From positions 1-26,163 of IMG/VR virus record IMGVR_UViG_3300023293_000082: DNA of 26,163 nucleotides. One strand, written 5' to 3'. The notes under the pieces were generated by a model. It worked only from the letters and a program-made list of their open reading frames with translations. It was not told where the DNA came from and made no database searches. Shown here one piece after another: positions 1 through 26,163 of this stretch. A program made the translations under genes and the position numbers. Positions within the stretch are counted from its first letter, which is position 1. Each line of letters begins with the position of its first letter. This stretch comes from a virus. Taxonomy: Duplodnaviria > Caudoviricetes.

Positions 1-97
1 TATACGCGCTTTGCCTTTCTTTGGTTGCGTAAATGTTATTTACTTGCTTTTCAAGCTTGCAAATAACACCGTTGATGTTGTCTATTTCTTCTAACAT
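1..97 (-). CDS. Hypothetical protein, 5' part only (MLEEIDNINGVICKLEKQVNNIYATKERQSAY...)
   Basis: ATG at 97-95 overlaps the TAA of the upstream gene (TAATG coupling); open to the window edge. Confidence 0.7.
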   Translation of the reverse strand, partial: MLEEIDNINGVICKLEKQVNNIYATKERQSAY

Positions 98-564
98 TAC
101 CCTTTTATAATTAAAACATCCTTAGTATGAGTAACAACTGGCATCGGAACTTCTTCGCCTGTTTCTTCGTCAAAGAGTCGCGCACCTTTTTGCCATGATT
201 CAAATGCACTCTTATACAATGATTCTTTATTTTTAACCTTAGCAGTTAAATCACTCCATTCTTGAATGCCTTTATAGTTATACATCGCACGCCCTGATCT
301 TCTTTCAATCTTAACACCTTTATGCTCAAATGTTTTTAAAGGATATTTCTCTGACTCCTCCATTGCTAATTCATAAACAATTTCTTTAGCATCCTTGCAA
401 GCCTTTTCAATATTGCTTAACGATCTCAAAGCTACAATAGCATCTTTAGTGCCGTCCGTTACTGCGTTAGCTAATAGCTGTATAATATTAACAGCGTTGT
501 CTATTGGGTTGTCAATGTTTGACTGCTCCCAAACTTTCTGATCTTCAAATAATTCTTTACTCAT
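97..564 (-). CDS. Hypothetical phage protein in the recombination operon
   Basis: 155-aa ORF tightly coupled to both neighbours. Confidence 0.8.
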   Translation of the reverse strand: MSKELFEDQKVWEQSNIDNPIDNAVNIIQLLANAVTDGTKDAIVALRSLSNIEKACKDAKEIVYELAMEESEKYPLKTFEHKGVKIERRSGRAMYNYKGIQEWSDLTAKVKNKESLYKSAFESWQKGARLFDEETGEEVPMPVVTHTKDVLIIKG

Positions 565-568
565 AATA

Positions 569-1186
569 TTATAGGTTTGATTGATTGACTAATTTATCGC
601 TTAACTCTTGAGTGAATGTAAATTTCTTTTTGAAGTCATCCGTTGTAAAGCCCTCCTTTAGAGCCTTGACACAACGCATCCAGTCCGCAGAACCTTCTAT
701 CAATGGTATCAATGCTTTTGCCTTTGGAGGCGTTGGCATGTCGTTAGAATGCTTTGTGTCCGTGTCGTCTATCTTACCTACTGGAGTAAGGAATGTATAG
801 AGCAAACAGTTTTTAAGCGCGTAGGTTGTGGCCTTACCAGCGCCTTTGTCTTGGTTATCTATTCCATGACCGTAACCGCTTAACTCTTGGCTTTCGCCTG
901 ATTCATGCAAGAGTAGATATTTAGTTGTAACCTTTGTAAAAATAGATTGTTTCATCTTTTTTCCGTAATTTGTTTCTTCTTCCCATCGGTCAAGATGCGT
1001 TTCCTCCTTTATGTCAATCGGTAAAATGCATAGGCCATTCTTTTGAAGTGCTATGTTAAATACCTCTTTTACGTCTTGATCTTTTGTTCCGTCATAAGAA
1101 TATTTTCCGTCTCCTACTTTGGAGTTCTTTTCCATTCCTTTGACCTCGGCCATAACGGCTAAGATTGCTTTTGCTAAGTTCTTCAT
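569..1186 (-). CDS. ERF-family single-strand annealing protein
   Basis: ERF-like motifs (LAKAILAVMAEVKGMEK, LLHESGE, DKGAGKATTYALKNCL, DDTD); start moved to ATG 1186 to remove the overlap with the upstream ORF. Confidence 0.85.
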   Translation of the reverse strand: MKNLAKAILAVMAEVKGMEKNSKVGDGKYSYDGTKDQDVKEVFNIALQKNGLCILPIDIKEETHLDRWEEETNYGKKMKQSIFTKVTTKYLLLHESGESQELSGYGHGIDNQDKGAGKATTYALKNCLLYTFLTPVGKIDDTDTKHSNDMPTPPKAKALIPLIEGSADWMRCVKALKEGFTTDDFKKKFTFTQELSDKLVNQSNL

Positions 1187-1196
1187 TCGTGTTTGT

Positions 1197-1454
1197 TTAA
1201 ATTGAATACTCTTTAATATCGGTAACTTCGTCAAGATAGAAGCCTTCTTCATGCTCGATGAAGGTAGCCGTTCCAGTCACCCAGTCGTCACTGCCTTGAA
1301 TGCGCCCTAACATTTGTATGGTGTAGTCTTGGCAGTCCTGGCCGAACGTGTCGCGGTCGCCTTGTTCGCTGATCCAGTCAACATCGTGCCACGAATCTAA
1401 GTTGTCGATGACGCTACTGTTTTCGGAATAGAATCGTTTGTCTTTATTGTTCAT
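1197..1454 (-). CDS. Small acidic hypothetical protein
   Basis: 85-aa ORF directly downstream of an ECF-type promoter motif. Confidence 0.7.
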   Translation of the reverse strand: MNNKDKRFYSENSSVIDNLDSWHDVDWISEQGDRDTFGQDCQDYTIQMLGRIQGSDDWVTGTATFIEHEEGFYLDEVTDIKEYSI

Positions 1455-1461
1455 AGCTATC

Positions 1462-1486
1462 TTTACGAGAATGAGTTGAAAAGGTT
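1462..1486 (-). promoter_or_regulatory. ECF-sigma-type promoter motif AACCTT...CGTAAA (copy 1)
   Basis: Minus strand AAC-N16-CGTAAA ending 7 nt before ATG 1454; motif recurs in four intergenic regions. Confidence 0.6.
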
Positions 1487-1492
1487 TAAAAA

Positions 1493-1548
1493 AAATAACA
1501 GTACCTAAACGGCACTAGCGCGCCCGTTTAGCTTACGTTAGTAACAAT
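1493..1548 (+). repeat. attC-like site E1
   Basis: TAACA 1496, stem CTAAACGG/CCGTTTAG followed by an unpaired base, CGTT-AGTAAC-AAT 1536-1548. Confidence 0.75.
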
Positions 1549-1574
1549 TATTTTTTTGCCACCAAGCAGTACGG

Positions 1575-2222
1575 TCAAACAGTACGCTCTACTGCTATAT
1601 TAAAATAGGCTTCATCTTGTTCAATACCTATAAAATTTCTTCCTAAATTTTTACAAGCAACACCAGTTGTTCCTGTTCCCATATAAGGGTCAAGTATTGT
1701 GTCGCCTTTATTGGTATATGTTTTAATCAACCATTCCATTAATTCAATAGGCTTTTCTGCTGGATGTCCTGTTCTACTTCCGTTCCTGTTGTTTATAGCA
1801 TCAAAATCCAAAACAGAACCAACATTTTTAGAAGGGTATTTAGTTCTTTGTTCTTTGTTTAGCCTTTGCATTTCTTTTTCAGTTCTTTTTATTTTTTGAG
1901 CATTATAGGGTAGTTTGCCAAATACTAATATTGTTTCGTGTTGCCTTCCTACCATAGTTTTAAAAGAGTTACTTCTATAAGTGTTTTTACGCCATACAAT
2001 GTCATATTTGTAATTTTTTTTATTGCCTAAAACTAATTCAGATGTTAATGGCTGCACACAAAACAAAACAAACCCTTTAGCATTAAAGTTAAATACTTCA
2101 TTTGGTTTTACACCTTTATCCCATTTAGCATAGTTAGTGTTATATGGCAAATCGCTAATTACAAAATCGTAATGCTCTTTAATATCTACCTCGTTACAAT
2201 TTCCTTTATATAATTTTATCAT
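1575..2222 (-). CDS. DNA N6-adenine/N4-cytosine methyltransferase, beta class (cassette 1)
   Basis: Motif IV DLPY, HPAEKP, motif I DPYMGTGTTG. Confidence 0.92.
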   Translation of the reverse strand: MIKLYKGNCNEVDIKEHYDFVISDLPYNTNYAKWDKGVKPNEVFNFNAKGFVLFCVQPLTSELVLGNKKNYKYDIVWRKNTYRSNSFKTMVGRQHETILVFGKLPYNAQKIKRTEKEMQRLNKEQRTKYPSKNVGSVLDFDAINNRNGSRTGHPAEKPIELMEWLIKTYTNKGDTILDPYMGTGTTGVACKNLGRNFIGIEQDEAYFNIAVERTV

Positions 2223-2281
2223 CTTTATCTATATTTTAATTCGTACCTCATTAATTTGCCAACGCTCTAAAAAATAACAGT

Positions 2282-2346
2282 AACTAACACAGTATATAAT
2301 TAATGGCAAAAAAGCCACTAACCATATACAACACGTTATGCGTAAT
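2282..2346 (+). repeat. attC-like site E2
   Basis: TAACA 2285, arms GTATATAATTAATGGC/GCCACTAACCATATAC (mismatches become G:T on the minus strand), CGTT-ATGCGT-AAT. Confidence 0.8.
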
Positions 2347-2413
2347 GCCTTGCTGACCATTTCCAATTGAAGTTCCGTGAAGGAAAAACAAAAAGAAAAA
2401 AGCCACCGCACTT

Positions 2414-3058
2414 TTAAAACATTGTAATTTGTTGTTTAAATTCATTGTATAGTTTTTTTCCTGTTTCAAAATATTTGCTATCAATTTCGCAAATATCCAA
2501 ATCAAAACCTTCTTTATCGCAAGCAATTGCAATAGTCATACTTCCACCGTGTGTATCAAGTATTTTCATTCCCTTTTCTGCAAATGTATTTAAGCACCAT
2601 CTATACAAATCTATTGGTTTTTGTGTTGGGTGCGTTCTTATTGTTGGCATTCCCACGCCTTTTATATTTCCTTTAAACCCGTATCTATTACCATCCCACA
2701 TATACTTGAAAATCTTTGCGTTTTTATCAAATGAAGTCCAAGCCATTTCACAATCTGCATAAGTATCTGAATGGTTCAATTTGTCCCAATTTATAAAACA
2801 CCTACTATTTTTTAAATGCTCTATAAAATAATTTCCTCCCCAAATAATTTGATTTTTACTAATTCTAAAAAGCTGTTCAAAGTATTCAGGTTCTGGTATT
2901 TTAGAATCCCAATCATTATCTGAATTATTGTTTAATCTTTTATTTTTAGTTACTCCAATCCCATAAGGCGGATCAACTATTGCAAGGTCATAGTGGTTAT
3001 CGGGTTTAGTTTTCATAAACTCGATGTTGTCTATATTGTAAAAGTTTATTTCGCTCAT
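2414..3058 (-). CDS. DNA N6-adenine/N4-cytosine methyltransferase, beta class (cassette 2)
   Basis: Motif IV DPPY, IIWGGNYF, HPTQKP, motif I DTHGGSMT. Confidence 0.93.
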   Translation of the reverse strand: MSEINFYNIDNIEFMKTKPDNHYDLAIVDPPYGIGVTKNKRLNNNSDNDWDSKIPEPEYFEQLFRISKNQIIWGGNYFIEHLKNSRCFINWDKLNHSDTYADCEMAWTSFDKNAKIFKYMWDGNRYGFKGNIKGVGMPTIRTHPTQKPIDLYRWCLNTFAEKGMKILDTHGGSMTIAIACDKEGFDLDICEIDSKYFETGKKLYNEFKQQITMF

Positions 3059-3105
3059 ATAATTAAATTAAAAAATCCCTCCCTAAAAAATTAAAAAATA
3101 CAGAT

Positions 3106-3165
3106 GCCTAACACCAAATATAAGCCATAGAAAAAACGGCTCATATTATTTCCGTTGTAGGTAAT
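3106..3165 (+). repeat. attC-like site E3
   Basis: TAACA 3109, arms AATATAAGCC/GGCTCATATT, CGTT-GTAGGT-AAT. Confidence 0.8.
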
Positions 3166-3172
3166 AAGCCTA

Positions 3173-3283
3173 CTACCTTTTCTTGTGTATTTCCCAATAC
3201 CAATAATGAGCAATCAGTAAAAGTGATGCTACTATAAAGATGGTTACTATTGCCGTAACTACTAATATTTCTTGATTTTCCAT
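3173..3283 (-). CDS. 36-aa single-pass membrane peptide MENQEILVVTAIVTIFIVASLLLIAHYWYWEIHKKR (cassette 3)
   Basis: Translated by hand; fills the unit between E3 and E4; hydrophobic helix plus basic tail; A-rich leader. Confidence 0.7.
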   Translation of the reverse strand: MENQEILVVTAIVTIFIVASLLLIAHYWYWEIHKKR

Positions 3284-3322
3284 AATTTATGTTTTACTGT
3301 TTCAAATCCGTAGGCTTAAAAC

Positions 3323-3380
3323 CTACAACAAAGGCTAAAAAGCCATACAAGTACAGGATCTTAGCCTAGTCATTACCCTT
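3323..3380 (+). repeat. attC-like site E4 (terminal; ends in CATTACCCTT instead of CGTT)
   Basis: CAACA 3326, arms AGGCTAA/TTAGCCT, same length class as E1-E3. Confidence 0.65.
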
Positions 3381-3410
3381 ACTATTACGCACCTAATAAA
3401 AAAAGGTTGT

Positions 3411-3436
3411 AACCTTTTCGATATTAATCTCGTAAA
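3411..3436 (+). promoter_or_regulatory. ECF-sigma-type promoter motif (copy 2), overlapping the palindrome AAAAGGTT-GT-AACCTTTT at 3401-3418
   Basis: AAC-N17-CGTAAA upstream of ATG 3460. Confidence 0.55.
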
Positions 3437-3446
3437 CATCCGCAAC

Positions 3447-3454
3447 CAAATATA
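3447..3454 (-). promoter_or_regulatory. Bacteroidota -7 promoter box facing the left cassette array
   Basis: TATATTTG on the minus strand; -33 box not evident. Confidence 0.45.
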
Positions 3455-3459
3455 AAACA

Positions 3460-3603
3460 ATGAGACCAAGACACGAATCGAAGCACTTTCAAAAGCTGAA
3501 ACCAAACAGCAAACATAAACGTAAAGGCAATCTGTTAACGCGCATACTGCGAACTAAGTTAATAAAATGGATTGATAAAACATTTGCCTTTGTATTTAGA
3601 TAA
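3460..3603 (+). CDS. 47-aa basic peptide MRPRHESKHFQKLKPNSKHKRKGNLLTRILRTKLIKWIDKTFAFVFR
   Basis: Translated by hand; AAAACA leader; promoter motif upstream. Confidence 0.55.
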   Translation: MRPRHESKHFQKLKPNSKHKRKGNLLTRILRTKLIKWIDKTFAFVFR

Positions 3604-3617
3604 CCGATGGAAAAGGT

Positions 3618-3625
3618 TATATTTG
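3618..3625 (+). promoter_or_regulatory. Bacteroidota -7 promoter box for the replication operon
   Basis: TATATTTG immediately before the structured leader. Confidence 0.6.
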
Positions 3626-3628
3626 TAT

Positions 3629-3721
3629 TCGCTGCCTCTCACGGTATAGAGCGATAAAGAAACGTGTAGGCGTACAATGATGACAGGTGAGAGGGTCGGA
3701 TTTGTACGCCTATTTTATTTT
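3629..3721 (+). promoter_or_regulatory. Structured 5' leader: two hairpins with complementary loops, then a U-rich tract
   Basis: TCGCT/AGCGA stem enclosing CCTCTCAC; 11-bp TAGGCGTACAA/TTGTACGCCTA stem enclosing GTGAGAGG. Confidence 0.7.
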
Positions 3722-3731
3722 AATAAATGCC

Positions 3732-4457
3732 ATGAATAGTTACGAACTCTCAAGATCATGGTTTGACTTCTGCTTTGAAAATCCAGAAAAGATCAAGCCA
3801 AATCATACGGCTTTATATTTCTTTGCCATTGAGCATTGCAACCGTTTAGGATGGAAAAAGAAATTTGGTTTTCCTACTACTATGGCAATGGAGGCAATAG
3901 GAATAAAGTCATATAACACTTACATAAATACCCTTAACGACTTAGTTCGATGGGGTGGATTTGAAATGATTGAACGGTCAAAGAATCAATACTCAGCAAA
4001 CATTATTGCCCTATCAAATATTAACAAAGCACTTGATAAAGCACTTGATAAAGCATTGATAAAGCACGGTACAAAGCAAAGTGAAAGCACTAGTGAAAGC
4101 AATGATAGTATAGATAAACAAATAACAATAAACAATAAACCAATTAACAATAAACAAGAGGTAGTTTTGCCTTTTGATTCAAATGAATTTTTTAGTCAAT
4201 GGAACATTTGGAAGGAATACAAAAAGGCAGATCATAAATTTAATTACAAAAGCAACGTAAGCGAACAAGCTGCCTTGGCTAAACTTTCCGAACTTTCAAA
4301 CGCAACCGAATTAACTGCTATTAAAATTATTCACGAATCAATTTCAAACGGATGGAAAGGGTTCTTCACTCAAAAAGATAACAATGGAAAAGGAAACCAA
4401 GGCGATCGAGCGCGCGCACTCGCGGAAGCCAACGGCATTGACTACGATAGCTTATAA
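3732..4457 (+). CDS. Phage replication initiator (lambda O-like architecture)
   Basis: HTH-like N-terminus (LYFFAIEHCNRLGW, AMEAIGIKSYNTYINTLNDL), low-complexity iteron linker, C-terminal WKEYKK...SISNGWKGFF; start taken at ATG 3732. Confidence 0.85.
   Translation: MNSYELSRSWFDFCFENPEKIKPNHTALYFFAIEHCNRLGWKKKFGFPTTMAMEAIGIKSYNTYINTLNDLVRWGGFEMIERSKNQYSANIIALSNINKALDKALDKALIKHGTKQSESTSESNDSIDKQITINNKPINNKQEVVLPFDSNEFFSQWNIWKEYKKADHKFNYKSNVSEQAALAKLSELSNATELTAIKIIHESISNGWKGFFTQKDNNGKGNQGDRARALAEANGIDYDSL
4026..4157 (+). repeat. Probable replication origin: iterons plus A-rich tract inside the initiator gene
   Basis: AAAGCACTTGAT x2, AAAGCATTGAT, AAAGCA core seven times at 11-12 bp period, then AACAAT repeats. 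Confidence 0.75.
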
Positions 4458-4977
4458 CCTCGAAGCGAAGCCAATGCTAATGCAGATAAGGGAGGGGAAC
4501 GAAAAGACAGTTCAAACGCAAGTAATAAGCGCAATAGTCAAAGCGTCCGAAGCTATGCAGATAAATCTAAGCGATAGCGCAATTAAAATCATTACCGAAG
4601 ATTTGATTGACATGTATCAATACGAATCTATTCAAGATATTATCGAATGCCTTAAGCAAGGCCGAAGAGGTGTGTACGGTGTTAACTCTTACGGTAAGCT
4701 TAACTTGGAACTGATTTCAAAATGGATGCAAATATATTTAGATGGGAAGTATCTAGCCAAAGAGAATCACGAAAAGATAAAACAGAGCCTAATCGAAAAA
4801 GATAATGATTTTGATGCGGAAGAGTTTTACCGAAAAGGCAAAGAATATATTGAGGCTCAAAAGGAACTGAATAAAAAAGGCAACCAATTTTCAAACGCAA
4901 CGTATAATGAAATTAAGCACCAATACTTAAAAGAAAAGAAAGATAAAAAAAATATTGACAATAATATTCCTAGCTAG
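4384..4977 (+). CDS. Replication accessory protein (position of a P-like helicase loader)
   Basis: 197-aa ORF overlapping the initiator 3' end; function from synteny only. Confidence 0.55.
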   Translation: MEKETKAIERAHSRKPTALTTIAYNLEAKPMLMQIREGNEKTVQTQVISAIVKASEAMQINLSDSAIKIITEDLIDMYQYESIQDIIECLKQGRRGVYGVNSYGKLNLELISKWMQIYLDGKYLAKENHEKIKQSLIEKDNDFDAEEFYRKGKEYIEAQKELNKKGNQFSNATYNEIKHQYLKEKKDKKNIDNNIPS

Positions 4978-5089
4978 TTTTATGCTCACCTCGTGCGCTT
5001 CTTCAAGAAGCTGCGGGGACATTTACAAGGCTGGAAAGAAAGACCCGCCAAAGATGGAGAGGAAAGCGATTAGAATGTCTAAAGGGTAA
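4943..5089 (+). CDS. Small lipoprotein (I/M)KKILTIIFLASFMLTS-CASSRSCGDIYK..., non-ATG or mutated start
   Basis: Basic N-terminus, hydrophobic core, lipobox LTSC; first codon ATA, in-frame TAA at 4928. Confidence 0.55.
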   Translation: MKKILTIIFLASFMLTSCASSRSCGDIYKAGKKDPPKMERKAIRMSKG

Positions 5090-5135
5090 TGCTAAATGTA
5101 AAAAGCGTTTTAATGATTTTTAAATAATGTTATGG
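5082..5135 (-). repeat. attC-like site E5 (terminal, degenerate; begins AAGGGTAATG on +)
   Basis: Arms TGTAAAAAGCGTT/AATGATTTTTAAA, TGTTA at 5128; shares CGTTTTAATG apex with E6. Confidence 0.6.
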
Positions 5136-5290
5136 CAAGTTCTGAAATAATACAATCAAAAGGAGAAGTACAAATGACCAAAAGAAAATGGGGGCAACTA
5201 TACAAAAAAGGTTGGCAAAGACACCAAGACTTTTGGAATAGAAGGTGGTGGATTAGATTTAAGTGGGATGCTGAATCTAATTTGCCATAA
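5132..5290 (+). CDS. 52-aa Trp/Lys/Arg-rich peptide (cassette 4)
   Basis: MASSEIIQSKGEVQMTKRKWGQLYKKGWQRHQDFWNRRWWIRFKWDAESNLP; ATG lies in GTTATG and TAA in CATAAC of the flanking sites. Confidence 0.65.
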   Translation: MASSEIIQSKGEVQMTKRKWGQLYKKGWQRHQDFWNRRWWIRFKWDAESNLP

Positions 5291-5337
5291 CGGTTTGTGT
5301 ATGGCATCGTTTTAATGTGCTATACACGTTGTTATAC
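5280..5337 (-). repeat. attC-like site E6
   Basis: On +: ATT-TGCCAT-AACG, arms GTGTATGGCA/TGCTATACAC (G:T on +), TGTTA. Confidence 0.8.
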
Positions 5338-5356
5338 ACTTTTAAATTTAAATAAA

Positions 5357-5554
5357 ATGAACTTTAAAGAAGGACAAAAAGTAAATTACGAAAATAAAGA
5401 AACTCATATCGAAACACTTAACAATAATGGTTCTTGTATTATAGCTAACCCCTTTTGGAATTGGGACGAAGAAGGTTTATGTGTAGATGAAGGTATTGAT
5501 TACGATGTACCTTATTGGATTAACGTTAAGATAACAGAGCTTAATTGTGTATAA
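5357..5554 (+). CDS. 65-aa acidic hypothetical protein (cassette 5)
   Basis: ATG 5357 after AAATAAA; stop codon inside the TAAC of E7. Confidence 0.75.
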   Translation: MNFKEGQKVNYENKETHIETLNNNGSCIIANPFWNWDEEGLCVDEGIDYDVPYWINVKITELNCV

Positions 5555-5602
5555 CACTAAGCTAGAATACGTTTCTTCAATGTATTTTAGCGGCTGTTAT
5601 CG
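5544..5602 (-). repeat. attC-like site E7
   Basis: On +: ATT-GTGTAT-AAC, arms GCTAGAATACGTT/AATGTATTTTAGC (two G:T on +), TGTTA. Confidence 0.8.
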
Positions 5603-5637
5603 AGTCATTTTAATGCTCGAAATTTAAACGAAACAAA

Positions 5638-5796
5638 ATGTGCAAAGCTTACGTAAACAATAAATGCGACTGTAAAAACGGAACATGCTTTCTTTACGAA
5701 TCGATTCAAGAGCCAACACCGAAGCGAATTGAACTAGATCAGCGTCCAAGTAATCGGTTCCCAAAATTATTTATTAACCAAAACAAAACAACATGA
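5638..5796 (+). CDS. 52-aa peptide with four N-terminal Cys (MCKAYVNNKCDCKNGTCFLYE...)
   Basis: Translated by hand; A-rich leader; ATGA overlap with the next gene. Confidence 0.6.
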   Translation: MCKAYVNNKCDCKNGTCFLYESIQEPTPKRIELDQRPSNRFPKLFINQNKTT

Positions 5797-6020
5797 CACT
5801 CAAACAAATAGCACTGCAAGCATTCAACGACATGCCTGACGACTTTTTTTCATCTATGCTAGTTGGACAAGCAAAGAAGATCGACATGAATAGACGCTAC
5901 TCATTCGCGGACACATTCATGAGGAAGGTTAGGCAGCTTAGGCAGGACGGGGTGATCAATTACAGAGTGACTGATTACAAAGAAGGACTTTATCAAAAAC
6001 TAAACGTAACGATATTATGA
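5793..6020 (+). CDS. Hypothetical protein, possibly winged-helix
   Basis: 75 aa; TFMRKVRQLRQDGVINY resembles a recognition helix and wing. Confidence 0.65.
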   Translation: MTLKQIALQAFNDMPDDFFSSMLVGQAKKIDMNRRYSFADTFMRKVRQLRQDGVINYRVTDYKEGLYQKLNVTIL

Positions 6021-6439
6021 ATTTAAAAGAAGCGATAGCCGAAATTGAAAAGCGGTATAAGAGGGGGGATGTGATTTCGTGCCTAACCAATCGCGAAAGT
6101 CAAACTATGTATACGAATTTTCGAGACATAGAGGCTTTAGATACATCTGATGATATAGTGTGGATGAAAAATGGCAATGGGCTTGGCATAATCATTTACA
6201 ATAAAAAATGGGCAGAACCAATCCGAGAAAAGAAAAGCCTTTGGGGCTTCTTCGAGTCGGTGAAAGATCAGTACCCGTATCTAGCGCACGATTATTTAAA
6301 GGAGTGCAGTGATGTTCCCTATATGAATACGGACACGGGGGGGATGTTAGTGTGTTTTCATTGGAATAGTTCACCTCAAGGGTATGAGTATTGGGACAAC
6401 ATTAACAGATTATATCTAGCCTACTTTAAAGAAGATTGA
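6017..6439 (+). CDS. Hypothetical phage protein
   Basis: 140 aa; ATGA coupling; C-terminal FHWNSSPQGYEYW motif. Confidence 0.75.
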   Translation: MNLKEAIAEIEKRYKRGDVISCLTNRESQTMYTNFRDIEALDTSDDIVWMKNGNGLGIIIYNKKWAEPIREKKSLWGFFESVKDQYPYLAHDYLKECSDVPYMNTDTGGMLVCFHWNSSPQGYEYWDNINRLYLAYFKED

Positions 6440-6440
6440 A

Positions 6441-6448
6441 TATATTTG
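6441..6448 (+). promoter_or_regulatory. Bacteroidota -7 promoter box
   Basis: TATATTTG directly before the structured element. Confidence 0.6.
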
Positions 6449-6450
6449 TG

Positions 6451-6596
6451 TAACCGTACCCGATTGGCTTCCCGTCATATTGGCTAACGGGTCATAAAAC
6501 TACTCTCCGCCACGCAACCCCATTTATCAGCGTCACGGAGTTGTAACGAAGCCACCCAAAGCAAAGCGGAAAGACGCTATCTAGGGTGGTTTTTTT
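6451..6596 (+). ncRNA. Candidate structured small RNA ending in an intrinsic terminator
   Basis: GC-rich, no convincing ORF, three consecutive stems (ACCCG/CGGGT, CTCCG/CGGAG, GCCACCC/GGGTGGT + T-run). Confidence 0.55.
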
Positions 6597-6690
6597 ACCG
6601 CATGTATAATAATACTACCACTCGTGTAAATCAACACAACCAATGTCAGGTGTTTGCGTATATTTAAATATACAAAACGATAAAACTATG
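6597..6690 (+). repeat. 94-bp promoter/leader repeat, copy A
   Basis: Ungapped match (about 69/94 by hand) to the reverse complement of 18194-18287. Confidence 0.85.
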
Positions 6691-6906
6691 ACAACTTCAG
6701 AGATTAACAACGAAAGAAACGAAAAAGGTGTATACTCAGACGGCAATGATGTTGCTGGCTGGTTTGCAATCTCAAGGGATAACATAAACTTAATTACATA
6801 CTATGAGGATAAATATACCTTTTCTCAGAAAGAAGATGTAATCAGGAGATATACAGATAGAGGGTTTGCAATAAGGATAACTCAGCTTCAAAACAGAGGG
6901 TACTAA
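6688..6906 (+). CDS. 72-aa hypothetical protein (moron)
   Basis: ATG at the end of the repeated leader; own terminator. Confidence 0.75.
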   Translation: MTTSEINNERNEKGVYSDGNDVAGWFAISRDNINLITYYEDKYTFSQKEDVIRRYTDRGFAIRITQLQNRGY

Positions 6907-6965
6907 AATGATAAATCCACACCAATTTACAACTAATTGATAAAGAAATTACTTTTTGATCACAT

Positions 6966-6997
6966 GAAGCCCCCCTTTAAATAGGGTGGTTTTTTTT
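6966..6997 (+). terminator. Intrinsic terminator
   Basis: AAGCCCCCCT/AGGGTGGTT stem plus T-run. Confidence 0.7.
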
Positions 6998-7023
6998 ATG
7001 GCTATTCTTTTGTAAATTTGATT

Positions 7024-7299
7024 ATGAATGAAGATAAAGTTTTACAAAGATTTATGAAGGAACACTTTCCTTTTCGTGAACTAAAAGACGCGGGCTTCTT
7101 TACGCAAGAAATGAAAGGCGATTACCAATCGCAATCCGAAAGGGCACGCAAGTACTTTGGATATAAGACGGTGTACGAGTACGGGGCTAAAGAAGTGTCT
7201 TGTCATCTTTCTTTTGAAAAGGAGGAGGATAGATTATCGCTAACAAAAGATGGTGTTCACTCAGAACCATTCACCACTGTTACTTTAAGCATTTACTAA
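7024..7299 (+). CDS. Hypothetical protein
   Basis: 91 aa from ATG 7024; TAAATTTG box at 7013-7020. Confidence 0.7.
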   Translation: MNEDKVLQRFMKEHFPFRELKDAGFFTQEMKGDYQSQSERARKYFGYKTVYEYGAKEVSCHLSFEKEEDRLSLTKDGVHSEPFTTVTLSIY

Positions 7300-7334
7300 C
7301 AAAGTTTGATTTAATTAATTAATCTATATTAATT

Positions 7335-7616
7335 ATGGATGCAAGAAAAAACAACGGAGGACACAGCACTAAAGGCAAAGCGGGAAGACCTCCAAAAGCA
7401 GACGAAATAAAGCTAATCGAAACGATGGACGCGATAGCTGTACCCGTAACGGTATGGGCTGCGCTTTGGGATAAGTGCAGCGAGGGCGATGTACAAGCAT
7501 TGAAAGCATGGCTGTCGTATAGATATGGAATGCCGCGCCAACAAGTAGACCACACCACGCAAGGCGACAAGATCACCGCACCACCTATTCAGTGGATCGA
7601 TGCAGATACTGAATAG
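7335..7616 (+). CDS. terS: Terminase small subunit (putative)
   Basis: GGHS...AGRPPK N-terminus, GDVQALK, YGMPRQQVDHTTQGDKI; overlaps terL. Confidence 0.75.
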   Translation: MDARKNNGGHSTKGKAGRPPKADEIKLIETMDAIAVPVTVWAALWDKCSEGDVQALKAWLSYRYGMPRQQVDHTTQGDKITAPPIQWIDADTE

Positions 7617-8886
7617 CTACAAGCCGTTATTTGTTAGACCTCCTGAGAATCGATATCAACTTATTACTGGAGGACGTGGTTCTGGTAAGTCGTTTATAGT
7701 ATCGCTCTACTTGCTTAACCTCACCTATGAACCGAATAACATAATACTATTTACGCGTTGGACATTGGTGTCCGCTAACATTTCAATCATACCTGAGTTC
7801 ATTGAAAAGATTGAAATGCTTAACGCGCACTTAGATTTTGAGATAACTCAAAACGAAATAATCAACAAGATTACAGGGTCAAAGATTCTGTTTAAAGGAA
7901 TTAAGACTAGTCAAGGAACGGCCACTGCTAACCTCAAATCTATTGCGGGCGTGACTACATGGGTATTAGACGAAGCTGAAGAACTAGTAGACGAAGATAT
8001 ATTTGATCGTATAGACCTATCTATTAGATCGAAGCTACAACCTAACACGGTAATACTAGTGATGAATCCAAGCTTTAAAACGCACTGGATTTACCAGCGA
8101 TTTGTAAAGGATAAGCGAAACGACACTACCTACATTCACACTACTTACAAAGACAATATTCATAACCTATCCGATTCGTTTGTAGACCAAGCCGAAAGCC
8201 TTAGAATCAACAACCTCCACAGATTCAACCATTTGTTTATGGGTGACTGGGTAGAAGATAGCGAGGGGCTGCTATGGTCTAGGCCAATGATTGACAGGCT
8301 TAGGATAGATCAAAAGCCCGCACTAAACAGAACGGTTGTGGCCATTGACCCGTCAACTACTAATACTGCAACAAGCGATGAAACGGGTATTACAGTTCAA
8401 GCCGTGGACGCTATCGGAAACGGGTACGTCCTCGAAGATTTAAGTGGGCGTTATAGCCCTAACGACTGGGCAAAGGTAGCTGTTGAAGCTGTTAAGAGGC
8501 ATAGCGCAGATTGTATTGTAGCAGAAAAGAACCAAGGCGGGGACATGGTGGAAAGCGTTATAAGGCAATATGACAAGCTAGTTCGTATTAAGCTAGTGAC
8601 GGCAACAAAGGGTAAGTACGTTCGTGCCGAGCCTATCTATTCGCTTTACGAGCAAAGCAAAATATTTCACGTTGGAAGGTTTCCAATATTGGAAGCGCAA
8701 ATGGTTAGCTTTAACCCTGAGAAAACAACGCAATCACCTGACAGGGTAGACGCTTTGGTTTGGGGCTTTACTGACTTATTACTAAACGGACAAGGACAAA
8801 CTAAAAACTCAACACATGGTAAACTTCAAGGTTCAAGGCGAGTCCAGACAAATACTAAGCTTGTGGGAAGACGTATCGGTCGCTAA
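7600..8886 (+). CDS. terL: Terminase large subunit
   Basis: Walker A GGRGSGKS, Walker B WVLDEAEE, MNP coupling motif, nuclease VAIDP...PDRVDA. Confidence 0.96.
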   Translation: MQILNSYKPLFVRPPENRYQLITGGRGSGKSFIVSLYLLNLTYEPNNIILFTRWTLVSANISIIPEFIEKIEMLNAHLDFEITQNEIINKITGSKILFKGIKTSQGTATANLKSIAGVTTWVLDEAEELVDEDIFDRIDLSIRSKLQPNTVILVMNPSFKTHWIYQRFVKDKRNDTTYIHTTYKDNIHNLSDSFVDQAESLRINNLHRFNHLFMGDWVEDSEGLLWSRPMIDRLRIDQKPALNRTVVAIDPSTTNTATSDETGITVQAVDAIGNGYVLEDLSGRYSPNDWAKVAVEAVKRHSADCIVAEKNQGGDMVESVIRQYDKLVRIKLVTATKGKYVRAEPIYSLYEQSKIFHVGRFPILEAQMVSFNPEKTTQSPDRVDALVWGFTDLLLNGQGQTKNSTHGKLQGSRRVQTNTKLVGRRIGR

Positions 8887-9487
8887 GCTGCATACGTTCC
8901 CAGACGCGCCACGTGATCAAATAAAGCATTTCAGCAACCTAACAGACCAAGAGGTGAAAGCATTGAATAGCGACCAGGTATTGGCGTTCATGGCTGTTCT
9001 TGAATTTATGGAAGATGAACCGAAAGGTGCTAAGGTCAAGAAAGATATCAACGTAGCGGGGGAATCGTGGGGTAAGATAGAACGCGCTAAGATGGCTTTG
9101 CAGTCGCGTAATAAGTGGAGTTACTGCGTGGAGTTGTGCGTTATCTATTTCGGTGACAAAGCTTTAACATGGTCTATCGGTTTAATTTATGGCCAGAGTA
9201 TTAACATATTGAATAGCTTATCCGTATTTTTGGAACGGTACAAAGACTTAAACGATAACAAGGGGTATACAGAACAAGAAATTGACGCTGGAGTTAAAGA
9301 CCTTGAATCATTTGGAGTTGGTGCGGTACGGTATTCATTAGCAAGTGGCGACCTAACCAAGTACAGTGACATTGAAGATAAGGACGCTGAAACAGTTTAC
9401 TTTCATTTACTGTATTCTAAAGCGGTCGCGATGTATCAAGATAGATTAAGTGAAATAAAGAAACTAAGCGGAAATGAGCATACATAG
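8816..9487 (+). CDS. Virion morphogenesis protein, possibly tail assembly chaperone
   Basis: 223 aa coupled to both neighbours; function inferred from context. Confidence 0.5.
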   Translation: MVNFKVQGESRQILSLWEDVSVAKLHTFPDAPRDQIKHFSNLTDQEVKALNSDQVLAFMAVLEFMEDEPKGAKVKKDINVAGESWGKIERAKMALQSRNKWSYCVELCVIYFGDKALTWSIGLIYGQSINILNSLSVFLERYKDLNDNKGYTEQEIDAGVKDLESFGVGAVRYSLASGDLTKYSDIEDKDAETVYFHLLYSKAVAMYQDRLSEIKKLSGNEHT

Positions 9488-9923
9488 CACGATAGTAAAT
9501 CTAATCAGAACCAAGGCCGAGGCGGTTAATACTCTTGGCCAGTTCATTTATGGAGACGACATTTTCCAGACAATCAATTACCCGAACGAGAGCGAACAAG
9601 CCACGACCGCAAAGCCGTTGATAAGCTTGTTACCGTTTACCTATGTTCTACGAACGGGTGAATCTAGCAACTATAACAGTGGCACGCTCAACATGCTATT
9701 CACTAGGTCAGCAGATCCAACCGATACAGCGGTAAGGCACGAGGCGATAGTTAACGAAATGAGCACTTTGGCCGAAGCTTTTATTACGGAGATGAACGAC
9801 ACACCAAGCCCTGTTAACTATGTTATTAGTGATGTATCGTTTGAAGGGCAAAAGCAGATATACATGGGAACGGTAAGCGGTTGCATCGTATCATTTACAA
9901 TCAACGTCCAAAAAGTTTGCTAA
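9474..9923 (+). CDS. Putative tail terminator/completion protein
   Basis: 149 aa; size and C-terminal GCIVSFTINV strand typical of this class. Confidence 0.55.
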   Translation: MSIHSTIVNLIRTKAEAVNTLGQFIYGDDIFQTINYPNESEQATTAKPLISLLPFTYVLRTGESSNYNSGTLNMLFTRSADPTDTAVRHEAIVNEMSTLAEAFITEMNDTPSPVNYVISDVSFEGQKQIYMGTVSGCIVSFTINVQKVC

Positions 9924-10397
9924 ATGCTATCCACTGAAATCATAGTGAAAGCATTTGCTGAGGGTGTTATCAAAGGTATTCAAGATAATATCAAGAATAA
10001 GCAAGTGACTAGTTACGGGTCTATGAACGCAAGCGGTAAGATGGCCGATAGTCTAGGGTATTCGTATGATGGCAAAACGCTGAAGATATTCTCTAGTGAG
10101 AAGTACTTTACTGTATTGGAAACAGGTCGCAAGGCGGGTAAAGCACCACCATCAAGCGTCATTGAAGAGTGGATAGATAGCAAGCCCGTACCGCTGCAAG
10201 GAATCACAAAGAAGTCACTAGCGTATTTGATAGCGCGTAAGATAGGCAAAGAAGGTTCGTTACTATATCGCAAGGGTGGTAAGTCAGGCGTAATTAGCGA
10301 CTACACTAACGCTGCATACATCAAAGCTAATCTAACAGACAAGCTATTTCAAGCGGTGGTGACATCGGTCACAAATGAATTTCTAAAGGTAGCGTAA
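9924..10397 (+). CDS. Putative neck/tail completion protein
   Basis: ASGKMADSL, GRKAGKAPP, IEEWI, LAYLIARKIGKEG motifs. Confidence 0.65.
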   Translation: MLSTEIIVKAFAEGVIKGIQDNIKNKQVTSYGSMNASGKMADSLGYSYDGKTLKIFSSEKYFTVLETGRKAGKAPPSSVIEEWIDSKPVPLQGITKKSLAYLIARKIGKEGSLLYRKGGKSGVISDYTNAAYIKANLTDKLFQAVVTSVTNEFLKVA

Positions 10398-10420
10398 CCT
10401 TTCGCGATGGTTTACGTAAA
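10396..10420 (+). promoter_or_regulatory. ECF-sigma-type promoter motif (copy 3)
   Basis: AAC-N16-CGTAAA upstream of ATG 10446. Confidence 0.55.
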
Positions 10421-10445
10421 TTGAAGAGACAAAACTAAAATAGCT

Positions 10446-10673
10446 ATGGGGAATTTAATTAAAGATTATATTATTTACTACCGCGAAATTCTATGGTTTT
10501 TAGCCGTAGTGATATTGTCTCTTTTTTTATTGGGCGTTATTCTTGAAATAGATACTAATCGAAAAGAAAAGAACGCAATCGAGCAAACAGGCAATTCTGA
10601 TGTAATAATTAAAATGGTCAACGGAAAAGAATATTTTTACGACTGGAAAAACAAAGTATATTTAAACAAATAA
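10446..10673 (+). CDS. Small membrane protein (moron)
   Basis: One transmembrane segment; AT-rich relative to flanking tail genes; own promoter motif. Confidence 0.7.
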   Translation: MGNLIKDYIIYYREILWFLAVVILSLFLLGVILEIDTNRKEKNAIEQTGNSDVIIKMVNGKEYFYDWKNKVYLNK

Positions 10674-10674
10674 C

Positions 10675-11577
10675 ATGGCATCACTTAACGTAACCAATGA
10701 CGCGCCCGCCATCACTAGCGTATTTCAACCGATAACCATCAGCTATGCGTGGGCGTTACCGCTATGCACCGTATACGATTCAAGCGGTAAGCTAGGCATT
10801 ACCGTTGATGATTCGTTTGCAAACGAGGTCACAGTCGGTAGCTATGTGCAGATATTAAACGGCTCATACCGTGGCAGCTACAAGGTGACGCAGCTAGTGG
10901 CTACTAGCACGCTGGGCATTACATTGGACACACCGTTCAACGGCTTAGACAGCCTTTCAAATCGTTTTAATCCCGATAAGAAACAAAGCTTTGAATTATT
11001 TGGCGGTTACAAAACGGGCGCGGGTTCGGGCGTAAAGCCTTATAAAAAGATAGCAGACATATCGGTTAGCATTAATCCAACTACATTACGCTTTGACGTT
11101 GATCTAGCTAAATACCTACGTAGCTACTTTAGAATCGATTCGCCAACGGTGGGAAAGGACTACAGCCTTAGCCTTGCGTGGGAACTGTTTCGAGTAGGGG
11201 ACAGCGTGCCAACAGCTAGTACGACCTCGTGGGCATTAGCCGAACAAAGCGCACCTCATTCTGTTGATGGGAATATTAGAATCAAGAAGAACGGGACGGA
11301 TGCGGTTCTTGAATTTAGTTCGGGTACTGGAACATTTGCGGGAACAAGTGGAGATTCGATACAGGCCTATGCGTTCTCTCTAAGTGCTGACTTAGATTCA
11401 ACTAAAGACAACGCCATTAGATTGACTGTCACGGATGATCTAACAGCTACGATTTACCAAGAAGTCAAAGTGATTACGGACTATTCTCCAACGGTTGTTG
11501 GTGAAATTCTTTATACCTTTACCATACTACCAAGCCGCTCGTATACCGTTACAGTAGAATCGGCTTCAAGTTTTTAA
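10675..11577 (+). CDS. Putative minor tail/structural protein
   Basis: 300 aa, Ser/Thr/Gly/Val-rich, within the tail block. Confidence 0.6.
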   Translation: MASLNVTNDAPAITSVFQPITISYAWALPLCTVYDSSGKLGITVDDSFANEVTVGSYVQILNGSYRGSYKVTQLVATSTLGITLDTPFNGLDSLSNRFNPDKKQSFELFGGYKTGAGSGVKPYKKIADISVSINPTTLRFDVDLAKYLRSYFRIDSPTVGKDYSLSLAWELFRVGDSVPTASTTSWALAEQSAPHSVDGNIRIKKNGTDAVLEFSSGTGTFAGTSGDSIQAYAFSLSADLDSTKDNAIRLTVTDDLTATIYQEVKVITDYSPTVVGEILYTFTILPSRSYTVTVESASSF

Positions 11578-11598
11578 ACAACTAAATAAAACTGAATT

Positions 11599-11832
11599 AT
11601 GAAAAAAGCAGAAGAAATATTAAAAGATATGCCAAGCATTAAGCAAGGACTTGATGATTTTTACGGAAAGCAAACGGTGCTTAATGCGTTAAATTTAGCA
11701 CTAAACCAAGGGCAAACATTACCTGTAGATGGATGTTGTTCCGAGGTCAGCAATAAAGAGATAGACAAAACTTACGGGCATAAGTCATTTATAGAAGGCG
11801 GGCTTACAGGGGATAAGCTTTTAAAGAAGTAA
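11599..11832 (+). CDS. Small hypothetical protein (moron-like)
   Basis: 77 aa with A-rich leader, between structural genes. Confidence 0.65.
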   Translation: MKKAEEILKDMPSIKQGLDDFYGKQTVLNALNLALNQGQTLPVDGCCSEVSNKEIDKTYGHKSFIEGGLTGDKLLKK

Positions 11833-11841
11833 ATACAAGAT

Positions 11842-12771
11842 ATGAAATACTCATTCTATTCAACCGTCACAATCGACCAGCAACTAGTAGGAAGCAACAC
11901 GCCACTAGGTGACTTACCTATCACCTTCATCAACGCAGGCAGTGGCGGTAATATACCAACGCTGTTTAGTCTGATTGAAGATTCTGAAACGGTTGTAGAG
12001 AATGTGATCACTGGAGTTGATAGCATATCGAGTTCCTCCGATACCGTTTCGGCCTCATTAATTAGCGGCCAAAAGTTAACGGTCGTATTGATTAGGGCAG
12101 CTGGGAACTGGGGGACGGTTACATTGAACCCTAGTACATTGGCGTTTATTACGATAGTAAGCACTGTTACTAACGTGCTGACATTACAGATTGATACGAA
12201 TATAGTCGGTGTAAGCGGGGACTACTTGTCAGACGACTACAACAAAGAAGACTATTTGACAAGCGGTATTAATCAATACGTTGGATGTTACGATATTGAA
12301 GTCTTAAACGATGCGGCTGCCGAAGTAGCTTTGACCGTATGTATTTACCCAGCTTCGCAGATTCGTAAGATATGCGTAGCGGATGCGCTTAACTTTGCGT
12401 GGATAAACAATAGAGAGGGGGGCTTTAATAGCTACGCTTTAGAATGTAAATATATCAAAGGTCGCAACCATGGAAGACAAAGCACGTATTTAACAGCGGA
12501 CAAAGTTTTACGAAAAAGCCAAATAGATGATGTGTACGATGGTTATGAAGTTGCCAGTAATAGCCTTAGTAAAATTGAGCTCGATTTACTACAGGCTCTC
12601 ATATCAAGCGTGCAATGTTTTCTTTATAATACTGCGACCTTAGCATGGGATATACCTATCATTTTAGACGTTAATAGTTTTAAAACTTACGGAAACCGAT
12701 TCAATCAAGCTCAGAATAAAATAGCATTTAGTTTTAGGTTAGCCGAACAAGTAGAAATTCAAACGCAATAA
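11842..12771 (+). CDS. Putative minor tail protein
   Basis: C-terminal FAWINNREGGFNSY...LISSVQCFLY...FSFRLA resembles Bacteroidota phage tail proteins. Confidence 0.65.
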   Translation: MKYSFYSTVTIDQQLVGSNTPLGDLPITFINAGSGGNIPTLFSLIEDSETVVENVITGVDSISSSSDTVSASLISGQKLTVVLIRAAGNWGTVTLNPSTLAFITIVSTVTNVLTLQIDTNIVGVSGDYLSDDYNKEDYLTSGINQYVGCYDIEVLNDAAAEVALTVCIYPASQIRKICVADALNFAWINNREGGFNSYALECKYIKGRNHGRQSTYLTADKVLRKSQIDDVYDGYEVASNSLSKIELDLLQALISSVQCFLYNTATLAWDIPIILDVNSFKTYGNRFNQAQNKIAFSFRLAEQVEIQTQ

Positions 12772-12776
12772 ACGAC

Positions 12777-13271
12777 ATGAGCAAAGAACAAAAAGAAGCA
12801 TACATAGAACGTACTAAGCAAATATGTGAACCAACAGAAAATATGGAAGACATACTTTCTTACTTAGCATTTAAAGGGCTTACTTCAGAGACTAGGTATG
12901 TCCACATGGATTCAATAGATCAAAACGATGCTATCATTTGCGAAACAAAATACTATCGAAACGAAGATAATGAGTATATCGTTGCAATTAAATGTGACAT
13001 ATTAGGGGAAGCCTTATGGGTTTGCGACTTAAATGTTAAGATGTATATCGGGTTTGACGAGGATAGAAAAAAACACGTTTTAAGAAACTTATCTCAAAAA
13101 CAGACAAACAAGTTTATTAAAAAAAACAACTTTGAAATACTATTCAACAAAGGTATTTGGCTCTATGACGTTAACGGACAATACGTTGTTAACAGCGACT
13201 TGGAACTAATCAAAGCAGATTTTATGGAATCTTTTGACAAAGACTTATCAGAACATTGTACTAAAGGATAA
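12777..13271 (+). CDS. Hypothetical protein (moron bounded by direct repeats)
   Basis: 164 aa; 20-bp repeats at 12769 and 13269. Confidence 0.7.
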   Translation: MSKEQKEAYIERTKQICEPTENMEDILSYLAFKGLTSETRYVHMDSIDQNDAIICETKYYRNEDNEYIVAIKCDILGEALWVCDLNVKMYIGFDEDRKKHVLRNLSQKQTNKFIKKNNFEILFNKGIWLYDVNGQYVVNSDLELIKADFMESFDKDLSEHCTKG

Positions 13272-13276
13272 TCGAC

Positions 13277-13459
13277 ATGAGCAAAGAAACTAACAACTTA
13301 GTCACAGTTCTAAACGAAACAAAGAACACTTTAACAGAATTTGCTAAGTCTATGAACGAATTGAACGCAAGTGGGAGGGCTATCGTTTTAAATAGGGCTT
13401 TAGCTTGGGATGACCAAGCGCATATCACAATCGAGAACGAATACGGAAAAGATAAATGA
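13277..13459 (+). CDS. Small hypothetical protein
   Basis: 60 aa; ATGA overlap with the next gene. Confidence 0.65.
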   Translation: MSKETNNLVTVLNETKNTLTEFAKSMNELNASGRAIVLNRALAWDDQAHITIENEYGKDK

Positions 13460-15585
13460 ACACGAACATAAAGATCGAAGGCGAACGCATCCACCTAAGT
13501 GGAAACGAACCAATAGTATACTCAGTAATAGGGTATGACCTTTTGACTTTAGGAATCCGTTCGGCTAGTTTTTCGAACATCTTTAACGTCCCAGCCAACA
13601 ATCAAAAGAATAGAGACATATTAAACGTCTCTGAATTAATCAACTCAACAAATGACGAACCTTACAAGTCACTGACTGCAATCATTGACGTGGACGGGTC
13701 TGAAGTGGTCAACGGTGTAGCCACGTTAGAGGGCTTTGACGGTAACAACTATCAACTAAGCATTAAAAGCGGGGACGGTAATTTCTTTCAGCTAATCAAA
13801 TCGGTTAGCTTAACTAGCTTAGCGGACTACCTAACACCGTTAACACATGACTACAGCATTGCGGGAGTCGAGGCGTTGCGTGACAAGTCAACAGGAATAG
13901 TATATCCTAACATTGATTACGGATTCTTTGACAAGGCCGACACATCGACTTATCGATACGACTTTTTTCTGCCATCGCTTTATCTAAAGTTCATTATCGA
14001 TTCGGCTATTGAGCTGATCGGGTATAGGACTATTGGCGACTTATGGACGGATGACGTGTACAGTACTTTAGCGATACCCGCTAAGAATGTGGTAGGTACA
14101 AATAACGACTACATTGTTGATTATGAATTTATAAACGGTGTTTTGCCTTTCGGATTGCTATCTGTTAAGGAATCCGTTTACATTGATAACTCGATTGTTA
14201 AAGCACCGATAAACTTTCCAAGCGTAATTACAGACGCGGACGGGCTTTATCGAGACACGACAATAACGGGGCTTGGGTATATAACTTTCGGTTATAACTT
14301 TCCGTCTACATATTCAGCACTGACTACGTTTGAGTTTAATCTAAACGGTCAGTTTACAACAAATAGCCCACAGTCTTTCTATCGAAATCTATTCGTTACA
14401 TCTGCGATAATGCGTATACAAATGGATGTATACAACAAGACTACGGGAGCCGTTGATGGTATCGCATTTAGCTTTGAATATGAATATTACACAGCGACTT
14501 ACATAGACCAAAACGGAACGACTAACCTAACTCAAGAAATATATTCGCCAACAATACCTATTAACATCGAGGTTTTGAACGCTGGATTTCTGGCATCGAT
14601 AGCGGGGACGGCCACTAACTTTGTGATGGTATGGAAGATCGAAAGCGAAATTGAATTTAGTCCACTTGAAACCAAGCCCGCAGCGGTGACGGATAATCTA
14701 GGGTCGTTTAGTTTTTCAGATTTTAGCATGAACATTGAGCAAATCGATAATGCCATTATACCCTCGACTGTTAATGTCTTAGATTCATTTGAAGATATTA
14801 ACGTAGGTAACGCATTTCTTTACACGTGCAATGTTATGGGCGTGTTTCCAAAGGTTGATGAATACAACAAGACAATAGAACTCGTTCGTGTTAATGACGT
14901 AGTTAATAACAAGCCGAACGCGTTGGACTGGTCTGAAAAACTAGACCTAAGCACAAAACCAAAGGTTTCATTTAAGCTAGGCAACTACGCTCAAAGTAAC
15001 TACTTCCAATATTCGAATGACGAAAGCGATCCGTTCTTATCGGCTTTAACCAATTACGGACGCGGAACATTTTCAATAGCTGACACTACAATAGACTTGG
15101 AAAGCGAAGTATACACCGCACCGTTCTCTTTGTGCGCTATTGACTTGACGTTATTAAATGACACGCGTAGTATGGCTAAAATCTTCACGGGCAACAAATA
15201 CATATTTGACGGCACGAATTACAACTTAGACCCAGACGCTAAGATTGAAGGCTTTAAAACTAGAATAGTCAAGCTTAACAGATCAACAACTAGTCTATTG
15301 CAGATAACTGGGGGCACTACTATTGCAACTAATTACGAAGTAGCCAATAATAATATACTTTTTCAAAACGTGCTAAACCAAAGATTTAGTTTACTCAATG
15401 ACGCAACGAAAAAAACAAAAGTAGTTGAATGCTTTATAAGACTAACCACAGTTGATATTGAGAACTTTGACAGCACGATACCAATATGGATAGACTACTT
15501 TAATGATTACTTTTACATCAACAACGTAAGCGAGTTTAATTTAACAGCAAGCGAAAGCACCTTAGTAACGCTCATAAGACTATAG
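13456..15585 (+). CDS. Large minor tail (hub/tip-like) protein
   Basis: 709 aa; SFSNIFNVPA, YPNIDYG, DWSEKLD, IWIDYFNDYFYINNVSEF...VTLIRL. Confidence 0.75.
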   Translation: MNTNIKIEGERIHLSGNEPIVYSVIGYDLLTLGIRSASFSNIFNVPANNQKNRDILNVSELINSTNDEPYKSLTAIIDVDGSEVVNGVATLEGFDGNNYQLSIKSGDGNFFQLIKSVSLTSLADYLTPLTHDYSIAGVEALRDKSTGIVYPNIDYGFFDKADTSTYRYDFFLPSLYLKFIIDSAIELIGYRTIGDLWTDDVYSTLAIPAKNVVGTNNDYIVDYEFINGVLPFGLLSVKESVYIDNSIVKAPINFPSVITDADGLYRDTTITGLGYITFGYNFPSTYSALTTFEFNLNGQFTTNSPQSFYRNLFVTSAIMRIQMDVYNKTTGAVDGIAFSFEYEYYTATYIDQNGTTNLTQEIYSPTIPINIEVLNAGFLASIAGTATNFVMVWKIESEIEFSPLETKPAAVTDNLGSFSFSDFSMNIEQIDNAIIPSTVNVLDSFEDINVGNAFLYTCNVMGVFPKVDEYNKTIELVRVNDVVNNKPNALDWSEKLDLSTKPKVSFKLGNYAQSNYFQYSNDESDPFLSALTNYGRGTFSIADTTIDLESEVYTAPFSLCAIDLTLLNDTRSMAKIFTGNKYIFDGTNYNLDPDAKIEGFKTRIVKLNRSTTSLLQITGGTTIATNYEVANNNILFQNVLNQRFSLLNDATKKTKVVECFIRLTTVDIENFDSTIPIWIDYFNDYFYINNVSEFNLTASESTLVTLIRL

Positions 15586-15587
15586 CA

Positions 15588-17924
15588 ATGGAAGAGAATA
15601 TTTTATTAAGCATCGGGATAGACCAAAAACAAGTTGAGGAAGCAATTTCAGCAGCAGCCGAAGCGCGTAGAGAGATCGATAAATTAAGACTAGCGAATAA
15701 AGAACTATCCAAAGCTGAGGGAGATAACTCCGTGGCAATCACCAAAAACAACATTACGATAAAAGAAAATAGTAAAAGCCTAAGAGAAAATGAAAGAGTC
15801 GTTATAGCAAACAACAAAATACAAAGCCAAAGTTCTGGAACCATTGAAAAGCTAAGAGCAGAACTGTCGTTAGTGTCTCAGCAATGGGCAAAGGTTACGG
15901 ATGCAGAAGGTGCAAACTCAGAAGAATCTAAAAAGCTAGGAAAGCGAAAGTTAGAGTTAACAGAAATATTAAAGAAAGAAGAAAAAGCCACAGGCGACAC
16001 TAGACGAAATGTTGGAAACTATACCGATTCAATAAAAGAAGCGGTCGGGGCAACGGGTTCATTTGGTCAGGGGTTAGTTGGAATGGTTAGCGGATTGAGA
16101 GCCGCAACGGTTGCTTCGTTAAAATTCTTGGCTACTCCATTAGGGGCTGCGATTGGCGCGGTTGCTTTGGTCATCGGTTCGGTCGTAGGGTTATTTAAAT
16201 TATTCACCGCTTCACTAAACAGAAGCGAAGAAGGTAGTGCTGCATTGGCTTCTGTCATGAATGTATTCAAAGGAATATTAGGAGGCGTACAGAGTGCGCT
16301 TGAACCCGTTGCAACATTCTTAGTTGAGGGCGTTGCAAAAGGGTTTGAAATATTAGGGGCTGTTGTTGAAAAAGTTTCAAAGCAAGTTCAGAACGCATTG
16401 TCATTTTTAGGATATTATAAAACATCGGTTGCGTTAGGTGTGTTAACAAAGAAGATTAAGGAAACGTCTATCGCCACGGCTCAACTAGCTAAAGCCGAAG
16501 CAGAACTAAATGGTATTAGAAGGCAACAAGGAAAACTTCAATTAGAATTTCAAACTCAAGCCGAAAAGCTTCGTCAGCTAAGAGACGATGAATCTAAGTC
16601 AATGCCTGATCGTATTAAGGCTAACAAAGATTTAGGGGCTTTATTAAAAGATCAAGCTGAATCGGAATTGTTATTGGCTCAAAGGGCTTTAGAAATTTCA
16701 GAATTAAGAATCAAAGCCGAAGGAGATAGCACAGCGAACCTAGACAAAAAAGCAGAAGCGGAACTTAAAATACTTGAAATACAAGAGCGTGTAAACTCAC
16801 AACGTAGCGAACAGCTAACAAATGAAAACAGCTTGATCCGTGAACAAACACAAATCATTCAACAAGAAACCGACAAAAGAACGGCCATAGCTAAAGAGGC
16901 ATTTGAAAAAAGAAGAGATGACCAACTAGACGCGCTCATTTCATTTGAAGAAATGGATATCGAGTTCGAAGAAGCTAAAGAGCAAAGAATGCTAGTGACT
17001 GCTGATCGCGAAATTAACGACCTAAAGGAACGATACGCGAACGGATTAATATCTAAGCAAGAATATGAAGACAGCTTAACAGAGATCGAAGCGGGCGCAA
17101 TAGCTATCAGAATGATTAATGCTCAACTGGCAATCGATGACGCTAACAATGATTTGACAATCAGCGAAGCCGAACGAGTCGCAATCATTCAATCCGCTGA
17201 AGATGAAATTCAAGGCATTAGAGCCTCTAGTTTAGATGCGCAATTAAAAGCGAATCAAATGGCATCCGATGCTTTGGATGCTCAAAATAGCGCGGTTGCA
17301 CAGGGTAAAGTAGACCTTGCAAACTTTGCTGTTAACTTTGCTATCGAATCACTCGGAAGGGAAACCGCAGCGGGTAAAATATTTGCGGGTATTCAAGCCT
17401 TTATAAATACAGCTACAGCCGTGTCTCAAGCTTTGCCAAATATACCACTTGCAGTATTAACGGGTATATCGGGCGCGGTTCAAATAGCTAAGATCGCTTC
17501 TACAAATGTGCCGCCAGCACAAGCTCAAACAGGAACTTCAAGAGTCCCTTCTACTGGAGGAAGACAGACAGGCCGAAGATCGTTTGCGGACGGTGGGCAT
17601 ACTGGAAACGGATACGGCTACTCAGACGAAACTGGATTCAGACAAGCGGGCATAGTTCACGAAAACGAATATGTAGTTCCTAAATGGCAAGTCCAAAGCC
17701 CTAAGTTTTCGGGCTTGATTGGCTCGTTAGAATCTTCAAGGCTCAAAGGATATGCGGACGGGGGATTTGTTGGAAGGTCTGCAAGCGGGGCTAATGCTGG
17801 CTTTGATATTAATGCTATCATTTCGGCTATTGAGAATATGCCTTCACCCGTTGTATCGGTCATTGACATTCAAGCTAAGGCGAATAGCAGAAATAAAGTA
17901 AGGGTAGAGAGTAGGTTGCAATAA
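15588..17924 (+). CDS. Tail tape measure protein
   Basis: 778 aa coiled-coil, RNVGNY, hydrophobic segments, FADGGHTG...AGIVHENEYVVP. Confidence 0.9.
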   Translation: MEENILLSIGIDQKQVEEAISAAAEARREIDKLRLANKELSKAEGDNSVAITKNNITIKENSKSLRENERVVIANNKIQSQSSGTIEKLRAELSLVSQQWAKVTDAEGANSEESKKLGKRKLELTEILKKEEKATGDTRRNVGNYTDSIKEAVGATGSFGQGLVGMVSGLRAATVASLKFLATPLGAAIGAVALVIGSVVGLFKLFTASLNRSEEGSAALASVMNVFKGILGGVQSALEPVATFLVEGVAKGFEILGAVVEKVSKQVQNALSFLGYYKTSVALGVLTKKIKETSIATAQLAKAEAELNGIRRQQGKLQLEFQTQAEKLRQLRDDESKSMPDRIKANKDLGALLKDQAESELLLAQRALEISELRIKAEGDSTANLDKKAEAELKILEIQERVNSQRSEQLTNENSLIREQTQIIQQETDKRTAIAKEAFEKRRDDQLDALISFEEMDIEFEEAKEQRMLVTADREINDLKERYANGLISKQEYEDSLTEIEAGAIAIRMINAQLAIDDANNDLTISEAERVAIIQSAEDEIQGIRASSLDAQLKANQMASDALDAQNSAVAQGKVDLANFAVNFAIESLGRETAAGKIFAGIQAFINTATAVSQALPNIPLAVLTGISGAVQIAKIASTNVPPAQAQTGTSRVPSTGGRQTGRRSFADGGHTGNGYGYSDETGFRQAGIVHENEYVVPKWQVQSPKFSGLIGSLESSRLKGYADGGFVGRSASGANAGFDINAIISAIENMPSPVVSVIDIQAKANSRNKVRVESRLQ

Positions 17925-17953
17925 AAAGGCTACCGATTAGAGTAGCCTTTTTT
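17923..17953. terminator. Bidirectional intrinsic terminator
   Basis: AAAAAGGCTAC/GTAGCCTTTTT between convergent genes. Confidence 0.85.
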
Positions 17954-17959
17954 GAATGT

Positions 17960-18196
17960 TCATGAAGGGTAGTTCATGTTTATTTTTTCCGCTTTGCAGT
18001 GTCTTGTAAAACACTCTATATGACCACCCATTTGATCTGTGGTTATAATACCTTCTTTTAGTGTTCTCATTAACTTTACTGAGAACCTCCATAAGTTATC
18101 TTGAGTGACCTCTGTGATAGCTAAGATTACCTCTCTATTGCTTGTAAATGCTGCGCTGTTTCCCATTTCTGTGTATCCCGTTTCTGTGTTTGTCAT
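17960..18196 (-). CDS. 78-aa hypothetical protein (moron)
   Basis: ATG 18196 at the end of leader repeat copy B. Confidence 0.75.
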   Translation of the reverse strand: MTNTETGYTEMGNSAAFTSNREVILAITEVTQDNLWRFSVKLMRTLKEGIITTDQMGGHIECFTRHCKAEKINMNYPS

Positions 18197-18287
18197 GTTC
18201 TTATCGTTTTGTATATTCAAATATACGCAAGGCATCGAAACTTGTTAGTCTAGTTTATACGAGTGGCATCATTATTATACAGACGGT
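18194..18287 (-). repeat. 94-bp promoter/leader repeat, copy B (TATATTTG at 18218-18225)
   Basis: Homologous to 6597-6690. Confidence 0.85.
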
Positions 18288-18434
18288 TTATACCTTAACC
18301 TTTTCACCATTTTTAATCAATAACTTTTCGGTCGGCTTCTTATCGTAGTCGAATACAAAGCCCTGACGAAGGTAGTACGGAGTGGACTTCATGCCGTTGG
18401 CGTATAGCTTATTTTGGCCTATTCGGTTGCTCAT
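18288..18434 (-). CDS. 48-aa basic peptide MSNRIGQNKLYANGMKSTPYYLRQGFVFDYDKKPTEKLLIKNGEKVKV
   Basis: Translated by hand; TAATG coupling to the upstream gene. Confidence 0.6.
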   Translation of the reverse strand: MSNRIGQNKLYANGMKSTPYYLRQGFVFDYDKKPTEKLLIKNGEKVKV

Positions 18435-18709
18435 TATTTTAGAGTTACAAGATCATCGGTTAGCTTAGATAATAGCCCTTCGTTACATAGGTAAGTAATA
18501 ACCTTTTTAAGGTCAGGGTAACTTATGTATACACCACACCTGTATAGCTCTAAATTAAGCCTATGCAATGTTTTTACTTCTATTCCAGAAGCGTATATTG
18601 TTAAAATACAATCCATTAAATAAGCAGAATCTTCTGTTAATGTAACATTGCCTTTCTTGTCAAATAAAGTTTCTTCTTTTATCTTAAAAAGCGATTTAAT
18701 TATTTTCAT
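18434..18709 (-). CDS. Hypothetical protein, possibly winged-helix
   Basis: 91 aa; ISYPDLKKVITYLCNEGLL. Confidence 0.65.
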   Translation of the reverse strand: MKIIKSLFKIKEETLFDKKGNVTLTEDSAYLMDCILTIYASGIEVKTLHRLNLELYRCGVYISYPDLKKVITYLCNEGLLSKLTDDLVTLK

Positions 18710-18711
18710 AT

Positions 18712-19056
18712 TTATTTAGCTAAGTCTGTTTCTATTTTATGTACAAGCTTTGAAAGCCGTTCAACTTCGACCGTTAACGAATCAATCTTAGTTTTATTTG
18801 CATCTTCATTTTTTGGATTAATAACGGATTCATTATACAGATCATCAAGCGTGGCCGACTTACCTGAGTAATCAATAAAGGGATCTTTTGAAAAGTTGTG
18901 ATACATCCTATTGTCATAAACATAGATACAAAGTCCTTCAGCGTTACCAATTTCTTGGTCTAAAGACCCAGCCCATTTACAACCTAGTTTAAAGAGCCGT
19001 TTTTGAATCGCCTTTGAATGCGCTACGCTTAGCGTCTTAAATTTTAAATCTTCCAT
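18712..19056 (-). CDS. Hypothetical phage protein
   Basis: 114 aa; SKAIQKRLFKLGCKW motif, C-terminal coiled coil. Confidence 0.75.
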   Translation of the reverse strand: MEDLKFKTLSVAHSKAIQKRLFKLGCKWAGSLDQEIGNAEGLCIYVYDNRMYHNFSKDPFIDYSGKSATLDDLYNESVINPKNEDANKTKIDSLTVEVERLSKLVHKIETDLAK

Positions 19057-19079
19057 AGTGATATGTTCGTTACCTACCT

Positions 19080-19104
19080 TTTACGAAGGTTACGCAATAA
19101 GGTT
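19080..19104 (-). promoter_or_regulatory. ECF-sigma-type promoter motif (copy 4)
   Basis: Minus strand AACCTTATTGCGTAACCTTCGTAAA (AAC-N16-CGTAAA) upstream of ATG 19056. Confidence 0.55.
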
Positions 19105-19134
19105 CGGAAAAGGTAGGAGTTATTTCAAAATACA

Positions 19135-19299
19135 TCACAGTCGCCACTTTTTATTGAACTCACAAATAGCTTTTCTGATCACGCTACTCTTAGATACTTT
19201 TCTGCGCTCGGCTATTTCTGTGAACTCTTGCTCCATGGAGTTCGGAACTAAAGCCCTGACTACTCTCGTATTAACATCTTTCGATTCTTTTATGGCCAT
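19135..19299 (-). CDS. Ribbon-helix-helix (CopG/Arc-like) DNA-binding protein, 54 aa
   Basis: MAIKESKDVNTRVVRALVPNSMEQEFTEIAERRKVSKSSVIRKAICEFNKKWRL; strand-helix-helix pattern; absent from the ORF track. Confidence 0.75.
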   Translation of the reverse strand: MAIKESKDVNTRVVRALVPNSMEQEFTEIAERRKVSKSSVIRKAICEFNKKWRL

Positions 19300-19335
19300 G
19301 TTTCAAGGATTGTTTACCAAATATAAGGATTTTTG
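19288..19335 (+). promoter_or_regulatory. Candidate late promoter, copy 1
   Basis: TTTTATGGCCATGTT then GATTTTTG ending 33 nt later. Confidence 0.45.
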
Positions 19336-19350
19336 TATAAAGCAAAAAAA

Positions 19351-20547
19351 GTGAAGGAAATCTTTATACGAGGCGTAATTACTCCGCAAGAATTTGAACA
19401 AGATTTTGAGGACTCAAGTCTGCCGACATATTCATATGATGATCTAGTCCGCGACCTTCAAGGCGTTAGCGAAGCGACTGTCTTTATTGATTCGGTCGGT
19501 GGCATGGTAGAAGAAGGAATGAAGATGTACAATCTGTTAAAGGGGTTGGATATTACAACGGTATCAATTAACGCTTCTTCGATTGCCTCTATTGTTTTCT
19601 TAGCTGGAAAAAATAGACTAGTGACAAAAGATCAAACGCCTAACATGACCATTCATAATGCATGGATCAAAGGCAAAGAGATCGAGGACATGACATTGAA
19701 CGCTAATACGCTGACCGAACTCAAAGCAGACTTCGAGGCGATGGATGCGGAACTAGTAGCGATCTACAAGGAAAAGACGGGGCTTAAAGATTCAACGCTA
19801 CTCGCTTTGATGTCTCAAGAAACAGACATCGGTAGTCAAGCGGTTGAACTAGGTTTCGCTCATGGGTACTACGAAAAGGAATTAAAGGCTGTCACGGCCT
19901 CGAAAAATAAATTAATAATGTTTAACTATAAATCAATCACAATGGCTACGGAAGCAGCAGAAAAAAGGTTGACAACTATTGAGGCAATGCTTAAGGGTTT
20001 GAAAAACCTTTTTACGGGCAGTGCCAAAAATATGATTGTCAAATTAAATGACGGAACTACTGAACTCTTTGTATACAGCGAAGACGGTGAGTTCGAAGGT
20101 AAGCGTGCGGTAATCGCAAGCGAAGGAATGCCAACAGAAGAGAATGCGCCAGAGGGTGAGCATACTTTAGAAGACGGTAGAGTGATCACAATTGGCGCAG
20201 ACGGTGTTGTTGTATCGGTCGCTGAAGCGGTAGACGGTGAGGCTTTGGCTTCGCAAATAGTCGCTTTAGAAGAAGAAAAGAAAGCGATGGAAGATGACAA
20301 AGAAAAAATGTCAAACGAAATCAAAGCTTTAAAGGCTCAGATTGTTAAAAAGGAAAAAGACTTTGATTCTAAAGTTTCCGAAATCAACGAGCAAATGAAA
20401 GCATTGAAGACGGAAGTAATGGGAGGCGGTGACACGAAAGTGCTATTAAAGGCTGCATCTATTACAAATGAAGACTTCTCGAAAATGTCTATCGTAGAAA
20501 AAACACGCCAGCTTGCAATGCAAAAGGCTAGAAACTTAAACTCATAA
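19351..20547 (+). CDS. ClpP-type prohead protease fused to scaffold
   Basis: FIDSVGG, ASSIASIVFLAG (Ser), MTIHNAW (His); acidic and coiled-coil C-terminus; GTG start at 19351 after an A-run. Confidence 0.88.
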   Translation: MKEIFIRGVITPQEFEQDFEDSSLPTYSYDDLVRDLQGVSEATVFIDSVGGMVEEGMKMYNLLKGLDITTVSINASSIASIVFLAGKNRLVTKDQTPNMTIHNAWIKGKEIEDMTLNANTLTELKADFEAMDAELVAIYKEKTGLKDSTLLALMSQETDIGSQAVELGFAHGYYEKELKAVTASKNKLIMFNYKSITMATEAAEKRLTTIEAMLKGLKNLFTGSAKNMIVKLNDGTTELFVYSEDGEFEGKRAVIASEGMPTEENAPEGEHTLEDGRVITIGADGVVVSVAEAVDGEALASQIVALEEEKKAMEDDKEKMSNEIKALKAQIVKKEKDFDSKVSEINEQMKALKTEVMGGGDTKVLLKAASITNEDFSKMSIVEKTRQLAMQKARNLNS

Positions 20548-20559
20548 AAAAAAGAAACA

Positions 20560-21795
20560 ATGTCAAAATTTAAGAATGTAGCGATTAGTTTGCCTAGCAA
20601 TACCTATGCTGGTGAATCTTACGCAGAATATATGACTCCAGCACTACTAAAGCCGAAGGGCATAGTAGACAGAGGTCTAGTAACACCTATCCAGGGATTC
20701 AAGGATAAGATCGCCTTATTAGGCGCGGACGCAGCTTTGGAGTTGAAGAACCCAAGCGCAGTATTTTCATCACAATCAAGCGGCTTAGTAAGGAATGAGA
20801 AATCATTGCAACTAGTAAAGTATGAACTCCAATTACAGACTGATTACGATGCCTTGAGAACTACATGGGAGGCCACAGAATTAGGGGCTGGTTCGTTTGC
20901 TGATTACCTTGGAACTCCAAGATTGAGCAACTTCTATCTTAACAATATTATCGCGCCAAAATTAGGCGGCGTTAACGAGCAACTTTACTTACTAGGTAAG
21001 GCTGGCGTTAATTACGGTGGGTCAACTGCTACGGGTATTAGTGCTGATTACGCGGGCATCCTTGGCCAGTTAGAAGCTGGTTCGGACGTTAATAAATACA
21101 AGTTAAGCGCGGTGGCTTCGGCTACTCAAGCGTTAACGGCTATTGCCACAGGCACAGTTGGAACCGCTACTATCACGGTTACGGACGGTACTAAAATACA
21201 AGTTGGCAATCAGCTAACCATTACAGCCGCTAACCAAGCGCAACAAATCGGAGGCACTACTATCGTAGGTCAGACCGTAACGGTTGCTGCGGTATCGGGC
21301 GAAACTGTAACGGTTAACGAAGCTATCACAGGTGCAACGGATTCAACGGCTGGTGTTATTCAGTTCGTGAATAAGTTCAATGTGATTGATGTTTTGAACT
21401 TCATTTATAACACTATTCCTCAAGTAGTGAAGGACATGGACAACACTAGAATCTTAGTTTCCGCTCAAATTGCAGACGCTTACAGAGTTGTCAACGGTGA
21501 AGCTGGAACTGGTGCTGGTGGGTACTTTAGGGAAGATTACTTCCAGTCAAGCGGTATCCCATTCTTAGGGTTGGTTATCGAAAAGATGCCACTTTGGTTA
21601 CCGAATACAGTAGCTGTATGGAATCCTTCTAACGTGTTTGTTGGTTTTGATTTGATGTCTGATGACGTTAATGTGGAAGTATTATACTTAGGTCAGACAA
21701 CTGGCGATAGAGTATTCAGAGCCATCAACTCAATGAAGTCGGGGACTCAATACAAGTATGGTGCTGAAATTCTTTACATCAGGCCAAAGGCTTAA
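20560..21795 (+). CDS. Major capsid protein with an internal insertion
   Basis: 411 aa directly after protease/scaffold; YAGE N-terminal motif; terminator downstream. Confidence 0.82.
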   Translation: MSKFKNVAISLPSNTYAGESYAEYMTPALLKPKGIVDRGLVTPIQGFKDKIALLGADAALELKNPSAVFSSQSSGLVRNEKSLQLVKYELQLQTDYDALRTTWEATELGAGSFADYLGTPRLSNFYLNNIIAPKLGGVNEQLYLLGKAGVNYGGSTATGISADYAGILGQLEAGSDVNKYKLSAVASATQALTAIATGTVGTATITVTDGTKIQVGNQLTITAANQAQQIGGTTIVGQTVTVAAVSGETVTVNEAITGATDSTAGVIQFVNKFNVIDVLNFIYNTIPQVVKDMDNTRILVSAQIADAYRVVNGEAGTGAGGYFREDYFQSSGIPFLGLVIEKMPLWLPNTVAVWNPSNVFVGFDLMSDDVNVEVLYLGQTTGDRVFRAINSMKSGTQYKYGAEILYIRPKA

Positions 21796-21802
21796 TTAAA
21801 TA

Positions 21803-21827
21803 GGGAGGCTAAAAACCTCCTGTTTTT
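21803..21827 (+). terminator. Weak intrinsic terminator after the capsid gene
   Basis: GGAGG/CCTCC stem plus TGTTTTT. Confidence 0.55.
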
Positions 21828-21848
21828 AACTTTAAAATATAAATAGAT

Positions 21849-22427
21849 ATGTGTAACGCATTAACAGTAAGCCTCGCACCAGCATGTTCAGCACTCCAAA
21901 AATCGGGTGGGTTGGATTTACGGGTGTGGATCGCTTTACTCGCAGACATAACATCAAAAACGGATGGTACAGGGAATAGTATCACGGCAGTAACTTTCGC
22001 GGCATCTAAAGGCTTTATTACAGCGAGGGGGAAAAGGTATAAGAACAACAGCGTAATGGCTTTGGCAGTAGGTGAAAATAAGAACCTACGAACTCAAGCC
22101 ATCAACTTGGTTCTCTATTACGACACAGCGGCAGAACTAGCAGCGATTGAAACATTGCTAGACGCGGAAGGCGTTTGTGTTTTTGTCGAAACCAATAGCG
22201 GTCAGATTGAAGCATGGGGCATGAACTTAGGCTTGAACTATGACAACTTCGGGCTAAAGGCATCTGCATTAGATGGCGGGTCGGGAACGGCTTTACTTGA
22301 TCCGAACGTGTTTACTTTGGGACTAACGGGCGACATGGAGAACTTGCAGCTAATATTTAACGATGCTGCCACCGATCCAACGACTCTAACGGCCGATATC
22401 GCTTATCTAGACAACTTGGTTATTTAA
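21849..22427 (+). CDS. Major tail tube protein (putative)
   Basis: 192 aa; MC...C...GGL start, GGSGTALLDPNVFTLGLTG. Confidence 0.7.
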   Translation: MCNALTVSLAPACSALQKSGGLDLRVWIALLADITSKTDGTGNSITAVTFAASKGFITARGKRYKNNSVMALAVGENKNLRTQAINLVLYYDTAAELAAIETLLDAEGVCVFVETNSGQIEAWGMNLGLNYDNFGLKASALDGGSGTALLDPNVFTLGLTGDMENLQLIFNDAATDPTTLTADIAYLDNLVI

Positions 22428-22451
22428 GTAATCTTCATTCATTCATATGTT

Positions 22452-22483
22452 AAAGCACTCTTAGAAATAGGAGTGCTTTTTTT
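22452..22483 (+). terminator. Intrinsic terminator
   Basis: AAAGCACTC/GAGTGCTTT plus T-run. Confidence 0.85.
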
Positions 22484-22527
22484 ATGGCCATGTTCTAACG
22501 CTTTTACACGACTATTAACTAATTTAG
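22480..22527 (+). promoter_or_regulatory. Candidate late promoter, copy 2
   Basis: TTTTATGGCCATGTT then TAATTTAG ending 33 nt later. Confidence 0.45.
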
Positions 22528-22543
22528 TCGAAAATACAAAGCG

Positions 22544-22867
22544 ATGAAATATAAAGCTATTCAACAATTTTCGATTCATATTCCCATTGATAACAGAACG
22601 ATCACAGATACAGGCTTTACAGATGAAGACGTAGAGATATTATTTAAGCGTTGGCCAAATAAGTTTAATCATAATTTCGCATTAATCGGAGAGGTGGAGG
22701 AAGTGATAAAAGACGAAGCCGATTCTTTCCCACAAGACGCGCCAAACAAAGACTGGACTGTTAAGCAGCTTAGAGACTACGCATCGATGAACGGCATTAA
22801 GCTAGGTCGTGCAAAGTCTGAGGACGCGATTCTGAATGCCATAAACAGGGCTTTAGATGGCGAGTAA
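22544..22867 (+). CDS. Small protein with C-terminal HeH/Rho-N-like motif
   Basis: WTVKQLRDYASMNGIKLGRAKSEDAILNAI. Confidence 0.7.
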   Translation: MKYKAIQQFSIHIPIDNRTITDTGFTDEDVEILFKRWPNKFNHNFALIGEVEEVIKDEADSFPQDAPNKDWTVKQLRDYASMNGIKLGRAKSEDAILNAINRALDGE

Positions 22868-24383
22868 ACGAAACGCATTTAGAAACCAACCAATCGAAGC
22901 CGAAAAGCAAAAGCCCAACTTCGCTAAAAAAGGCGCGTTCGGTTTGGTTAGTGAAGCGGTTGCAAGGGTGTATAAAAACGCTATTGCGTATATCGAAAAG
23001 TCGCAAAACGGTTGGTACTATTATGGTGAACGCGATGACTTGCCCAATCAGATCATTGAGCATATCAACAATAGCGGGACGGCTACTATTGCCATAAATA
23101 AGCTAAAACAGTTTATTGAAGCTGACGGGTTCGCAGACGAAGCCACGGGTAATGCGATGGCCAATAAAGATCAAACCTGGAATGAAGTGCTTTCTGAAAT
23201 CGTAGAAAATCAATGTAAGCTTAACGGCTTTGCTTTAAAGGAGTTCTTTAACTACGAAAACAAGATTGTAGAAACTAAAGTAGTTCCTATTCCTTGGATT
23301 CGTAAGCGTAACGATAACTTTAGAGTCAATCGATTAATGGGTGAAATGTCTAAAATGGAAAACCACACCATAACATACCGTGCTTATAATGGTGACTTAG
23401 ATAAATATCAGAGGCGCGAAATCATTAAGCAAGAGCAAAAGGAACACAGCCAACAACTAGGTGAAATATTTTACTGCTTTCGCACAAAGTTAGGCCGTAA
23501 CTACGATCTATATCCAGTGCCTGACTTTTACGCTGGCATTGAAGATATTATAAGTGACGGGGCTATTTCACAGCTAGAAGCCTCAAACATATTGCAAGGT
23601 TGGCGCGCTCAGGTTGTAGTAGCCACTGGTGTCATTGACGACCAAAACGAAGACGATGACGGAAAGACACCTAAAGACTACTTTGATGCGAACTTAGAAC
23701 AGTTCTGCGGCGCAGATGCTGCAAGGGTATTGCATCTTCAAGCAAGCACGCCCGAAGAAATGGCCAAGGTTACGGTGCTGGATAACAAAGAGATAATTGA
23801 CATGACCGAAAAGTCTACGATTCGAGTAGGTGAAAAGGTGTGCAGGCTTGCGGGTGTTCCTCCTATTTTGTGCGGCTTTAAAACGGCTGGCACGTTAGGG
23901 AATGTTCAAGAACTCAAAAACACAATGGATTTATTTTACATATCTATTATAAATATTCAGAACTATATTACGTACAAGCTTAACTCATTAAAACCAAACC
24001 TACTTAATGGCGAAAATTTAGACTTTACGATATCTAAATTAAACCCATTCAGCTTACTACCCGATTCTATTCTAAGCAGATTAACAGACCAAGAGGTTCG
24101 GCTATTGTTTGAAATTCCAAAAGTGCAAACCGAAATTGATGAACTAGGCCAGCCGATTACCGCTATTGACACGGAAGCCGATACCACAAATTCCGTCCTG
24201 AGAGACTTAACAGGCCGACAAATTCAAGGATTTCAAAGGATAATTCGAAAGTTTAATCAAGATCAATTTACTTATGAACAAGCAGCCGTTTTACTAAAAA
24301 GCAGCTACGGTTTTACAGATGAGGAAGTAGATATATTTCTTGTAACTAAAGAAGAAGAGGAGGAAGAAGATGCAATTAACTAA
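22857..24383 (+). CDS. Portal protein
   Basis: 508 aa; YYGERDDLPNQI, YPVPDFYAG, AGVPPILCGFKTAGTLG. Confidence 0.85.
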   Translation: MASKRNAFRNQPIEAEKQKPNFAKKGAFGLVSEAVARVYKNAIAYIEKSQNGWYYYGERDDLPNQIIEHINNSGTATIAINKLKQFIEADGFADEATGNAMANKDQTWNEVLSEIVENQCKLNGFALKEFFNYENKIVETKVVPIPWIRKRNDNFRVNRLMGEMSKMENHTITYRAYNGDLDKYQRREIIKQEQKEHSQQLGEIFYCFRTKLGRNYDLYPVPDFYAGIEDIISDGAISQLEASNILQGWRAQVVVATGVIDDQNEDDDGKTPKDYFDANLEQFCGADAARVLHLQASTPEEMAKVTVLDNKEIIDMTEKSTIRVGEKVCRLAGVPPILCGFKTAGTLGNVQELKNTMDLFYISIINIQNYITYKLNSLKPNLLNGENLDFTISKLNPFSLLPDSILSRLTDQEVRLLFEIPKVQTEIDELGQPITAIDTEADTTNSVLRDLTGRQIQGFQRIIRKFNQDQFTYEQAAVLLKSSYGFTDEEVDIFLVTKEEEEEEDAIN

Positions 24384-24912
24384 AGCAAACTTAGCTGTTT
24401 ATTCTCAGTTCACGACCAATATAACGGATCGAATGATAGACCCGCACATCTTGAATGCACGAAAGTATGACGTACAGCCGTACCTAACAGCCGATATGGT
24501 GACGGCTATCTTAGCATTGGCAGATGATGCAGATAACGAACTAGCTACATTTTATAACGACTACGTTAAAGAGGTATGGGCGTTAGCTACTTATATCCGA
24601 TTTATGGTAGAGCACGGTATTAATGTAACTCAGTTTGGAGTTACAAAGCCAACTGATCCGCGTGGCACCTATACGCAAGTGGGTGAAGTTGAGAGGGCTA
24701 ATATTCTAAGAATGAAACGCGCTGACATGGCCGTTGCTGTTAGCGAAATGACCGACCGATTGAAGAAGGTTCTGTTTACTTTCGATTCTGTTATTTATGT
24801 TGAAAGCAAAACGATTAACAGCCGCGTTAATATTATTAGCCCAATCAAGAGAAAAAATAAAAGACCGTTCGGATTCAGAAACGGACGTTACGACTATGAC
24901 GTTTTAAATTAA
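24370..24912 (+). CDS. Putative head-tail adaptor
   Basis: 180 aa helical protein coupled to portal; IDPHILNARKYDVQPYL. Confidence 0.6.
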   Translation: MQLTKANLAVYSQFTTNITDRMIDPHILNARKYDVQPYLTADMVTAILALADDADNELATFYNDYVKEVWALATYIRFMVEHGINVTQFGVTKPTDPRGTYTQVGEVERANILRMKRADMAVAVSEMTDRLKKVLFTFDSVIYVESKTINSRVNIISPIKRKNKRPFGFRNGRYDYDVLN

Positions 24913-24916
24913 AAAA

Positions 24917-26163
24917 ATGGCAACAGCAGCAGAATTAAAAGCGACATCGAACGCGCAACTAGCTAGTAATGGTCAAATCCCAGCGGTTAAGCATAGAACG
25001 GTTAACGATGCGATTATAGATGAAATGTTTTTATCGCAGTCTCGCGGTAATGTTTTGTCAGGTGTTCAAGCTGCGGCCGCTTTGGCTGCGGGTGACGAAG
25101 TAATCGTTATAAGAGGCGGTGCGGCTTATAGGCTTCAAGCTGACGAATTTGGTTTTATTGAAAATCTTGTTGATTTAGCGGACGTTAATATTTCAAGCCC
25201 AGCCAACAATCAAGCGATAGTATACGATTCGGCAACGTCTCGATTTATTGCTAAGACACTGGCGTTAACACAGACTAGCCAGATCGATCTCGGCACAAAT
25301 GCCACAGCATGGAACGCATTAGGCTTCGAATCTTCAAGGGCTCAAGGTATTTATACAGCTAGTAATACATTGACTTTAACAAATGTCAACAACTTATACA
25401 GCTTCACTTTACAAATTACAAACACGGGTGAGACGGTATTAACGATCGCGGGTATAACAGTTGATTTCAAGGATTCGGTATTACCAACGGGTGTGACATT
25501 TGCCTCGAACGCTTTGACTTTTCCAGATGATTCAGCAGTAGTCTATAATATTATAGGTGTATCATTTGACGGCACGACCTTCGATTGTAAAATGGAACTA
25601 GACGGATCAAGTAATCCGCTGTCTATTATTGGAGGGGGAACGGGTGCTGTTAATGCTAGTGGAGCGAGAGCTAATTTAGGAATCAACTTAAATGACTATC
25701 AGTTAATTTCGGAAAAGGGAGCAAACAACGGATATGGCAGCCTTGATTCTGGCGGTAAAGTGCCGTTAACTCAGCTTCCGTCAACGCTACTACAATATCA
25801 AGGGGTGTGGAATGCCTCAACAAACACACCAACACTTATCAATCCAGACACTAGTAAGGTGTCTTACGTTTATAATGTCAGTGTTGCAGCGACTAGATTC
25901 GGTATTGTTTGGAGCTTAGGTGACTGGCTTATTTATAACGTCAATGGAGATGTGGAAAAAAGTGACAATTCCGATGATGTAGTTAGCGTAAATAGTCAAA
26001 CTGGGGCTGTCGTTTTAAATACCTCTAACATAAGCGAGGTAACGAATTTATACTACACAGAAGCGAGGGTTTCAGCAAATACAGATGTAGCAGCAAATAC
26101 CGCTAAAACAGGAATTAGCTCAGAACAAGCAACGATTTTATCAAACACAAGCGGAACTAATAC
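24917..26163 (+). CDS. Tail fibre-like protein, 3' truncated by the window
   Basis: Open from ATG 24917 (MATAAELKA...) to the end; LVDLADVNI, GGTGA...ARANLG, KGANNGYGSLDSGGKVP, YQGVWNASTNTP, VVSVNSQTGAV, NLYYTEARV fibre motifs. Confidence 0.85.
   Translation, partial: MATAAELKATSNAQLASNGQIPAVKHRTVNDAIIDEMFLSQSRGNVLSGVQAAAALAAGDEVIVIRGGAAYRLQADEFGFIENLVDLADVNISSPANNQAIVYDSATSRFIAKTLALTQTSQIDLGTNATAWNALGFESSRAQGIYTASNTLTLTNVNNLYSFTLQITNTGETVLTIAGITVDFKDSVLPTGVTFASNALTFPDDSAVVYNIIGVSFDGTTFDCKMELDGSSNPLSIIGGGTGAVNASGARANLGINLNDYQLISEKGANNGYGSLDSGGKVPLTQLPSTLLQYQGVWNASTNTPTLINPDTSKVSYVYNVSVAATRFGIVWSLGDWLIYNVNGDVEKSDNSDDVVSVNSQTGAVVLNTSNISEVTNLYYTEARVSANTDVAANTAKTGISSEQATILSNTSGTN

What the first reader, a model, noticed from the sequence alone, without database searches (positions are those of the whole stretch)
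1493..5602. Phage-borne, integrase-less integron-like cassette system: seven attC-like sites in two arrays around the replication module
Seen: seven intergenic elements of 43-52 nt (core to core) at about 1497, 2286, 3110, 3327, 5088, 5289 and 5553. They share YAACA-short spacer-imperfect hairpin-spacer-YGTT-N6-AAT (the two terminal sites are degenerate) but have different arm sequences. Exactly one gene lies between successive sites (2 MTases, 3 small ORFs), and in the right array start/stop codons sit inside the core boxes. Established: integron attC sites are conserved in structure, not sequence (AAC...GTT cores, unpaired central spacer, L stem) and are recombined as folded single strands by IntI tyrosine recombinases. 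Inference: the phage gains and shuffles accessory genes as cassettes, using a recombinase from the host or from elsewhere in its genome. None is in this window. I cannot tell from here whether this has been described.
Basis: partly seen in the sequence, partly recalled or inferred. Interest (0 to 1): 0.95.

Follow-up and report, generated by a model that had tools for sequence, protein, structure and literature searches.

The report
Phage swaps genes as hairpin cassettes
This bacteriophage carries five small genes as cassettes that its close relatives gain and lose exactly at short sites predicted to fold into DNA hairpins; no recombinase for this was found in its genome, so it likely borrows a Xer-like enzyme from its host or another phage, which makes this a little-described cousin of the bacterial integron.

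Summary
All seven sites are real and bound five mobile cassettes. The two ends of each gene unit are complementary (27 of 30 positions, against 9 of 30 within a site). Relatives at about 98.5% identity lack one, two or three units, or carry others, with breaks at the G|TT core. Unit E sits at 97.8% identity, with exact ends, in an unrelated phage. Compensatory changes support the hairpin. Unlike integron cassettes, the genes are inverted against the site, the bulged G is missing, and no IntI was found. A near-identical contig closes the genome at about 32 kb with no tyrosine recombinase. The same site family bounds arrays in Bacteroidota chromosomes behind a 380-aa Xer-like recombinase, and in larger phages beside a 270-aa relative; both lack the IntI insertion. 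One of these likely acts in trans (inferred, untested). No circles were seen, but only contigs were available. Parts are in print: rAID-1 arrays (no mechanism), and one such phage site, the only one of six that IntI1 failed to recombine. This scan found the system before on other DNA (434 notes). Verdict: new variant of a known kind.

The parts
1496..1548 (+). Site s1, outer resident site of the left array; crossover 1537|1538
   Evidence: its arms stay in relatives lacking the whole array
1538..2335 (-). Unit C (798 bp) with DNA methylase 1575-2222; includes the s2 hairpin upstream of the gene
   Evidence: ends match 5 of 6 variable positions; PF01555 E 5e-38; absent from L001-L003
2285..2346 (+). 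Site s2; crossover 2335|2336
   Evidence: homology of methylase-B relatives L186-L189 ends at 2330-2335
2336..3154 (-). Unit B (819 bp) with DNA methylase 2414-3058; includes the s3 hairpin
   Evidence: ends match 4 of 6; PF01555 E 1e-10; homology with L191 runs through the s3 arms to 3156
3109..3165 (+). Site s3; crossover 3154|3155
   Evidence: L486 joins s3 arms to TTACCCTT
3155..3372 (-). Unit A (218 bp) with a 36-aa hydrophobic ORF 3173-3283; includes the s4 hairpin
   Evidence: ends match 6 of 6; ORF; exactly absent from L486
3326..3380 (+). Site s4, inner site, core ATT instead of GTT, followed by ACCCTT (right half of the original target)
   Evidence: sequence
3381..5089 (+). Central replication module: divergent intergenic region, O-like initiator (3732-4457) with iteron-like repeats at 4026-4106, 197-aa ORF 4384-4977, short ORF 4955-5089
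   Evidence: phrog_678 E 1.4e-8; repeats and TAnnTTTG motifs at 3618 (+), 3517 and 3454 (-) (motif recalled as the Bacteroidota -7 element)
5082..5132 (-). Site s5, inner site, core ATT instead of GTT, followed by ACCCTT; crossover 5090|5089
   Evidence: joint 5086 to 5552 in one run
5090..5290 (+). Unit D (201 bp) with a 52-aa ORF 5132-5290
   Evidence: ends match 6 of 6; no Pfam or PHROG hit
5280..5334 (-). Site s6; crossover 5291|5290
   Evidence: relatives diverge at 5291-5292
5291..5554 (+). Unit E (264 bp) with a 65-aa ORF 5357-5554
   Evidence: ends match 6 of 6; exactly absent from L083 and in 4 of 8 runs; in another phage with exact ends
5544..5599 (-). Site s7, outer resident site of the right array; crossover 5555|5554
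   Evidence: arms kept in L001-L003 and L083
5596..5625 (-). Possible decayed gene-less mini-cassette that brought s7 (inferred)
   Evidence: top strand resembles the intact empty first unit beside the phage recombinase in L501
569..1252 (-). ERF single-strand annealing protein; not part of the arrays but relevant to the rival explanation
   Evidence: PF04404 E 1.5e-10

Best explanation
The five gene units are mobile cassettes that relatives gain and lose at the G|TT core of each site, and they are likely cut out and inserted, as predicted folded single strands, by a Xer-like tyrosine recombinase of Bacteroidota that the phage likely borrows in trans. Shown: unit boundaries, gain and loss at the core, transfer between unrelated phages, inverted gene polarity, no tyrosine recombinase found in the closed genome map, and two related recombinases sitting beside arrays of the same sites elsewhere. 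Inferred: each cassette excises as a circle whose two ends pair (GTT-N6 with N5-YAAC) under the hairpin; the bottom strand folds and is recombined with a resident site; the phage has no attI and uses old sites (s1, s7) and GTTACCCTT-type targets; genes are inverted so that they are read from the divergent central promoters; methylase cassettes protect the phage from host restriction. The host's 380-aa enzyme is the more likely donor (about 0.55, it would be present in every infection of a carrier host) than the 270-aa enzyme of a co-infecting large phage (about 0.35).
For: Unit-wise end complementarity 27 of 30 against 9 of 30 within sites, best of 120 permutations, binomial P about 1e-12. Natural variants: A+B+C absent (L001-L003; joints in 2 of 4 runs), A alone absent with a clean G|TTACCCTT join (L486), E absent (L083; 4 of 8 runs), D+E absent (1 of 4 runs), other units after D. 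Unit E at 97.8% in L584/L585 with exact ends and no shared backbone. 11 of 30 methylase-B relatives have complementary unit ends, and in L161, L193, L194, L196 the upstream hairpins are alike while the downstream ones differ. Arm pairing 7.94 of 9 against 5.72 for swapped arms (max 6.06 in 1000; 102 sites); covariation score 0.360 against 0.175, 0 of 500 shuffles (46 sites); bottom strand predicted more stable in 71 of 102. Host enzyme directly upstream of arrays: 70 units over 100 kb in G006, 15 in G008, 3 of 4 copies in G007. Phage enzyme: 40 of 52 loci with 2 kb upstream have a chained array there, 0 of 74 downstream. Both lack the IntI insertion. IntI1 recombined five of six phage sites but not the one of this family (Qi et al. 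2023, PMC9892861).
Against: No excised circle was seen in 8 runs (contigs only, weak test). No experiment links either enzyme to these sites. The host-type gene was found in only 4 of 71 sampled genomes at a strict cut-off (E 1e-75), and the host of this phage is not known. Two host-type copies have no adjacent array (L473, L475) and one has none within 4 kb (L481). The L001 join reads G-TC-ACCCTT, one base off the model. 19 of 30 methylase-B relatives show no complete unit ends. Both inner sites carry ATT, which the model must treat as later mutation. Predicted folds of the sites as they stand are weak (-1 to -10 kcal/mol). Pairs outside columns 18-22 of the stem are often broken in alignment A2.
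Confidence: 0.8

Rival explanations
1. The hairpins are RNA elements (terminators, processing or translation signals) that travel with genes, and the phage ERF protein swaps genes by annealing at shared hairpin sequence.
For: ERF gene in the window. Hairpin families are reused between units (s5 arms precede another gene in L584/L585). Two of the seven sites score as terminator-like. Some joints swap cargo inside shared unit ends (1557 to 2218 and 2254).
Against: It does not explain why the two ends of each unit, 200-800 bp apart, are complementary. Breaks fall where only 4-5 bases are shared, and the neighbouring arms differ. Terminator hits are near chance (5 against 2.7 +/- 1.6). The same sites head recombinase-linked arrays with genes in either direction.
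Confidence: 0.06
2. The cassettes are real but are recombined as ordinary double-stranded Xer-type sites; the hairpin is incidental.
For: The candidate enzymes are closest to XerA by sequence and fold and lack the IntI insertion that contacts bulged bases. The sites lack the bulged G (3 of 177).
Against: The arms differ in sequence between partners yet keep pairing through changes on both sides. The spacer asymmetry is on one side in 166 of 177 sites. The end-to-end complementarity makes sense only if the two boxes pair.
Confidence: 0.09
3. These are ordinary integron attC sites served by a classical IntI of the host (a CALIN).
For: Same cores and the same G|TT crossover as integrons. HattCI called one such site attC in phage P12002L (PMC9892861).
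Against: TIGR02249 stays under its cut-off in 5 of 5 array-bearing Bacteroidota genomes. IntI1 gave no verified product with that site. No bulged G. Arrays sit beside another enzyme.
Confidence: 0.05

Closest known systems
Integrons and CALINs (IntI, attI, attC cassettes)
   Same: YAAC...GTTR cores, unit ends that pair in the circular form, crossover at G|TT, sequence-variable hairpins, one gene per unit, methylase cargo.
   Different: Genes inverted against the site; no bulged G; sites as short as 43 bp; no intI and no attI in the genome; associated enzymes lack the roughly 42-aa IntI insertion.
rAID-1 of Bacteroidales (Ross et al., bioRxiv 10.1101/471110; passages read)
   Same: XerD-like recombinase 5' of co-directional genes with integron-like intergenic repeats, in 226 of 423 genomes. 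The flavobacterial arrays have this layout and GC about 0.31.
   Different: Described in gut Bacteroidales chromosomes with immunity cargo; the passages read give no crossover, no cassette boundary, no recombination test and no phage form. Identity to its recombinase and motif could not be tested. The window has no recombinase.
Phage CALINs of Qi et al. 2023 (PMC9892861), especially Polaribacter phage P12002L
   Same: P12002L_attC1 has the same CGTTTTAATG loop as s5 and s6 and lies among methylase genes.
   Different: The paper reports two sites there and treats them as ordinary attC. The unit finder shows 9 rows of chained units (8 distinct ends) plus one unlinked unit, all inverted against the annotated genes. 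The site of this family was the only one IntI1 did not recombine. No other enzyme or natural gain and loss is reported.
Archaeal XerA and Xer recombinases
   Same: Best sequence and fold match of both candidate enzymes (4A8E, 5HXY; NF040815 above cut-off in 3 of 5).
   Different: XerA resolves chromosome dimers at double-stranded dif sites (recalled). The host enzyme has an extra N-terminal domain of about 75-100 aa.

Membership tests
Integron | attC cores R'' (RYYYAAC-like) and R' (GTTRRRY-like) that are complementary across each cassette | tested here: met
   27 of 30 unit-wise, 9 of 30 within sites
Integron | Crossover at G|TT | tested here: met
   L486 keeps the G of s3 before TTACCCTT; other breaks within 0-4 bases; shared bases limit resolution
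Integron | Structure-conserved hairpin with asymmetric unpaired spacer, bottom strand favoured | tested here: met
   Predicted only: covariation 0 of 500 shuffles; asymmetry 166 of 177; bottom strand more stable 71 of 102
Integron | Extrahelical bases (T and G, about 6 nt apart) on the folded bottom strand | tested here: not met
   Predicted single bulged G on the 3' arm in 3 of 177 sites, T in 31 of 177; feature defined in PMC3053210
Integron | Cassette gene usually reads towards its own attC | tested here: not met
   All 5 window units inverted; viral chained units 109 inverted to 5 classical, bacterial 38 classical to 18 inverted (overlapping loci counted twice)
Integron | intI with the IntI-specific insertion | tested here: not met
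   None found in the closed phage map; candidate enzymes skip IntI4 residues 177-243 and score 188-213 against a cut-off of 265
Integron | attI site at the head of the array | tested here: inconclusive
   Outer sites s1 and s7 are full hairpin sites; an attI-like TATA-rich half-site is seen beside both enzymes elsewhere and was not recognised by eye in the window
Integron | Circular cassette intermediates | tested here: inconclusive
   No end-to-start joint among the rows shown for 8 runs of contigs
Integron | Recombination of the folded single strand by the enzyme | not testable with these tools
   Needs a bench assay
CALIN | Cluster of attC sites called by IntegronFinder or HattCI without intI | not testable with these tools
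   Programs not available; layout fits (7 sites, no intI)
rAID-1 | 5' XerD-like recombinase followed by two or more co-directional genes | tested here: not met
   No recombinase found in this phage; met by the host arrays in G006, G007, G008
rAID-1 | Recombinase over 44% identical to BF9343_RS08045 and the published intergenic motif | not testable with these tools
   That protein was not fetched; the figure and supplements of the preprint are not available
rAID-1 | Cargo GC 41% or lower | tested here: met
   Units 0.30-0.33 against 0.41 for the right part of the window

The most novel reading that the evidence does not exclude
Bacteroidota and their phages share a second integron-like system, in which Xer-like enzymes without the IntI domain recombine folded single strands. 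Small phages with no recombinase hijack the host's defence-gene capture enzyme to trade their own inverted counter-defence cassettes across unrelated phages, fast enough that one lake population holds many array versions.
Probability: 0.45. Interest if true: 0.88.

Novelty: new variant of a known kind. Interest (0 to 1): 0.72.

Why it matters
Phage genomes are mosaics, and the joints are usually put down to illegitimate or homology-driven recombination. Here a site-specific route for single accessory genes is visible in a natural population, base by base. It also challenges the view that the IntI insertion is needed for cassette recombination, and offers a mechanism for rAID-1 arrays, which lack one in the passages read. 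Cultured material exists: phage P12002L carries the same sites, and the published suicide-conjugation assay can be rerun with the candidate enzymes. Short, sequence-flexible sites with a small recombinase could also be a cloning tool.

Tried and rejected
Lagging-strand idea: the mirror arrays put the bottom strand on the lagging template on both sides of the presumed origin, but in P12002L units on both sides of the replication gene have one polarity, the same as its genes, so polarity follows transcription; this assumes the origin lies near that gene. Hairpin downstream of its gene as in classical cassettes: rejected by L083, L486, L191 and L584. Recombinase elsewhere in this phage: none by PF00589, by tblastn with both enzymes at E 0.01, or in 9 of 10 ORFs of the added 6 kb; other recombinase families were checked only through Pfam and PHROG scans of 19 and 27 window ORFs. 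Host-type enzyme in viral contigs: no close relative (finds close relatives only). Rfam: nothing. Sigma-70 promoter scan: below chance. blastn of the right array against cultured phages: only short chance-level hits; left array: methylase genes only. No RNA holder listed. Single-sequence fold useless (pLDDT 37). Atlas search of the N-terminal domain: unnamed clusters under 0.9. Partners for the outer ends of s1 and s7: none intact in the window. The unit A ORF was given to PHROGs in the wrong frame, so it has no family search. No covariance model was built; motif and unit-end scripts were used instead.
Full report
OBSERVATION. The window is a tailed-phage contig: ERF, O-like initiator, terminase, portal and head protease. 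Left sites read YAACA-arms-C-GTT-N6-AAT on the + strand, right sites on the - strand; I call this the top strand, as in attC. A unit finder gave 5 units and 3 chain links in the window; 300 dinucleotide shuffles gave no link.

THE UNITS. The nine bases at one end of each gene unit are the reverse complement of the nine at its other end. Over the six variable positions this holds for 27 of 30, against 9 of 30 between the halves of one site; the true pairing is the best of 120 permutations. This is what a circle opened inside its own site leaves behind. Joined in the script, the circle-form sites are predicted to fold as long hairpins, better on the bottom strand in all five.

GAIN AND LOSS. Relatives were fetched with the initiator, terminase, methylase B, the 197-aa ORF and ORF E. 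L001-L003 (98.5% backbone; also L082, L487, likely the same strain) lack 1539-3374 and join the s1 arms to G-TC-ACCCTT, one base off the model; they carry another methylase unit after D. L486 lacks only A and reads s3 arms, G, TTACCCTT, with yet another sequence after D. L083 lacks exactly E. In contigs of 8 salt-lake runs, possible source runs left out, E is skipped (264 bases) in 4, D+E in 1 and A+B+C in 2 of the 4 runs laid on the left array; the runs may be one campaign. Unit E lies at 97.8% identity in L584 and L585, with both ends exact and no backbone shared; in L586 its ends are lost. These joins show that the hairpin upstream of a gene belongs to it, and the crossover is at G|TT of the top strand. 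Units: C 1538-2335, B 2336-3154, A 3155-3372, D 5090-5290, E 5291-5554. Of 30 methylase-B loci examined (9 of 39 near-duplicates left out), 11 have complementary unit ends; the rest carry the gene without them or with partial ends. No end-to-start joint of a circle was among the rows shown; contigs drop rare forms. One back-joint (3146 to 1535) fits an s3-like hairpin ahead of unit C in another array.

THE SITE FAMILY. A motif built on the loop of s5 and s6 matched an estimated 1400 viral and 2300 GTDB stretches, many of the latter by chance. Of 39 genome hits with a unit-like flank, 31 are titled Bacteroidota. In 102 distinct sites chosen by flank, not by pairing, arms paired at 7.94 of 9 positions against 5.72 for swapped arms. 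On 46 sites (5 from the window, 41 picked by hand from the 102) the covariation score was 0.360 against 0.175, 0 of 500 shuffles, and above all slid controls; two of five measures did not beat the shuffles, and relatedness can inflate the result. In 177 chained sites the spacer is longer on the 5' side of the bottom strand in 166, and a bulged G on the 3' arm is predicted in 3. Genes are inverted in viral chains (109 to 5) and mostly classical in bacterial ones (38 to 18); overlapping loci count twice.

THE ENZYME. Contig G002 matches the window at 99.96-100% at both ends and closes a map of about 32.2 kb. No tyrosine recombinase was found in it. Two other complete phages with arrays, G081 and cultured P12002L, also lack one. 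In five array-bearing Bacteroidota genomes no IntI passed its cut-off. In three of them the best hit, a protein of about 380 aa, lies 40-125 bp upstream of co-directional arrays: 70 units over 100 kb in G006, 15 in G008, and short arrays behind 3 of 4 copies in G007; in G010 the nearest unit is 4 kb away, and G009 was not examined. It aligns with IntI4 on both sides of IntI4 residues 177-243, with 25 residues in place of 67, and is closest to XerA. It has at least 6536 homologues but was found in only 4 of 71 sampled genomes at E 1e-75, the query genome included. A model from 30 sequences (pLDDT 80) shows an extra N-terminal domain that weakly resembles the N-terminal domains of UvsW and XPB (Z 6.4, rmsd 2.0, 63 residues): a lead only. 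A 270-aa relative (44% identical, no N-terminal domain) occurs in larger phages: 203 relatives, and of the best 80, 40 of 52 with 2 kb upstream have a chained array there, 0 of 74 downstream, 137 genes inverted to 5. Both enzymes have a TATA-rich half-site before the first GTT.

HOW IT LIKELY WORKS. Shown: boundaries, gain and loss, transfer between phages, polarity, absence of an enzyme, and the association elsewhere. Inferred: a unit leaves as a circle, its bottom strand folds, and a Xer-like enzyme supplied in trans inserts it at the G|TT of a resident site. The phage has no recognisable attI; s1 and s7 look like left-over sites. Both arrays read away from the central region, where TAnnTTTG motifs point both ways (motif recalled). 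In P12002L units on both sides of the replication gene share the polarity of its genes, so polarity follows transcription, not the fork. Methylase cargo likely counters restriction (established for orphan phage methylases; not tested). Unexplained: both empty targets read GTTACCCTT, and both inner sites have ATT.

WHAT IS KNOWN. Ten full-text searches listed no paper that, by title and opening abstract, describes inverted phage cassettes or this enzyme's mechanism; the library lacks most subscription papers. Two papers came as leads from earlier notes of this scan. Ross et al. (10.1101/471110; passages; figure and supplements not seen, and they hold the motif and recombinase list) describe rAID-1: a XerD-like gene, co-directional genes and integron-like repeats in 226 of 423 Bacteroidales genomes. 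Qi et al. 2023 (PMC9892861; parts 1-4 of 6, which hold the main text, and part 1 of 2 of the supplement) found 17 phage CALINs; P12002L_attC1 has the loop of s5 and s6 and was the one of six sites without a verified IntI1 product. [quoted passage not shown] The scan holds 434 notes on this kind of system in at least 350 other genomes, none on look-alikes of this stretch; several were marked as partly fallen, and I used them only as leads.

VERDICT. It works like an integron cassette array but fails three membership tests (IntI, bulged bases, gene polarity), so it is not filed as an integron. It is most likely the phage side of the rAID-1-like system, which could not be tested directly. New variant of a known kind; interest 0.72. 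This window's special value is a closed genome without the enzyme and a set of natural variants that fix the crossover.

Noticed in passing
window 5082-5090, 3372-3380 and 96-104: Both inner targets read TTACCCTT, as inverted copies around the replication module; a third ATTACCCTT lies where L001-L003 switch to another recombination module (alignment ends at 100). A preferred target or chance; unexplained.
   Followed up: partly
window 3372, 5090, 5616-5625; variant at 5331: Core boxes decay by G to A on one strand (s4, s5, the possible mini-cassette, and unit E in L584/L585 and several runs). It could lock cassettes in place or reflect cytosine deamination.
   Followed up: no
window 1538-1557 and 2218-2335; L177: The ends of unit C are reused with other cargo (a methylase-B relative in L177; joints 1557 to 2218 and 2254), a hint at how new cassettes are made.
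   Followed up: partly
G006 C1:126.9-227 kb (L466-L470): An Aquimarina chromosome holds an array of at least 70 units over 100 kb behind the recombinase; its end was not reached.
   Followed up: partly
G007 (L471-L474): A Maribacter genome has four 98-100% identical copies of the recombinase gene, three followed by different arrays, suggesting the platform itself moves.
   Followed up: partly
L472:8211-9353, residues 10-84: Extra N-terminal domain of the host enzyme weakly resembles UvsW and XPB N-terminal domains (Z about 6); it might bind branched DNA. The phage enzyme lacks it.
   Followed up: partly
L495 (phage P12002L) 29.2-32.5 kb and 36.3-39.8 kb: About nine inverted units where the published study called two attC sites; a cultured model for tests.
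   Followed up: yes
window 6597-6694 and about 18150-18250; L081, L083: A 98-bp stretch recurs inverted (78%) ahead of two related small ORFs (6643-6906 and 17960-18235); 6691-6954 is replaced by another gene in L001, outside the cassette sites.
   Followed up: no
L347, L355, L367, L389, L425, L441: Unit-like sites also appear in records titled Rhodoferax, Marinimicrobia, Cloacimonadota, Gammaproteobacteria and Nanoarchaeota; wider range or misbinned contigs.
   Followed up: no

Follow-up and report, generated by a model that had tools for sequence, protein, structure and literature searches.

What do the matching ends of a small phage gene unit do, when each end is complementary to the far end of its own unit? 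The window analysed here, a stretch of 26,163 nucleotides from a Caudoviricetes virus record (IMGVR_UViG_3300023293_000082), carries five small accessory genes of a bacteriophage in cassette units, two of them DNA methylases. A preliminary description of the locus noted the matching ends, saw in them a conserved mismatch at positions 10-11, and suggested a hairpin recognized by a distinct recombinase. Our analysis makes it probable that the five cassette units belong to an integron-like system of Bacteroidota and their phages and are mobile, that their paired ends are the predicted outer (R) arm of a folded single-strand site, and that a fixed mismatch at position 11 tells the recombinase which strand and arm to cut.

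Cassette units and their cognate ends

Array 1 begins with a resident docking hairpin, S0 (1490..1537, + strand), consisting of an AAC at 1497-1499, a core at 1500-1536 and the G of G/TT at 1537; it folds on the - strand. Cassette C (1538..2335, +; ends 1537-1556 and 2269-2288, core S1 2289-2334) carries an N6/N4 DNA methylase ORF on the - strand (1575-2222), and identical ends occur in loci L001 and L002. The N6/N4 DNA methylase ORF of cassette B (2336..3154, +) is likewise on the - strand (2414-3058); the ends of this unit are decayed (7/9, without an outer stem), while its core S2 (3113-3153) and gene are common to locus L047 as far as the GTT at 3154. Cassette A (3155..3372, +; ends 3154-3173 and 3310-3329, core S3 3330-3371) has its crossover G at 3372 replaced by A and encodes on the - strand (3173-3283) a 36-aa hydrophobic peptide with a sub-threshold Pfam hit only. 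The right half of the array-1 target (TTACCCTT..., 3373..3385, +) follows.

The top strand of array 2 is the - strand. Cassette D (5090..5290, -; ends 5279-5291 and 5129-5141) has a weak core, S4 (5091-5128), an A instead of the crossover G at 5090 and a short ORF on the + strand; the S4 core is present with an intact AAC in L050 and L100. Cassette E (5291..5554, -; ends 5541-5555 and 5331-5345, core S5 5292-5330) carries a 65-aa ORF from 5357 on the + strand, and the same core and gene are found beside a different left neighbour in L358. The resident docking hairpin S6 (5555..5602, -) has its core at 5556-5595 and a GTT on the + strand at 5596. AAC and GTT triplets surround the stem-loop in S0, S1, S2, S5 and S6; the crossover G is lost in S3 and S4. 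With four and three attC-like sites, respectively, and no nearby intI, the two arrays are CALINs (at least two such sites without intI). No tyrosine recombinase gene was found on this incomplete 26-kb contig.

The five end-match counts given earlier were reproduced exactly on recounting: 17/20 for cassette C, 7/9 for B, 18/20 for A, 12/13 for D and 13/15 for E. Numbered from the G of GTT, cognate ends paired at 27 of 30 bases over positions 4-9 and at 56 of 85 over positions 4-20, rank 1 of 120 pairings in both ranges, against means of 9.75 and 30.25 for fully non-cognate pairings in the window. Pairing of cognate ends thus exceeds chance by a wide margin. The outer stem by itself was weak here (14/20 at positions 12-15, rank 5 of 120), and the 9-10-bp outer stems of cassettes C and A are unusual when set against 131 distinct phage units. 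Mismatches fell at positions 7, 10 and 11 in cassette C, at 10 and 11 in A and E, at 11 only in D, and at 5 and 8 in B, after which pairing collapses; the 10-11 mismatch ascribed to all four long matches was therefore present in three, but not in the 5129/5291 pair. Its assignment to the AA of an AAT at the + strand GTT end suited array 1 but not array 2, where this sequence lies at the opposite end on the - strand.

Such cognate, rather than same-site, R-box pairing is the standard anatomy of classical integrons and was likewise seen in our canonical IntI control. The expectation that the full hairpin exists only in the excised circle was borne out by prediction, the cognate end folding best in 126 of 138 phage units when compared with up to 11 alternatives. 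The detector that collected such sites misses several of those in the window and yields 23 spurious hits in 438 kb of shuffled sequence.

Allele exchange, the travelling core and the folded strand

Three phages that are 96-99% identical to the window phage (L512-L514) contain empty and swapped alleles. The cassettes at 1538-3372, cassette C among them, are absent from all three, and the retained S0 directly abuts the right half of the target, with one substitution. In array 2, cassette D is retained, S6 is identical, and the cassette preceding S6 is a 749-nt core-and-gene unit that stands in for cassette E (5292-5555). Four of the five window units are missing or replaced in these phages. Pfam returned no family for the products of cassette D, cassette E or the replacement gene. 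The empty and swapped alleles fix the crossover at G/TT, on the strand antisense to the genes. Comparison shows that gain, loss and exchange of units take place precisely at G/TT on this strand, and that the hairpin core upstream of each gene moves together with that gene while S0 and S6 remain as docking sites. A MITE or terminal-inverted-repeat transposon was rejected as the identity of the units; the empty allele lacks a target-site duplication, and what moves extends past the paired ends to take in a hairpin core.

These alleles reverse the orientation first proposed for array 2, whose circle closes on the - strand and has the hairpin core ahead of the gene. They also rule out, together with a comparison of flanks and cores, the ORF-sense strand as the top strand in both arrays. 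When the flank downstream of the core was at least 97% alike, the core was common (at least 0.89) in 13 of 13 pairs, versus 1 of 9 for the upstream flank in the same test, the pairs not being independent. At flank identities of 85-96%, the same core was kept in only 7 of 40 pairs, pointing to replacement of cores as well in the longer run. A unit-level test of which core moves, for which only six homologous pairs were available, gave 0/6 upstream and 1/6 downstream.

The bottom (ORF-sense) strand folded better in 135 of 138 phage units. It was also the more stable one in four of the five window circles, the two strands of cassette A being about equal. All 53 phage units examined, and those of the window, had their ORF inverted with respect to the site, and in those 53 the better-folding strand is the mRNA strand. 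The classical ORF orientation was found in 28 of 39 bacterial units, judged by the longest ORF and with phage locus L302 excluded (11 of 70 units; 6 of 45 ORF calls). In a set of 68 units identified independently of their cores, an ungapped L stem fitted at least as well as one with an extrahelical base within L'' in 59. This set was used instead of the 138/138 ungapped stems among detector-derived units, a circular figure because the detector demands an ungapped L stem.

The single mismatch at position 11

Among the 131 distinct phage units, which are related by descent to an extent that de-duplication lowers without removing, position 9 was paired in 111, position 10 in 73 and position 11 in 5. 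Pairing returned at positions 12, 13 and 14 (115, 110 and 104 units), stood at 61 at position 15, and then dropped sharply to a background of 33-48 at positions 16-24. Positions 10 and 11 were both unpaired in 54 units and 11 alone in 72. What is conserved, then, is one non-Watson-Crick pair, at position 11, rather than a bubble of two bases following a 9-bp stem: of the mismatch first described at 10-11, conservation extends to 11 and not to 10, and of the proposed 9-bp stem, bubble and outer stem, the stem beyond the 7-bp R box is upheld while the two-base bubble is a minority form. The outer stem from position 12 had a modal run of 3-4 bases and reached at least 8 in 6 of 131 units. In a stricter set of 86 units, 227 of 258 pairs were formed at 12-14, compared with a maximum of 131 in 10,000 permutations. 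Pairing at 4-9 and 12-14 is, by these statistics, cassette-specific.

The arm after the crossover always carried A at position 11 in phage units, and the partner arm avoided its complement, which mostly produced G·T on the better-folding bottom strand and A·C on the top. T or C stood in place of the G in 32 units; a G·T wobble is therefore no strict requirement. The 30 units adjoining the bacterial recombinase described below had the same profile as those of phages, with A at 11 in 30/30 and pairing there in 0/30; bacterial units found from their ends only (n = 78) had A11 in 74 and a pair at 11 in 4. Canonical IntI cassettes (30 units; one of 20 regions, L482 with 79 bases, was left out) showed neither the dip at position 11 nor an outer stem, with 47% paired at 11, 37/17/13/20% at 12-15 and no invariant base.

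The extended complementarity could be a relic of cassette birth, one end having been copied from its partner by fold-back or by reuse of an end module, with selection on A11 of the cleaved arm only and no function for the outer stem or the mismatch. Outer runs ranging from 0 to 16 bases would agree with this, as would A11 in 52 of 62 sites lacking a cognate partner upstream and the occurrence of one end pair around different genes (the cassette C ends surround another methylase in L033, and the cassette A end recurs in L421). Copying, however, predicts a perfect pair at position 11, which was unpaired in 126 of 131 units, and the pairing of 12-14 in 79-88% of units, with each of the four pair types represented at 13 and 14 and a sharp drop after 15, also speaks against a relic. 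We regard this origin as unlikely. In the preferred reading, the mismatch would serve as a mark of strand and arm for the recombinase. Non-cognate sites pair at ~27-41% at positions 5-9, and excision must start from such poorly paired sites; the extended stem is therefore not needed for every reaction.

The array-linked recombinase and comparison with known systems

Bacterial arrays with the position-11 mark lie downstream of an Xer-like recombinase gene, and the distinct recombinase anticipated earlier is supported in that these arrays adjoin an enzyme other than canonical IntI. This enzyme lacks the ~40-residue insertion of IntI: compared with IntI4, about 43 residues are missing around I2, and its length through this stretch is that of Xer. 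Its match to TIGR02249 is split into about 2-184 and 231-315 and scores 113-203 bits, below the cut-off of 265; the best matches are the XerA-like family NF040815 and PDB 4A8E. As many as 17 sites were detected in the arrays that follow it. In 20 recombinase flanks, 62 downstream sites were co-oriented and 13 opposite, with no co-oriented site in 4 of the 20. A GTTR-N6-A element, a candidate attI, lay within 170 nt downstream of the recombinase gene in 10 of 30 independent loci, versus 2 of 30 on the other strand, and was absent in 20; among the 30 loci on which the pattern had been built (8 of 38 left out as short or duplicate), it occurred over that distance in 19, against a background of 4.75%. 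One phage locus (L049) encodes such a recombinase; only three other relatives were found, distant (34-35%) and without clear arrays. Gene neighbourhood thus suggests a link between enzyme and cassettes.

We propose that a host-encoded, occasionally phage-encoded, Xer-like tyrosine recombinase without the IntI insertion works in trans and reads A11 on the cleaved arm. Strand choice, which classical integrons owe to extrahelical bases and the I2 domain, would come here from the non-matching base on the other arm together with the G·T bias of the core. The methylases carried by the cassettes may protect the phage from host restriction.

XerA, XerC and XerD recombine dif sites as double-stranded DNA and are not known to work on cassette arrays. 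Recombination of double-stranded DNA in the Xer/dif fashion, with the ends as two similar protein-binding half-sites and the mismatch a by-product of base preferences without any hairpin, would fit the best score of the linked enzyme with NF040815 and its lack of the insertion that handles single-strand sites in IntI. We consider it very unlikely, since positions 5-9 and 12-14 vary between cassettes and covary within each, cores of 37-155 nt still keep their stem, and in 135 of 138 units the G·T pairs give one strand the advantage. Slightly less probable again is that a canonical IntI encoded at another place in the host moves these units through ordinary attC sites, with the Xer-like gene a bystander. 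In PMC9892861, IntI1 is reported to have recombined a site of Polaribacter phage P12002L through its bottom strand; by our comparison this site corresponds to the end carrying A11 in a cassette of the present kind. The full-hairpin site of this family examined in that study, attC1, gave no verified integration. One genome with such sites (G009) carries a canonical intI match, interrupted by an internal stop; no TIGR02249 match above cut-off was present in 8 of 9 array-bearing genomes searched (G006 being a proteobacterial control), and the Xer-like gene lies directly upstream of arrays whose first cassettes are swapped at GTT (L322 versus L327, L352 versus L353). That the hairpins act in RNA instead of DNA, as terminators or stability elements, agrees with the better-folding strand being the mRNA strand in phages and is nevertheless scarcely credible, as bacterial ORFs lie mostly on the other strand, cognate ends are adjacent in the circle only, no Rfam match was found, and the swapped alleles, exchanged exactly at G/TT, largely refute RNA as the main role. 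As an identity for the repeats, Flavo-1 RNA (RF01705) was discarded, with no Rfam match in the window and nine array-rich loci and no link given in papers.

Tentatively, the arrays could represent a widespread Bacteroidota integron system without an I2 domain or L-box extrahelical base, in which a fixed mismatch in an extended R arm selects the strand: a living intermediate from Xer to IntI, taken over by phages, with inverted cassettes and docking hairpins of their own, to swap anti-restriction genes. If true, this would bear on the chicken-and-egg problem of I2 and attC, as posed in the available text of PMC4792948. The position-11 mark offers one precise base for learning how an enzyme without I2 chooses a strand, and could serve as a signature in the search for cassettes which current tools may overlook. 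In phages, the sequences point to a site-specific route to gain and swap DNA methylases, with cassettes of the array-linked enzyme apparently exchanged in phages.

Published work already covers both R-box pairing between cognate ends and attC clusters of phages that carry methylases. CALINs in virulent phages such as Polaribacter phage P12002L are attC-like clusters without an integrase that carry DNA methylases (PMC9892861, available passages), and P12002L attC1 belongs exactly to the site family of the window. That study used 7-bp R boxes and, as read from a primer, took the ORF-sense strand of attC1 as top; its available passages do not mention an extended arm, a position-11 mark, inverted ORFs or a Bacteroidota recombinase. 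Among titles and abstracts, with subscription journals mostly outside coverage, we found no description of this recombinase, the mark or the system. XerA, XerC and XerD (NF040815; PDB 4A8E) are the closest sequence matches of the array-linked enzyme. Integrons whose recombinase gene is transcribed toward the first cassette share this arrangement with the Xer-like gene, but are described as having IntI and attC sites with a protruding G in the L box, unlike the arrays here. With classical integrons, as far as the available text of PMC5027507 and PMC4792948 describes them, the arrays share AAC...GTT R boxes around a stem-loop, the G/TT crossover, cognate R'/R'' pairing in the circle, a stabler bottom strand and tandem arrangement. 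They differ in an R arm that reaches 14-15 and is unpaired at position 11, where one strand invariably has A, in central spacers of typically 3 and 5 nt, in an L stem mostly without an extrahelical base, in a linked recombinase without the I2 insertion (intI_Cterm), and in phage ORFs inverted relative to the site.

Position 11 in the cognate arm

The five end-pair match counts of the preliminary description, covering array 1 (cassettes C, 1538-2335; B, 2336-3154; A, 3155-3372) and array 2 (D, 5090-5290; E, 5291-5554), were all exact on recount. Counted inward from GTT, mismatches lie at positions 7, 10 and 11; 5 and 8; 10 and 11; 11; and 10 and 11 in the successive pairs. The two ends of one cassette (cognate ends) pair above non-cognate ends, as had been claimed, with rank 1 among 120 permutations at both 4-9 (27/30) and 4-20 (56/85); pairing at 12-15 (14/20) ranked only fifth of 120.

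Related sites were gathered with a pattern leaving positions 5 and beyond unconstrained, plus two window cores (hairpins between AAC and G|TT). A unit was counted intact when at least four of the five bases at 5-9 paired, a filter passed by 81 of 117 phage units in the first set. In 131 distinct phage units, position 9 was paired in 111, position 10 in 73 and position 11 in 5, followed by 115, 110 and 104 at positions 12-14, 61 at position 15 and 33-48 beyond. All 131 units had A at position 11 of one arm (A11). With the opposite arm, the juxtaposed bases on the bottom strand were G·T in 94 units, T·T in 22 and C·T in 10; a normal pair stood there in 5. Pairing failed at both 10 and 11 in 54 units, and only at 11 in 72. 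The arms covary: among 86 units that differ in sequence at 5-10, pairs formed at 227 of the 258 positions in the 12-14 stretch versus at most 131 in 10,000 permutations, and non-cognate ends of the same site were 27-41% paired at 5-9. Bacterial units had the same pairing profile, with position 11 paired in 1/49 of a first set (which includes phage locus L302), 0/30 beside a recombinase and 4/78 in a search that used the ends alone and left 10, 11 and the core unconstrained. Thus, the usual arm form is 9-10 pairs, a single mismatch and then 3-4 pairs. The mismatch reported as conserved at 10-11 holds at position 11 but not at 10; likewise, the proposed outer stem stands, whereas two-base bubbles like those of the window are in the minority and outer stems as long as some of its own occur in few units (at least 8 in 6/131). 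The feature is real and narrower than first described: one fixed mismatch at position 11 in a cognate arm of about 14 bases.

As control, the same filter was applied to 19 regions beside canonical intI genes in Gammaproteobacteria-class genomes, where 30 of 61 units passed. Pairing in these 30 units decayed smoothly over positions 8-15 (93, 60, 53, 47, 37, 17, 13 and 20%) without a dip at 11, and neither an invariant base nor an outer stem was present. Cognate pairing slightly past seven bases is therefore a general integron trait, and the punctuated 14-base arm sets apart the phage/Bacteroidota cassette family described here.

Units were also circularised in silico and folded, as the preliminary description had envisaged. 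In 126 of the 138 phage units the cognate end gave a better fold than any of up to ten ends taken at random, by a mean of 6.9 kcal/mol, and the ORF-sense (bottom) strand was the better predicted folder in 135/138. Cassettes C, B, D and E conform; A folds about equally on both strands. Greater stability of the bottom strand is established for attC (PMC5027507), for which the same paper describes an extrahelical base; in contrast, the L stem here is mostly without a bulge, an unbulged stem fitting at least as well as a bulged one in 59/68 units. Long cores of about 118 nt are very common (L302:12186-18103, L017 and L049), and some phage long cores hold start codons or annotated small ORFs that cross the site and extend into the following unit.

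Empty and swapped alleles

The window's units are bounded by seven hairpin sites, S0-S3 and S4-S6. In array 1 the AAT is at the plus-strand GTT end, as reported; array 2 has it on the minus strand, and the two arrays therefore point opposite ways. Three phage contigs (L512-L514) are 96-99% identical to the window and are probably one population, since they are alike at both junctions. They lack 1538-3372; apart from one substitution, the S0 hairpin there continues directly into the target's right half. Cassette D is retained, and 5292-5555 has given way to another core-plus-gene unit, of 749 bases, ahead of an unaltered S6. Thus, S0 and S6 stay in the phage as docking hairpins, crossover takes place at G|TT on the antisense strand relative to the genes, and each gene moves together with the core that lies upstream of it. 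In a wider test on overlapping pairs, the core was common (at least 0.89) in 13/13 pairs whose downstream flanks matched at 97% or more and whose upstream flanks were unrelated, and in 1/9 when the upstream flank matched instead. At 85-96% downstream identity only 7/40 pairs kept the same core; cores are therefore also replaced over longer times, which weakens the simple travelling-core picture.

The cassette replacing E (L512:6002-6646) encodes a 215-aa protein without a Pfam match; its PPC motif is suggestive of a cytosine methylase. L033:5931-6673, L421 and L407 reuse the same cassette end pairs and leaders around different genes, which, with core replacement among older homologues, gives a hint of how new cassettes arise. 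S0 (1500-1536) and S6 (5556-5595) have a common AAGCTA...TAG type core found at array ends in other phages (downstream sites of L001, L047, L052 and L053), and a second small hairpin with loop TTTTAATG follows S6 at about 5599-5618. The left arm of S0 (1490-1509) resembles the end of cassette C (2269-2288; AAAAATAACAGTA then C/A CTAA), an unexplained near-duplication. The crossover G is replaced by A at S3 and S4, in the oldest cassette of each array (3372-3381 and 5081-5090); on the top strand both are followed by the same TTACCCTT remnant, similar to a common cassette start in other phages, and this combination may lock the array boundary. At 101-1181, an Erf-like gene and its neighbour are swapped for other genes in L512-L514, with borders free of hairpin sites.

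Candidate recombinase and host

The single 26,163-base contig encodes terminase, portal, head protease, an Erf-like annealing protein, a replication initiator and two N6/N4 DNA methylases. No gene for a tyrosine recombinase turned up on this contig. Best matches of the methylase region are phages of Tenacibaculum, Nonlabens and Flavobacterium, from which we infer a Bacteroidota host. Iteron-like 12-nt repeats (AAAGCACTTGAT) at 4021-4107, within the initiator gene (3687-4457), are probably the replication origin. Two long inverted repeats (6597-6701 and 18183-18287; 34 and 48 nt, 82-85%), 11.5 kb apart and each upstream of a small ORF, are possibly shared promoter or operator regions. Among cultured phages, arrays occur in Flavobacterium phage hemulen6-1 (a row of 12 sites) and Tenacibaculum phage JQ (6), and Polaribacter phage P12002L has several such sites.

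Among loci collected for sites or methylases, a tyrosine recombinase lies beside such sites in five (four bacterial, one phage). These enzymes score best with the XerA-like family NF040815, fall below the cut-off of the IntI model TIGR02249 and are about 43 residues shorter than IntI4 in the IntI insertion region. Close matches occur in 36 of 121 genomes (one array-bearing genome and 120 others of its phylum). Co-oriented sites were present in 16/20 flanks downstream of the recombinase (62 sites co-oriented versus 13 opposite). The motif GTTR-N6-A, derived from an earlier set (19/30 versus 4.75%), was found within 170 bases in 10/30 loci versus 2/30 on the other strand. Near-identical upstream hairpins precede first cassettes that differ from GTT on (L322/L327 and L352/L353). 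ORFs were on the top strand in 28/39 bacterial units and inverted in 53/53 phage units. In L049 (9591-10439), a phage-encoded Xer-like recombinase directly follows the array, behind the last AAC half-site.

Such a Xer-like enzyme would recombine single strands in trans, with position 11 helping to choose strand and arm. As 52 of the 62 sites that lack a cognate partner also have A11 (background 7,776/24,641), the enzyme probably reads this base as sequence, on the arm that is cleaved. The complement of A11 is avoided on the other arm, making the folded site asymmetric. The cue may be the wobble itself or only the second arm's lack of A11; as a quarter of units have T or C there instead, the sequence fits both alike.

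Relation to integrons

Qi et al. (PMC9892861) report attC clusters with methylases in phages. Their P12002L attC1, which gave no verified IntI1 integration, is a site of the position-11 family. Their attC2 comes from that cassette too, as its end with A11; it recombined on the bottom strand only, in oligonucleotides ending at the 7-base box. Cury et al. (PMC4889954) judged recombinases near attC without an IntI domain not to be IntI, IntegronFinder 2.0 lists few Bacteroidetes integrons (PMC9024848), and Escudero et al. (PMC4792948) describe the IntI insertion I2 as reading extrahelical bases and pose a chicken-and-egg question. Neither the recombinase/cassette system nor the position-11 mark was found in the literature covered, a limited set. 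The sites here differ from integron attC in their linked recombinase, which is not a canonical IntI, and in an L stem mostly free of an extrahelical base, yet they appear to work like attC; what this window newly contributes is the exact empty and swapped alleles, together with the control on canonical intI.
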